Below, piece after piece: positions 1 to 64,000 of a stretch of DNA of 64,000 bases. The position numbers and the translations under genes were made by a program. The stretch covers positions 1,302,001 through 1,366,000 of the forward strand of contig CP120453.1 in the NCBI GenBank assembly GCA_034226945.1, in the 5' to 3' direction. The notes under the pieces were generated by a model, which was not told where the DNA came from, searched no databases, and was given only the letters and a program-made list of their open reading frames with translations. The stretch comes from Picochlorum sp. SENEW3. Taxonomy: Eukaryota. Positions within the stretch are counted from its first letter, which is position 1, and the number at the start of each line of letters is the position of its first letter.

Positions 1-925
1 CCACCCCACAATCTCTCAAATCAACCATGGTGTCGATAATCTCATCATCCGTCTCTCCCAATCCAAGCATAATTGATGATTTCGTGTATACTCCTGGAAT
101 CTCTTTTGCTGCCCGCAATACCTCCAAGGACTGAACGTATCCAGCTCTTGGATCCCTCACCCGCTTTTGCAGCGACTCGACAGTCTCAATGTTGTGTGCA
201 AACACATCCAAGCCACTCGATGCTAACAGACGAACGGCATCCAAATCTCCACTGAAATCTGGTGTAAGACATTCTACCAAAAGATCAGGCTTGAGCTCTT
301 TCAACCCGCGCACCGTCTGAGCAAAGTGATTTGCCCCGCCATCAGGCAAATCATCTCGATCCACCGATGTGAGCACCACATACCCAACACCCCAGTCCGC
401 AACAGCCTCCGCCGTATTCTTCGGCTCATCTGGATCTAGAGGAGGGGGAGCTTGTGAGGTATTCACCGCACAAAACCGACATCCCCTCGTACACGTGTCA
501 CCCATGAGCATGATGGTTGCTGTTGCTGTGTGCTCATCAGACCCTCCCCAACACTCTCCAATATTCGGACACTGAGCCTCTTGACACACCGTGGCAAGCT
601 TCAAATTACCCATTTGCGCTGTTAAATACTCATACTGTTCCCCTTGAGGCGCCTTCTGCCTCAACCAACCAGGCTTGTTCTGCAATGGAAGACTCTCTGC
701 CGACATGGGACCCAGCATGGCCAAACTACTACTCATCCTGCTTCCTTGCTGTGAAGACGACGACGACGTCGGCGTCGTACTACGAAGGCTAGGATCCTTC
801 TCAACAGCCATCCGCACCAATTCGGCAAACGCATCGTACTCGTCAGCAGAAACATCGATTGGTACCTCTGCTGCCACCCCTGGACTATCGACACCAGAAG
901 AAAAACCTTGTCCATCTCCATTCAT
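1..925 (-). CDS. LIP1: Lipoyl synthase (radical SAM), 3' end outside window
   Basis: Manual minus-strand translation from ATG at 925 gives [25 protein letters not shown] (auxiliary cluster motif) and CTRGCRFC (radical SAM motif); frame open to the window edge. Confidence 0.93.
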
Positions 926-1144
926 CGCATTGTATCGATACTTATCAGCAGATCTTGAGTAATTTAAATTCTGTCTAGATACACGCAATAATGGTGAATG
1001 CGCCGTTCGTGAGCGAGCATTCCAACGTGAATTCATGTCACGTTGGAATGACCGCATTGTCACCGTGAATTCATGACAAGACATCAGAATATGGCCCATT
1101 TTTATATAGATTAAAAATAATAACACAGTAAATGCATTTGAACC

Positions 1145-2254
1145 ATGTTGCTGCTCTGTCTGACGTTGACATTGTACAATCCTGGATTGGCCCTGGCCAT
1201 GCCCATGGGCATGGCATACTCGATTGACAGCAAACACCACGGTCCAGTGTCATGTGATGATGATATCCATGGATGGCATCTGATATGGAACGATGAGTTT
1301 GATGGTACTCAACTCGATACATCATCGACATGGGCATATGAATTGTATGATTCATGGCAGTATGGGTTTGGTCAATGGGGCAACGATGAGAAGCAGTTTT
1401 ACACACAAGAAAATGTACGAGTGGAGGACGGTGTATTACGGATACTCGCCATGTATGAGCCTAATTCCACTCGTTTACTGGATCTATGCTGGCAGGAGTG
1501 CTTTGAGAGGTGTATCAAGGCCGACAAGGTGGAGGGTACAGCGGATTTTCAAGGCTGTATGGATGGGTGTGGGAATACTGGTGGTCGATGTGCCAACGTC
1601 CAGTCCACTGGGATCAGTTCGGGAAGAATATATGCAAAATATCGAGGCTTTCAGCCTTCTTTTAGACATCCGGTGATACGGATAGAAGCTAAAATACGCA
1701 TGTCACATGCGGGTCTTGGACTTTGGCCAGCATTCTGGATGTTGCCATGGCATGACCAGGTTGGGTCTGTAGGACCAGGGGAGGGTCGATATGGTAGATG
1801 GCCGGCCTCTGGGGAGATTGATGTATTTGAAAGTGCCAACAATGTGTCATTTGTTCATGGATCCCTTCATGATGGGAGGCAGGTGGTGACACATGCCACA
1901 AGGCTCCATCCTCCAGCAACATCATACCATGTGTATGGGATTGAATGGCATAGGATTGGTATGATGCGGTGGTATGTGGATGGGCAGTACTATTACGGGA
2001 CGAATACCACCGATAGGTGGTGGACAAATGTGCGGGGTGCTCCTTTTGATCAACCATTCTATCCTATATTCAATCTTGCGGTGGGAGGAAACTACCCTGA
2101 CATGATGCAGGAGGATGGACAGCAAGGTTCATCAATCTCTATTGAACAACTCCAGGCAATGCTTCAATCACATCATCATCCCAAGGGTGTCACGATGGAC
2201 ATTGACTATATTCGAGTAGCTCAACAACAACAACAACAACAACAACAACAGTAG
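1145..2254 (+). CDS. Secreted GH16 beta-1,3-glucanase-like protein with C-terminal polyQ
   Basis: Signal peptide, [29 protein letters not shown] (catalytic ExDxxE), [17 protein letters not shown]. Confidence 0.9.
2222..2251 (+). repeat. (CAA)n microsatellite encoding Q10
   Basis: caa x9 followed by cag, then the stop codon. Confidence 0.95.
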
Positions 2255-2408
2255 AAAAACAGCATATGGAAATGAGAGAAACACATGCGATACATGGCAC
2301 CATGGGAGATGCTGATCATCATCATCATCAGTATTCTTATCACAATGTAGGGAGAAGACCTGACAACCAATGCATCTCCTTTCCACAGCTGTGGAGCGTC
2401 CTGCAGGA

Positions 2409-3468
2409 CTAGTACATATGGGAGCAACCAGGAAGCAGTACTTCTTTCAAAACATCTGAAAGACTACGTCTCGCCCAGAAGTCATCATGAGAGTAGTCGC
2501 TCCTGTCAGCCGTGGCGCGCGCACATACTGAAAAGTCATTCATGTAATCCTTTGCTTTCCATTGAGCAAGGGCAGCTGAGAGCTGGCTCATTGTGAGCAA
2601 CACAATTGCACTTGATGATAAATCCTTTGCCACACTGTATATGTATATATATATGCCATGGAGTATATCATGTGTACATAAAGAGGAAAACAAATGCACG
2701 CACCTACGTAGCGTTAGTGTCATCTCATGATCAGCCTTGTATTTCCACCTATTTGGACACGCATTCATAGCACGCCGCTGAATCCGCAACGCCCTGCATC
2801 ACATGACATCCCCGCTCATTCATAACACAAATCAAAAGAAAGAAAACCACACACACATACTCTTTCACAACAGGCTCACACTGGCTATTGTCACCCAGGA
2901 TGTGCATCACACACGCCCCCAGCATGCAAGCAACGATTCTTGAATTGGCAGGATCAAAAGGAAGATATTTTTGACCCAAATTCGCAACCCACTCATGAAT
3001 AAATTCTTTGTCTAAATCTTTTAGATTGTAATCGCTAATTGCTCTCTTCTCCTTGGGAGACACAGCCTCCTGAGCAGCTTTGAGCTGCCCAGATGGTGTC
3101 ACAAACCAAACACATGTATCAGATGTCACCTTCTTTGCAAGCAAAGATGCCAATGACTGCTGAAATACATCATCATCTCCACTATTTTTCCGCAGATCAT
3201 CCGTCGGAATAGTTTCATGTCCATCTGGCGATGTAATCCGAACCGAGTGGAGTATAACTTCTGGATTCGAAATCTCTTGGTCCTCAAGGGCAAATTTTAT
3301 CTCTTCACGTAACATATCAATCTTCTTCTGTTCTGGCAATAACATATCAACTTCGAATCTGCACAGGAATGATCCATCGACACGGAACTCCACTGTATAT
3401 ATCCTCTTCCTCTTTCGCTTTTGGTCACCACAGACGGAACCCGAGCTTTCACTCTCGGTATACAGCAT
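2409..3468 (-). CDS. Hypothetical protein, 3 exons, basic KRKRKR NLS-like motif
   Basis: 239-aa ORF joined through GTATGT..CAG and GTGCGT..CAG introns to the frame of the 2409-2789 ORF; no family recognised. Confidence 0.55.
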
Positions 3469-3841
3469 GGTTTAATAGTAGATGCACACACAATGCATTA
3501 TTAATTCTATTTTTCTGAAAACCTACGGTTTGCTTCTTCTGTAGCACGATGGACTCATCATGAGCCAGTCTGCATGCATGTTCTTTTCGGTTTTCTTCCG
3601 AAAGTTTCTTAAATAAGAACAATAAAAAATAAGCGCATGCCCTCAGGCTAGGGGCACTTGCTCGGCAAGGATGGTGGTATTAGTACTACCTATGATCCAT
3701 TCCCCGCATGCCATTATTAGATACATTTGTATCAATTTGTATACGTACAGCGGATAGCAGGAGTATTTATCCGTTCATTGACTGATTCAGGAGTAGTACC
3801 AACAAACAACAAGGCATTTGTCGAATCACCAAGGACCAACA

Positions 3842-5445
<1,604 letters not shown>

Positions 5446-5505
5446 ATGTGTTGATTTTCCAAATTCATGTGTGTATTTTTATGATTTTGATTGTGTAAGG
5501 TATAG

Positions 5506-8349
5506 TTATGAATGAGCAATGTGTGCGCTCGAGATGAATTCTTCTTCATCTGATAGATCCTCCATGTCTACAGCATCCCGTACAGCCTCCAAGATTCTAC
5601 TGGAATCCTGTGCTGGAGATGCTGTGACATGGACCGATATTCCACTTGATCGGCGCTTGCTTTGAGATCTGAATATGAGTGGCTTTGCTCTGGATTCTTG
5701 ATAGTGGCCAATCTCGTTTGCTCTGATGCGAGCATCTTTTCCATAGAGTAAAAGTAAGAGGGTGCTGATGGCGGTGGTGAATCCCACTGCCGGCCATATG
5801 ATGACCAATATGGTGTATAAATAGCTCATCATTGTCTTCATAGCTCGCAATAGATAGGCATCAGCGGTTTTTGGTTCCCATGTCATTTTGATCCAAAACA
5901 CTGGGATGCTGACAAAGTCTGATGTGTATCCCGTGTTGATGGACGAGCCGTTTGCCACCCATAGGTCAGGATACATGATGGAAGTTCTCGAGACTCGATG
6001 GTTTAGTTGGTATGTCTTGTGTCCACCGACTGATATTCCAGTGAGTGGTTCCACAGCCAGCCCATACGAGTGTTCCTCCTCCGTTGCATTCCATGCACTG
6101 ACGTTGCCTGTCGTTGACGTGATGAATTCCGAAGCTCTCCAAAATCTAGGTAAAGAGTAAAAGGAGGGGCATGCAAATGTGTTGGATACATCCCAGACTG
6201 CTTCATGCAGATCAGGCACCATGCACCTGTCACGGGTGATGTCATAGGTTCCAAATCCAACGGAGAAGTTTTGTCCCAATACGCTATGTTGTAGGTACTC
6301 TGAGAAGTAAGAATTATTATTCAAAAACGTATTGAAGTCCTCCGATGATATATTCCCCATGACGGATTGATAGGCAAAGGGATCAAAGCCAGTCTCATCT
6401 GACCATTCATTGTACGCTGTCCAGTTGCAGGGAGCAGTGGAACCATTTGATAGGCTGAAATATAGCGATTTGACCCCCTTCACAATGACATCTTTTCCAG
6501 AATATTCTGTGAGAATTGGACGAGACAGAGCAGAGTCGAATGTGAGGAATGGAGAGCTCTTCCATATACTGTCTCCAAAGGCAACACCCTCATTCTGCCC
6601 AGTCATATTGATGATTCCCCATGCTTCAGGACGGAATGGCAGCACACGATACTCTTTTATGCGCTGTGGGTACGATGATTTTCCTGTTTGTATCTTTTTC
6701 TGCTGGATGAGCGGGAGATACCGACCAATATCAGATTGGTTCCATGACAGCATGTTATAGGTCATGTTGGTTCCAGATACTGCAACAGGGAGGATAAATA
6801 GCATCGCATCGAATAAAATTCATTAAGGATCAAATGCATGCACATACCGTTTCCAAGGTATTCCACAGGATACAAGGCAGACGAATACGTGAGCGATAGT
6901 GCCGGAGTGTATTCCCAAGGCCTCATCTGGTATCCAGCCCCAGAGGCCTGTGCTGCCACCAGCAAAACAGGATCCTCATACCCTGCATCAAGATACACAC
7001 ATATCAGAATGCCTTAGAATACGTGTATTGTAAATATCGAGGCCTGCAGGCAGGACGCACCATAAAGCCATTCATGCAGACTCTTGTGAATCACAAGTCC
7101 ACCCTGACCCAACTGCAAAAGATTACCAAAAAGCTGTCTACCACCTTGCGCCATAATGTTGAGAGTATATCCTTTTAGCAGAGCCCAAGTTACTGCATCA
7201 ATCGATGCCATTTCAGGTAACTGAGGCGAGGATAAAAGTGTCAGATACTGCAGCACATCTGCTTGAGAATTTGACAAGAATGCATACAAAAACTGCGATG
7301 CTGCTGGATCCTGATATGTCGCATTTGAAGTCCCTATAGAAAGCTCGAAAAATACCTGTGAAGCTTCAAGACTCAACTGAACACCAAACGACTGAATTTG
7401 ATTGGGCTGAATGTTCTGATTGTACGCCTGAGCAAACCATTCAATGATGAAGTGACAAAACTCTGGATGATACAGTAGAGGCACTGGAGAGGGAATATCT
7501 TTGACAAATGGCGAGCTAAGATTCAACGGTCCTTGAAGCGCGTCGACAGGGGCACACGTGGCCCACTGAGACAGCGTCTGATTGACCACATTTCCAGACC
7601 CATACAATGCAGTAATATACGCAGACATGGTATCAAATCCAATTTTGAGCGTCGATGGGAGAAGTTGAAACATTGTCAATGTTTCACTATCAACATCTTC
7701 TCCCTCATTCGTTGCAATATATTGCAGATATGCTCTATTCACACTCAACAAGGTGTCATTCAGCACACATGATGGGCAACTCTTCTCGGCATCGAATTCT
7801 GCCCATTGATGATAGGTATACTCTACTGCATCCCAAGACTCGCTATATGAAAGATTGTACCTCACTTCACGAGATTTGAACGCATACGGTCCAATCTCTG
7901 TGTACTCTGGTGGCTCTGCCCCTTGCAGCCATGCATCCGCATTTGTCATATTCCAAAAGTAATACTCCACCACCACGTCATCTGGACACGTTTGATTCAA
8001 GACCCTATGATCATAACATTTCTTATCAGGAGAAATAATATTTCCATCATCCAGCAGCAACGTGACCATGGGATGCACCAAAAAGACCTCTGCAAGCGGC
8101 CCACCAACAAACATCAAGGTCCCAACCACAAAGAAGAAGATTAAAAAGAATCGTTTAAGACTGCTCCGATCTTGTGGATAAAAATACGTGCTACAAGATA
8201 CAAGATAGTATCATCATGTGTACATATCGTGGGCAAAGAATGGCAAGAAGAAGAAAAACCAACACTCACCATAGAATGGGTGGTAACCGTGCCATTCCAG
8301 ACGACATGCCATCCTCTTCTGCAGCGTTCCCTCGCATATCGTCAACCAT
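5506..8349 (-). CDS. CD36/scavenger receptor class B (LIMP-2-like) membrane glycoprotein, multi-exon
   Basis: N-terminal TM, YYFWNMTN...PEYTEIGPYAF, AVEPLTG...YQLN, C-terminal TM, many N-x-S/T sites; ATG 8349 with GTGAGT intron; ORFs 7014-8129, 6762-6998 and 5506-6804 link up. Confidence 0.8.
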
Positions 8350-8479
8350 ACTGACGATGAAATACCACAAAGAAATATCAAAACAAGTTATATATACTTA
8401 TACGCAGAGGTACAGCCGACTCCCATCCGAATCCCAGTACAATTCCAACAAGGCACCCTCCTCGAGGCAAACCTAGAAA

Positions 8480-9030
8480 CTACAATCTACTGGCATGCTG
8501 CAATTCCACTTTAAGACACTTATCCACAACAACATCTATCCCATGAGACATCAACTCAGATTCAAACTCCTCATGTCGAATACCCACTTGCAACCACACG
8601 CACGCAGGCCGCAAGGCCAAAATCTCCTCCATGTGACCTGGCAAAGCACTGGGAGGCCTAAACACATCCAAAATATCCACATCACAGCGAATATCCTTCA
8701 GACTCCGTACCACAGGCTGACCCAAAATCTCTGTCACATCAGGATAATACGTCGGGACGGGAATAATTCGCACACCCTGAGACATCAAGAACTGTGGTAC
8801 AAAAAAGGCAGGCTGATCAGACTTTGACTCTGGCTTGATGCCCAATACAGCAACCACCCGCGCTGATCGAGCAATCTATGCATCAAAATAATACCAGTGT
8901 TATCCACAATATACTACTGTAGTGCATCGACATGGCCGACGTAAAAACAACATTTCAAACAACAACATTTTGTAGCACCCACCCTTTGAACGTCAGCAAC
9001 AGATGTGATGCATCTACCTGCTCTCATCAT
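8480..9030 (-). CDS. CoA-binding domain protein (YccU-like)
   Basis: VAVLGIK, IIPVP, VDILDVFRPP, VWLQVGI, VVVDKCLKVE; short first exon MMRAGRCITSVADVQR. Confidence 0.88.
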
Positions 9031-9264
9031 GACGACTCCCTCTGCTTGAATGCTGTAATATAGGAAATCAAAAGTACCACCAGCCTGTGAGTTGTACAAA
9101 CGAAAGAAGAGACGAATCTCTCCGTAAATAAATCCTTTTTAATACCCGGGCGTTTGCCACCTTGTCTTTTTTTACAGCATGCATCTGACCGATGCTTTAT
9201 TCAACAGATTCAAATGAATTATTACGTACTTTTCATGAAAATATATTCAAAATAGAGTAGAAAT

Positions 9265-10758
9265 ATGTGGCGTCGAGTGTGTTTGAGTTCCACAGCAGCG
9301 AGTACGAGTGTTGTCGATGACATTGTCACTTTTGCACGCCAGGCTTCAAAGGTACTGTTGATTGTACTTTATATACTTTTTATGTTGAAATGTGATTGGA
9401 TGGTATTGGGTTTGAGGGTGTTGGATGTGTTTTTGTCCTCTCCATTGGAATGCCAGGGGCATTATGGTTCAATATTCTGTGTAGGGAGAATATGATCAAG
9501 TGCTGGATGTATTAAAAACTGGTATTCGGTCAAAACCGGGATCTATTGGGACGAGTCGATTGTATCTGGTGGAGGCGGAGTTGAGGGCGAATAGAGGAGA
9601 GTGGGTATGTCTTTTATGTGTATGAGTTTGGGTGGGTACATGGAGCCCATCATTGCTGCAAATACTCGTGTGTTGTTTGTGCAGGATAATGTTGTTGAAT
9701 TATGTCGACAGTCGGCGAGTGTGGCGTCGGATATGAGTCCGGGGTCGCAGGAGGAATCTAGGAATAGAGCAGAGGTTGAGTTGGCAGCATGTAGGCTTGG
9801 GACAAGGGCTCTGCTGATTGGGCATAAGGATGCGGAGGCGTTTCAGACGGCGCAGCAGTGCTTGGATATAGCTCGAAAGTCGTTCTCTGCTGTTGGGTCG
9901 GAGGATAAACGATGGCAGGCAATGGTGTTGTCGACCAGTGTTGCTGGGTTGGTGCAGCATGCATCGTGTGAGTTTGACAGCGCAGGGGACAGTTTTGAAA
10001 ACGTCATGTCACTATTAGAGAGCGATAATGGAGCTCGAACGGCGCTTGATCATCTTATTCCGGAAGCTTTGAAGCAAGCAGCGGCGTTTTTTGCTGCTCA
10101 GGGGAAGAAGGAGCGGGCTGTGAGTCTAGGTATGAGGAGTATTGCTGCTGCAGAGGAGAGGCTGGCATCGAATACTCTGGACCCGTTGCTGTCCCCTCGA
10201 GTGGCTGAGGAAGTTGTAGGGGATGCGAAAGTACTCATGGCGCAGTCTTGTATGTATAGGAAGGCGTGGGATGATGCAGAGGAAAAACTGAATGATTCTT
10301 TGAGTGTGGTTGAATCTGTTGCCGAGGGATCAGGGAATGATCAGCATCCATACCTGGCCATGGTGCTGTTGTTGTTGGCAGAAGTGTACTGTAGAACTGG
10401 TAGAGCGACGCTAGCTGAGGGTTTATTCCGAGAAATTATGAAAATATTGAGCGTGTCTACGGCAGGGGAGGGAAGCAAGGGAACCACTGCTGTCCATCCA
10501 TCCATCAACTCGCTTGCATCATGGAGGTACTCGCAGCTTCTGTCGGTGCTTCCGAAGAGAGAAACAGAGGCACGCGCGTGGAAAGATTTAGCAACTGATA
10601 TCTATGAAGAGGCCCCATTGAAGAGACTGACAGAGCCAGGTGACATGTTTGGATCTCTTGACAGGCTCTCTGGAAAAGGAATTGGAGGTCAGGGTGTCGT
10701 TTTGGATCTTATGACTCGTCGCGCGTTGCCATGTACTGGCGATTCAAAATTTGCATAA
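9265..10758 (+). CDS. TPR-like helical repeat protein, possibly organelle-targeted
   Basis: Exons at about 9265-9351, 9485-9600 and 9685-10758; HPYLAMVLLLLAEVYCRTGRATLAEGLFRE resembles a TPR; Arg/Ser-rich N-terminus. Confidence 0.55.
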
Positions 10759-10851
10759 CATCATCTTTATCATATCAATAGTAACACAAATCTGTCAGGT
10801 CAAAATACACACATTTTTTATTTGTGATGGCAAACAAGGGCGATCCACAGA

Positions 10852-12194
10852 TCAGAAGGGGCAGACGAGGGTGGCTGCTTTAATCAATACATTCGGCACC
10901 ATTGGGAATTGTTGATTAAAACAATCCTCATTCCGAATCACCGACAACACATCATCCATCAGCTTATCCCTCCCTCCACGCATCGGATCCTCTACAATTG
11001 GCTGCGTGTGACTCTTCCCATGATACAAGTGAAGCTTGCATGCACATCCCACCCCTTTTACCGTCTCAGAAAACTCGATCGCATTCTCCACAGGAACCGA
11101 CTTATCAGCCGTACCATGAAACAACGTCATAGGCGGAATCATACGAACCACATCTTCCGGCATATCTTTATACAAAAAGGTTGGTGAGAATTCTTCCAGC
11201 GCAGGCATCCCATCCGGTCCAGACATGAGCGTGCTAAACAAATTCTTATACAGCCCCCTCCGATGCAAATGGTCCGCCAGCGATACTACATTATACGCAC
11301 CGCTCACACCAATATACCCCACCACCTTTTCTGGATTCCACGATGGGATACTACACGGATACGTTCCACCATCCACATGCCGTCGGGCCTGAGATATCAA
11401 CGACAACTGCGTCAAATGCACTCCAGCGGACTGTCCAATAATATGTATCGAACTGGGATCCCCACCATACAAGTAACAATTATTCATGGCCCATGAAATC
11501 CCATGGTTGCAGTCCTGCACCATGTCAACAATCTTCCCCTGAGGGAAATTTCTATAATCAATACAGAACACTAGAATCCCTCTCTGACTCAGTCGCCGAG
11601 CGAACAATGCTCCCCACGCTTTATACCCAATGATCCACGCCCCACCAGTCACGTAAATCACAACAGGACAAGGATGACCCTGCCGCCTCCATCGTCTCCT
11701 TGGTAGATAAATATCCAGTACATTACGGGATTCAACCCCATACGGAACACTGCGAATCACTCGAGGGGAAAAGTAATAGAAAAATACCATCTGAGAGAAC
11801 CCAGGCATCAGAAATGACGCAAACATGATGAGTCGTAGCAACTGCACCCACCAACTCAACCCTAGAAAAAGGTACCCATACAATGTCCATGCCAACCGCG
11901 AAATCAAATACACATCCGCCAACCGTCGTTTCAAAATCTCCGACACCCTGCACCGGCATGGACGGGTTGTTCAGGTCTGAGAGGAAAGTCCCAACAGAAA
12001 CTGTCGACACACACATACCCTTGTTCTTTCGGCAATACGGCCTCTGATGGCACAATATCTTTCGAATCAATATCACTGTCATCAAAAGAAGAGAAACGAC
12101 GCCTATACTCTGAAGCTAAGCGTGCCATTGGGGATGCAAGCACCTCCCTGCCAAGGTCACGGGCAACAGCAGGGCTTCCGTTCATCCCTGTCAT
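10852..12194 (-). CDS. ICME: Isoprenylcysteine alpha-carbonyl methylesterase (alpha/beta hydrolase)
   Basis: PVVIYVTGGAWIIGYKAWG, IDYRNFPQG, GQSAG nucleophile elbow, GKSHT, EDPMRGGRD; one intron near 11950-12017. Confidence 0.9.
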
Positions 12195-12502
12195 TAATTC
12201 GTTTACATATCTGTCGGTTCTTTGTCGGTTTTTTGTAGTATTGAATCTGTCATCATGGACGTTGCTGCTCTGATTTTAAGCATTACAAGAATGCCTGCAT
12301 CTGGTTTGGGTAAAAAAACCAATACTCCCATCAAGACATACCTCTGATGGGAACATTGACAAAGTCAAACCACAGTAGACCATCTCCGGTCCTGATGTGT
12401 ACTCCTCAATTCTGCCACCCCTCTGAATCAATTCATCCCCCTTTTACACCATCAAAACTCAAATAGCGCTGTAGTAGGTGTAGTAAAGGGATAAGGATAG
12501 GC

Positions 12503-13426
12503 ATGACGCCATGGCATCGGGCATTCTTGTTGCTCGCGTGTGGCTCTGTTGGATACGTTTTCACACGTCAAATACCCCGTGGGGCTCCTTTACATGTATC
12601 TCCTGATAAAATTAAAGAAATTTCAGAGTGTATAACCCGTGAGATGCATGATGTGGCCCCGTGGAGGGATGTTTCGACGTATCCCTCGCAGTATGGCCAA
12701 GATGCGTACATCCACGAGACTTTTGAAGATATTCTTCCCAGGCATGGATATTTCTTAGAATTTGGAGCTCGAGATGGGGTTCAACACTCGAATACGTATT
12801 ATTTTGACCAGATATTCGGGTATGATGGGGTCCTCATAGAACCTGTTCCAGACGACTACAACAATGCTATTCGGAGTCGAGAGAGATATGGCGTCTCTGT
12901 CTACCACGGGCTTGCGTGTGGACGTACATCTACCGAGGCAAGTAAGAAATTTGTATTTGATGTCAACTTGGAGGGACTCGGTATGGTTGCTGATGAGAAG
13001 AAGGATGAAAAGGTTAAGAAACTCAAGGATTTGGCATCTGAAAGGAATCAGAAGCCTCATGTGTCAGAGTTGGAGCTGCGGTGTTTGGATGTTCAGCATC
13101 ATGTGAAGGTCAATGGGATTGATTCGCTCGTCATCATGTCAGTTGATTGTGAGGGGTGTGAGTTGGATGTGTTGAAAGACTTTGACTTTGTGGTGACGCC
13201 AGTGTCCATCCTCTTGGTGGAAATCAACAAAGATCTCGAGGATATACTGAATATATTGATCCCCGCTGGGTTTATACCGGTGGATGCGAGAACGAGTGAT
13301 ATTATTCTTGTGAGCAGGGAGTTTCTGGAGAAATCAAAGCTGTCATCAAAGTTCAAGGGAATCATGAGGCTCCCGTCAGAGGACATCTGCAGCATACTCA
13401 ATAGGCCAGAGTTTATGATGCCATGA
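12503..13426 (+). CDS. FkbM-family SAM methyltransferase with N-terminal anchor
   Basis: SQYGQD, GYFLEFGARDG..SNTYYF, GVLIEP, MSVDCEGCELDVL. Confidence 0.85.
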   Translation: MTPWHRAFLLLACGSVGYVFTRQIPRGAPLHVSPDKIKEISECITREMHDVAPWRDVSTYPSQYGQDAYIHETFEDILPRHGYFLEFGARDGVQHSNTYYFDQIFGYDGVLIEPVPDDYNNAIRSRERYGVSVYHGLACGRTSTEASKKFVFDVNLEGLGMVADEKKDEKVKKLKDLASERNQKPHVSELELRCLDVQHHVKVNGIDSLVIMSVDCEGCELDVLKDFDFVVTPVSILLVEINKDLEDILNILIPAGFIPVDARTSDIILVSREFLEKSKLSSKFKGIMRLPSEDICSILNRPEFMMP

Positions 13427-13525
13427 TGTCTTTTATTTTTATTTATTTGTCGGTCGCTGTTCGTAACAAAATAATACTAGTATCACGATCAAGTCTATAT
13501 ATATAGGTATAAGAAAGCGCTCGTT

Positions 13526-14881
13526 CTATATGATGCCAAGGGTTCTGAGGACTATTTGCATGCAGAGTGCCAGTAGGATGCCGGCAAGGAGTGCCAGCAT
13601 GAATCCAGAGGGCTGTATTCGATCCGCAATGGTGTGCGCGACAGCTCCTACAGCTTCCTTGGTAGCGCATCCTACCAATGATACCATGGCATCTCTGCTC
13701 TGTTTGTCTTGGGAAATGTACACCCATTCTCTTCCCAGGGCCCTCAAAAGGCTCTGAGACTCTGCATCATGTGCAGTCGCCTGTATTCTCTTCTGTGCTA
13801 TTCGCCTCCTTGTTAATGTTGTTCCAGCTGACCGATGCTGTCTCTGTCGTGCCATATCATCATGCTGGGATGCTGATATCTCATGTAAAGCATCATCCTC
13901 AGGCCATGCCTGGCGATTTGATACAGGTGTTTCTATTCCTCCCACAGATGTAGGGGGTCTCAACGCTGAGCACGGACTATCATCATCCACAGGCATACAG
14001 GTATACGATGTTGTTGCAATTTCTGTAGAGATTGGTTCGTCAACTGTTGTCGGTGCTGCCAACGGTTGCTCCTCCTCCTCCACAGCCTCACCACTGCCAA
14101 CATATGCCTTGACAGCAGCCCGTATGGATAATGCAATACATTCCTTCACCATATCCACATGCTGTGGCTTCACCATGGTCGATAATATCTGATCATAATA
14201 ATTCACATCAATTGTTTCCTCAACGTATGCTCGCATCGCACTATTAGCACACGCTGATATACACATGACTGCCAATTCCCTCCCTCGAGCATCCGCCAAG
14301 AGCCCAAACAACGTCTCCAGAGCCCCCGGTCCACCCCGCTGTTCTTCAGACCCTTCTACATATGCTTTGACGGCATTGGAAGCAGCCATACTCAACGCAA
14401 CAGAGACCAAGCTCTGTCCCTTATCGCTCAACAATGCCCCCAACACCTTGTCCAGAGCACCGAGTGATGAACCATTCTGCTGCCGTGCCCCTCGCCCCTT
14501 GGCGTCTCCCCCCTGAGAAAACAAACCCTCAACAACTGCTCTCACTGTACTCTTTGTACTCGCGGCAACCTCATCCGACTGCATCAAAGCGGCCAACCGT
14601 TTCACACTCTTTGGAACCCCGTCCTCATCATCTGATTCCCGCGACATGTACTCGTATACATCCGTCACAAGCATATCAACTAAATCTCCTCCTTTATCAA
14701 CCGCATGTCGATACTTATTCACAGAGTTTCGCACAGATTCGATGTATCGAACCGTCTTGTCATAGAGATTCCGCGAATACGCTTCATACGCTACATATCC
14801 TACCAGTGCTGCAGTCCCTGAGAGAATACAATATTTTTTTATTCTATTGGAATTCTCCATCATGGCTGAGAAGAGCGACAT
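13526..14881 (-). CDS. Phloem protein 2-like A10 family homolog
   Basis: N-terminal TM GYVAYEAY, VPKSVKRLAALMQSDEV, LDKVLGALLSDKG, C-terminal TM; recalled similarity only. Confidence 0.6.
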   Translation of the reverse strand: MSLFSAMMENSNRIKKYCILSGTAALVGYVAYEAYSRNLYDKTVRYIESVRNSVNKYRHAVDKGGDLVDMLVTDVYEYMSRESDDEDGVPKSVKRLAALMQSDEVAASTKSTVRAVVEGLFSQGGDAKGRGARQQNGSSLGALDKVLGALLSDKGQSLVSVALSMAASNAVKAYVEGSEEQRGGPGALETLFGLLADARGRELAVMCISACANSAMRAYVEETIDVNYYDQILSTMVKPQHVDMVKECIALSIRAAVKAYVGSGEAVEEEEQPLAAPTTVDEPISTEIATTSYTCMPVDDDSPCSALRPPTSVGGIETPVSNRQAWPEDDALHEISASQHDDMARQRQHRSAGTTLTRRRIAQKRIQATAHDAESQSLLRALGREWVYISQDKQSRDAMVSLVGCATKEAVGAVAHTIADRIQPSGFMLALLAGILLALCMQIVLRTLGII

Positions 14882-15198
14882 GATATCAAACGCCAAGGCA
14901 CAATCTGACAATGTCAGGTATGGCAGTCTTTGGAACGTGTAATCATCATACTATGCTTCTTATCAACCTATTCTAAATTATAAAAATTTTTGAGCACCGC
15001 AGATGCGTCTTCTACTGGACTTGGCGAATCGTCGGAGCATGGACTCCCGAATATTTGGCCAGTCTCTCACTCTCGGGAGGCAGGCCATGTAGTATGTGGA
15101 TCGGTATGGCATGGGCCATTGCTATCGCAATATCTTGTTTGAATTTTCACAAGGGTAACGAACCCAATGCTATCGGTCGCATCGGTGGGGGTGTGATT

Positions 15199-16899
15199 AT
15201 GGGTATGGCAAGTCTGAGACGACTGCAGTTGAAACGGCACCATGGCCAGGCCGTATCTCATACGACTAGAAGGCAACGGATCTGTACAGTGTGTTTGAAA
15301 CAGTCTCATGCTGCTGCTGATGATGCTGGTGTCTCTCGACGAGGGCTTTTGCGAAAGGGTCTACTAGGAACCAGTGTGGGGTTTCTACACTCTCAAGCAG
15401 GTCGACTGATTGTGTCTGGGGATATCGCAGAAGCGCGGGGATTACTGGATTCCTCGTCGGATGTGTACCGTATGGCACACGATGTAGAGAAGAGGTTGCG
15501 TCAGAGTACTGTCAAGTTTCAATTGGAGAATGGGCTGACTGTGTTGGTGAGACAGCGGAGGAATGCTCCCGTGTTTTCTGCTCTCACCTACGCCGATGTT
15601 GGAGCGTATGATGAGAAAGGAATATTGGGTGTCGCTCATATGTTGGAGCATTTGGCGTTTAAAGGGTCTCCACGGCAGAGTGTGAATTTTGAAAAGGAAA
15701 GTGCCTTGTTGGAGCACATGGATGATGTGTTTGAGGAAGCCAGGGTGTGTACAGATCCGAGGAAGAAAGGTATGCTTCTTGATAGGTTGGATACAATGCA
15801 GCGTGAAGCATCGTCGCTTGCAGAGTCAAATGCGTATGGGTCGTTCTTGGCGAGACAGGGTGCTGTAGGATTGAATGCAGAGACAAGTCATGATGCGACC
15901 AAGTATTATGTGAGTTTGCCGAATAACAAGCTTGAATTGTTCTTTGCGTTGGAAGCAGAAAGATTTCAAGCTCCTGTGTTTCGGGATGTGTACTCTGAGA
16001 AGAAGGTGGTGCTGGAAGAGAGGAAAATGCTGGTCGAGGGGTCTCCCATGGGTACGTATCAAGAAGAGTATGCAAAGGTTTCATTTGGAAATAATTATTC
16101 TAGGCCAGTGATTGGGACAGAAGAGGATATAGACAGTATTGGAAGGAAAGATGTAGAGAAATTCTTTAGAGAAAAATATGGTCCGGACGCGCTGACCATT
16201 ACTATTGTTGGAAGTGTGGATCCAGAAGCTGTTAGATTGTATGCTGAAAAGTATTTTGGGAATTGGGTCTCGAGCGTAGGACACACGGGGTTGTGTACGA
16301 CTGAACCACTTGCGATACCATCTTTTTCTAGCGATGATGATCGATGCCTGCGTGGATCAAATTCTGCCGGGCCAATTCTGCTGCGGTCATGGTATAGACC
16401 TGGTGTGTGTGACACAGCAGCATCCATTCCACTGGATATTGCTGATGAATGCCTCACAGGAGGCAGGCACTCTCGGCTGAGAAATGCCCTTGTAATGACG
16501 TCAAAGGCGTTAACGGTATCATCATATGGTACTTTTCCTGGAGAAAAGCACCCATCCCAAATGCTTGTCTATGCTGTTCCGACTGCAGTGAGTGATTTGC
16601 AGGAAGTTGACCAGATCATCATGTCGGAGATTGATGCTTTTTGTGATGCGGGACCAACGCAACAGGAGTTGCTTAAATTTATAAAAGGGACTCAGTCAGC
16701 TGTGTTTGGAGTACTTCAAAGCAATGCAGGCATGGCCAGCGCGCTTGCATCCTATGAAAATTTGACCACGTCTTGGGAGAATATCTACAAGGAAATGTAC
16801 ACTCTTGTGGATCAGACACCCCGATCGGTCGCAGATGAGTGCTCAAAGTATCTAACGGCATCAAATTCATTCGCTGGATATGTAAACAAGTCAATGTAA
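15199..16899 (+). CDS. M16 (insulinase-family) zinc metallopeptidase with bipartite targeting leader
   Basis: FQLENGLTV, GVAHMLEHLAFKG (HxxEH), GLNAETSHDATKYY, EKKVVLEER, RPVIG. Confidence 0.9.
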   Translation: MGMASLRRLQLKRHHGQAVSHTTRRQRICTVCLKQSHAAADDAGVSRRGLLRKGLLGTSVGFLHSQAGRLIVSGDIAEARGLLDSSSDVYRMAHDVEKRLRQSTVKFQLENGLTVLVRQRRNAPVFSALTYADVGAYDEKGILGVAHMLEHLAFKGSPRQSVNFEKESALLEHMDDVFEEARVCTDPRKKGMLLDRLDTMQREASSLAESNAYGSFLARQGAVGLNAETSHDATKYYVSLPNNKLELFFALEAERFQAPVFRDVYSEKKVVLEERKMLVEGSPMGTYQEEYAKVSFGNNYSRPVIGTEEDIDSIGRKDVEKFFREKYGPDALTITIVGSVDPEAVRLYAEKYFGNWVSSVGHTGLCTTEPLAIPSFSSDDDRCLRGSNSAGPILLRSWYRPGVCDTAASIPLDIADECLTGGRHSRLRNALVMTSKALTVSSYGTFPGEKHPSQMLVYAVPTAVSDLQEVDQIIMSEIDAFCDAGPTQQELLKFIKGTQSAVFGVLQSNAGMASALASYENLTTSWENIYKEMYTLVDQTPRSVADECSKYLTASNSFAGYVNKSM

Positions 16900-16912
16900 C
16901 TTGGCTATATTT

Positions 16913-17866
16913 TCATTCATGTGTTGGTTGATGTATTGATTCATTCAGTGCTTCAGGGCTCTGTCTCCCTCGTTTATTCACTCGCTCCTGTATTCTCGCC
17001 CATATATCCTCTGGTTCATCTGTATCTATAGTACTATATCCTTCTAAAAGCCCACCACCACCACCACCACTACTACCGCCGCCTTTTGCGTATGCAAATC
17101 CATTAGCCTTGTCCACCAACTTGATGACATATGCCATGCTCTCAACATCCTCCACAGCCAGGGGTGCAAAACTCACAATACTGTAATCTTCTAACAGCCC
17201 ACATAATTCCCGCGTTGCTTTTGAAAACTTTGGATGCATCGTTGGTATCACTGCATCAGCAAGTTGGTCCAAACTATCTGGTTTGAGAAAATATCTCGGC
17301 TGAAAGTCAAGTTCTCCAAACTGCTCCAACATGTCCACCTTTGACAGCACATTGACGTGAGGCAGCCCTAAATGCAACATGGTAGAAAGAGAAACTAGAA
17401 TGGAAGAAAAATATTTCGATGGCTCCGTACACAGATGGGAATCCACCAACTGCACAGATGCTAGGTGTATTCCCCATGTTGTGCTCATTGTCTGAATCAC
17501 ATGAAGCAAGCTCGTATGGCAAGTGAATATCTCCACCTGACCAGGAAGATCAAAAATCAAGTACTTTCCCTCTTTAATAAGGGGATCAATTGCATTCTTG
17601 AGCCAATCTACATTTTCCTCCAAGTACTCCATGCTGAATACCAACCCACCATTTGGACCCAACTCTGTCTCTTCCTGAACCTTCTCGAGCGACACGAGAT
17701 CTTTGATATCCACCGCGCATGTATATCGAGGACTATCGTTTGCTGGATCTAAATTGATAATGGCATGGGGTCGCGAGCTCACCTGAGTGAAAAACTGCTC
17801 CAGCCCGTGGCAGTATGTCGTCTTCCCACTTCCTGGAGGGCCCACTACCAATTGCCCATACGCCAT
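16913..17866 (-). CDS. GPN2: GPN-loop GTPase 2
   Basis: GQLVVGPPGSGKTTYC, NLDPAND, LGPNGGL, FDLPGQVE, LPHVNVLSKVD. Confidence 0.93.
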   Translation of the reverse strand: MAYGQLVVGPPGSGKTTYCHGLEQFFTQVSSRPHAIINLDPANDSPRYTCAVDIKDLVSLEKVQEETELGPNGGLVFSMEYLEENVDWLKNAIDPLIKEGKYLIFDLPGQVEIFTCHTSLLHVIQTMSTTWGIHLASVQLVDSHLCTEPSKYFSSILVSLSTMLHLGLPHVNVLSKVDMLEQFGELDFQPRYFLKPDSLDQLADAVIPTMHPKFSKATRELCGLLEDYSIVSFAPLAVEDVESMAYVIKLVDKANGFAYAKGGGSSGGGGGGLLEGYSTIDTDEPEDIWARIQERVNKRGRQSPEALNESIHQPTHE

Positions 17867-18047
17867 GGCAATATATATTAGTTTTTTTTAATATCTCTTA
17901 TTCGAATGCATGCGTTGCCATCCGGCAAAGGGAACTATGGAGAGCAAGGAATATGCCTTATTTAAATAGTTTAGAAACATCTTCAGCAATTTGATAGATA
18001 ACAGGGACGATATCCACGCTCATCAAATATATCATTTCCATAAAAGG

Positions 18048-20045
18048 ATGACTGTGAATATAGATTCCAAAATAGGTCCATGGCCGCGTGGATTGTCGAC
18101 AAAAGACCTTGTTCAGTCAAAAGTGCGTTTGAATTTCAGAAACTGAAAAAAGTGCCATGCAATGCCTAAAGCATGATCAACGGTACCTGATAATGATATT
18201 ATGAATTTGAAAATGCCATCATATAGGTTAAAGACGCAAAAGTGCTCGTTGTCGGAGCTGGTGGCATCGGGTGTGAATTGCTCAAGACTCTGGCTCTGTC
18301 TGGTTTCCAAAATATTCATGTGGTGCGTTCTATCTATATAGGGTGGTCATCTTGTTGAATCGTTTTCTCTGACCTCTTTCTATCACTATATTGTCCTACA
18401 GGTTGATTTGGATACAATTGACGTGAGCAACTTGAATCGACAGTTTTTGTTTCGAAAGCACCATGTTGGTCAAAGCAAATCCTCTGTTGCAGCAGCTGCC
18501 ATCAAAAAATTCAGACCAGATATGAATATTGTCGCTGAGATGTCTAATATCATGCTTCCTGAATATGATGTGAAGTTTTTTAAGAGATTTGATATCGTGC
18601 TGAATGGATTGGATAATATTGAAGCACGGAGGCATGTGAATAAGATGTGCCTCTGTGCACAAGTGCCTCTTGTCGAGTCTGGAACAGCTGGGTATTTGGG
18701 ACAAGTCACTGTTCATCTCGGGTTACAAACAGAGTGCTTTGATTGTCAGCCAAAGCCAACACAGAAGTCTTTTGCTGTGTGTACTATTCGCAGGACTCCT
18801 GAGAAACCAATTCACTGCATTGTGTGGTCCAAGGAGGTTGCGTTTCAGGGGCTGTTTGGGGACGGCGATCTAGCTGATATCGGAGATCATTTAGCGTACG
18901 AGAAAGATAGTATCGATGCCAAGGAGTATGCGAGAAAAGTTTTCAAAACCCTTTTCCGTGACAATATCAACGGATTACTCAAGGAGGTGGAACAGTCAAA
19001 GGAAGATGTGTGGAAGGGGAGGGATCCACCAAAGCCACTGGATGTCGAAGGGGAGCTGAAAGATGATATAGAAAAGGGCTTGGATCCATCTTGGTCACCT
19101 CCTATAGACCAACATAAAGTGTTGGATGTGCACGAGAGCACACAAATGTTTGTCCATGCGATATATACCATCCTCACCCAGCGAGCAAACTCCGTTGGTT
19201 CATTAGAGTTTGACAAGGATGATGACGACGTCATGCAATTTGTTGCGGCATCATCAAACTTGAGGAGTTTCTGCTATGGAATCGCGCCTCAGTCATTCTT
19301 CCAGGCAAAAGGGATGGCTGGCAATATCATCCATGCGATTGCAACTACAAATGCCATTGTGTCTGGCCTGATTGTGGTTCAGGCAATGAAGGTGCTTGCT
19401 GGAGCGCAGGAACACATTTCCAAGTACCGTGCTGCCTATATTCAGCAGTATCCTAGCAATAAAAAGATTATTGCACCCATTCAATGCATGCCTCCGAACA
19501 AGGACTGCCCAGTGTGCAGTCTGGTTCCCCTGCAACTTCCTGTCAATACGACGACAGTGACCTTTGGCAGGTTTATTAACGAAATCGTGAGATCCGAGTG
19601 GGGCTTCAAAGAATTTATTGTTGATAATGGGGCTGATTTCTTGTTTGAAGAGGGAGAATTTCTAGAAGAGGATGAGATTGAAGCCAACAAGAAATATCTC
19701 GACATGCCTCTACGCAAGCTCCCAGGTGGAGGTATTGTGAACAATTCTGTGGTAACGGTCACGGATGAGGGCTCCAACCTTAAAGTTCCTGTCATAATAG
19801 TCCATGTGGAGGACACTTCGGATACTTTCTTGAGCATGTCGTTGCAAGGAGATTTGGAGCAGGCAAAGAAGGCTGCTGCAAGGGAGCAACAGAGGAGAGA
19901 AGAGCAGGAGAAACGTGACAAGGAAGAGATCCATCTGGTCGATGATGATGACCACCATGACAAGGCTTCGTTGAAAAGAAAACGAGAGAACATTGACGGG
20001 CAAGAAGAAGAAGACGAAGATGTTGTCTTGATCTTGGACGATTGA
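18048..20045 (+). CDS. SAE2: SUMO-activating enzyme subunit 2 (UBA2)
   Basis: Exon 1 [15 protein letters not shown].. with GTGCGT donor, then [39 protein letters not shown] (catalytic Cys), [18 protein letters not shown]. Confidence 0.93.
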
Positions 20046-20146
20046 TGCCATGTAATATTACACACTATTTGCCGAGAGGTGACATTGTCTGTTACATCCA
20101 AAACCAGAAGCAAGAATTCTTCATAGAATTCAATACATTGATATGA

Positions 20147-21444
20147 TCAGCACATGGATGCAAACACACCATAGATGGCCATAATCAAGAGAGACATGAA
20201 GCTGTATCTGTACAGAACAGCTGCGCTGCTAGGAGCAGATGCAACACACAATGGCCCAGTATCACCGTCCCTGGAGTCGTCTGCAATTCTGGTAATAAGG
20301 TCTTGGATTCTCCCGCCTTCGGATGACACGGGGCAGGTGGTATCAATGGTGACTTTGATTCTCACTTGAGACACCTCATCATTCAGGAATTCCCCAGCAC
20401 TGCACCCAGCAACATTTGGCTGGTAAAACAGAGGCCCACCTTGACCAAATGAAGACTGAGATGCAATAGATCTATATCCATTAACGCCATCTCCCAAACA
20501 TTCGTATGAAATGTACGAACCCAAGGCTTGGGTGAACGTGTCATTGTCATACTGCACAAGAGCAAACCCATCTCCAGCAATCGTCCTGAAAGAATTTGCC
20601 GATTGCACATCAAAAATACCATGAACAACACTCGTAATTCCAGGATATTTAAAGGACGAAGGGCTCACTGCACTCTTGGATGGGTCAAACGGTGGTGGAA
20701 TACTGGCATACTCCAGCTGATACACCCCCAGGCCATCAGCATACTCTGCCTCCAGCGCTGCAGGACCACTCGTGTCCAGCCCAGTCACATTAGCCCCTGC
20801 AGAGCACGTCAAGTTTCCAAAATCTGGGGGTGGAATCGTCGTCGAGTTCAACAAGATCATCGTTTCACTCGATGCAGGGAAATCCCAGCCCACCTCTGGA
20901 CACTCTTCTGTACTAGAGATCCAATAATACAAATTTGGCGGAACAATCTTCCCCATCTCACACCGCTGTGACACCACCATTGTTCCATTACTGTACAAAT
21001 CCCGTCGCAATACGGTCGCTCGATACTGCACACAGAATGAGTCATTCAGCCCAGCATCCACCTGTAACTTAAAAACCATCATCAGACAACAACACCCACC
21101 TCACCCGGAAGACCGGTACATTCCCACGTCAAATACCGACCCATTTCAAGCATAAACTGCTCATCTCCAAGATACAAAGAGGATGAAAATCCAGATGGCA
21201 AAATCACCCCGATATACGCCGATTCCTTCTGGTACAGAGAGCCTCTCAAATCAACCGGTCCACCCAAGTTTGCAAATGCAGGAAAGGATGTGTTGTATGG
21301 TACGAATGCCTCATCAAAAATTGGTTCAGATCCTGGAAATAGTGAAGAAATCACCGAATTCTCCTGACCCAGAGTGACAGGAATGCTCGAAAGAATATGT
21401 TGTACAAACACCAACACCACCGAGGTGTATATCACGTGAGCCAT
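20147..21444 (-). CDS. Uncharacterised secreted, possibly GPI-anchored protein
   Basis: Signal peptide, short intron near 21062-21102, Cys-containing ectodomain, hydrophobic C-terminus. Confidence 0.65.
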
Positions 21445-22223
21445 TCCTAGGCAGATCAAGTATTCCCTTGTATAGCGACGAAATCCTTCTTAATATACCT
21501 TTGAATCTATTCAAATATGGTATTACAAGCACCTTGCAGGACACATTAATGATGAGGTCATCAGCAATCAGGATAAGACTTCCCGCGTGCTGTCGAGGCA
21601 TCCAAGAGTATGCACAATTCTCATAAGAGAGAAGACCATGTGTAGATGGTCTTAAATTCTCAGATATTATCTGATCCCGCGACATTCTATACTGTCACAT
21701 GAGTCAGTAAATGTATTTGAGGCGCAAGAAAATTGCGTCATCTCTCATCATATGACGGCTGCTGTGACTCCAGACAGCCATTATTACCATCAGTCTGGAG
21801 ACAATGAGGTAGTTGTAGTCCATGAGATATTTCTCTCTCTCTTATCAGCAATCAACCTGGAGAATGGATTAAATGACACCCATCATGAAGGATCATGTAT
21901 AGATAGAATACTGATACTGATACAATGAAGATGTCGACACTAATAATACAGGCCTGCCTAGGCCATGCTCACTGAGCATTGCTCAGAGACAAGATCCCAA
22001 TCTTCTCTTGTCTTGTGACTCCTCGATATCAGACATCCCGCGATCTATCGATTTCTCAGAAAATAATAGATGGGTTTTTGGACAACATGTCGCATAGTGC
22101 GAAGCCATTAGATGCCGAATACAAGGTTATTTTCCTGACGAAGAGTTCCTGACGAGTTGTAGGGTTTGTGTGACGATTGATGCTGTTACAGTTGATTTCA
22201 ATGCAAAAGCAGTATTCTATGGG

Positions 22224-25200
22224 ATGAAAACATACGGGTTTAAGACTCAGCGCTTGAATTGCATGCGCCGTGTCGGGTGCTTTGCGTGCCCACCGAGACC
22301 ATGGCAAAGACAATACCAGGCATCTCAGCTGCGCGGGATACGCATGCCTCATAAATATCGACATCAGAGTCTTATGGTGCCCTGTGCAATGGCGGTGAAC
22401 GCGATGGATGGAGATGGGGAGTCTGAGGATGAAAAAAGTGCCCTGTCTTCTGCTGTCTCATCTGTCCATGCCTTTTTTCGTCGATACGGAACCATTGTTT
22501 TTGCTTGGATCAAGTATGCGACTGAGAGGGAAGAATTCAGGGTTCTAAACAATATTTTTCAGTTTACTGCGTCCTTGGCGTTTGTATCTTTGTATGTTAT
22601 AGGGACATACAGCCAACCAGTGAAGGGTTCTTTTAGGTCATGTCTAGAGCTCTTCCTTTGTTTTGTCTTTGCTGGAGAGTTTCTATACCGCTTCTTTGTG
22701 AACCATAAAGATGCTGGATCGAAATTTAGAATGTTGACGACTCCTATAAATGTACTGGATTTGCTGTCGTTTGCGCCAACAATGTTTGAAGTGGTCTTGC
22801 AGCAGATTTCACCTGGATTTACATTGGGGCGGTTCGACCTGCGATGGACAAAGCTTCTTCGAAGTTTGAGAGTTATCCGTATAGGTTTGTTAGCTGCAGA
22901 GCTGAGGTCGTTGAATCTAAGCACAAAGAGGGGAGGATGGCTTGCTGCAGGGACAAATTTCAGACTGATTCAGCTTGCTGCCTCTCCTGTTCTGCTTCTC
23001 TTCGGTGCATCAGCTATTATTCAGATTGTCGAGCATATTCCATTTCATAAAGCAGTGTATTTTGTGGCCACAACATTATCGACGGTAGGTAGCTTGTTTT
23101 GGGTCGATATGTATAGCAGCACCATGCCAGTGATGTGTGTACACTCGTGATGTATGTAGGTTGGATATGGAGATGTTGTTGCTCAGTCTTTTGTCGGAAA
23201 GACATGCGTCGTTATTATGATTGCCATCGGCTTGGTTCTTATTCCTGTACAAGCAGCTTTGTTTTACAATGAAATCTCTGCGAGGCGTGTGATTCGGGGT
23301 TCTTTGCCTGATTGGAGAGGCAAGCCATTTGTCCTCTTGTCTACACGGTTGACAGAGGTGAGGGCTTTTAGCGATCTTTTTGCAGAGTTTCAACAGGCTT
23401 TGGGTTCAACAACATTGTTTCCAAAGACAACAAAGATTGTTGCGTTGTGCAATCGTCCATCGTTTGAATTTTCTGCGTTTCAAGAGCTCCACGAGCGCTC
23501 TCTAACTCTGGTGGAAGGCTCTGCAGTTTCGGGAACTGATCTTGTCAGAGCAAGAGCGGAGAAATCGAATGCCATCATTTTATTAGCGGATAGATTTTCA
23601 CCTGATAGTGATCATGAAGACTTGTCCATTCTATTTCAGGTTTGGGCGGCAAAAAGCTACACAAAAACAGTGCCATTGTTTGTTCAAACGATGAAGCAGT
23701 CTACAGTGGAGCAAATAACGCCATTCCTCGACCCAGAACAAGATGTTGCCGTCAGTACCGAAGAGACACGATTTAGATTATTGGCGCTTTCTGCAAGTTG
23801 CCCTGGAGCGTCAACGTTGATAGGTAATCTAATTCGAAGCTCCTCTGTGAGGCCAAAAGAAGCAAGGCAGGATACCTTGGCAGATAGACGATGGCTCCGC
23901 CAATATGTGGATGGATGCGAAGCAAGTTTGTCCAGAGCACCTGTTCAGCGTCATCTTGTGGGTATAGAATTTATTCATGTCGCAGAGTGGCTCTATAGAA
24001 CAGCTGGGTATGCAATCATTGGGGTGGTTAATCCAGATAGCAGTGTTGTGATGAATCCGTCCACATGGAAACTTGAGATGGGGTACACCTTGCTCATTAT
24101 AGGGCACGGCACGGTTGAAGTACGAAAAGCTTTGGCCGAATCGTTCATCCCATTGAGCAAATTGAGCAAGTATAACGCCGATGCCATGGTCCCAGATGAC
24201 TATCCGTATGGGTATGAGCGGCAGGCAGCAGGTACTGCTGAGAACATTGATGTAGCAGAGTCATGTGAGCAAATCTACGAGGGGCTGCCTACGACAGATA
24301 GTATCGATGTGGATGATATTCCCTGTGTGCCAAAGTATTATTCTGAGACTTTGACATCGCTGCAAGGATTGGCATTTTATGAGACGTACAAGAGTGATGA
24401 GGACGCCAAGCAGGAACAGGAAACACAGGGCTACCTGTCAGAGGACACATCCAGACGACTGGCTCTTCAAGCAGGCATTTCCAATCCATCTATATCAAAT
24501 AGAAACGCTGTGGACAGCAATATGTATAGCGATCATTTCATTCTGTGTGGGCATGCAGGGAGTTTCTTGCAGTTTATGAAGTATCTCAGGGCAGCAGAGC
24601 CATCCAAGCATGTTCAGATTGTGATCCTGGCGGAGGAATGCCCAGAGGACTTTATGAACGCAGAGTACATGTATGGTCCATGTGATTATGTCATGGGATC
24701 ACCGACGATTGCGTCGTCGCTCAGAAAGGCAGGCGCACAGACAGCCAGGGCACTGATCTTCTTGACCAAAGGATCCAGAGATGTCAAATCTGCCCAAGCC
24801 ACAGGCGCAGCAGTCGAGGTTGTACGAAATACGAGAGAGGCTGTTCTTGCTGATGCATCAGCTCTTCTTGCGTGTTATGGAGCTGGAGAAGAAAGTGGGT
24901 CCACGCTCACCCACGCTGTTGTTGAACTCCTCTTCACCACATCTATAGAGTTCCTTCAGCCAGGCCTCTTACTCCGTGGTGTGAGCTCTATATACGACGA
25001 AGCAACCGTCCGAAAAGGAGAACCCCGTAAATCATGGTCAATGAGAGCCCAACAACAGCGCGAAGCTGTCGCCGAAGGCCTCGCAGAATGGCAAGCAAAC
25101 CCATATTATGCAGCAGGCCGCTGCACCGTCCCAGCACTCATGGACACATTTGCTACCCAAGGATTCTTCACGCGTGGCCTCCTCGTTTCCGTGCTGGGAG

Positions 25201-25475
25201 AACTATGTGGCGACTTTTCTGAGGAAGAAAACCTAGGAAAAGGTGCCATGCTCATCCAAGTACCCCTTCCTCCAGACATGGCTGGTAAGACATTTTCCCA
25301 GTGTGCCACAGCCCTTGCCATCTCTGTTGGCATGGTTGTCATTGGTCTCTACAGAAAGAAGATTGAAAACCCAGCAACCAGGCTCAGCTACGTCATGACA
25401 CTTCCCCCGAGGGATGAAGTATTGCAGAAAACAGACAGATTATTCTGCATACGCCCAATGGATTGTACAGTATGA
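22224..25475 (+). CDS. Slo/BK-type potassium channel with RCK domains
   Basis: S4-like RWTKLLRSLRVIR; pore TTLST|VGYGD split by intron 23085-23159; RCK motifs LVEGSAVSGTDLVRARA and HFILCG. Confidence 0.88.
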
Positions 25476-25811
25476 TGATGCGTCCGCAGCCCCTGTCAAC
25501 AGGTTGCCATTGACCGGAACCCCGATTGATAACGAGGAGGAGGGGAAAGTACGTCATCCCTCTTTTCTTCACGCTGACATGAATACAAAGCAAAACATAT
25601 TGATATTTACCCCTCTTTTTAACTTGCAAAACAGAATAGAGAGGTATACGCTCCAATAAAGCGGTAAGCGAGTCGAAGTTCTTCTTCTCGTGAAACACAC
25701 GAAACAACAAGTTTCTCAGCCCGCAGGTGCGACGCCGGCACGTCACATCATGGAATTTTTCTTCACATATTAATTCTCAAAGACATCTTCTTTGATGCAG
25801 ACGACAAGACC

Positions 25812-26498
25812 ATGGGTCTCTCATACAACGAGAAGCGATATGCCAAGAAGATTGGAAAATGGCTCTGGAGACTTTTCAAAAAAGAGAAACAGAAGAGGGA
25901 TGCCGCCAAACTGACAGATCACAAGCCAAGTTCAAGCCTTGCACCACCAATTCCAAGGACCGTGGACGAATTCCTGTCTCTCCGTGACAGAATTGCCAAC
26001 ACCCCTGAAGGTGGCGCCACCTGCTTCATCTTGGCATTGATCAATTATGTCGACTCTGATCCATCCGTGCACGCAGAAGGAGTATCAATGATGATTTTAT
26101 CCATTTCTGAAGAGAATCTTATCAAGAGCTCCTCGGAAACGGAATCCTACAACGGATATGGGCTGCATCGCAGCGATATTGACAGGTTGGCAAGGGCCAC
26201 CCCAGATATTGCCCATTCCTACATCGCGGGCGCCACCCCTGAAAACGACTATACAATACAGAATCCAAACTGTGCGTCTATCGGATTTAGAAAGCAGGAT
26301 GACTACACAGGAACCATCGCATCAGGCACCAAAAAAGTATTTGTTTGGAGCGGCGGTGCAGCCACGGCTAGGCCAATCACCCTCACCTGTAATGTCAAGG
26401 GTATCTGGAAAGTGAAAGAATTCTCCAGCATTGTCGTTGAAGTCCAACCACCTGCAAGTGCATCAAATCCAGCAATGTATGCTGCCCATTCATTGTAA
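25812..26498 (+). CDS. Intronless DUF6935-like protein (bacterial-type)
   Basis: PRTVDEFLSLRDRIANTPEGGA, IAHSYIAGATPENDY, KVFVWSGGAATARPITL, GIWKVKEFSS. Confidence 0.65.
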   Translation: MGLSYNEKRYAKKIGKWLWRLFKKEKQKRDAAKLTDHKPSSSLAPPIPRTVDEFLSLRDRIANTPEGGATCFILALINYVDSDPSVHAEGVSMMILSISEENLIKSSSETESYNGYGLHRSDIDRLARATPDIAHSYIAGATPENDYTIQNPNCASIGFRKQDDYTGTIASGTKKVFVWSGGAATARPITLTCNVKGIWKVKEFSSIVVEVQPPASASNPAMYAAHSL

Positions 26499-26731
26499 CT
26501 GATTTACCGTTAAACCACATGGGACAAGAGGCAACGAGGCGTTGGTTGTCCAACCAACGATCCATGGGATCGTACTATCCAAGGCCGGTCAAACACCTGC
26601 ATCGACCGAGGATATGTAACCAGCACCGAAAACGGTTACATGTCATGCCCCCACGTCCAAACGACACCCGTATAATTTTTAGCAAGTATTTCTAGTGAAG
26701 CCCATCTCAATAAAAACAATATATTATTATA

Positions 26732-28760
26732 ATGAGTTGGAGGGACGTGTATACGAGTGACGTGGACGAATACCAGGAGAGTCAATCCAGGCGAACGTGC
26801 TGGAGTCCCGAGGTGCGTTGATCCCCCTCGTTTATCTATTTTGCAGAGGAGGGTGCATTAATATATCACATAAACATATATGTGTCGTATGCAATGGACT
26901 GGGCGGGTGTTTGTGGGTCGGGCGTTGGACGGGCGTTGCCAACGAGACGTGGGTGGTGGGCAGATGCTCGCGGTTGGGTTGTAGGTTGGGCGTCGCCGTT
27001 ATTGAACAGTGTGGGTGGTGTCTAAATTCAATAATTATGTTACATATGTGCTTTATACGGGGGTATCGGGTGCGGAGATGGGGCGAGTGAGCCACGGGCG
27101 ACGAGTCGGACGCATCTGGGCGCGTGGGTAACCACCTCGCCGTTGCGATTCAACCATGCTCCCGGTTCGATTCTGCGCGATTTTGAATGCTTATTGTCTG
27201 TTTATGACGAATTGCTGGGAAAGGAGCGTTGCTGTTCGGGGGCGAGGTGGGCGAGTGACGGGAGCGGGGGGGAGGTTGGGGCCCACGAGGGCGCCCGAGC
27301 CACCAACGGACCCCCGTGTGGTGGTTGGTGCTGATACCATGGGGCATGGTCGTGGACGAGGGTGATTGATGGTTGTGTTGTTTTTCTGTATGCAGGAAGA
27401 TGTCAAGTTGATTCAGTTGGTGGAGACGTATGGTCCCCAGAACTGGAGTTTGGTTGCCAAGACGTTGGGGACAGGTCGGAATGGAAAGAGTTGCAGGTTG
27501 AGATGGTTCAATCAGTTGGATCCAAGTTTGAAGAAGGAGCCATTCAGCCTTGAAGAAGAGGAAATAATTATAGCCAAGCATCATGAGCTTGGGAATAGAT
27601 GGGCAGCGATTGCAAGGTTTCTTCCAGGCAGGACTGATAATGCCATTAAGAATTTCTGGAACGGGCATTTGAAGAAGCGAGCCATGTCGCGGGCGAATGA
27701 GCTCGCGTCGAGTAAAAAACTAAGGACGCTTGCAGGATTGGCTTTGAGTGCTGATGGAGAGGGGGAGGCGGAGAAGACGGATCATGGGCCCCTTCCGCAG
27801 CCTGGGCGCAAGGCTGCTCGAAGTTTGGCGAGTTCACCAGCAAAGATGCAGGTTGTGACGAAGAATTTGCCCAGTCCAAACCACCATACTTCTCCATCAT
27901 CGCATAATCATGTTACCCGGGCAGCTACGGGATCGTTGCGACGAAAGAATATTGCAGACATGGAAGAGATTGATGCATTGGAAGAGGAGGTTGGAAGGGG
28001 TGCCAAGTATGGAGGAACAGGAAGCAACGATTCATCCCAGAATAGAGTTATAGTAGATCAATACGCTGATATGGGAAGGGTTGGACTTCAGAATCACATT
28101 GAACGTTCATTGTCTTCTGCTGGGTCCCAGACATATCACATGTGTGACCCTGCCGTCTTTGCAAGCTTTTCAACCTTGATGACATCATTGTTCCCCTCGC
28201 CAGCTGTTCATGAGACGATGAGTGAAAGTCAGAAGCAATCACTGTTGCACTTCCATGATGTCTTCAATAAGATTTTGAGCAACCCAATCAAGTTGGAGCC
28301 GGTTCAGTTTGGAAATGGATCCACCACAGCCACCCCATTGAAGGGGGCACCAGATACATCACGCACCTCACAAGCAACCATGCTTGGAGAATTGATGCTT
28401 ACAATGACAGACTTGTTCCCTGGAATGGCAGCTGCGATCCAAGGCATGAGTAAGAGATTAAGCCAAACGCATAGAGGCGGCCCTGCCCAGACCATTGGAT
28501 CTCCTAGTAAAGGATCAAGTACCCAGCTGTTACAGACATCGCTGAGCGATGTCCTAGCCGCTCGAATTGGTGGTTCTAAGCCTCGTGGACACGTGGTTCA
28601 TGTGGATGCTAGCACACCAAGCAAACGTACCAGCCTGGGAGACTCTGAAAAATCAGCAGCGATGGGGTTGAGAACCCCAGCATCTGTGCAACCAAAGCAA
28701 GCATCAAATGAAAGTGCCTTGGCATTCTTGGCAATGGCTGCAAGCATGGAAGATAATTGA
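26732..28760 (+). CDS. R2R3-MYB transcription factor
   Basis: Exon 1 26732-26812 (ends CWSPE), intron 26813-27395, then EDVKLIQLV...[16 protein letters not shown]...[24 protein letters not shown]. Confidence 0.93.
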
Positions 28761-29112
28761 CCAATCATGTGTTGTGTCCATGACTGTTGACAAACAGGGG
28801 GTATGATGCCTCATACTTCTTTTCAGAGACATGCATGGTCCTGTGATACAGTCCATACCATTGACTTTATACTTACTTTATCTACGAATAGCTCGTGTAA
28901 CTAGAGACTAGAGGACTACCATTTCATGCCGATGAACAGCATGAAATTGCTTGCTTGAGCAGATCAGATGGTCTGTAAAGCAATGCATGTTGTCAATAAA
29001 GGACCTAGCACGCCCCAACCCAAGCATGAAACTATTATTGATCATCGAATATTGCAAATTGTAAAGTAAGCGACCAACCAATACACAGACTAAAGAGAAG
29101 AGAGGGAATAGT

Positions 29113-29536
29113 ATGGGGTCCTCCGGGGGCCTTGTCGCCATGATTGTCGACGAAGACACAGCGACTGGGATGCTGTTGGCTGGTATTGGACAGACAGACA
29201 TAAAGAAGAATACAAATTTCCTCATAGTAAATGATAGTACGTGGTCATATGCCATCCTCTTCGAGAAACTGAACTCACTTTCTGATTTATTATTTTTTTG
29301 GTCTTGCAGAGACAGCAGCGAGTGATATTGAGGGGGCATTTGCAGAATTTACAACTAGAGAGGATGTATCAGTGCTTTTGGTGACGCAATCAATTGCCTC
29401 TGGGATCAGGCATTTGATTGACTCGTATAACAAGCCTGTCCCTGCTGTGCTAGAGATTCCAACAAAAGACCAGCCATATGATCCTTCTCAGGATTCCATC
29501 TTATCAAGGGTCAAGTTTATGTTTGGAGAAGGATGA
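29113..29536 (+). CDS. VHA-F: V-type proton ATPase subunit F
   Basis: MIVDEDTATGMLLAGIG, intron 29237-29309, PAVLEIPTKDQPYDPSQDSILSRVK. Confidence 0.93.
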
Positions 29537-29563
29537 TGATGTGTACATTGTTGTGACAGGGCA

Positions 29564-31563
29564 TTATGGCTGTGGTGGGGTGATTCTCTTGCACTCTCGT
29601 TTGTCAACGATAAACCCTCTGCACGTAACATAATGGATATCTTTTTGTCATTGTTTTGTTCTGCAAATTAGTTTGCCGTATCCAATCGAGTATCTATTAT
29701 ACACATACCGTATAGCGAGTTCCTCTGGAACTGTGTTTCGTGTTGTCTTGTTGAGAGCCACCCAGTCCCAACCATGGTTATTCACGACTTCTCCTGTAAC
29801 CTCGATGCTGTCTGATCCTTGTATCTCAAGCCTTCCTTTTTGAAGATCAAGTCCTGTTATCGTGGCATGTGGTGCGCTGATATACATGGATGTATCGCGG
29901 CCGATGTGAACACCCTCTCCGCGGATGTTGTCCTGCACGTCTTGAATAGTCAAGGCAAACAGGGGACTCCATGATATTCTAGGCCATAGAGTCAGATTAT
30001 CAATATCATTGTACGACACATTTTTTTCTGGCGTGTCAACTGTGCAGCCTATCATGCTCAAAATTTCACAGTTGGTCTTATATCGATCCAGTTCTCCACT
30101 GGTGGCACTGTGTGGTGGATTTCCTCCTTTCGCTTTGGCAGCAGCGTCCTCTGCGTTGTTCTTCACAGGCGAATATGCAGCGTACACTTGGTTGATGGTT
30201 GTAAACCCAACAGTGGCAGAGCTGGGAAGAGACTTGGGAAAGTCTTGCATCATACACTCCAAGCGAGTACTTTTCTTGAACACTGTCCGGCTCTCATCCG
30301 CATATTTTGGGTTCACAAACTCTGCAATCACACCCTTATGTCGCTCTAATTCGTCACAATACGTATCAAGCTTGAGCACGAGCTGATTGATGTTTCCTGG
30401 AAAGGGTGAGAATCCTGTTTTGGGGTCATTCACGTCACCCTCCGGGTTGACAGTATCTCTCAAGAGTGGATCCAATTGATTATACTCTACATTAATAGTC
30501 ATGGTGCTACCGTCCTGTCCTTTGAGCCGAGTAATGGCGCCAATAGCCTCTTTCGCTTTGCGAGGGACAGCCAAAGAATTTACATCAAATCCCTTGTCTG
30601 CAGACACGCCAATGGCGCTTATCAACCCATTAAATGCCTGCCCATTAGTATCTTGGAAGAAACACAGCCATTTAAATCCATCCTGTTGCCACTTTTTGGC
30701 AATCCCAAGGCTGTGTAATAACATGTGAACATCACCATGTCCATGTGGTTTTGTTTGGATTGTACAATCATCTTCCATGGCAATCCTCGCATTCCCATCA
30801 GAAAGGCACGCTACTTTTTCCTGCTTCATCAAAATCACCTGATCTTTGTCCATGCCAAAATACTCCTCTTCTTCCAGGAGTGCCACAGTACGGTCATGTG
30901 TATCCCCTGATGTCATGATGGCCAGTGGCAATTTTCTACCAGGATTCTTCTTCTGAGCTTTCACTTGAAGTGCAAGGATGGATTCGATGTAGAGTTGTAA
31001 GAAGCACATGTTGGAGGAGAGATCAACAGGGAGAGCAACCTTGACACCAGAGTAGCCCAGCCGCTCCCCCAGTCCTCCAGCGACGAGGATAAATGCGCAT
31101 TCTCCTGCCTCCTCAACTCCCTTATTTTCATAATCACGATACTCTTGGCTTCCAAAATCCAGTGACATCCCTGTCGGCACTTCGGGAGTGTATCCCTCTA
31201 AAGGATTGGTCCCCTTTCTACTCTGTTCCAAGAGCACCTTTGCATTCTCGATATACTTGGCTAATCCCCCAGAATAATTCGCATCTAAATGACGTATCTG
31301 TTCCATCAACTTTTTCTTCTTGGCCTGATCTTGATCTGGCGCCGTCCATGAGGCAAACAAGTGCTCCTGCTCGAGATCAATGAGCTTCTGAATGAGCCCA
31401 ATGTCCTGCAATACGGCATAGGAGACGCATTAAATTCATATAATATACCACATGTAATATATATCAAGCATCACATATACCATCACATCATAGATCAGAG
31501 CAACATGTGTACAACAAGACCAACCTCTTGACTCAACCACGTTTCCTCTTCAATCTTCATCAT
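29564..31563 (-). CDS. USP: UDP-sugar pyrophosphorylase
   Basis: LVAGGLGERLGYSGVK, TKPHGHGDVH, NVEYNQLDPLLR, FPGNINQL, TRLECMMQD; short first and last exons reconstructed by hand. Confidence 0.94.
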
Positions 31564-31868
31564 GCGCCCACTATCCAATGACTTGAATATATAATCAGAA
31601 TATAATGTGGGATTTTTAGGCATTCGTTGGCATATTTGAAGCCCAAACAGAAAAGCTGTAACGTTGCACCGACAAAGGGGGGCATGGATATACGGTCCAA
31701 GAGGCTGTTTGATGGGAATCGTGAAACAGACAGTCTAATCCCTTCATGATCAGGATAAGACGACACCCACCAAACAGGTTTCGATGCAGCTGATCCGTCC
31801 GCATTGTATCAATAATAACAATAGTAGTATCACATATTTTACATTCGTAGATCACGATGCAGTCAACC

Positions 31869-33248
31869 ATGGTATCTCAGACACGCACTGTGTTGGTGCA
31901 AAACAGCACTCGTGTATCTTGCAAGGCTGCAATTGCTGCTCCAGTTGCCCGGTATGTTGTTTTATTCGTTATTTAAAAGATCCTATTGGATGCTTGAGAG
32001 CATCGGAGATGTTGCACCGATTGGTCAGATTTGGATGCGCGTGTTCACCCACATCATGATGACGATGCCTGATACATTCGAGATTGTTCCTGATGATTCA
32101 TACTCGTCTGATGTAGTGTATTTAATGGTAAAGCAACACGCGCGAGCAAGAAGGCTGCTGCTGGTGCTACTCGTCGTGGAGCTGGGCGCCAGTTGGCCAC
32201 CAGAGTGTCAGCCATGGCTGGATCTGACTACGAGATGCAGACGTTGACGAGCTGGTTGCTCAAGAAAGAAGCTGATGGAATTATTGATAATGAGTTGGCA
32301 ACCGTCATCTCTTCCATCGGAACAGCATGCAAGCAAATTGGATCCCTTGTCAACCGTGCTGGTATTTCCAACTTGACAGGACTTGCTGGAGAACAGAACG
32401 TGCAGGGTGAGGATCAGAAGAAGCTCGATGTTATTTCCAACGAAGTCTTCTCCAACTGCCTTCGTACCTCTGGTCGTACCGGAGTGATTGCCTCTGAGGA
32501 GGAAGACCAGCCAGTTGCTGTGGAGGAAACCTTCTCTGGGGACTATGTTGTTGTCTTTGATCCTCTGGATGGATCCTCCAACATCGACGCCGGAATCTCT
32601 GTCGGTTCTATTTTCGGAGTCTATGCTCCAAGCGAAGAGTGCCGCATTGATGATATGGATGACCCTGAGGCCATGATGAAAAAGTGCGTGCTCAATGTGT
32701 GCAAAGCAGGAAATGAGCTCCTTGTGGCAGGATATGTCTTGTACTCTTCTTCTACCGTCCTCGTGTTGACCATCGGAGATGGAGTGTGGGGATTCACCCT
32801 CGATCCATTGGTTGGAGAGTATGTCCTCTCTCATCCAAATATCAAGATTCCAGAGGAAGGTAAGATTTATGCTTTCAACGAAGGAAACTACCAGGGATGG
32901 ACCCCAGAACTCAAGGCATACATTGATTCCCTCAAGGATGCCGAGAAGTGGGGAGGAAAGCCATACTCTGCCCGTTATATCGGATCTTTGGTAGGTGACT
33001 TCCATCGCACACTCTTGTATGGAGGAATCTATGGATACCCAGGTGACACCAAGAATGTCAATGGAAAGCTCAGACTCTTGTATGAGTGCGCCCCAATGAG
33101 TATGTTGGCAGAGCAGGCTGGAGGAAAGGGTTCTACTGGATACGAGAGGGTCTTGGATATTGTCCCAGATCAGGTGCACCAGCGTGTGCCACTCTTCTGC
33201 GGATCCAAGAAGGAGGTTGAGTACCTGGAGAGCATGTTGCAGAAGTAA
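31869..33248 (+). CDS. cFBP1: Chloroplast fructose-1,6-bisphosphatase
   Basis: Transit peptide exon, GEDQKKLDV, FDPLDGSSN, redox loop EECRIDD..KCVLNVC, KLRLLYEC. Confidence 0.97.
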
Positions 33249-33428
33249 TCATTTTGCTGATACCATGTGTCGACTCGTAGTAGCGTAGCTGTAAATTTAT
33301 TGTTTTAATGATGAATCTATGGGTGTAATTATGGATAAAATGCCCACCATGGTTTGATCTGAACTCGCAACTGGTCGAGAGTTGCATGGCAGACATGCTC
33401 CCGTGGTTTGGTTTCGTCTACAGGTAGT

Positions 33429-35845
33429 ATGAGTGAGAAAGGGCCCATTAAAAATAAAATAGATGATGTTATAGAGCTTTTGAAGGCGAAAAATGATACG
33501 GCACGGTAGGGTATCACGCGCTGTTTGCTTTTTCTCTTCTCAGAGATGTTTTGAGTTTGATATATTAAGGGTTTCTGCGATTCTTGTGGCAATGCAGGTT
33601 TGCTGGATTGTTATTAGTGACAAAAACACTGCGTCCAGATGATGATGATGCCCGATGGATGGTGTTAGATGCGGTGGGTCCAGAGTTTCTGCTTCGTCTG
33701 CTGTTGCCTTTGAAGCATGCACGGGTGCATCCAAAGCCCCTCCGCGAGGATGAAGTTGAGCATCAGATTGCATTGGCGTGTCTTGGGTTGTCTGTAGTAT
33801 CGAATTTGTGTCTCTGTGATCGCGTAGCTCGTTGTGAAGTATTGAAACAGCCAGTGTCAAGGATTGCTCTGGATATTCTAAAGGATGGTGGCATTCGACC
33901 TTTGGTTGCGCACTATGTGCAACAAGAGGCAGTCAATGTACCACAAAATATCAATTATAAGGCATTGAAGGACGCATGTGACTGCCTAACAGCATTCATT
34001 CAGCAGCATTCTGATGTTATGGATGGCATGCAACGGAACCATGTGTTTGCCATCCTGTCAAAGGAATTATCAAAAGAATATGGCACAGTGACATCCCAGA
34101 ATACTGAGATGGAGAAGGAATATGTACAATCGTTATTCAAGTGTGCACATGCGTGCATGCTCCGGGGTAATTGTGAGACGATGGCAGACGAGGTCCGTGC
34201 AACCCTGTTGCCAACTCTGGCAAGATATTTTGGATCGGTGCGTCTCGTGCGAGCTGATGGTGGCTCTCCAGAAACACATAACGAGACATTTTTGAATAAA
34301 GAAGACAACATAGAATATCAATTGGCTGCCTTGCACTGTTTGTCTCTGGCATTTGGTCGGTTTGAGGCTGGTTGGACCCAAGCGAGGGAGAGTTCAGAGG
34401 CTCCGGCGTGGCCCAGTGACATGCTGAGTGGATTAGAGTTTTTATTGTCTAGCTCAACCCCAGTGAATGAAAAGTATGAGTCGTACGCCGTCCTCACCGC
34501 GATGATTGACGAACTTGGAGTTGCATGGCTTGTACAAGAGCTGGACTTTTTTGAATTGGTATCACTGTTGGTTCGTATTGAAATTGAGTTACTTGTCATA
34601 GATGCTATGTCTTCTCAGTCTCGAGTGAAGATGAGATCAAATTTGGAAATTTTCGGCCCCAGATCCACAGAGATTGTGAGCGATCAAGGAGTTGCTGGTG
34701 AGCTTGAAGGTCACAAGGATCAGTCTATTCAAGGTCTTGATGAGCACATCAAAGCCTTGAATTTGAAAGAGCGAAAAGAACCAGATGCTATGAAGGATAT
34801 TGAAGTATCATCCGGTGAACGTGCAACTCAGTACTTACCGGTCTGTCTGTCAGTCTTTGGGCAACTTGTGGATGCCCTCTGCTATGCTGCAGAGAGAGAT
34901 CCCTATGAGAGCAAGGCCGTGAAGATTCTACATACTGTGGCTGCATCCGCGGATCTATTGTTACAATTCTTAGAAGATGTGTCGTCTCATGAAAATATGG
35001 ATGAAGCTCAGCAAATGTTGTTCACACTGTGCTTGGGAGCACTTGGGAAATTCTTGACACAGAACCCCCTTCAATTTGCAGACAGGTGCATCACTATACT
35101 TCCGAATATGCTGAAAAATGGCCCGGATGTCTGCAATACGTTGGGACTGCTCATGCCATTTATCCTTGGAGTGGTCATTCCCAACTATGTGACATCAGAC
35201 TGCAATGACGCAAATCTCAAGTTGCAATTGAGCAAGCAGTTGCTTGATCCAAATGTTCTGCCTTGCGTCATGGAACTTTTATCAGAGCATATTGGTAGAC
35301 TGAACGACTCAATTTACAATTCATCAGAGTATAGTGAGCATGAGCACCCCGTGACAATGCTCCTGTATTTGTGCCTAGAGGCACTAGCAACAGTCAATTG
35401 CAAGACAATACATGTGTCGCCCATATGTGATGTTCTGACGTCAGATGATATACGAGGCATTATGGAAAGACTCGATGACAATATACACAGAGATGGCATC
35501 GCTTCACACATGGACTTTCTGGCCGCCAGCATTGGCTTGTTGGCCAGGGTGCAGTTGGCTTCCATTGATGCAAATCAGGCCAGCTACAATGACAACGTAG
35601 CAGCTCTTCTCAAGTCTTGGATCCAGCAATATATGCCTTCTATCGTGCAGCATATTCTTGATTTAAACGATATAGCGCCACAGGGAGAGGAAGACGATAT
35701 CACGCGCTCGCTCTCAGAGATTGAGGATTCCATGTTCTCTTCTCTGGCCCAACTGTGTTCACAAGATTGTCCTAAAAGTCCTCGAGACATACCAATAGAG
35801 CCTTGGTGCATGCTTTTATCCGAACTTGTTCAAATGTTTTCTTAA
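33429..35845 (+). CDS. Neurochondrin-family ARM-like protein
   Basis: Exon 1 ..IDDVIELLKAKNDTAR joined to FAGLLLVTK, DAVGPEFLLRLL, LVSLLVRIEIELL. Confidence 0.75.
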
Positions 35846-35851
35846 ATATAC

Positions 35852-36110
35852 ATGAAATATTTATGTCGGACAGCAGATCGTGTGTGTCTGCTGCAGTATA
35901 CGAAAGGTGATTATCCTTGTACTACTCCAAGAACGGTTTGCCAAAAGGATCGCCCTTTTGCTGGGAAAAATGTTCGTCCATGCACACAAGAGACAGATTG
36001 CTCAATCAATTGCTGGAGTGATGAACGTGCTATTGATGATGGAAACAAACCTACATGCTACGATTGTCGATGTCAGACAAAAGATGGCCACTGATGTCTG
36101 TGGAGCGGAT
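35852..36110 (+). pseudogene. Truncated, frameshifted paralog of the adjacent Cys-rich repeat gene
   Basis: Shares TVCQKDRxFAGKNVRPCT and IDDGNK with 36420-37004; no signal peptide; frame broken after DGH. Confidence 0.7.
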
Positions 36111-36419
36111 TCGATCAGCTGATCATCAGCCAATATTGATGATTTGATGGGCAAAGTTGCCAGTGTTATGGATGGCACGTGTCATAAAATGGCTTGGGAT
36201 GAATGTCTCCAGATGACATAAGCGCTCCCATACGCTCTGCTCCACCATTTCAAGCTCCTGCACGACTGCACTCGATCCAGTCCCTCCATTGAGCGGGAAC
36301 TCCCAGGCTGGTGCTGCAACCCACATTACTTAACCCTATGCTCCGTGTTAGAGAACAACTTGAAAAGAAAAAATCTTTCTACCGGACGGTATCATATACA
36401 AATTTGATTCATCAGAAAA

Positions 36420-37004
36420 ATGAATATCATTCGCCGATGCGCTACACTATTCGTAGTTTTATGCGCATTTTCTGGACCTGTCCGCGGTACCTGGGAACCC
36501 TGCACGCAAAACAGCGATTGTACAGCGGAAACATGCTGGGATGATGTAAACGCCGTTGATGATGGGAACAAAGCCTCAGACTACCGCTATTTTTGTCGAG
36601 GGGCAGATGGTGTCTGTGTGTACTTCTACACAGATAATCCTGCAACACCAACGGTTTGCCAAAAGGATCGTTCTTTTGCTGGAAAAAATGTTCGTCCATG
36701 CACGGAGAACGTAGATTGTACTCCGGAAACATGCTGGAATGATGTAAACGTTATTGATGATAACAACGACGCTAGAAAAGACTATAGTTATTACTGTCGA
36801 TTCGAAGATGGCGTCTGTGAATTTCGGTATATTGGGGCTTGGTATAAACCAGTAGGTTCACGAACGGTTTGCCAAAAATACAGATCTTCTTCTTTTGAAG
36901 GGGATGCGGTGGTATCCGGTCCATCAGGCGCTGTAAACAGCGCTGGTAAATTGAGTGAAGTAGGCGGGGTTGCGATGCTCCTTGTAATGCTCCTTGTATT
37001 CTGA
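36420..37004 (+). CDS. Secreted Cys-rich tandem-repeat protein with hydrophobic C-terminal (GPI-like) tail
   Basis: Signal peptide; two repeats PCTxNxDCTxETCWxDVNxxDD..YxCRxxDGVC..TVCQK; hydrophobic tail. Confidence 0.8.
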   Translation: MNIIRRCATLFVVLCAFSGPVRGTWEPCTQNSDCTAETCWDDVNAVDDGNKASDYRYFCRGADGVCVYFYTDNPATPTVCQKDRSFAGKNVRPCTENVDCTPETCWNDVNVIDDNNDARKDYSYYCRFEDGVCEFRYIGAWYKPVGSRTVCQKYRSSSFEGDAVVSGPSGAVNSAGKLSEVGGVAMLLVMLLVF

Positions 37005-37083
37005 ATTCGTTTGAATGCGATTTACCCGGCGAAATTTAAATATTTTCCTGTGGATTTACCTAATGAATTATGAACACAGTATA

Positions 37084-37902
37084 TCACGTTTTTTTACCAA
37101 CAGCAATTTTCCGCCCAAGCAAGAGCAATGCAGATTCAATTTCAAGTTTAGGAAAACTGAATTGACCACAAATCAGCGTCCGTCCCCCTTTTAAATTCAT
37201 GACTATAACCCCTTCTCGTTGCTCTTCCTCATTCTGCTGGACATTATTCACATCAGCCACGGGGATCACAACAGGTTTCCCATTCGACCTATTATCAAAT
37301 TCAAAAATCACATAATTTGATGCAATATGAAGTTGCCCACTGAACCCAATCGTCTTTGGTGGTGTGAAAGAATTATTTGAAGCAACATATTGTTGAATCA
37401 ACTTGCAGCGAAATGATTCTAAAATTTTTTCATCCTCATCCTCAATTCCAAACCGTTCCTTCATATCCTGTGACGAAGCAGCAGCAGACACAGCCTGCCG
37501 AGATTTCGATGCATCTACCGAGTCATCCATTGATCCCCATAACGACCCAAAAAATCCTTTCACTTCATTTGACGCCCGTAATAACTTCTCCTGAGCAGCA
37601 GCAGCAGCTTCTCGAGTGACAGCTGCTGCCACAGCCGCTGCCTCTTCAAACTCTCTTCCAAATGCCTGCTGATCATCCACCTTCGTCTTCTCTACGGGTG
37701 GGTCAGTGCTGTTGGAGAGATCATTCCGGTCTTCATCAGGCTGTATTTCACCCTCACCCTCGTCCTTCGTATCCGCTGCTGCTTCCAAAGGAGGCTCCTG
37801 TTCCTCCTCTACGTTTTCTCGAGTATCCTTATCTTGTGGCTCGTCATCCTCCAAGTGCACATCCTGAAACGAATTTTGAACATCCATTTTTTCTTCCGAC
37901 AT
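37084..37902 (-). CDS. GRAM-domain protein with acidic N-terminus
   Basis: EKILESFRCKL, FSGQLHIASNYVIF, VVIPVADVNNV. Confidence 0.7.
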   Translation of the reverse strand: MSEEKMDVQNSFQDVHLEDDEPQDKDTRENVEEEQEPPLEAAADTKDEGEGEIQPDEDRNDLSNSTDPPVEKTKVDDQQAFGREFEEAAAVAAAVTREAAAAAQEKLLRASNEVKGFFGSLWGSMDDSVDASKSRQAVSAAASSQDMKERFGIEDEDEKILESFRCKLIQQYVASNNSFTPPKTIGFSGQLHIASNYVIFEFDNRSNGKPVVIPVADVNNVQQNEEEQREGVIVMNLKGGRTLICGQFSFPKLEIESALLLLGRKIAVGKKT

Positions 37903-38271
37903 CCCTAGGCTATTGATTCCACCCTCCAGAGTACAGTAGTATTAAAAACAAACTGACACAGGGTTCTTTCTTGCTTTCACAATGTTTACGCCAATATCAC
38001 CGTTTCATAGCCAAATACATGGGAAATACGATTGGTTTTTATTCATGTTGAGTCAAGTCGTAGGAAATGCAAGGCTCTTTTGCAAATCTCGTCAATAGAG
38101 GTGTACATCAGCATTTCCTATCGACGGGCACATTTGACCGAAGCCACAACAACTCCTTAATTGACCCACACATTCAAGCTGATGTGCGTCCTTTTGCCAG
38201 ACTCGAGTCCTTTCTATTGAGATTAAAAAATATTTCAAGGTTGTTAAACGCACAAGGCCTCGCTATATCTA

Positions 38272-38675
38272 ATGGAGGGACAGAGTTCAATTTTGAAATT
38301 TTTTAAACCTGTCCTTGCTGCACAACCAACCGAGAGACAAGAAGACCCTGTCCCAGACAGCAACACAAGACCGTCTCCATCTATTGAAAAAGATGAGGAG
38401 GGTGCGCAGAGCAGTCCATGCACATCAGCAGGTGTGGAGACTCGAGATGGGGAAAGCACCAGGTGTTCCTCCCCAGAGGGCGTGTGATTTCGAGAAGGAG
38501 CGGATGAGGCGCATTGAGAGGAATAGAGAGATTATGAAACAATTAGGGCTGGGTCATGGAGGTGGTGCGATGCCGAATATGGCACAGGCAATGGGGACCA
38601 AGAGGAAGAAGAAGACGCAGAGGTCTGTTGTCACAGATTGGAACAACAGGGAGAACACGGCGATGCCGTTGCGAA
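38272..38675 (+). pseudogene. 5' remnant of a gene (probably the WD40 gene at 41750), frameshifted and cut at ~38675
   Basis: MEGQSSILKFFK.. ends EGV-TGA while DFEKERMRRIERNREIMKQLGL continues in another frame; sequence then switches abruptly to an HI0933 exon. Confidence 0.6.
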
Positions 38676-38687
38676 TACCCTCTGCAG

Positions 38688-38909
38688 GTCACCGGTGATG
38701 AGGGATATCCAAAGGCAGAGGTTACTGGTGGTGGTGTGCCACTCTCAGAACTGGATTGTACGACAATGGAGTCCACAATCATGCCGAATTTATTCATCTG
38801 TGGAGAATTATGTGACATTCACGGTAGAATTGGTGGATTCAATTTCCTATTTGCATGGTGTAGCGGGAGGCTTGCAGGAATACAAGCTGCCTTGTCTTTA
38901 CAAAAATAA
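38688..38909 (+). pseudogene. Orphan last exon of an HI0933/BaiN-family flavoprotein
   Basis: Acceptor ctctgcag then KAEVTGGGV..TMES..LFICGELCDIHGRIGGFNFLFAWCSGRLAG; no upstream GxGxxG FAD-binding exons. Confidence 0.8.
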
Positions 38910-38923
38910 CTCCATGTATCTAT

Positions 38924-39702
38924 CTAATGATGTGAAAGACCAATACAATTGTTCGCACTTTCTACTTTTAAAAGACCTGATTTAATCTTCTTTTTCGATG
39001 CCGCCTTTTTGACCAACAATGCTTGTTTCAATTCTTCGCCCGGGGAAAAGACACACATGTGCTGCAAGGGGAACACATGCACCTGGTCACAGAGACGCGA
39101 CACGAGATCCTGATCATCGGCAAATACGATGTTTTTGGTATCCCGATGTGTACCCCAGTATAAATGATTCATCGATAGATCCGAAGATGCCCCTCCTCTG
39201 ATTATGATCAACTTATCAGACACCCTGTCATGAATCAATGCAAAGTAATCACCCGTCACGTTTTGAATAATTGTTTCCGTATCCAACATGAAACCAGAAG
39301 CATGCTGTGTATCACAGGCGTCCTTGTACTCTTCCAAAAGATAATCCGCATTATCCATGCCACTATAATTACTCTCAACATTCCCATACAAAAGCACCAT
39401 GAGGTGCTCATCTTCTTTAATGCTAATCTTCATGCTCAACGCATATGAAACACCTAAGAAGCCCGCAAATCCCATACTAGTATGTTCTTCAATAAATCCT
39501 CTCTGTCTCCGAGGAAGATGCTCGTAGAGAGCATCGAAAACCGAGTTCATCTGTTCCTCCTGCATCCCCAATATCCACTTCTAAACCCCATCCTACCGTA
39601 CAACACACGCAAGCACATGTCACATACCTCCTCCGGGGTAGGAGAACACTCTACACCCCGAGCATTCGGCAGCAATGCACGTGTTGCAAGTAGCGCAAGC
39701 AT
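38924..39702 (-). CDS. TSJT1/Wali7-like (DUF3700, Ntn-fold) protein
   Basis: Exon 1 MLALLA..SPTPEE with GTATGT donor, then GDYFALIHD, LYWG, IVFADD, FP, LLKVESAN. Confidence 0.7.
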
Positions 39703-40074
39703 TCTCGTGACACTACCCTCGTTCACGTTCCGAGACGAGACTCTGCACGGGTGCCGTATACACGGACACAAATAGCTTTTGGGTGACCCCGCAAATTCAG
39801 AATAATAACAGTATATGTAGCATTAACAATGAGTTCGATGCCCGCATGTGAGCGCATGAATACACATGACGTCTCTGACTTGAGTACCGTCGTCCAATGC
39901 AGGCTGACATGGCAGCTTGGGATGCCCTCTGTTCGATGACCGGTCCTTGGATTCAGCCGACCGGAGATATGACATCGCTCTCCTGACCACAAGTCATCTG
40001 TGGTATTCGACCAATGGAGTCGGATGATGCCACCGAGAGACCACATTTATCCAATCACAGTCGTTTTGATTGCC

Positions 40075-41021
40075 ATGATGCAGACAGCAATGAGCCATCG
40101 TTCCATTTTTACTTGTGCTTCCTCCACGTGTGGGATGCCTCGCCAGGCACGCCGAACGGTGTGTTTAGGGGCTCGATTGCAATCTTATACTAGCACATTG
40201 TGTAAAACATCGAGGAAAATGGCACATATGCATGGACAAAGAGGGTACGTGCCTTGGTACCTCCATAGGGACTAGGTAGCCACGGAATACGATACCAACG
40301 AGATATAAGATCAATCGAGAGCAACATGCATGTTGATGATGTGTAGGTTACATTGTGAGCGATGGATCGTCCGAGCAGGTGATGAAGATGCTGCGTTCAC
40401 TGTGGAGGAGGAGACTGTGCGTGTGTCTTCATAACACAGTGTATATAGAAAGTCACACACTCACTGTGCATACCATGTACTGCTGTGCAGATGGAAAAGA
40501 TGGAAAAATCTCTCGATAGCGTCAAGAGGAATTTCGGGACGGTGAGGACCGGAAGGGCAAGTCCTTCCATGCTGGATCGTATTGTTGTTGAGTACTATGG
40601 AGCACCAACCCCATTGCAGCAGATTGCCAATGTGACAACACCAGAGGCTTCTTTGCTTGTCATTCAACCATACGATATTAGTGCCATTCCAGACATCGAG
40701 AGGGCAATCCAGGGTTCTGATCTGGATCTCACCCCCAACAATGATGGAAAGGTCATTCGCCTGCAGGTGCCTCCACTCACTGCTGAACGCCGTAAAGAGA
40801 TGACAAAAGTGACAAGTAAGATGGGAGAGGAGGGAAAGGTGGCCGTGAGGAATATTAGACGCGATGCCATGAAGTCAATTGAGAAACTGGAAAAGGATGG
40901 TGATATCGGGGAGGATGGCAGGAAGAATTTGGAAGATGTTGTGCAGAAACTCACGGATGATTACGTCAAGCAGATTGATGCGTTGATGAAGGCCAAATCT
41001 GATGAGCTGACCAAAGTATAG
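40075..41021 (+). CDS. RRF: Chloroplast ribosome recycling factor
   Basis: Transit-peptide exon, two introns, VRTGRASPSMLD, LTPNNDGKVIRL, KVAVRNIRRDA. Confidence 0.95.
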
Positions 41022-41535
41022 TAGTAATAAGTACGATGTATACATGTTAGTTTTCATGGCCTAGGCACTTTCCCTTATCTTGGAAGAAGCTATTCACGTT
41101 GTCCACCGGAGTGTTGACAAGGACAAAACAAGCCCAAAGAGGGTTTAAAAACCTCTGATCGTACCTCGAAAACCGAACATGTTTTCCAAAATTACATCGC
41201 GCTTGTATATTATTATTGAAAGAAAAGACAAGGACACAAAAGACAAAAAGCGAAAGACAGGCTAAAACTAAAATTCAGGTTCAAAACTGCTCGAGATTTC
41301 GAAAATCCACCTGGAAAGATTCTTTCCGAAAGAAGATGGTACTCGATCCAAACCTGGATGTATCACTACTAAACATAATCATGCCATCGGCATGAGCAAA
41401 ACACGAATTTTAGATGAAGAAGTTCCACCTGAACAAGGAACACAGATCTATAGATAGCGTTATCACTCCATTGCACTATAATCCAATGTAGTTACAAGAG
41501 GAGTAACGCACTGCTATAGGCATTAGACTACCACT

Positions 41536-41746
41536 CTAATGAAGCTGCCAGACTTTTCGATAGTCTAACATATTTTTGATCGAGCAGAGTGACTTCTTCA
41601 CCTCCTCGTCGCAAGCAAGCCCGTCCAAGCCACAACCCTCTGTCTCGAACCACCACTCTGGTTTTTCCCATTGATAGTACGTCTCCAACGCCTTTCCATG
41701 CGTGTTATAATAGTTTTCGATCGCTTGTGCGAGTTTTACAGGCCCA
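41536..41746 (-). pseudogene. 3' remnant of an unidentified gene (possibly a DXD/GT32-type glycosyltransferase)
   Basis: GPVKLAQAIENYY..PEWWF..WQLH-stop; no plausible start, abuts the WD40 remnant head-to-head. Confidence 0.45.
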
Positions 41747-41749
41747 AGT

Positions 41750-42121
41750 GTGGTTAAAACAGTCATGTGGTGTCCATCGAACGAACATCTGTTGCTTTCG
41801 GCTGGAAATGATTCATTGGACATTATGGATATACGCAGTCCAACCAATGTGATGCATTCTTTCAGAGGTCATAATGATCATGGCTCTAGCGGCATCTATC
41901 AGCCAGTTTTTGTGAACAATGGTGCATCTGTTCTTACAGCTGGCTCTGGTAAATCGTCGCAGTGCCTGACGCTATTTGACGTATAAAAGGGGGAAATGAT
42001 TTCAAAAGGAGACGTTGGATGGTCTATTGGGGCATCGCATGTGATTCAGAAGGGCAATACAGAGTTCATCATCTTTTCTGGCCCTAGGAAAGTCTCATTC
42101 TTTTCTCCATGCTATGCGTGA
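41750..42121 (+). pseudogene. 3' remnant of a WD40-repeat gene with in-frame TAA
   Basis: VKTVMWCPSNEHLLLSAGND..IMDIR..FRGH; TAA at 41984-41986, after which the frame continues KGEMISKGDVGW.. to TGA 42121. Confidence 0.75.
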
Positions 42122-42188
42122 TAATTTATACGCTGTATTAAATACAAAGATGACAACTTGTAGACTTAATTAAATATTAATGTACATG

Positions 42189-43684
42189 TTACGATAGAAG
42201 GTCTGCAAAGGGGTCCTTCTTTTCAGAAGCTGCTGGTGCAGGCTGCACCTGTTGTGTGGCAACAGCAGTGTTGAAGGGATCAAAAACATCCTCGACTTTC
42301 TCCTTTGGCGGCTCTGAAAACATGGCGTTCTGATTTTGAGGAACAACGTCGTTTGGATTGGATAAACTTGCGAATATATCTTCCGGCAGTGGAGCACTCG
42401 CCTCTGTTTTCTGAGGTTGGGGAGATGTTGACGGCACATCTACAGAACTGTTTCCGTTTCCGCCAAATGGATCCCATGCTGGTTGTTGAGCAGCCTTCTC
42501 AACATGTGCCGAGTCTTGATCGCTCGTAGCAGCGGGAACATCCAGGGTGCCTAATAAATCCAAAGGATTGTCCCCAGAGGATGGCTTTTCATCAGTTCCT
42601 CCTCTGCTGGTAGTCGCTGGTGGTGCTGATGCCACAGGCATCTTGAGGCCCAAGGACGCTGCGATCTTTGGATTTGCTTTGACATCCGACAATTTTTTCT
42701 TTGGAGTCCGTTTCGATGTCTCCTCTGTCGAAGGAGAGGACAGTGCCATCTTTGCAATCCGTGCTTGTGTCGCTCTCACAGGAGAAATCTCTTCCTCCTG
42801 CCTAGTTGATGAAAAACTCTTACTGGCCATGGGAGGGGATACGTCTCTTCCTTCACTTGTCTGTCCTCCAACGGAAAATGATGTGGGATTCGTGGAAGAC
42901 TGTGAACGGAAAGACTGTGATCTGGGAGCAGAGCCCTCACCAGGTCTTGTCAATGACGATGAATGAAATCCACCACTCCGTGTGGAACTACCAAACCCAG
43001 TGGCCCCTGCCCTCATCTGACTTGCCGAAACCCCTGTGTATTTGGCTTTATTCTCAGCAGCCTTCTGTCGCTCCTCCTCGAGCCGATGTGGATTCTCAAC
43101 AAGCTCTGATATCTCAGTAGCACGATGCCTAATGTTCACTCCCTGCACATTGATAATTCTATATCGCAATATGTACTAACAAACCGTGTGAAACGAAAAT
43201 AATACACATACATGATCCTTCCCATTCGCATCCTTGTACTCAAAATGCTTGAGTGAGTTCAACACAGATGAACTATTTGCAACATCTAATGCCACTTTCT
43301 GCACAAACACATTCACCGGCAAATTGTAGTCCGTAATATAGACAGACTATGTAACAATCTATCAAGTTCACAAGAAAACCATACCTTTGGGCCATGCTTG
43401 ATCAGATATTCCAACAACAGCAATGCTTTGTAACACATTCTCCAGCGCTCCTCCTTCTCCTGCAACCGTCTTGCAATCACCCCCAGCACCTGTCGATACC
43501 CCTCTGGATCATAACAAGCCTCTGCAATCTCGGCCATTGTCTTCCCATGAGGACCCCATGTATCCATATTCGTAGCTTCCTCTACCTGAACTTCCAAGGG
43601 GCTCAGATTCATGGCATACTGCTTCACCTTGTTCGTTGCATTCCGAACAAGCCCCCTCCAATCCACAGACCTCATCTTATCCAT
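42189..43684 (-). CDS. ENTH-domain epsin-like clathrin adaptor
   Basis: VEEATNMDTWGPHG, WRMCYKALLLLEYLIKHG, G.D|QGVNIRHRA, DPF motifs, terminal DPFADLL. Confidence 0.92.
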
Positions 43685-44044
43685 CTTTGTCTTTGTTCTC
43701 TATGGTTCTGTATCGTATCTGTGAATACGAGGGCCTCGGTGGATCGACAATGAGTATTTCACTCTTCTTCTTCTTCCTTTTGCCAAAAGTCAAGCCTTTC
43801 TGGTTCTTTAAAACTATCACAGTCGTGAGAAAATCGACGTAGAAGCGAAATTGAGAATGCTCTGAAGGTCATGCGCGTCTTTCTTTCAATGACACACACT
43901 TGCCAGAGAGAGATTTTCACCGTAAATAGAACATTAGATGACCGATCCCTCTACGAGTACAACAGAATTCACGGAACCCTCGTTCATTGAAGATATAGAT
44001 TTCATAGTAAGATTTTAGAGACTCAGTATGAACCCACGTTCTCT

Positions 44045-45730
44045 ATGGTTGGTGGAAGTCAGTCTGCCCTCGTGCTGGCAGCGAGTCTGATGCGTCGACA
44101 ATGGGGACAATCTACACGACACACATTCTCTTACGAATACCAAAACATGGTTGATGTGGCGAGAAGGTTCTTTGCATCGACTACGAGTGCACCAAGGGTG
44201 GAGAATTTGTTTATTGATGGGTTGGCTGTACCATCAAAATCCAAACCAGAGACTCACATCCCAGTGTACAACCCAGCGACGCAAGAAGTGTTAAGCATGT
44301 TACCAGAGACAACTATGGATGAGTTTCATGCGGCGGTGGAGTCTTCCAAGAAGGCTTTTACGACGTGGTCTACAACGCCTGTACCGCAGAGAGCTCGAGT
44401 GATGCTCAAGTACCAGGAACTGATTCGGAGGGACATGGATAAACTTGCGATGAATATCACTCAAGAACAAGGGAAGACGTTGGAAGATGCACGTGGTGAT
44501 GTGTTTCGCGGGTTAGAAGTGGTGGAGTACTCATGTGGCATTGCAACACAATTGCTTGGGCAAGTTCAAGAGAATGTGGCACAAGGTATCGACACAATGA
44601 GTATTCGGCAACCTCTAGGAGTGACTGCGGGTATCTGTCCATTTAATTTCCCAGCCATGGTGCCTCTGTGGATGTTCCCAGTATCAATTGCAGCTGGGAA
44701 CACTATGATTCTCAAGCCGAGTGAGCATGATCCTGGGGCATGTATGCTGTTGGCAGAATTGGCGACAGAAGCTGGTTTGCCACCAGGGGTTTTGAATATT
44801 GTTCATGGAAGGCACGATGTCGTGAATGCTATTCTAGATCACCCTGATATAAAATGTGTGTCCTTTGTTGGATCGAATTCTGGAGGAAAGCATGTGTATT
44901 CCAGGGCATCTGCTCATGGGAAGCGAGTTCAGGCGAACACGGGAGCCAAGAATCATGCAGTCATCATGCCCGATGCTGATGTCGATCAGGCAGTCAATGC
45001 ACTGGTAGGGGCTGCGTTTGGAGCTGCTGGACAGCGTTGTATGGCTGTGAGTGTTGCTGTGTGTGTTGGTGGGATGACTGATGAATTTCGGAAGGCCCTT
45101 GTGGAGCGTGCAAAAGGTCTTAAAGTAACAGCTGGATGGGAGCCTGGAGCTCAGGTTGGACCTCTCATCTCAAAGGAATCAAAACAGAGGGTATGTCGCA
45201 TCATTGAGACTGCCCCAAAGCAAGGTGGCAATGTTATTCTGAATGGGAGGGATATTGTTGTAGAACAATACCCGCATGGAAATTTTGTCGGACCTACAAT
45301 CATCACCAATGTTGATTCGTCCATGGAATGTTACAATGAGGAGATATTTGGACCAGTGCTTGTATGCATGAATGTCGACTCCCTGGACGAGGCCATTTCT
45401 GTCATCAATGCAAATGAGCATGGAAATGGAACCGCAATTTTTACCTCTTCAGGCGCTATCGCGCGTCAGTTTCAAACAAAGGTTGATGTGGGTATGGTCG
45501 GGATCAATGTACCCATCCCTGTGCCTGCGGCATCATCAGGAGAATTCAGTTTTACAGGTTGGAGAGGATCCTTCTATGGTGATTTGAACATGTATGGGAA
45601 AATGGGAGTAGAATTCTTCACTCGGACAAAAACAATCACATCAAGCTGGAAACTTCCCTCAGACGGACAAGGCAAGAAAAATACTGCCTTGCCGGGCCTC
45701 AGTGGCGTGGGTGCATCGCCGCCATCATAG
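44045..45730 (+). CDS. ALDH6: Methylmalonate-semialdehyde dehydrogenase, mitochondrial
   Basis: [56 protein letters not shown]. Confidence 0.95.
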
Positions 45731-45742
45731 CCATTATTTCAT

Positions 45743-46801
45743 TCAAGTTCTTTTTCGGCGGACATCACGTGCAGTCGACATCGTGTAATTTTCAAAATAC
45801 CAAAAGTATCCAGAAGCATCAAGAAGATCTTTCCATGGCTGCAAGTCATCTATGGATGCATGGATACTGAATTCAGCCCGCTGCAAGAGTTGAATCTGCT
45901 GCTGCACCAATCGAGGCACGAGGCTCTCAAAAGTCCCAGACATCTCCTTTTCATCAGACGCATCGCTCACACGCGCACAGACGGATGTCTTGTTTTCTTT
46001 TTCTGAATTAATTCTATCCTCCTGCTTCATCTCTAAAGGCTGCTTGTCCCCATTCCCAGAACTCCTCATCCGAGCCTGCTCTACCATGGCATTGTACCCT
46101 TTCACAACATGCTCAATCGCAGGGTGGTAGGCTAGGTATGACTTGAATACTTGAGATCTCACCCTAGAACATACCCATTGATCGGAAATGTACAATGCTG
46201 CAAGAATAGAGAGCTCGTCGATAGGAATTGCATGACCATCCCCATCATCATGCATGGCCAGCCGGGCCTTGTCCAGAATGAAGAGCACATGGGCCAGCGT
46301 CCATCCCATCGTACCATACTCACCTTTCCCCACATTGTGCATCCTATACGCCGTTTTAAATAACAATGCACTGAATACACTCCACGACGCTAGGTGCTTT
46401 AAAACGGAGGCTAACACTCTGCGATCACGCAGAGATGTCACTGCACTGCTCTCTTCTTCTCCATGCAAAAAGTCATCGAACGGTATCGGAAGATGAATCC
46501 TCCCATACCGACCCACAAAAGTTCGCTCCATAATGTTAAAGAATTTTTCTTCGCCTGGCTGCTGGTAGTATGTTTCTCCCTTCTCGCCATCACCATCTGG
46601 GCCCCTCCAGGATGCAGAGTCATGCTGGTGCTGCTGTATTTGATGCCTGGTATCTGGCACCACACAAAGCTCGTGTTGACTCTTTTTCTCTCCTAAATCA
46701 TCGCTATGAATGTTTTGAGATGCTCGTGTACGTTTCAACAACCGCTTCTGTCTCGGCACCTCAAGAGAGGCATTCTTTCTCTCGTGTGATGATACTGTCA
46801 T
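45743..46801 (-). CDS. Hypothetical protein, weak cyclin-box resemblance
   Basis: 352-aa ORF; LFILDKA..SILAALYIS..LVQQQIQLLQRAEFSI spacing resembles a cyclin fold. Confidence 0.5.
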   Translation of the reverse strand: MTVSSHERKNASLEVPRQKRLLKRTRASQNIHSDDLGEKKSQHELCVVPDTRHQIQQHQHDSASWRGPDGDGEKGETYYQQPGEEKFFNIMERTFVGRYGRIHLPIPFDDFLHGEEESSAVTSLRDRRVLASVLKHLASWSVFSALLFKTAYRMHNVGKGEYGTMGWTLAHVLFILDKARLAMHDDGDGHAIPIDELSILAALYISDQWVCSRVRSQVFKSYLAYHPAIEHVVKGYNAMVEQARMRSSGNGDKQPLEMKQEDRINSEKENKTSVCARVSDASDEKEMSGTFESLVPRLVQQQIQLLQRAEFSIHASIDDLQPWKDLLDASGYFWYFENYTMSTARDVRRKRT

Positions 46802-47102
46802 CTCGACGAATACTGCCGTGTCCTACTAAAAAAATACTGATGCCCTGTCAAATCAAACATATATTTCTATTATAGTAAGCCATGTATCAATACAACGCGG
46901 CATCGTGATGTACCCAAGCGCATGCATGAGAAGGCCATCCATCTCTTGTTTGCATGGAGGCACCGTATTAAAAAATCTCCTTCATGCCGACTCATTATTG
47001 CTGATCTGTCATATAAACAAATAAGACATAATAAAAAGGCTCTCAAGAAACCAAGTAGAAACACCCCTGTAGCATACCACGACGACAATGAGCTCCGTGG
47101 GC

Positions 47103-48103
47103 ATGCTTCGGCGTAACGCTCGCCTGCGAAAAGAATATTTGTATCGAAAAAGCCTCGAAGGAAAAGAAAAGGAACTATATGAGAAGAAAAGAAAGATCCG
47201 ACAGGCTCTGGAAGGTACGCAAGCGTGCATGAAAGAATCCGTGAATGCATTCGACTTGGACCCAAAACATGCGAATCCCTGTGATATTTACACATTATTC
47301 ATATTGCAGAAGGAAAACCTATACCGACTGAATTACGACGGGAAGAAGCAGAGTTGAGACGGGAAGTAGAGTTGGAAGATGACAACACAGCTGTTCCTAG
47401 AACCCACATGGACGACGAGTATGCAAATGCAGGAGCATTGCAGCCCAAAGTGCTCATTACAACTTCTCGAGATCCAAGTAGTCGATTAGCGCAGTTTGCA
47501 AAGGAGCTCAAGCTCATATTCCCGAATTCTCAGAGGCTGAATCGAGGAGGTCTGGTGGTGGGTGACTTGATCGAGTCTAGTCGCAGCCATGAATTCACAG
47601 ACATCATCGTTGTTCACGAGCATCGAGGAGAACCAGATGGTATGGTTGTCTGCCATCTCCCATACGGACCTACAGCATACTTTGGAATCCACAATACCGT
47701 CTTGCGTCATGACATTGGGGATAAGAAGGATGTAGGGACTGTGTCAGAGGCCTACCCGCATTTGATATTTGAAGGATTCACCTCCAAGCTTGGGAAGAGG
47801 GTGTCTGATATACTAAAACATCTGTTTCCAGCGCCAAAGATGGAGACCAAGAGGGTGATGACGTTTGCAAACATGGATGATTATGTGTCCTTTCGACACC
47901 ATACCTATGATATGCCACGCGGGGAAGATAGTATTACGCTGACGGAAAAGGGTCCAAGATTTGATATGAAACTGTATCAGATCAAGCTTGGAACATTAGA
48001 TCAAAAGCATGCTGAGAATGAGTATGTGCTGCGTAGTTATATCAATAGTGCCAAGAGGCAAAAACTTCAGGATGATGATGATGATGATGGCAATGCATCC
48101 TAG
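47103..48103 (+). CDS. IMP4: U3 snoRNP protein IMP4 (Brix domain)
   Basis: MLRRNARLRKEYLYRKS, intron, ITTSRDPSSRL, HEHRGEPD, HLPYGPTAYF, EKGPRFDMK. Confidence 0.96.
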
Positions 48104-48196
48104 TAGTTTTGTATCTAATCTGTATGTAGTGCTGCTGATCAGGCCTGATTCGTACATACATAAATTCAATAGTAGTATTTAATACAATATATACAT

Positions 48197-49658
48197 ATGA
48201 CTAGTATGATTGAGAGTGTTTTATCCGAGAATACTCCATATCTGGAGTTTGTGTTGGCGTTTTCTAGCCTTGTGACTGTGTTACACTTGTACTTGGATTT
48301 TAGGCAGTTAAAGGTGGGTTGAGTGGCATTATTTTGAATATGTAACGTTATTTGACCATCAGAACATGAAGATGGAAGGATGGATGCGATCATGTGGGTA
48401 GAAATTCGACGTTCGACGTGTAGACTGATCAATTGATTGAATTTCCGATTCTGGGGTGTGTATGTAGGTGCTTCGGAATACTGTTCCCCCGAATGTTGTT
48501 AAACATTTATATACGAAATCCGAATGTGAGAGTAAAGCGTCATACCAGACGGATAAGCTTCGGTTTGGAATAGTCCATACGGTGTTTGAGAGCGTCTTGA
48601 GCCTGGTGATGCTTTCCGAGGGGTACTACCCATATGTATGGAGGCTTTCTGGGGTCATTCTTGCGAGAATGGGATGGGATGGTGGAGAGATAGGACAGAG
48701 TATTGTGTGGGTGCTTGTTCTGTCGTTGATATCCACATGCATGTCTCTTCCTTGGTCTCTGTACTCCACATTTGTGATTGAGGAGAGGCATGGGTTCAAC
48801 AAGACGGCGCTTGGTACATTTGTGATGGATATTATCAAATCGACCATGTTGACGTTTGTTCTGGCGCCGCCGATTATAGCAGGAATTGTGTATATATTAT
48901 TGCATACTGGTCCTGCCATGGCACTGTATTTGTGGGGTTTCATGCTGGTGCTGTCTCTGGTCATGCTGACCGTGTATCCAGTATTGATTGCACCATTGTT
49001 CAATAAATATACACCGTTGGAAGAAGGATCGCTCCGTGAAAAGATCGAGGCGCTTGCAGCGTCGTTGAAGTTTCCTTTGAAGAAGCTGTTTGTGGTGGAT
49101 GGGAGTAAGAGGAGTGCCCACTCCAATGCCTACATGTATGGGTTTTTCAAGAATAAACGCATTGTGTTGTATGATACGCTTATAGGTCAGTGCAGTGAGG
49201 AGCAAGTGACGGCGGTGTTGTGCCATGAATTGGGACATTGGAAGCTAGGTCATACGAAATTTTTGTTCCTGGGGACCCAGGTGATTCTTGGGGCTCAGTT
49301 GGGATTGTTTGCAGCTCTTCGGGGAGCACCAGGGATGTATGAAGCATTTGGATTTATTGGAAAGGGTCAGAAACCGGCATTGGCAGCATTGGTGTTGTTC
49401 CAGTTGTTGGTGGGTCCATTGGATGAATTTTTATCATTGCTTCAGAATATGGTGTCGAGGGCCTTTGAATTCCAGGCAGATGCCTTTGCAGTGTCCATGG
49501 GGAAGGCTGCGCAGTTGAAAGAAGCGCTTTGTATTTTGGATAAGGAGAATAAGGGACCACCAAATGTGGATAGTTGGTACTCGACGTATCACTATTCTCA
49601 TCCACCTCTTCCAGAGAGGCTCATGGCTGTTGAAAGACGTGCCAAGAAATCAGACTAG
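48197..49658 (+). CDS. STE24: CAAX prenyl protease 1 (M48)
   Basis: Intron 48314-48467; FVIEERHGFNK, DGSKRSAHSNAY, HELGH, SRAFEFQAD, YSHPPLPERL. Confidence 0.96.
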
Positions 49659-49788
49659 ATTGTGTTGATGAACGCATGTACATGACAATGTCGTTGTAGT
49701 GATTTATTTTTACTTTCTTCTGCAAGTCATAGTATCTATATATGTTGGATTTAGTAGTACAGATACACCATAGTACACATGGATGATA

Positions 49789-50532
49789 TCATAACTTGTG
49801 TCTGATCACCCACGTCCCATATGCTACTGCAACACCACACAGCAGTGGAACCGTCACCATACATCCTCCGTGTATCAGATTCAAAAGCGTTATACACGCA
49901 GCGAGGCAATGTACACCGGAAGCCGACATTCTCTTGGACCAGGCACCATACTTGGCCATGGCAGCATGAGAATGCAGTGTTGACAGCGTGATAATACTTG
50001 ATATCGCTAGCATTGATACTGCCCCAACAGTAAATACAGACATCTGAGGACATGTCTGATTATATAACGTACCACCTCCCATCAGCAATGGGATCCAACT
50101 ACCACTAAACACCATGGCATGAACTATGGCATGGCTAAGACCTTGGGTGATTGCCAGCAAGAGAATGTCCTTGGCAACCAGAGGTGACCCCTGTCTTTTA
50201 CCCAACACATCCACCACAGCGCCATGGACGAGCCACGATCCGTACCTCCCAATCTCTTGAAATATCATGGAAACCACAAGGATACGTATATTATGCATGA
50301 GAGGAGATCCCTCCGAATGAAAGAGCGCCGTGTGCTCATCTGTCAACAGGCTGGGTGATGGTTCAAACCATACCAGTACAGAAGCCATCCCAAAAAGCAC
50401 AGCAAGCCAGAAAAACATGCATGCTATGCTATACAGTATCGTGAATGAAGAAGACATGACAGTGGCACAGTAGACTGAGGCCAATGGCCCTGCAATAATG
50501 AGCAACGAACCAAGACCTCCGACACTGACCAT
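49789..50532 (-). CDS. APH1: Gamma-secretase subunit APH-1
   Basis: Seven hydrophobic segments, AGP near N-terminus, FFWL, QEIGR, GLSHAIVH, GTLYNQTCPQMS. Confidence 0.8.
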   Translation of the reverse strand: MVSVGGLGSLLIIAGPLASVYCATVMSSSFTILYSIACMFFWLAVLFGMASVLVWFEPSPSLLTDEHTALFHSEGSPLMHNIRILVVSMIFQEIGRYGSWLVHGAVVDVLGKRQGSPLVAKDILLLAITQGLSHAIVHAMVFSGSWIPLLMGGGTLYNQTCPQMSVFTVGAVSMLAISSIITLSTLHSHAAMAKYGAWSKRMSASGVHCLAACITLLNLIHGGCMVTVPLLCGVAVAYGTWVIRHKL

Positions 50533-50980
50533 GCTACAGCGTATGTGCTTGTCTACTCCTTGTCCTTCTGCCCCTCCTTCTCCGTCTCAGAAATTACGGC
50601 GACTCCAGCATGATGCACATTCTTGTGATATTTAATATAGGGTTAGTATCTACAACAAACAGAGCATGCTGTTTTGAAGATGATGCCTTGCAATTGCAAG
50701 ATGAAATACTTTAAAGTAGAAAATTTTCTTTTGCCATCTTTTTACGGAGAGCATGGCCAAACGATGATCAGGAATGAATCATTATTACCCCGACGCAGGC
50801 AGGTAATTGTATTTTAAAATAGTAGTAATATTTTTGTGGAAGAATACTTTGGCGAGTCCTGGTCGGAGACCCTACCAGCACTGCTTGAGATTTGGTATCA
50901 CGCGTCGGGGTTTCAAAATACTTTTGCTCATATCGATCTTGGGCTTTCTTCTCTCGAGTATTCATTATTCGTAAATAAAA

Positions 50981-53134
50981 ATGGATGAGAAGGTGACAGT
51001 ACCATCGTCGGCGCTGCAAGAGGTGTGTTTGCGTTGCGTTGTGATTGATCGGGGTACTCGGTCCAGTTTCTCAAAGGAGCTTGCGGGGTACTCGTGGGAA
51101 ATTGTTTTGAGGGATAAACATAATACTATTCTTTTGTTGTAGTTGCTGGCGAGGCTGACGGATCGGAGATTGAGGGTGGATATGGAGCTGAGTGCTCTTG
51201 GAAGTGAGACGAGGAATCATCAGGATATATTCAAGCACTGTCGTCAATTTGAGAGGGCATTTCAGACCATGTTAAATGAGGCGAATGTGGCGTTCAAGAT
51301 TCGAGCTGTGGTGGAAGGGCACCTTCCAGAGATGCTGTATAAGATTCCAATTGAAAAGAGGTTTAATAAGAATTATACCAGGGAGATTTGTCGGGAAGCT
51401 GATGGATATCAGCCTCATCTTGTATCTCCTGAGAAGGGAATAAAAAGGCTTGTGGTGGAGGCCATGCGGCTTACGGAGGATCATGTGCACAGGTTTGTTG
51501 ATGAGATTCACCTTGTTCTCATGGAGACTGTGAAGGAGGCTGCACGGCACACGATGACATTGGAAATGACTGGTGGAAAGATGACTGGAGGTGGTAATTA
51601 TGAGTTTTTGCGATTGAAAGGGTTTGAGAATGCAGTGATTATTGCTGCATCCCAGGCTTTGGAGGAATGGAGGGCAGAGGCACACAAGGTGGCGTCTGTC
51701 ATGGTGCAGATGGAGTGCGATTATGTGACTCCTTCGTATTTTAGAGATTTAGAAAGACAGTGGCAGGAGGAAGCTGCATCGGCGGGATTGGAGAATGGAG
51801 AGGTGGCGGTGGACAACAATGAGGTGGGCGACTATGAGGATCATGGTGATGATTCTGATGAAGAGCATGCTGATGATATGTCATCGCCACGGGATGTTGG
51901 AGGAAAAGAAGGCAAAAGTCAGAATCGTGAAGATTGGATGGCGGGTTGGTTGGAGAAGAAGGCTGGAGAGACATCAAATCTGTCATCTTTGCCAGTTGAC
52001 TCTTGGAGATGGCAGAAGCGTTGGTTTGTCTTGTCGCTCGAGTCTGGGATACTCTTGTATTACTCATCACCAGATGATGTGAACAAGAAACAGCCTAAAG
52101 TTGCCATGAATTTGAGGGATTGCATAGTTGAGGACTTGCAAATGGAAGATGGCGTGAGTTCAAAGAAATCAGGACAGAAGTTGGATGACAATGGAAGCCC
52201 CGTGTCATTATTGATCAGAATAGCGTTGAAAAATCCAAATCAAAAGACGTCGACAAAATACCAAGCCATGGTTCTGCGAGCTGCGACACCAGCTGAAAAG
52301 TACGAGTGGTTGGCTGTCATGCGACATGCAACTGAACCTAGAAAGCAACAACCAAAGTCAAAGCAGCAAAGTAACGCGCCTCCTCCAGCATCAGCCCCAT
52401 CTCGAGGTCTCATGACAAAGACAGAGAGTGCAGAGCAAAAGGGACTCATAGGACGAACAGTAGATAAAATGACGCATCAGTTTTCAAGACTCACAGGGTT
52501 AGGAAGCAGTAAGATGGGAGACATGATTGCAGTTGGTTCTATAGAAGATTTGGATCAATATTATGAGAAGCTTGGTACATTTTGCGGTCTGTATGCTCGC
52601 ATGACGTACGATCGCATGGCAAAGACTGTTCCTAAAGCAATCATTCTATGCCAAGTGATTCGGTCCAGAGACCGATTGTTGGATCAATTGTTCCAGTACT
52701 TGTCGACAAGAACAGAGAAAGAAATCGAATACATGCTTCAGGAAGACCCTGCCGTGTCACGGCGCCGTGCTGCTGCCTCCCAGGCAGCCAAGGATATCTC
52801 AGAGTCCTTGGAAGAGATTCGAAAGATTGTAGATGTGCGCAACGCACAGGAAGTTAGGAAATCAGAGGAGAGTGTTTGCACCAGAACACTACTCCTCGCG
52901 GGTGCCTTCCCCCTAGTTCCAAGCGACAAAGTCCCCAAATCAACAGACCCAGGCAGGCTCTATGGAGAGTTCACACCAAATGCTCTTGTCAGCGGTCCCG
53001 AGGCGAAGCAGTCCCTTGCCAATCCAATCGAAGACAACAATGAAAAGGAGCACCCGCCAAAAGAAAAGGCACCCGCTGCAGAAAAAGCAGTCAAACCACG
53101 GCGACAAGCCCCACCTCCACCTCCGTCATCCTAA
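50981..53134 (+). CDS. DRP2-like dynamin (middle-PH-GED-PRD) lacking the GTPase domain
   Basis: 14-codon exon 1, intron 51023-51142, EADGYQPHLVSPEKG, PH domain (AGWLEKK..WQKRWFVL), GED (KTVPKAIILCQV, LQEDPAV), Pro-rich tail. Confidence 0.85.
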
Positions 53135-53207
53135 ACCGTGATCCACACAGTGAATTGAACGCTATTTACATGTTCTTTTGTAAACATATCTATATATACA
53201 GAACGCA

Positions 53208-53516
53208 TTACTTTTGCTCCTGTTGTTGCTGGCCCTTCTTCAATGGACTCTTTGGTTGCTGTGCTGAAGAGAACAATTTGCTCCATGAAAACTTGCCCCC
53301 ATCAGGCATATCATGGCTCACCTCCCATATACCCACATCAGTAGGCGTAGATACCATCTCTGGATACGAATCCTGACGTTGGACATTGATAGACTTGGGC
53401 TGACTCGTACCATCCTTGGCCTTTGGGCTCCCCAGTCCAACGACCCCCCTTAAGAACGCACCCAACCCCGTCGACGACGAGTCTCCAGCGGTAGAACCTC
53501 CACCCTGTTCACTCAT
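53208..53516 (-). CDS. Small low-complexity hypothetical protein
   Basis: 102-aa ATG ORF in a gene-sized gap, preceded by an AT-rich leader. Confidence 0.55.
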   Translation of the reverse strand: MSEQGGGSTAGDSSSTGLGAFLRGVVGLGSPKAKDGTSQPKSINVQRQDSYPEMVSTPTDVGIWEVSHDMPDGGKFSWSKLFSSAQQPKSPLKKGQQQQEQK

Positions 53517-53873
53517 TTTATATAAAAGTAGTACTTATATATACTCTCTGTGGTACAGATATTCACAGAATTCCTCTCAACCCTTGGAGAGAAACGCGGA
53601 CCGAGGTCTTCCGACAACGCCCTTGGGTTTGTGTTCAGTAACCTTGACAACGACGACTTCTACTATACAGCAGCAGTACAATCAGATATACGTCATACAT
53701 AAAAATTCGAATAATAATAATTGAGTTTGGACGCATTCGAGTTCACGCGAGGGGACTTCAACACGGTGGCATGTCCATGTCAGCACTGCAGAATCTGCCA
53801 GTCAGTACTGAACAGGCCTCCATCTATTCTAGACATTTGATGATCAGAGCAGGACAGGAGTATCCCATTGATT

Positions 53874-55181
53874 CTACCAAATAAAGGATTCCAATGCACT
53901 TTGCCATGTCTGTAGACCTTTGGTAGACGAAGAATCACCGAGATCAATCTTCCGAGCAAACAATGGGCAGGACTGGAGCATGGTTGCATGTCCATCGTCA
54001 TCCTCCAGTAGGACATGCCATACATCCTGATGATCCGCCTCGAATGTCGTCACGAGGGTTCCGCAATCCTTTTCTTTATTATTCTCTTCTCGAAGCTCAT
54101 CTCGAATCACATCCTCTGTCGCATCATTCGGTCCAAACACTTTGGGGTGCATGGCACCCGGTGTCCAGATTGTCTGCACAGAGGAACTCTGGCAATCACA
54201 CCCATCCTCCGCTCCTTTCAACGCCAGCAGCGTCGGTATATAATGTTCATCACTAACACAAAATCTATTCTCTGCGACATAGCATTCGCGAGCGAATGCA
54301 TCGTTCACAACTGTATCGTCCACGACCATTTGGACATGCTGCCGCTTGAGGGCAATCCACTGGGAGCTCTTCCTCCACAGGGACTGTGTCACTCCAGCTT
54401 GTTCCATCTCTGGCACCCATCGGTAGTTCATACGCTTATTTCCGTCATCAGGATCATCTGGGTTGGCGCATACATTCACTCGACTCGTATTCTCTCGACA
54501 CAACTGCACATACACCAAGAGGGCTGGGTAGAGTGGAATGGAATCCTCTGATAACAGTACACACGTCTGCACCGACGGATCTTTCAATGCATTCGAAAAC
54601 AGTATCCGCTCAGCTTCAATCTGTACATATAATATACGTAGATCTGTCATTAACCAGAGTATACACATGGTGAAACACATACATACCATGGAATGGTTGC
54701 CCCACTGCACATGCACTCTCTCATCTGTTTCTCTCCCATGAAACAGACTTTTCTTCGGATACTCTTTTCCTTTAGGCCGATGAACATGTATACGGAATAT
54801 TGTCTCCCATGGAATCGGACAAGACTCTAAGAAATCCCTCCAAATCGCCTCCAAAGGCATGGGTCCTCGAGTCAAAAACAAGAGCGCCACCTTTGGAGGA
54901 GCGTGGACGTTTCCTCCAGCAATTCCCAGTGCTCTCCCTTCCTGCACTCGACATCATACGCAAATGTATCAGCACTATCTTTCAAAAAGAAGAAGAAGCA
55001 GGAGGTCCGGATGCTGTCTTTATAAACAAAAGAAGAAAAAAACAATTGGTGTCACACGTACCACTTGGCGGGTCAACAGCGCAGAGCCCAAGTCTCTCAT
55101 TTGGCCACTGTTTCCAACCAGAATGATGATAAATAATATTCCAATCACTGATATAAACATATATGATGCTTGGGATCTCAT
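53874..55181 (-). CDS. Core-2/I-branching-like glycosyltransferase (GT14-like/BC10/DUF266)
   Basis: Type II TM exon 1, PKVALLFLTRGPMPLE, VQWG, LLSEDSIPLY, WRKSSQWIAL, SDEHYIPTLL, LFARK. Confidence 0.88.
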
Positions 55182-55349
55182 ATTCAGCGATCAAAGACTG
55201 TTCTGCTCTGCTTCAAAGTCTTGGTTCGCAAAGGCGACGATTGGTTCGTCAACCTTGCCAACTACATTTCCATGGATATATCCCCATCCTTATCCATCTA
55301 AATACTGATGAGGTGTCTAAAATACTAAGAAGAATTCATTTACAATGCA

Positions 55350-57592
55350 TTATGAATCAGTGCAGGTGTATTTGGAACTAGTCCGATGGAGGACGGATTC
55401 CAAGACTGGCGCTTCATGGACTGGCTTTTGACAGGTCTGGTTGGCACAGACCAAGGCAGTTGGGATGGTCTTTGTATTCCTTTCCACCATGCGGGCGATT
55501 CTTGGGTTTGTGTTAGTCCAAAAATCCATGGTATCCTTGTTGCCTGGATCAATCTGGATGATGGTCTTGTTTGGGATGGTCATGCTACAGGCAGTTGTGA
55601 CGAGGGCATCATAGTCTGGTTGGCCTGGTTGGCCAATCAGAATCACCTGTGTATGCGGAATTTGATTCTCATACGCTGCCATGCACATCTGTGGCATGGC
55701 CAAAGGTATCTGTTCTAGTCTGGAAGATACTGATTGGATCATGCCAGTGGCTCTGGAGGCGTATGTCTTATTGTCAGTGAGCGCTGACAGGCGGATGAGG
55801 TTGCTGGCGGCAATGGAACTTGCAGCTGGCTCTGCGCCATCGTAATCATCCTTGAGACGGAATTCTAGCGATCCTGATGATGCTGTGTCGGATTGATAAT
55901 ATCCTTTATTTGCAGTGTCCCAGAAAAGGCTGTCCATGGAATCCTGCAGATTGAGAGCAAGATGGAGATGCTTGACATTGCCTGTTGCTTCAAATAGACT
56001 GATGAGTCCGCAGATTGTCCAGCTGTAGTCGTCAGAGAATCCACGAATGGTGGGTTCTTTGGAGACAAAACTTCGATATAGAATGGTAGCATCCTGCTCT
56101 TGCCGCATCATGGTCTTTTGCATAAAGGCTGCAATGTTTTCTGCCTCTGCAAGGTACACCTGTCTGGGTGATACACCTCGCACTGGAAAGGAATACTCAA
56201 CGGGTGGGTCTTCAGACTCCAACACCACTCCTGCCAATGCAAATATGTGCATTGCCATGCCATTCCATGCAGATATAATTTTCTCATCACGATGCGGACG
56301 TGGTCGTTTGTTTCTTGCATCGTATAGTATCTTTCTCATAGTTGATAGTTCCTCATCCATTTGTCCCACACTGATGGCCCTTCTCTCTGCCAAATCTTCC
56401 ACAGAGACTGCTTGGTACAATACATTTGTTCCTATAAACTCTTGATGAGGATCAGAGAGCCTTGACCGAGTGCAATTTCCTTGACTCGTAATACCAAAGA
56501 ATGTTTTGCAGTCTTGGCGCATGTTGTGGCTCATCTCGTCACAGGCATCCACCTGGTCAGTTGTCCATGTATAAAAGGCGCCTTCTTTAGACGTCATTGT
56601 CGTTGTGCATAGACTATCTGCATCTTCTGCTGCAAAATATCCTCCATGGACGGGGCTTTTGAGACTCTCCATCATGTAATCTAAAATACCTCTGCAGATG
56701 GCGCTGTAGTAGATGTCCTTAGTGAGTTGGAATGCCATCAGGTAGGTCAGCGCAATCTGTGGCTGATCATACAGCATGATTTCAAAATGTGGTACGTGAT
56801 ATATTTCATCCACAGAATATCGATGAAATCCGCCACCGAGCTGATCTCGAAGTCCTCCTTGTGCCATCTTCTTCAGTGTGGACAGTGTTGCTTGCTGCAT
56901 CTCAGTAGCATCATCATTCCCAGGATTCCCAGAATGATGATGATGATGATGGCTGTGTGATGCCATGAAGAGCGATTGCATCTCACATGGCCTTGGAAAC
57001 TTTGGAGGTCCACCAAACCCTCCATGTTCTGCATCATACCGTTGCAGCAGCATTGCTGCACACGCCTCCAATGCACGCCGCCCTGCTGGTGCTCCATCAT
57101 GATTGTCATTGTCATTTGCCATCATCGCAACACCTTTCTGCAATTGCTGCATAATATCGTCTGCACTCGACTCCACATCACGCTGACGAGTCTCCCACAC
57201 CTCGGCAATCCGTGTAATCACAGTCAGAAACCCAGGCCTGCCAAACGAATCATCTGGTGGAAAGTACGAGCCAGCAAAAAATGGCTTCTTCTCTGGCGTC
57301 ATAAATACAGACATTGGCCATCCACCACCACCCTGTGTAGCTTGAACATATTTCATATAAAATGCATCCACATCTGGCCGCTCTTCCTTGTCAACCTTGA
57401 TGCAGACAAAATGTGAATTCAAAAATGCTGCAATATCCTCATTCTCAAAACTCTCTCTCGCCATCACATGACACCAATGACATGTCGAATACCCAACCGA
57501 TAAGAACACTGGTCTATTCAGCTCTTTCGCAGCCTTGAATGGCGCATCATCATCCTTCCAAGGAAACCAATGAATTGGATTTTGAGCATGCT
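55350..57592 (-). pseudogene. SPATA20/YyaL thioredoxin-like + alpha6 barrel protein, missing its 5' end
   Basis: HAQNPIHWFPW..PVFLSVGYSTCHWCHVM, KVDKEERPDVD, GGGGWPMS, PKFPRP, GGFHRYSVD; no ATG upstream, sequence switches to HSP101 at ~57592. Confidence 0.8.
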
Positions 57593-58282
57593 AGACCTTA
57601 TAGTGTAGTTCTGTTTGATGAGGTGGAAAAAGCCCATCCTGATGTGATGAATTTGCTGCTCGGTGTGCTTGACGATGGAAGGTTGACAGATTCAAAAGGT
57701 AGAACAGTATCATTTGCCAACACAATCATCGTCATGACCTCAAACTTGGGATCCAAGATTTTACTTGATGAAGGAAATAGTGCTTCAGCTAAAGAAGCTG
57801 TCCTTAGCGTGGTCCGTCAGAACTTTAGACCAGAGTTCTTGAATAGGCTGGATGAGATGGTGATTTTCGATCCTCTTGGACCAGAGCAGTTGAGAGAGGT
57901 TGCCCGACTGCAGACCATAGAGCTGAACCAACGGCTTGTAGAAAGATCAATCACTCTGTCTATGACAGATAAAGCTCTTGATTATGCTGCGAAAGAAAGT
58001 TATGATCATTTGTATGGAGCAAGACCTCTGCGCAGATGGCTGGAGCATAATATCATCACAGCGCTGTCCAGAATGATTATTAGCGGTGAGCTCCCTGATG
58101 ACTCGAAAGTTACTGTTGATAAGAATGAGAGCGGGTTGACTTTTTCGGTCAGGCCGGATGAGGAAGCAGCAGCAGCCAGAGCAGCCCTTGCAGGAGCTTA
58201 GTGTAAAAGGGCAAGGCTGGATAACATGATCAATAACACTGAATGGGATCAAGATGAAGATGACATGATGGACGATGAATAA
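57593..58282 (+). pseudogene. HSP101: 3' remnant of cytosolic HSP101/ClpB1 with in-frame TAG
   Basis: RPYSVVLFDEVEKAH, DDGRLTD, MTSNLG, FRPEFLNRLD, YGARPLRR; TAG at 58199-58201, then the acidic tail DQDEDDMMDDE-TAA. Confidence 0.85.
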
Positions 58283-58565
58283 ATTAATTGAAAGAATGTA
58301 ATTCAACATATTGATTATTTGTTTTCTTCAATTCAGGAGTGCTGTCACTTCCCCCAAACTCAAATGATGTTTGCTTTGACTGTTGCGTTTGGTGGCAGTG
58401 GTTTTGTTGGGAGCAAGCACCAAAATTAAAATTATTGTTACATCATATGCAAGTGGACTGAACATATATGAACTATATAGTTCGATCCATTGCAATCAAA
58501 ACATTGACATATATATGATGCATCATGGCATATGCCCGCATGGACTGGAAAGAGAAGAAGAGATC

Positions 58566-58862
58566 TCATTCAGTCCAACCACATCGCCTCTTGAATACTG
58601 TTCTTGTTTCCTCACTCAAACCCATGGCATCCATGAGTTCCTCCATTTCTTCATTTGTTCTTCTTCCCTTCTTGTATGCTCTCATCTCAGTGTTAATCCA
58701 CATCCCCAGATTGAACCTCCGTGGTCCATTCCCATCGCTGAGATCATACTCAGCATTCGTTTCTGCCCCGTTGATACGGGGAATTGCGCTGAAATCGACA
58801 TCATCATGATGCAGTCTCCTGCGCTGCCTGAGAGCTTGACGTTTCTCTTCACGACTGGCCAT
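58566..58862 (-). CDS. Small protein with helicase-associated (HA)-like motif
   Basis: NLGMWINTEMRAYKKGR..EELMDAMGL resembles the LGxWVxxQRxxYxxG helix of HA domains. Confidence 0.45.
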   Translation of the reverse strand: MASREEKRQALRQRRRLHHDDVDFSAIPRINGAETNAEYDLSDGNGPRRFNLGMWINTEMRAYKKGRRTNEEMEELMDAMGLSEETRTVFKRRCGWTE

Positions 58863-59720
58863 GGTTTCGTTTCGCACAGATGAAAAGGAAAAGCACTTGC
58901 TGCAATCAATCTTTCTTGGTATTCCTCTACATATTGAGAATATTATACATGTAAATTATCAGAAATCAGATGGAATACGCCGCGGAACGGTTGTGATAGA
59001 ATTCAGTCTGATCAAGATGTCGCTCGCAGTTCGATACGGTTGAAACCGTTTGTAGTGATAAAAACAGGCTCTAGCCAAATATATACACCAATATGTTATA
59101 TATATGTGATACTAATGACATACGATCGCACGTACACGAGTTTCGGTTGAAGGTTGACTTCCGCTGGGTTTGAATATTCTGCTCTCGATATGCTCCTCTG
59201 CTACTCTCGACGAGAAGAAAGGAGATGACGATAGACAGTTACTATTTTGAGAGAATTATTGTTTAATATATGAATTGGAGGCACGCATACTGCGTGGTAT
59301 TGTAGTCTTGTCCATGCTATTTGATCGATTCCCGAATAATGTGTCCTTCTGAACAAAGGCCAACACCTTGCATGACATTCATGCAGCAAATCAACACGAG
59401 CATCTATTACACCATCATCCACTCCAGAAGATGGTTTGTGTTTTATTTTACTATAATAATATCAATCATTTCATAGAGGCAATAATACCCTTTAAAATTA
59501 TATGTATAGAAGATAGCAATCAACTGCTTCCATAAGGATAGTCTGGTACGCATCTCTCTGGTTCTCGCGAAACTTCCCACAAGATGGGAAATGATGCAAT
59601 ATTCACAGCGTATTCTTTTGATTTTGAATAATATATTATGTTGATAATTAAACATGTATCCAATGCAGTGTATACTCGTTCGCTCGCACGAGCAAGTTTG
59701 CTATCGAGCAATCTTCAAAG

Positions 59721-60533
59721 ATGGGTCCTTCAAATGATCGAAACTCCCAGTCTACCCGTGAGAATCCTTTAGATGAGATACGTGGCTTCCGTTTCAGAGA
59801 ACAAGTAACGGGGAAAGTTTGTGGCACTGAGTCGGCTAGGAATTCTACCACACAGCCAGTGGTCAAAGTAGAATGTAGTGCTGATGCTACCAAAGCAGTG
59901 TACTTGCTCCAGAAAAGCATTAAACTATGGCCATTTGTGGTACTCAATCTTACATCCAGCGTCCCAATTTCACTAGAAGAGGCTAATAAAGCAGTCAGAG
60001 AGTCGGTTATGGAGGTGGATGCAAGTCTTATTGCTTGTTCAGACAGATTCAGAAAAAATGGACGGCAAAACGAGTTCACGTTTTTTGTGACTGACCCCAC
60101 TCGTCTCACAGAAATGTTGAGGGAGTTTTCCAATCTCAACCAAGGAGCCAAGGCCGCACTTGATTGCATGCGAACGCATTCAATCAAATTGATCCAAAAT
60201 GGAAAGCCAGATGAGAAGCAACAGGCATCCCTTCTTGTCCAGATCATGTCCTACATCCAATATGAAACTGCCTTTTGCAAACAAAAACTAAAGAGCAGGT
60301 CTGGATTTGGTAGTAAAAGCCTCAAAGATTTATTGAATAGAATTGCCTGTGGACAGGAGGAACTTCAAAACCAAATTCATCAGGCAGTACACGAGGCCCA
60401 TCGTACTCTTTTAGAAGCTTCTGGTGTCATTCAGAAGCAACAAAAGGAAAAAAGTGGAAAGAGACGAAAAATGGCTGAGCCTACAAGGGAGCAAGATGAG
60501 ATTACAACTCCATTTATTAAGTCTGAGGAATAG
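59721..60533 (+). CDS. Orphan hypothetical protein with C-terminal coiled coil and basic NLS-like motif
   Basis: 270-aa intronless ATG ORF; KSGKRRK. Confidence 0.55.
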   Translation: MGPSNDRNSQSTRENPLDEIRGFRFREQVTGKVCGTESARNSTTQPVVKVECSADATKAVYLLQKSIKLWPFVVLNLTSSVPISLEEANKAVRESVMEVDASLIACSDRFRKNGRQNEFTFFVTDPTRLTEMLREFSNLNQGAKAALDCMRTHSIKLIQNGKPDEKQQASLLVQIMSYIQYETAFCKQKLKSRSGFGSKSLKDLLNRIACGQEELQNQIHQAVHEAHRTLLEASGVIQKQQKEKSGKRRKMAEPTREQDEITTPFIKSEE

Positions 60534-61478
60534 TGTCACAAGAGTCAATGGACCTGCTACAAAGTCATCTATCGCTCGTGACGTGGGATTTTCTGCAAGA
60601 AAACAAAGAGATGGTGGTGATAGATTGCATGTGAGGTTCAAAGATGGTGAATCTCTACCCTATTGGGAGGCAACACACATAAAAACCAAAGCAGGCCATA
60701 TTGGATGATACAGAAGTGGTCTTAGCCCTAAAAGTTCCTGATTGAAACCTCTTCCAGATGATTATCACACAAGCGAGAAATCTCATTTCAAATTTGAAAC
60801 GTTCGCTTCTTCCAGAATGATCAAAGATATTTGCCAACAGATTTGGATGACAATCTCATCATGTATCTGTTGTCTTCTTTTTCCTCGCAGTTATTTGCTA
60901 CTCCATTCAATTATGTAAAGAATAAAATACAAACTTAACGGGGAAGAGCGGAGAAAAGCATCAGAATTCGCGGGGCTTTCTGACACTCTGCTCTCTAGCG
61001 AGGAGAGACGCCTCTATAGGGTCTCAATAACAAGTGTCAGAAAGCCCCGCGTGTGCAAATTGTCCTTTGGAAATATGTGCTGCAAAAGTTTTTGGTGATA
61101 TATTAGAGTCGCCACGAAAAGGGCGTGGCGACGAGGCCATGGCAACCATGCTGTTGCCACAGTGGCAAAGAACCACGTCGATATCATGGTTACGATTTCT
61201 GGTGCTATTTGACTGTGGACCATGTCGACCGAAATTTGGGAGACTGAATAAATGTGAGCAAGCGCAACGTGAGATCAGAGAAGATTCTGCATGTCTCGGT
61301 GGCCGGTCTCAATGGGCACAAGGAGGAAGACCAAGCATGAGGCGGTCTCGTGTGCCTTTGACACTGTTATCACATGCAGAAGATTTTGAACATGTTTTTA
61401 TTTTCAATGGTGTTGAAGGATGGCAACTGCCTTGCGAGTAGATCAAAGCAGTGCGATTGGGATCTTGGCAGCAACCCT

Positions 61479-61526
61479 GTCATTAGTTTTGTCATTAGTT
61501 TTGTCGTTAGTTTTGTCGTTAGTTTT
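61479..61526 (+). repeat. 12-bp minisatellite (GTCRTTAGTTTT)x4
   Basis: gtcattagtttt x2 followed by gtcgttagtttt x2. Confidence 0.93.
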
Positions 61527-61974
61527 GCCGCGTTTCTTATTTGAGGCCTATGAAGGATCATCAAAACGCGATATTTTGTATAGTATCGCTACAGCGGGTA
61601 TTGCGCAGTCAAATTGGATGTATTTAGTATTATTTTATGTTTGCAATCACCCTGAGGGTGAACGGATAAGCAGGTGAGTCCTGGTTGAATTGCTACGTCG
61701 CGAAACTGTCTTGTTTTCTTGATCATGTCTAAAAAGCACCTATCTTTCAATTGTATCACGCCGAATATGTGTATATGTGCAGTAATAGAGAATTGTACTG
61801 TACAAACAGCATTGCATGCTTGGGAAGCTCAAATAGTGCTACTGCAATAGTGCCCAGAGACATCGTGGAGAAAAGGTGCGTTTGATTGCTTGTGACGATT
61901 CTTGCGAATGTTGCAAAAGATATATAGATATATAATGTATAATCAATCAAATATGTGATGTGCAGCCTATCCAC

Positions 61975-64000
61975 ATGACAAGGAAAAGGAAGGCACCTTT
62001 ACAGGAGGCACCCGCGTGGTCCACTGTGATTCCAGACTCCCAGCCTTCAGATTTGGATGAGGAGAATATAGTGCAGAACGCTGGGTCACAAGTGGCCTCA
62101 GCAAAGCGACAGGAGAATTCGTCTCAGCAACCATTGAAAAGGAAGCCATCTGCCAAGCCCAAGAAGAAGGAGACAGCTCCTGTCCTTGGCTGTGGGCGCA
62201 TTAAAGACTTCTTCAAGCGACCCAGAGTCGCTTCCAATGCTCAAACATCTGCCATGGGGGCAGAGCCAGGTGTACTGGTAAGCAATCGCCGGCAGACCAG
62301 GCGCCGTGTGGGGACCAGCCATGGGTCACCATTTGGCACTGTGTCAACGACACAAGATGCTGTGCTTGTGGATCTCACCGATGTAGACACGGTTTCCATC
62401 ACCACTTTAGAGGAGCAAGGTATGTTGTTGTTATGATGTATGTTTTCGGTACATACATTGAGATGTGTATCTCTCTTGGCACATTCATTCACATACTATT
62501 GATGCTATTGTAGATGTAGTAGGCTCTGATTCGGCATCTGGTAGTAAGGATATTCACGCATCATCAGAGGGAAACACAACAGCATCCATTCAAGAGGCAT
62601 ATTTATGCACATTAAATAGCGAAAACAGAAGCATCATCGAGAAAAGTCTGAATGATCTCGATTATTTATCAGACTTTATTAGGCGTACCTGCTCTGGGAA
62701 AATAGACAATTTTAAAGACCGTCTCATCGCATGTTCGAGGAAGCTGAGACAAAGCGCTGCAGTCCAGAGACTGGTTGATGTGAATACCGTCATTTCAGCC
62801 AGTGATGCGTCAGGTGAGCTGTTTGCTTCAGCCGATGAAACCATCAAAATCCCTTTGATGGAGTATTACAAACTTCAAAAGGGATATCTCCAAAATCAAG
62901 AATATGTGGATTCGAAAGGCATTCCAGAGGTGGTCAAAATCACAAAGGAGATTTGTCTGGATGACGAGTTGCAGGAATTTTCAATGGCTTTGATTGCTCT
63001 ACTTGCTTCAGAGTATGAAAACGGCGTCGAGGGGCTCTATGATGCACTTGAGAGAGCAATCGAGCAAAAGGTAGGCAGTGAGCAAAGGACATTGGAAGAC
63101 ATTAGGCAATCTTTCACAAAGTGCATGGAAGATATTTTGCAACCCCATAATGGCCCTGGATGGAGAATCCGCCACTTCGAGGAGACTGAAGCCATTCCGT
63201 CAAAGTATGAACGCATCTTTCCCGAAACTATTCATCTGTATGAATTTGTTAAAGAGGGGCTGAAGATGAGTACAGAAAGGTTGCTCGGGGTGCTAGTATT
63301 TCCAGAGGCAATCAAGTTCTCCCGACAGTTGAACGCTACGGGGACGTATGCTAGTCATGTGCTCTTGCCTAGGCAATATAGGATAGATGGTGGTTTCCAA
63401 TGGCGCTATACGCTCCATCAAGACTTTTTTTTTGGTAGTGTGCCAACTGGAGATGATTCCCACGTGTTTGTGTCTACTGAGGGCCGGTGCATCAATTCAC
63501 AAGGTGACTCTTTGAGCATTTCCGTCAGCGGGAAATTGTGCCCGAAATTTTTGATTGCTGCTAAATCCAAAAAAGAAGAAGTACGCAAGCAGTTCAAAAT
63601 ATATCAAGTGGTAGGCATGGCAAAATATGAGTGGACTCCATCTCAATTCCTTGAGAAATGTGGGCCAGGGATGAGTACCGACCACCTCACCATCCAAGCA
63701 TCCTATAATCAACCTTCCCTTTTGAGGATTGCTGATGCAAAGCAACAGGCGAATAATAAACGACCACGCTCTCGGGAGACTTTTAGAGGACAAAGTGTGG
63801 AGGCTTGCTACACTCAATTCAAGCATCTGTCTACCGAGAGGCAGACCATTGCTCAGAGATGCAAGGACAGTTGCGAGGAGAATGGTTTGCCACTGGCGCG
63901 CCTGGAAAAAGATGGAGACAACTGGAAATTAGATGATCCGAATCCATCTGAAAAGTGGGTTGACGTTGTGAGATGCACAAATGTCCTTTTCTTTGAGGAG
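61975..64000 (+). CDS. Large spliced protein with NUMOD4/HNH endonuclease-like module, 3' end outside window
   Basis: Exon 61975-62419, intron 62420-62513 (GTATGT..TAG), then an uninterrupted frame to 64000 with VFVSTEGRCIN, KQFKIYQVVGMA and STDHL..YN..LLRIADAKQQANNK. Confidence 0.7.

What the first reader, a model, noticed from the sequence alone, without database searches (positions are those of the whole stretch)
38272..42121. A 3-kb chromosomal fragment with cut genes at both ends appears inserted into a now-dead WD40 gene
Seen: at ~38675 a gene start (..EKERMRRIERN..QLGL..PLR) jumps to an intron acceptor plus the last exon of an HI0933 flavoprotein. At ~41746 a 5'-less minus-strand ORF abuts a 5'-less WD40 tail. 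Between them lie apparently intact TSJT1-like and RRF genes. The outer pieces are both on the + strand. The 5' piece has a frameshift explained by a 2-bp loss in gtgt(gt)gat (EGVCDFEKER), and the 3' piece has an in-frame TAA. Known: an E..R..RI.RN...LGL helix begins CMR1/WDR76-like WD40 proteins. Inference: insertion of a segment copied or moved from elsewhere, with deletion of the WD40 middle. Independent decay of both remnants argues for a real event over a mis-assembly.
Basis: partly seen in the sequence, partly recalled or inferred. Interest (0 to 1): 0.7.

Follow-up and report, generated by a model that had tools for sequence, protein, structure and literature searches.

The report
Copied 3-kb segment splits WD40 gene
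In a tiny green alga (Picochlorum), a 3-kb piece copied from another chromosome replaced the middle of a conserved WD40-repeat gene, killing it and leaving an extra copy of two intact genes: a clear but ordinary case of repair-mediated gene disruption and duplication.

Summary
Window 38272-38674 and 41723-42121 encode residues 1-138 and 409-540 of one intronless 540-aa WD40 protein that is intact in Picochlorum sp. BPE23, P. renovo and other relatives (95-99% identity). The left neighbour gene lies next to the intact WD40 in BPE23 and P. renovo, so this is the native locus. The 270 missing codons are replaced by about 3,049 nt (38674-41722). This holds the last 78 codons of an HI0933-type flavoprotein, a two-exon DUF3700 gene, a three-exon ribosome recycling factor (RRF) gene, and the last 61 codons of a small 128-135-aa protein. 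In BPE23 these genes carry consecutive locus tags on another chromosome. Public contigs show the full-length donor HI0933 in 4 of 4 runs and the intact WD40 continuation in 2 of 4. The right junction is bridged in 2 runs. Corrections: there is no intron acceptor at the left junction, since that sequence is coding. The right junction is at 41722/41723, not about 41746. The frameshift is a net 11-nt loss. The CMR1/WDR76 label is unverified. This is ordinary genome evolution, so interest is low to moderate.

The parts
38272..38481 (+). WD40 gene remnant, 5' part a (residues 1-70 of the 540-aa ortholog), starting at the native ATG
   Evidence: BLASTP 69/70 to P0003. tblastn. 70/70 to P0146 and P0148.
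38479..38482 (+). Frameshift site. The codons for G70 and A74 overlap by 2 nt. Orthologs have three more residues here, so the net loss is 11 nt.
   Evidence: Frames. All 9 intact relatives read PEG-(HKG/HQD/RQD/HEG)-A/E-CDFEKER. Inferred from proteins; no ortholog DNA was available.
38480..38674 (+). WD40 remnant, 5' part b (residues 74-138), in the +1 frame. Ends with ..AMPLR.
   Evidence: BLASTP 63/65 to P0003. tblastn.
38673..38674 (.). Left junction. WD40 codon R138 ends at 38674 and the HI0933 codon E begins at 38673. Contigs of the donor and of the intact WD40 both leave the window at 38673, so at most 1-2 nt are shared.
   Evidence: loose ends before and behind 38673.
38673..38909 (+). 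3' fragment of an HI0933-like (YhiN/aminoacetone-oxidase-type) flavoprotein gene: the last 78 codons plus stop. The first ~433 codons are absent from the window.
   Evidence: Pfam PF03486 66.2 bits, profile 185-242/244. 96% to P0007/P0008 and 99% to P0150 (SENEW3).
38924..39702 (-). DUF3700 / aluminium-induced-protein-like (TSJT1-like) gene, apparently intact. Exon 1 is 39628-39702, a 68-nt GT..AG intron is 39560-39627, and exon 2 is 38924-39559 including the stop.
   Evidence: ORF. Splice sites read. Pfam DUF3700 24.7 bits (cut-off 27). Atlas nearest cluster DUF3700, score 0.96. Gene model is my inference.
39703..40218 (.). Divergent intergenic region between the DUF3700 and RRF genes, carried along with the insert.
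   Evidence: Position only. Contigs of X1 and X2 show another version diverging before 39944.
40219..41021 (+). Ribosome recycling factor gene, intact. Exons are 40219-40244, 40347-40416 and 40491-41021. It encodes 208 aa identical to P0142.
   Evidence: Pfam RRF 223.5 bits, profile 2-163/164. tblastn 100% over exon 3, with exons 1-2 located. Exact ORF present in the collection.
41022..41535 (.). RRF 3' region and spacer up to the stop of the small-protein fragment. Public contigs diverge from the window at 41096 and 41103.
   Evidence: tables 7 and 8.
41536..41721 (-). 3' fragment of a small conserved Picochlorum gene of unknown function: the last 61 codons plus stop of 128-135. The first 74 codons are missing.
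   Evidence: phmmer hit P0159, E 2.4e-19. 56/61 to P0163. Alignment. tblastn 41721-41539.
41722..41723 (.). Right junction between the small-gene fragment and the WD40 3' remnant.
   Evidence: tblastn limits 41721 and 41723. A contig of X2 leaves the window at 41722. Contigs of X2 (41584-43600) and X9 (41631-42198) cross it.
41723..42121 (+). WD40 remnant, 3' part (residues 409-540 plus native stop), with an in-frame TAA at 41984-41986 and five window-specific residue changes.
   Evidence: S416P, N420K, V/M431L, Q496stop, M525I.
37087..37902 (-). Left neighbour, a GRAM-domain gene. It serves as the synteny anchor showing that this is the native WD40 locus.
   Evidence: Exact protein in the collection. 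Its cluster holds BPE23 M9435_004401 / M9434_001160 and P. renovo 33750, each numbered next to the WD40 gene. Pfam GRAM 29.2 bits.

Best explanation
This is a copy-and-paste structural mutation in a Picochlorum genome of the SENEW3 lineage. A break in the intronless WD40 gene at its native locus was repaired with loss of codons 139-408 (about 810 nt). About 3,049 nt copied from a locus on another chromosome filled the gap. The copied stretch began inside the HI0933 flavoprotein gene and ended inside a small gene of unknown function. Those two genes are therefore present only as 3' stumps. The DUF3700 and RRF genes between them came across whole, with their shared upstream region. The donor locus stayed intact. 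The junctions are blunt or share 1-2 nt. There is no target-site duplication, no terminal repeat and no transposon gene. The likely mechanism is therefore end joining or synthesis-dependent repair from an ectopic template (a templated insertion), not transposition. The WD40 gene is now a pseudogene, having also acquired a net 11-nt frameshift, a stop codon and several unique substitutions. The RRF and DUF3700 copies appear to remain under purifying selection.

Shown: identity of all pieces, native position, donor gene order in a relative, existence of the uncut donor and of the intact WD40 in public data, and junction positions. Inferred: the repair mechanism, the single-step history, and the functional state of the duplicated genes.
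For: - The two outer pieces match residues 1-138 and 409-540 of one 540-aa protein. tblastn with 4 WD40 and 3 HI0933 full-length relatives found no other piece of either gene in the 64-kb window.
- The left neighbour is numbered adjacent to the WD40 in both BPE23 assemblies and in P. renovo.
- Donor order in BPE23: HI0933 M9435_001843 (KAI8110164), RRF KAI8110166, small protein M9435_001846 (KAI8110167). The same holds for M9434_001443/_001445/_001446.
- Contig lengths of 13,878 and 13,879 nt recur for full HI0933, the RRF ORF and the full small protein. A length of 13,292 nt recurs for the left neighbour plus intact WD40.
- In one search, a loose end before 38673 in 4 of 4 runs reads ..ERIKLLTNVT, which is the upstream HI0933 coding sequence.
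- A loose end behind 38673 in 2 of 4 runs (X1, X9) reads (R)RSKRHSKNS, which is the WD40 continuation.
- X2 flanks show 0 differences in 1,903 and 2,017 nt. X2 contigs inside the insert differ from the window (6 in 1,367; 8 in 543; 2 plus 1 gap in 245; 1 in 245) and have higher depth (85-123 against 59-63). A second copy would produce this.
- The right junction is crossed by a 12,648-nt contig of X2 (139 nt on the insert side) and a 565-nt contig of X9 (92 nt on the insert side).
- 9 of the 11 listed X2-versus-window coding differences in RRF and DUF3700 are synonymous.
- The WD40 3' remnant carries 5 changes seen in none of 9 relatives.
- There is no tRNA, and no direct or inverted repeat pairs the two ends.
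Against: - The left junction is crossed by X2 and X10 contigs by only 29 letters. That is below the tool's 31-letter rule. It is what a k=31 graph gives at a repeat edge, but that is my inference.
- X2 may be the sample the window was assembled from, so it is not independent.
- Contigs diverge from the window at 41096 and 41103 in X1, X2 and X10. One X2 contig joins 41722 back to 41045-41103. The donor may therefore not be simply collinear over 41104-41722.
- In SENEW3 the small protein and HI0933 have accessions 10 apart (WPT11025 and WPT11035), and in P. renovo 12 apart, against 3 in BPE23.
- That the gene between HI0933 and RRF in BPE23 is the DUF3700 gene is assumed, not shown.
- X9 shows the intact WD40 continuation and an unbroken donor contig at 38673, yet also crosses the right junction. 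This is unexplained.
- Depth from contigs cannot give copy number.
- No donor DNA was available, so microhomology lengths are inferred.
Confidence: 0.85

Rival explanations
1. The insert is composite or arose in several steps. 38673 to about 41100 (HI0933 stump, DUF3700, RRF) was copied from one place and about 41104-41722 (spacer plus small-gene stump) from another. Alternatively, the donor locus was rearranged after the copy was made.
For: - Loose ends behind 41096 (X1, X2) and 41103 (X1, X2, X10).
- An X2 contig joins 41722 back to 41045, with a shorter side of 59 letters that matches 41045-41103.
- The accession gap between the small protein and HI0933 is 10 in SENEW3 and 12 in P. renovo, against 3 in BPE23.
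- The small-gene stump is more diverged from the SENEW3 protein (87%) than the HI0933 stump is from its SENEW3 counterpart (99%).
Against: - BPE23 has RRF and the small protein as consecutive genes.
- The loose end behind 41096 still resembles the window's next bases (shared GGAGTGTT core). It may simply be a diverged spacer that the aligner clipped (my reading).
- No loose end 'before' about 41104 is listed, though one row of table 7 was not shown.
Confidence: 0.25
2. The insertion is present on only one homologue of a diploid. The other homologue of the window's strain keeps an intact WD40 gene, so the gene is not lost.
For: - The SENEW3 genome paper calls the strain at least diploid (passages).
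- The intact WD40 continuation is seen in X1 and X9.
- X1 contig 4 starts exactly at 38673, which suggests two predecessors there and so both states in that sample (my inference).
- The insert-to-flank depth ratio is about 1.5 in X1 and X2.
Against: - In X2, whose flanks are identical to the window, no loose end behind 38673 is listed and the flank contig runs on through 38673 to 38702.
- The window-identical and the variant versions of RRF intron 1 have depths 56.6 and 53.5, each close to the flank depth of 59-63.
- No SENEW3-named intact WD40 appears among the 4 hits or in its 90% cluster.
- The paper reports low heterozygosity.
- Contig depth is not copy number.
Confidence: 0.15
3. Assembly chimera: the junctions do not exist in any real chromosome.
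For: The insert is a near-identical repeat of another locus, which is a setting where assemblers err. X2 may be the source data.
Against: - The right junction is crossed by contigs of two runs from two studies (X2 with 139 nt, X9 with 92 nt).
- The left junction is reached by X2 and by X10, a different study whose contig has 5 differences in 574 nt. This is 29 letters only.
- Both WD40 remnants carry their own defects and unique substitutions.
- The insert copy differs from the other copy at many sites.
Confidence: 0.03
4. Capture and insertion by a transposable element (Helitron-, Pack-type or retroposition).
For: Gene fragments cut at both ends are typical cargo of gene-capturing elements.
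Against: - No terminal inverted or direct repeats pair the ends, and there is no target-site duplication.
- No transposase, helicase or reverse transcriptase ORF is present. All four ORFs in the insert are accounted for.
- Introns, both strands and an intergenic promoter region are retained, which excludes an RNA intermediate.
- The target lost 810 nt, which transposition does not do.
Confidence: 0.03

Closest known systems
Templated (ectopic) insertions at repaired double-strand breaks / small interchromosomal segmental duplications, as described in yeast, plants ('filler DNA') and human genomes (recalled; no paper on this was read here)
   Same: A non-mobile chromosomal stretch is copied into a break. 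Junctions are blunt or share 1-2 nt. The target loses sequence. The donor stays intact. There are no transposon hallmarks.
   Different: At 3 kb the insert is large for filler DNA and carries two whole genes. The mechanism is inferred from anatomy only, and a two-step history is not excluded.
Intact WD40 orthologs: Picochlorum sp. BPE23 M9435_004402 / M9434_001161 (540/539 aa), P. renovo Picre1 33749
   Same: 95-99% identical over residues 1-138 and 409-540. Same left neighbour gene.
   Different: The window copy lacks residues 139-408, has a net 11-nt frameshift and a TAA, and holds foreign DNA.
Donor locus in BPE23: M9435_001843 (HI0933-like), next gene, KAI8110166 (RRF), M9435_001846 (small protein)
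   Same: Same genes in the same order as in the insert. RRF is 208/208 identical and the HI0933 stump is 97% identical.
   Different: In the insert the two outer genes are cut. The small-protein stump resembles the SENEW3 form (87-92%) much more than the BPE23 form (64-70%).
Cmr1 / WDR76 and DDB2-type DCAF WD40 proteins
   Same: A long non-WD40 N-terminal region followed by a C-terminal WD40 propeller, as described for Cmr1 (passage in PMC4389229). Atlas neighbours include DDB2 clusters at 0.93.
   Different: No tool result assigns the protein to WDR76. The nearest Atlas cluster is 'WDR32-like'. All 18 Pfam hits listed are generic propeller models below their cut-offs. The best PDB matches are G-beta and WDR61.

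Membership tests
   Residues 1-70, 74-138 and 409-540 of P0003, and likewise for 8 other relatives.
   The left neighbour cluster holds M9435_004401, M9434_001160 and Picre1 33750, each numbered next to the WD40. The right neighbour was not tested.
Copy from a donor locus (segmental duplication / templated insertion) | A donor with the same gene order exists and is uncut | tested here: met
   BPE23 locus tags and accessions are consecutive. Upstream HI0933 coding sequence joins 38673 in contigs of 4 of 4 runs. The middle gene's identity in BPE23 is assumed.
Copy from a donor locus (segmental duplication / templated insertion) | Insert collinear with the donor over its whole length | tested here: inconclusive
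   Divergence at 41096 and 41103 and a 41722-to-41045 joint. Accession gaps in SENEW3 and P. renovo. No donor DNA was available.
Transposable-element insertion | Target-site duplication, terminal repeats or element-encoded enzyme | tested here: not met
   None found at the ends. All ORFs in the insert are cellular genes.
HI0933-like flavoprotein (PF03486) | Full Rossmann/FAD-binding domain from the N-terminal GxGxxG onward | tested here: not met
   Only profile positions 185-242 of 244 are present. Residues 1-433 of P0007 find nothing in the window. It is a stump of a family member, not a working member.
Ribosome recycling factor (PF01765) | Complete RRF domain in an open, spliceable gene | tested here: met
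   223.5 bits, profile 2-163/164. 208-aa product identical to P0142.
DUF3700 / TSJT1-like (PF12481) | Score at or above Pfam's gathering cut-off | tested here: inconclusive
   Exon 2 alone scores 24.7 bits against a cut-off of 27. The Atlas nearest cluster is 99% DUF3700 at 0.96 with 169 shared features. The spliced protein was not scanned.
Cmr1 / WDR76 | Orthology to WDR76/Cmr1 (reciprocal best match or phylogeny) | not tested
   No named WDR76 or Cmr1 sequence was available to compare. Atlas, Pfam and PDB give only generic WD40 or DDB2/WDR32-like leads.
Cmr1 / WDR76 | Conserved N-terminal E..R..RI.RN...LGL helix | not testable with these tools
The motif is present in the window and in all 9 relatives. 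The passages read describe only an unstructured N-terminal region.

The most novel reading that the evidence does not exclude
The insertion is a segregating natural variant. Insertion-bearing and intact WD40 forms both occur in public samples. It knocked out a conserved DDB2/WDR76-like genome-maintenance factor in the SENEW3 lineage. That loss could contribute to the chromosome translocations and fusions reported for the strain. At the same time, the event gave a streamlined genome a second working copy of an organellar ribosome recycling factor.
Probability: 0.08. Interest if true: 0.55.

Novelty: new member of a known kind. Interest (0 to 1): 0.3.

Why it matters
This is a clean natural example in a very compact algal genome of a double-strand break repaired by copying 3 kb from another chromosome. 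Both junctions are resolved to the base, the donor is identified, and both ancestral and derived states are visible in public data. It shows one event both destroying a conserved gene and duplicating two others in a lineage reported to have few gene duplications (PMC11092101, passage). For annotation, 38272-38909 and 41536-42121 should be marked as pseudogene fragments. The RRF and DUF3700 genes here are paralogous copies. The event does not reveal a new kind of biological system.

Tried and rejected
- **Whole genome.** None is held, so the donor could not be searched in the same assembly.
- **Earlier findings.** Nothing by place or by the WD40 and HI0933 sequences.
- **Metagenome contigs.** The scan with P0007 found no relative among 581 pattern matches. 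The scan with alignment A1 found 2 distant loci (37% identity, contigs of 3,582 and 1,498 nt) that are of no use for synteny.
- **Exact look-up.** Five window ORFs (DUF3700 exon 2, the chimeric minus-strand ORF, the HI0933 stump ORF and both WD40 remnant ORFs) are not in the collection. The BPE23 tag of the DUF3700 gene therefore could not be obtained.
- **Supplements of PMC11092101.** One file of 1,369 characters is held and contains none of the terms. The gene-order tables S7/S8, which could settle the SENEW3 donor order, were not seen.
- **Intron-acceptor reading of 38675-38688.** Rejected, because the same residues are coding in full-length relatives.
- **In-frame WD40-HI0933 fusion.** Rejected. 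The WD40 frame runs into TGA at 38696-38698, and the HI0933 frame is offset by one base.
- **Depth as copy number or zygosity.** Not usable, because all four runs were contigs.
- **Other runs.** Nothing is claimed about expression or habitat.
- **Uncovered or thinly covered stretches in X9 and X10**. No conclusion drawn.
- **WDR76/Cmr1 label.** Pfam, PDB, the Atlas and two literature look-ups gave no confirmation.


Full report
**What is there**

The window is from a compact, intron-poor green alga. The best named relatives of every gene examined are Picochlorum sp. BPE23, Picochlorum sp. SENEW3 and P. renovo.

- A strong, complete RRF domain at 40449-41021 (223.5 bits).
- An HI0933-like match covering only the last 58 of 244 profile positions, at 38547-38909 (66.2 bits, cut-off 50).
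- A sub-threshold DUF3700 match on the minus strand at 38924-39580 (24.7 bits, cut-off 27).
- Only weak generic propeller matches for 41714-41986.
- Nothing for the two 5' pieces.
- Only a far sub-threshold match (2H-SAK, 14.4 bits against a cut-off of 27) for the minus-strand ORF 41536-41868.

**The outer pieces are one gene**

I read the 3' piece through its TAA with X and searched it among longer proteins. That returned 4 proteins among 630 candidates:
- A 540-aa WD40 protein of BPE23 (P0003, 95% identity over the whole query).
- Two unnamed relatives of 538 and 532 aa.
- A 477-aa P. renovo model.

P0003 also matches the 5' pieces. Residues 1-70 match 38272-38481 at 69/70, and residues 74-138 match 38480-38674 at 63/65, in the next frame.

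tblastn of four such proteins places the 3' part at 41723-42118, which is residues 409-540. It finds no trace of residues 139-408 anywhere in the 64 kb.

Unspliced ORF-type predictions from public contigs have the same length (539-540 aa) as the annotated BPE23 proteins. The gene is therefore intronless, and about 810 nt of it are missing.

**This is the gene's native locus**

The left neighbour (37087-37902, minus strand, GRAM domain) is in the collection letter for letter. Its 90% cluster holds BPE23 M9435_004401 and M9434_001160 and P. renovo 33750. The WD40 proteins are M9435_004402, M9434_001161 and 33749. The two genes are thus numbered side by side in all three annotations. A contig length of 13,292 nt recurs for an intact 540-aa WD40 and a left-neighbour protein, which suggests one contig. 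The right neighbour was not tested.

**What lies between**

*Left end.* Full-length HI0933-type proteins of 510-512 aa end with ..LTNVTEYPLQVTGDEGYPKAEV... The window matches them from E (38673) to the stop, at 96-99% identity. The WD40 codon for R138 ends at 38674 and the HI0933 codon for E starts at 38673. The junction is sharp, with at most 1-2 shared bases.

*Right end.* The minus-strand ORF matches a 128-135-aa Picochlorum protein of no known family, only from I75 onward. That is window 41721 down to the stop at 41536-41538. Identities are 56/61 to P0163, 87% to the SENEW3 protein P0164 and 71% to P0159. The rest of that ORF is the antisense of the WD40 remnant.

*Middle.* The RRF gene (exons 40219-40244, 40347-40416 and 40491-41021) encodes 208 residues identical to P0142. 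The DUF3700 gene reads as two exons (39628-39702 and 38924-39559) around a 68-nt GT..AG intron. This gene model is my own reading. The Atlas nearest cluster is 99% DUF3700.

**The donor**

In BPE23 the HI0933 protein is M9435_001843 (KAI8110164), the RRF is KAI8110166 and the small protein is M9435_001846 (KAI8110167). The second BPE23 assembly has M9434_001443, _001445 and _001446. These lie on contigs of 1.24 Mb, whereas the WD40 lies on contigs of 1.26-1.33 Mb. The order HI0933 - one gene - RRF - small protein is thus the insert's order, on a different chromosome. That the unnamed middle gene is the DUF3700 gene is an assumption.

The HI0933 stump shares residues D, C and Q with the SENEW3 protein against BPE23 and P. 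renovo. The small-gene stump shares its C-terminal tail with the SENEW3 form only. The copy was therefore made within the SENEW3 lineage.

**Public reads**

Of 23 runs listed for 37900-42300, 20 hold part of the stretch and 11 hold half or more of its sampled words. I laid four of them, from four studies, on 36800-43600. All four are contigs, so depth is not copy number.

- **Donor and intact WD40.** A contig in each of the 4 runs joins 38673 to upstream sequence that translates to ERIKLLTNVT, the uncut donor HI0933. In X1 and X9, a contig continues from 38673 into sequence that translates to (R)RSKRHSKNS, the intact WD40.
- **X2.** Its flanks are identical to the window (0 differences in 1,903 and 2,017 nt). 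One contig runs 36800-38702. A 12,648-nt contig runs from 41584 across the right junction.
- **X9.** A 565-nt contig (41631-42198) also crosses the right junction.
- **X10.** A contig (38129-38702, 5 differences) reaches 29 letters past the left junction, as does the X2 contig. This is under the tool's 31-letter rule. It is what a 31-mer graph yields where a repeat begins, but that is my inference.
- **Inside the insert.** The X2 contigs differ from the window (6 in 1,367; 8 in 543; 2 plus a gap in 245; 1 in 245) and have depths of 85-123 against 59-63 in the flanks. A second copy would produce this.
- **RRF intron 1.** X2 has a window-identical contig (depth 56.6) and a variant with indels (depth 53.5).

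**Decay and constraint**

At the frameshift, all 9 intact relatives read PEG, then three residues, then A/E-CDFEKER. In the window the codons for G70 and A74 overlap by 2 nt, which is a net loss of 11 nt.

The X1 contig (38151-38565) and the X10 contig (38129-38702) cover this site without gaps, so they share this state.

The 3' remnant has TAA for Q496 and four further residues seen in none of the 9 relatives: S416P, N420K, V/M431L and M525I. The 5' remnant has at most one such change. The small-gene stump has K-to-N and P-to-Q at positions otherwise invariant in 9 relatives.

By contrast, 9 of the 11 X2-versus-window differences listed in RRF exon 3 and DUF3700 exon 2 are synonymous. Only the 40 best-supported of 241 differences were shown. 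This fits continued selection on the two whole genes.

**Mechanism**

No tRNA lies nearby. No direct or inverted repeat pairs the two ends, and there is no target-site duplication. The insert holds only cellular genes, with their introns, both strands and an intergenic region. The target lost 810 nt while the donor survived. This anatomy fits break repair that copied or captured an ectopic chromosomal stretch. It does not fit transposition or retroposition. The mechanism is inferred.

**What remains open**

- **Collinearity with the donor.** Contigs leave the window at 41096 (X1, X2) and 41103 (X1, X2, X10), and before 39944 (X1, X2). One X2 contig at single-copy depth joins 41722 back to 41045, with a shorter side of 59 letters, which equals 41045-41103. 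I read that contig as the native small-gene locus, because the SENEW3 protein differs from the stump at 8 of 61 residues, clustered at 41631-41706. On that reading, a diverged copy of the 59 nt lies beyond the gene. This is not shown.
- **Gene order in other strains.** The small protein and HI0933 are 10 accessions apart in SENEW3 and 12 gene numbers apart in P. renovo, against 3 in BPE23. The donor region may therefore differ between strains, or the insert may be composite.
- **Zygosity.** The SENEW3 paper (abstract and passages) calls the strain at least diploid with low heterozygosity. A term search of its main text finds no 'WD40' or 'pseudogene'. The gene-order supplements were not available.
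- **X9.** It shows the intact WD40 continuation and an unbroken donor contig at 38673, yet crosses the right junction. Mixed or heterozygous material at low depth is one possibility.

**Family of the lost gene**

For P0003:
- Pfam gives 18 propeller models, all below their cut-offs.
- The best PDB matches are G-beta and WDR61.
- The nearest Atlas clusters are 'WDR32-like' at 0.97 and, lower, DDB2 at 0.93.

A long N-terminal region followed by a propeller fits the description of Cmr1 in PMC4389229 (passages). However, nothing I saw names the N-terminal helix as a family mark. The CMR1/WDR76 label stays a lead.

**Verdict**

This is a real and well-delimited event: a conserved WD40 gene at its native locus was disrupted by a 3-kb interchromosomal copy that duplicated RRF and a DUF3700 gene. 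It is a new instance of a known kind of mutation and of modest interest.

Noticed in passing
window 41536-41721 (minus); proteins P0159, P0163-P0171: The cut small gene belongs to a 128-135-aa family seen in Picochlorum only so far (BPE23, SENEW3, P. renovo, P. oklahomense), with no Pfam match. phmmer also gave weaker hits to three long proteins (1,267-2,688 aa). One of them matches in 8 stretches, so the ~50-residue IENYY..WEKPEWWF unit may be a repeat module elsewhere.
   Followed up: partly
window 39944, 41045-41103, 41096, 41103: Public contigs diverge from the window before 39944 and behind 41096 and 41103. One X2 contig joins 41722 back to 41045-41103. Summed contig depth over the RRF region (39978-41112) reaches 2-3 times the flank. 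A further partial copy of the RRF region, or a rearranged donor, is possible.
   Followed up: partly
proteins P0150/P0164 (SENEW3), P0155/P0170 (P. renovo), P0153/P0167 (BPE23): HI0933 and the small protein are 3 gene numbers apart in BPE23, but 10 accessions apart in SENEW3 and 12 in P. renovo. This hints at a structural difference between strains at the donor locus.
   Followed up: no
window 36000-37004 (+): A cysteine-rich ORF built from repeated ~66-residue modules (C..ETCWDDVN..DDGN..Y.C), visible as 198-nt direct repeats at 36498-36574 and 36696-36772 and a third copy at 36011-36061.
   Followed up: no
window 42189-43699 (minus) and 43991-45730 (+): By eye, the right neighbour looks like a two-exon epsin/ENTH-type gene convergent with the WD40 remnant. 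Beyond it lies a long aldehyde-dehydrogenase-like ORF of 579 aa. Neither was scanned against a family library.
   Followed up: no
window 38151-38702 in runs X1 and X10: Contigs of two other samples cover the frameshift site without gaps. The 11-nt loss is therefore shared by strains that differ from the window at about 0.2-0.9% in the flanks. In X1 it occurs in a sample that also holds the intact WD40 continuation.
   Followed up: partly

Follow-up and report, generated by a model that had tools for sequence, protein, structure and literature searches.

A spliced nuclear gene of a very small microbial-eukaryote family with an HNH_3 nuclease module and a probable decayed duplicate of it

Phages, bacteria and integrated viral elements are the usual carriers of nucleases of the HNH_3 (I-HmuI) type. 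The homing endonuclease I-HmuI of Bacillus phage SPO1 (1u3e) is a nickase that works as a monomer and combines a single HNH site with extended DNA-binding modules (cited in PMC12220804). It is encoded in a phage intron and has 174 residues, whereas in the family presented here the corresponding module (module 2) occupies approximately residues 500-650 of nuclear proteins of 900-1500 residues, and is preceded by a novel region of 360 residues and by a probable dead copy (module 1). Another I-HmuI-like HNH_3 module in a protist nuclear genome belongs to a polinton-like virus integrated in the genome of Symbiodinium, whose gene has the composition NUMOD4-HNH_3-AP2 (PMC12220804). The Symbiodinium gene, as presented there, is part of a viral element with NUMOD4 and AP2, whereas the present family shows neither of the two by Pfam, has no viral neighbours and contains spliceosomal introns. 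HNH_3-AP2 proteins of bacteria and phages (Salmonella phage Kenya-K47 WCZ56841.1, here P0014, and loci L007-L017) comprise only ~165 residues and lack both introns and a eukaryotic leader; module 2 aligns to their N-terminal strands together with HNH_3 (P 5.8e-11) and module 1 matches the identical span collinearly (P 0.012-0.034), but no AP2 was detected after the HNH part of the family. The HO endonuclease of yeast, derived from a homing endonuclease, became a nuclear gene with nuclear targeting; being a LAGLIDADG/intein derivative and not an HNH protein, it is a conceptual parallel only, and no homology is claimed.

In the 64-kb stretch of DNA analysed here (the window), the last 2.4 kb would comprise the promoter-proximal leader and the opening 645 codons of what is, in our judgement, probably a spliced nuclear gene of a small family with a genuine HNH_3 module 2, module 1 being probably a decayed duplicate. 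Its features are the following, P0001 being the translation from 62513 to the window end:

61614..61673, + strand: 5' leader exon, with a minimum start (contig of RNA run X16)
61674..61782, + strand: 5' UTR intron, GT..AG, 109 nt (join in the X16 contig)
61783..61875, + strand: second leader exon (X16 contig over 61779-61873; predicted end)
61876..61965, + strand: possible second 5' UTR intron (GT at 61876, GTGCAG ending at 61965)
61975..62419, + strand: coding exon 1, disordered basic leader (sequence; RNA-library contigs over 62152-62360)
62420..62513, + strand: predicted coding intron, GT..AG, 94 nt, phase 1 (frame logic and start of homology)
62514..64000, + strand: coding exon 2, open at the window end (relatives at E 6.5e-90 to 2.2e-6)
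62576..63664, + strand: family-specific alpha/beta region, P0001 residues 22-384 (AF2 model; no Pfam family)
63404..63772, + strand: module 1, probable degenerate HNH_3-like duplicate (hhalign, shuffles, PHROG matches)
63773..63949, + strand: conserved linker, RQ.IA..CK...GLP..RLE (family alignment)
63950..64000, + strand: module 2, first 17 residues, EKWVDVVRCTNVLFFEE, cut by the window end (alignment with relatives)

A preliminary description of this DNA had proposed an intron-bearing gene missed by the open reading frame track, with a basic exon, a canonical intron and a long open frame, and this outline holds. The + strand frame follows a stop and runs open from 62465 as far as 64000 (512 codons counted from the first GTG); it is listed only if open-ended ORFs are permitted. 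P0001 has 496 residues and no stop; by our own estimate, which takes a stop frequency of 5% at 46% GC, 496 stop-free codons would occur by chance with a probability of ~1e-11, and homology at E 6.5e-90 shows the frame to be coding. The peptide strings quoted in that description (HVFVSTEGRCINS, KQFKIYQVVGMAKY, MSTDHLTIQASYNQPSLLRIADAKQQANNKR and PSEKWVDVV) are all present in the window protein. Exon 1, translated from the ATG at 61975 (P0002), starts with MTRKRK and contains three motifs that resemble nuclear localisation signals (RKRK, 61981-61992; KRKPSAKPKKK, 62137-62169; RRQTRRR, 62287-62307). It joins exon 2 in frame across 62420-62513 (donor GT 62420-62421, CAAG/GTATGT; acceptor AG 62512-62513), the split codon G + AT giving Asp, and together the two exons amount to 645 visible codons without a stop. 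This coding intron seems to be required, because the homology starts at residue 38-46 of P0001, upstream of the first Met of the frame, and because no ATG occurs from the preceding stop up to 62513. The interval 62393-62469 is neither covered nor bridged by any RNA contig, and thus the coding intron is a prediction from frame and homology.

The sole RNA-supported splice of the gene is the 5' UTR intron 61674..61782. The X16 contig joins ...GATAAGCAG to TAATAGAG, the intron boundaries GTGAGT and GTGCAG are present in the window sequence, and, among the 56 loose letters of this contig ahead of 61779, the 30 displayed correspond to window positions 61640-61669. A candidate donor for a second 5' UTR intron can be read in the sequence at 61876 (AAG/GTGCGT); no RNA join was observed for 61876..61965. 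Both coding exons are covered by contigs from RNA libraries of two studies, and run X1 carries in-frame indel variants of exon 1. Given its eukaryotic neighbours in the window (dynamin, BK channel and CAAX protease), the RNA-joined leader intron and the RNA contigs, the gene is a spliced nuclear gene.

An exhaustive phmmer search of 1.84 billion (1.84e9) representatives returned six relatives (E 6.5e-90 to 2.2e-6) over residues 38-496 of P0001, the best of which, P0003 (E 6.5e-90, 44% identity), aligns its residues 49-521 with P0001 residues 38-496. Further searches added four family members and two metagenome loci (L001 and L002), and the family as compared here consists of P0003-P0013 and L001, whose intronless ORF is the full form of P0006. 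The window protein shows collinear homology with the family from the N-terminal region through module 1 and the linker to the start of module 2, and preserves 14 of the 14 invariant family columns. These alignments show that the product of the window gene belongs to a family of large proteins of microbial eukaryotes (~900-1500 residues) that is very small and has no name. For the complete relatives they also show the order of parts, from N- to C-terminus: a basic leader that varies between members, ~360 residues of an alpha/beta region with no recognised fold, module 1, the linker, module 2 and a long C-terminal extension. A word-indexed protein search with P0001 at near full length recovered no member among 7999 candidates, the ESM Atlas gave no usable match to P0001, and no paper describing such a family was found in full-text literature searches. 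The leaders are poorly comparable: exon 1 of the window has no significant similarity to the N-termini of the relatives (best E 0.12). PIP-box-like motifs were noted in some of them (GRIKDFF in the window, QGNIRSYF in L001); a PIP box was dropped as a candidate feature, the motif being present in three of eight leaders and a variant haplotype swapping five of its residues.

The string PSEKWVDVV had been read as the beginning of a repeat, and it does correspond to where the genuine module 2 begins in the aligned relatives: module 2 starts in the window with EKWVDVV (63950), and the window residues EKWVDVVRCTNVLFFEE align to E.W.VV...LFFE.E of the relatives. The Pfam HNH_3 family (PF13392, gathering score 24.8 bits) is matched above its cut-off by six of the seven distinct full-length relatives (P0003, 38.4 bits; P0005, 27.5; P0006, 29.3, with 29.1 for its full form, the L001 ORF; P0009, 35.5; P0010, 29.3; P0011, 29.5), P0008 staying under it with 15.5 bits, and the D-H..N..N pattern is intact in module 2 of all seven. 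A search of the PDB with the family profile led to I-HmuI (1u3e, E 0.0054), to whose active-site stretch module 2 aligns with D, H and both Asn in register (VVDHingntgdNrlsNlrlvtsreN opposite VVDHKDGNKDNNLSTNLRWVTQKIN of the family). In the comparison with 12 bacterial/phage HNH_3(-AP2) proteins, module 2 reached Prob 97% and P 5.8e-11 over 90 columns, against P 0.6-0.82 for control segments. Unlike I-HmuI, module 2 has an insertion of ~60 residues, which separates its N-part from the finger. The segment after HNH in the relatives gave P 0.13 against the canonical AP2 part and no Pfam AP2 match.

Taken from the alignments, module 2 of the relatives is shown to be a genuine I-HmuI-type HNH_3 module. 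The I-HmuI comparison concerns the relatives, the catalytic part of module 2 lying outside the window: the HNH_3 match of P0003 is at residues 613-650, and the window ends at the equivalent of P0003 residue 521. From its aligned first residues, we infer that the window gene itself continues into module 2, whose catalytic core should be located ~90-130 residues (~270-400 nt) past base 64000. The earlier proposal of a phage-type nuclease fused to a novel N-terminal region is borne out in the relatives for the HNH_3, I-HmuI-like module 2; no giant-virus or phage relative of the family was found.

The stretch to which the preliminary description had assigned the nuclease is module 1. It presents a VFVSTEGRCIN hairpin, a QVVGMAKY helix and a D-H pair at 63680-63685. 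In hhalign comparisons with canonical HNH_3 it gave P 0.012-0.034, collinear over 90-96 columns and with D-H on D-H, and with module 2 P 0.064, while three control segments gave P 0.28-0.89. Column shuffles attained the score of module 1 in 0 of 150 cases for the canonical full-length comparison, and in 6 and 5 of 150 for the other two. The PHROG HNH matches of the window segment are sub-threshold (E 0.05-0.2); its two best PHROG matches (E 0.052 and 0.059) are to families annotated as HNH endonucleases. The catalytic pattern of I-HmuI, which we take to be D74, H75, N83 and N96, was placed in register by the 1u3e alignment. Module 1 of the window retains D-H and the Asn at +9, but has Gln at +22 and LL in the place of NL; the last metal-binding Asn (I-HmuI numbering) is replaced by Gln in module 1 of all members, and the structural Asn position is Gly in every relative and Asn in the window. 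We are inclined, with some reserve, to see in module 1 a degenerate duplicate of the HNH_3 module and not an active nuclease; it would have originated by duplication of that module.

A serious contender, which we nevertheless do not favour, is that module 1 is unrelated to HNH and forms the C-terminal portion of the N-terminal region specific to this family, resembling the nuclease by chance. The window protein has no Pfam HNH_3 match even at E<=10, the hhalign probabilities of module 1 are 0.9-3.6%, two of the three comparisons have scores that 5-6 of 150 shuffles attain, and a PHROG family annotated as HNH was found in module 1 in none of ten relatives (four whole proteins and six module-1 stretches). 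The structural predictions point in the same direction. In the AF2 model, built from a 10-sequence alignment, P0001 residues 22-384 have pLDDT mostly of 70-90, while the motif region of module 1 (residues 385-436) is below 50 and helices, also with pLDDT <50, replace the hairpin over DHLTIQAS; a single-sequence fold of 63392-64000 had pLDDT 36.8. No HNH protein appeared among the fold-search listings, which barely probe the motif part given its low confidence. Against a chance resemblance stand the same collinear register, D-H on D-H, in all three comparisons, the P values of 0.012-0.064, better than those of all three control segments, the full-length score reached by no shuffle, and the HNH identity of the top two PHROG matches. 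The same AF2 model predicts at residues 317-372 the order strand-strand-strand-strand-helix, which is that of the canonical HNH_3 N-part.

The fold searches were run with the 496-residue model, a query above 400 residues and of low confidence in the motif part, so that their results indicate neither absence of a known fold nor a new one. Foldseek retrieved nothing from the PDB at E<=0.001 (best E 0.055, TM ~0.1), nor from BFVD (best E 0.017, TM ~0.1), and VIA-align gave a best Z of 4.0 (3.2 A, 72 aligned), with a best Z of 3.0 in a second look. Phmmer of the C-terminal 203 residues against the PDB returned chance-level rows only (Ly49C, E 0.11).

The localisation of an HNH nuclease at 63670-63770 does not hold: the profile check on this interval, set beforehand, yielded no HNH profile match, there being no Pfam hit, sub-threshold PHROG matches only, none in the ten relatives, and no confident fold. 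As for function, the basic leader may bring the protein into the nucleus, where module 2 would nick or cut DNA with one metal-ion site, like I-HmuI, and the N-terminal region, the dead module 1 and the C-terminal extension might provide DNA or partner binding. A family that embeds one intact HNH_3 module in very large intron-bearing nuclear proteins is unnamed in the sources searched. Should these proteins be active, they would be candidates either for a domesticated nuclease that acts site-specifically in recombination, repair or defence, or for a selfish gene in the nuclei of microalgae of ecological importance, and the pair of dead and live nucleases would exemplify pseudo-enzyme partnering in nature. 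As regards annotation, this is a real, spliced gene that the window edge interrupts, and its nuclease label should be attached to the portion past the window.

We consider it unlikely that we are dealing with a free-standing, selfish homing-endonuclease gene of the nucleus, or with the core of an undescribed mobile element, as opposed to a domesticated host gene. The family is tiny and patchy, and a single metagenome assembly contains two or more diverged copies as well as a truncated one (L001 and L002). L001 and P0010 have a near-identical 30-residue leader and ~34% identity elsewhere. There is no synteny of the window with L001 or L002, and the window and L002 have no neighbouring genes in common. 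The catalytic residues are kept in the relatives while the polymorphism of the window gene looks weakly constrained: among the 40 differences listed, of 95 between the window and near-identical contigs, 32 change the amino acid and 8 are silent, and what looks like weak constraint is read from these 40. Such a reading, in its fullest form, makes these genes undescribed selfish nuclear elements of marine microalgae, that is, free-standing HNH_3 homing-endonuclease genes with introns, a nuclear leader and a dead and live nuclease pair, still spreading, duplicating and decaying; it would account for the patchy occurrence, the truncations, the leader that paralogues have in common and the weakly constrained polymorphism, and we hold it to be improbable. 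The gene is single in the 64 kb, where no second copy (paralogue) was detected, it has spliceosomal introns and a nuclear-type leader, and no integrase, transposase or capsid genes are found among its neighbours. The suggestion of a mobile-element core likewise found no backing within the window, in which a search for tandem repeats revealed none pointing to a mobile element and no extra copies occur, the 3' end of the gene lying outside.

It also seems rather improbable that the window copy is truncated or decaying and, as an incipient pseudogene, has lost the part that encodes the nuclease. Three relatives stop before or inside module 2 (P0004, of 713 residues, which terminates at the D-H position of module 2; P0013; and P0007, of 324 residues and possibly a fragment), the stop of P0013, in L002, being within module 1 with no remnant downstream; the non-synonymous changes (32 of the 40 differences listed) and the in-frame indel variants of exon 1 in run X1 would fit such a process. 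The 645 visible codons are, however, free of stops, all 14 invariant columns are kept, and RNA-library contigs over both exons and a spliced leader are present.

Regarding viral relatives, a scan of IMG/VR gave 33 pattern matches, 0 of them confirmed, and P0003, compared by tblastn with 50,697 phage records, matched four at E ~8e-3, all on module 2 only. A related-locus search with a single phage protein recovered one close relative only, and a NUMOD4 family search of two phage records yielded no useful result. The NUMOD4 label itself is not supported: PF07463 was matched neither by the window protein nor by any of the ten relatives scanned (E<=1 or E<=10). That the window encodes, at 63430-63800, an active homing endonuclease of the NUMOD4-HNH kind, as in phages or giant viruses, is highly improbable, as the real motif order, the retained D-H, the Asn nine residues after the Asp and the PHROG matches at E 0.05-0.2 are outweighed by the lack of HNH_3 and NUMOD4 matches in Pfam, the Gln at the metal-binding Asn position, the LL for NL, the low-confidence fold and the lack of viral relatives (0 of 33 confirmed in IMG/VR, four phage records on module 2 only, none in BFVD at E<=0.001). 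In the ESM Atlas, the C-terminal half of P0009 gave leads all below 0.8, one cluster among them being 19% NUMOD1.

At the right-hand end of the window, a + strand frame is open from 62465 to 64000, past the window edge, and from 62513 it encodes 496 residues without a stop (P0001), close to the approximately 495 stop-free codons of the preliminary description, whose quoted peptide strings were all found in the translated frames. P0002, a 149-codon frame further upstream, begins at the ATG at 61975 with MTRKRK and includes KRKPSAKPKKK. Besides the RNA-joined leader intron described below, two introns were placed in this region:

61876–61965, + strand: putative second leader intron
62420–62513, + strand: coding intron as read from the sequence, 94 nt, phase 1, donor GT at 62420–62421 (CAAG/GTATGT) and acceptor AG at 62512–62513

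Removing the 94-nt intron keeps the reading frame, the codon across the junction being G + AT = Asp. The match of P0001 to its relatives begins at residue 38–46, and no ATG was found in its frame between the preceding stop and the start of this homology; the coding intron is therefore required, not optional. Across the window, the DNA is of a compact eukaryotic nuclear type, with genes for dynamin, BK channel, CAAX protease, aldehyde dehydrogenase and core-2 branching enzyme as neighbours.

The stretch is present, in whole or in part, in twenty public runs, including six RNA libraries; contigs were compared from three RNA runs (two studies) and one organism-labelled run of unstated kind. RNA-library contigs cover parts of exon 1 (62152–62360) and much of exon 2 (62533–63985). 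One RNA contig (61614–61873, with a loose end at 61640–61669) joins ~61673 to 61783, skipping 109 nt that start with GTGAGT and end with GTGCAG, so a spliced + strand 5' leader exists just 5' of the start codon (61975). This is a genuine, spliced gene; the removal of the canonical coding intron itself we infer, since no RNA contig of the compared runs covers or bridges 62420–62513. At 61478–61527, 5' of the gene, TGTCATTAGTTT is repeated in tandem (12-nt unit, 4.2 copies, 97% matches).

With phmmer, run exhaustively against 1.84 billion representatives, six relatives of P0001 were retrieved (E 6.5e-90 to 2.2e-6, 324–1407 residues), to which word-indexed searches added P0009–P0012; all have the source 'ena' and none is named. 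A metagenome scan yielded two loci: L001, a 4581-nt contig consisting of a single intronless 1497-codon ORF, and L002, a 25-kb eukaryotic contig with PAP-fibrillin, RGP, ESF1 and diacylglycerol kinase genes. Among these ordinary eukaryotic genes, at 8627–9853, L002 carries a 408-codon copy (P0013), 77% identical to the relative P0010, which stops inside the segment equivalent to window 63404–63772 (module 1); no remnant of the gene was found downstream of this stop in L002. Neither locus showed synteny with the window, and the 64 kb contain no second family copy. Full-text literature searches, at the level of listings and abstracts, turned up no account of a family like this. The gene is part of an as yet undescribed eukaryotic architecture with a known nuclease domain at its centre.

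This domain is module 2, whose start lies at 63950. The window end is equivalent to residue 521 of the relative P0003, and the relatives extend further, into an HNH_3 segment. Of the seven distinct full-length members, six (P0003, P0005, P0006, whose full form is the L001 ORF, P0009, P0010 and P0011) scored above the Pfam HNH_3 gathering cut-off of 24.8 bits, at 27.5–38.4 bits, and P0008 below it (15.5 bits); the D-H..N..N signature is intact in all seven. The family profile matched I-HmuI (1u3e; E 0.0054) with the D, the H and both Asn in register. Twelve canonical bacterial and phage HNH_3(-AP2) proteins (Salmonella phage P0014 and L007–L017) served as reference: module 2 aligned to them over 90 columns with Prob 97% and P 5.8e-11, compared with P 0.6–0.82 for three control segments of the family. 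At the window end, the final 17 residues (EKWVDVVRCTNVLFFEE) correspond in the alignment to the opening strands of module 2, and the 'repeat start' noticed there was correctly recognized. The catalytic core of the window gene should lie ~90–130 codons beyond base 64000. The actual nuclease would thus be encoded beyond the window: the earlier observation of the gene holds, as does its reading as an HNH-related family, but not the placing of the nuclease within the visible part. Beyond module 2, the C-terminal halves of P0003, P0005, P0006, P0009 and P0010 contain repeated occurrences of the motif S.(G/S)T(V/L)..W(I/V) as well as an acidic stretch; Pfam gave no support for these halves, and their only lead is an Atlas cluster (score 0.76, NUMOD1 in 19% of members).

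Module 1 is the stretch that had been read as NUMOD4-HNH, an assignment we could not sustain. Even at E≤10, Pfam searches with P0001, P0002 and C-terminal pieces brought up no relevant family, the motif (residues 385–436) has pLDDT <50 and is modelled by AF2 as helices, every member has Gln where the last Asn would be, and an HNH-annotated PHROG was found in module 1 of none of the 10 relatives scanned. That module 1 has an active site is very improbable. PHROGs matches of the window protein were all sub-threshold, the two best of its 203-residue C-terminal piece, phrog_3593 (E 0.052) and phrog_3377 (E 0.059), being annotated HNH endonuclease and both falling on module 1. Its alignments are collinear, D-H over D-H, with module 2 (P 0.064), the canonical HNH part (P 0.034) and the canonical full length (P 0.012), at hhalign probabilities of just 1–4%; column shuffles reached the observed score in 5, 6 and 0 of 150 cases, respectively, and reversed sequences gave background-level scores. 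In the AF2 model, the order of a hairpin (317–328), strands (342–349 and 356–360) and a helix (363–372) mirrors the canonical N-part. We slightly favour the view that module 1 is a decayed duplicate of the HNH_3 module; the 'NUMOD4-HNH' read within the window would be no more than a dead duplicate.

Residues 22–384 of P0001 were modelled mostly with pLDDT 70–90 (AF2, 10-sequence alignment). Foldseek against PDB and BFVD gave no match at E≤0.001 for the 496-residue model, and VIA-align no meaningful one (best Z 4.0 and 3.0), both searches being weak at such size; no recognised fold was found for the modelled region, which is not a claim of a new fold.

As for the suggested phage or giant-virus affinity, the searches turned up no viral relative of this family. 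I-HmuI-like HNH_3 genes of protist nuclear genomes are known within integrated polinton-like viruses, according to PMC12220804; the present family has no viral neighbours. Several pointers, none decisive, hint at a family that is dynamic and perhaps selfish: truncated copies, two diverged copies in a single metagenome assembly, a near-identical 30-residue leader in L001 and P0010, in-frame indel variants of exon 1, and more non-synonymous than synonymous changes. For the latter, comparison of 62194–63945 with near-identical public contigs (≥92% identity, which may include paralogues or other strains) gave 32 non-synonymous and 8 synonymous among 40 differences listed, with 55 further not listed.

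L001 residues 34–65 are nearly identical to P0010 residues 1–32 (MRLHDTSQVE.PDQHPLSDLEPRQKR.KSS), the remainder being ~34% identical, which suggests a leader shared between paralogues, possibly via conversion or exon exchange. In one sequencing run, a contig skips 62208–62415 with one letter between (net 207 nt, in frame), and another joins 61966–61982, its first 17 letters, to 62136, an in-frame skip of 153 nt; in both, the disordered exon 1 differs in length. A cluster of differences at 62194–62210 changes GRIKDF to RGNRDS in variant contigs.

Elsewhere in the window, GC is 0.41–0.42 over 58001–62000, compared with 0.44–0.51 in the rest, and a 270-codon ORF of this stretch (59721–60533) matched no Pfam family. 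At 57539–58201 (+), an ORF of 220 codons that starts at an ATG of its own covers only the C-terminal part of a ClpB-type ATPase (AAA_2 positions 73–165 and ClpB_D2-small) and overlaps the 5' end of a DUF255/thioredoxin gene (55350–57590, –); it would be a fragment or else an unusually short gene.
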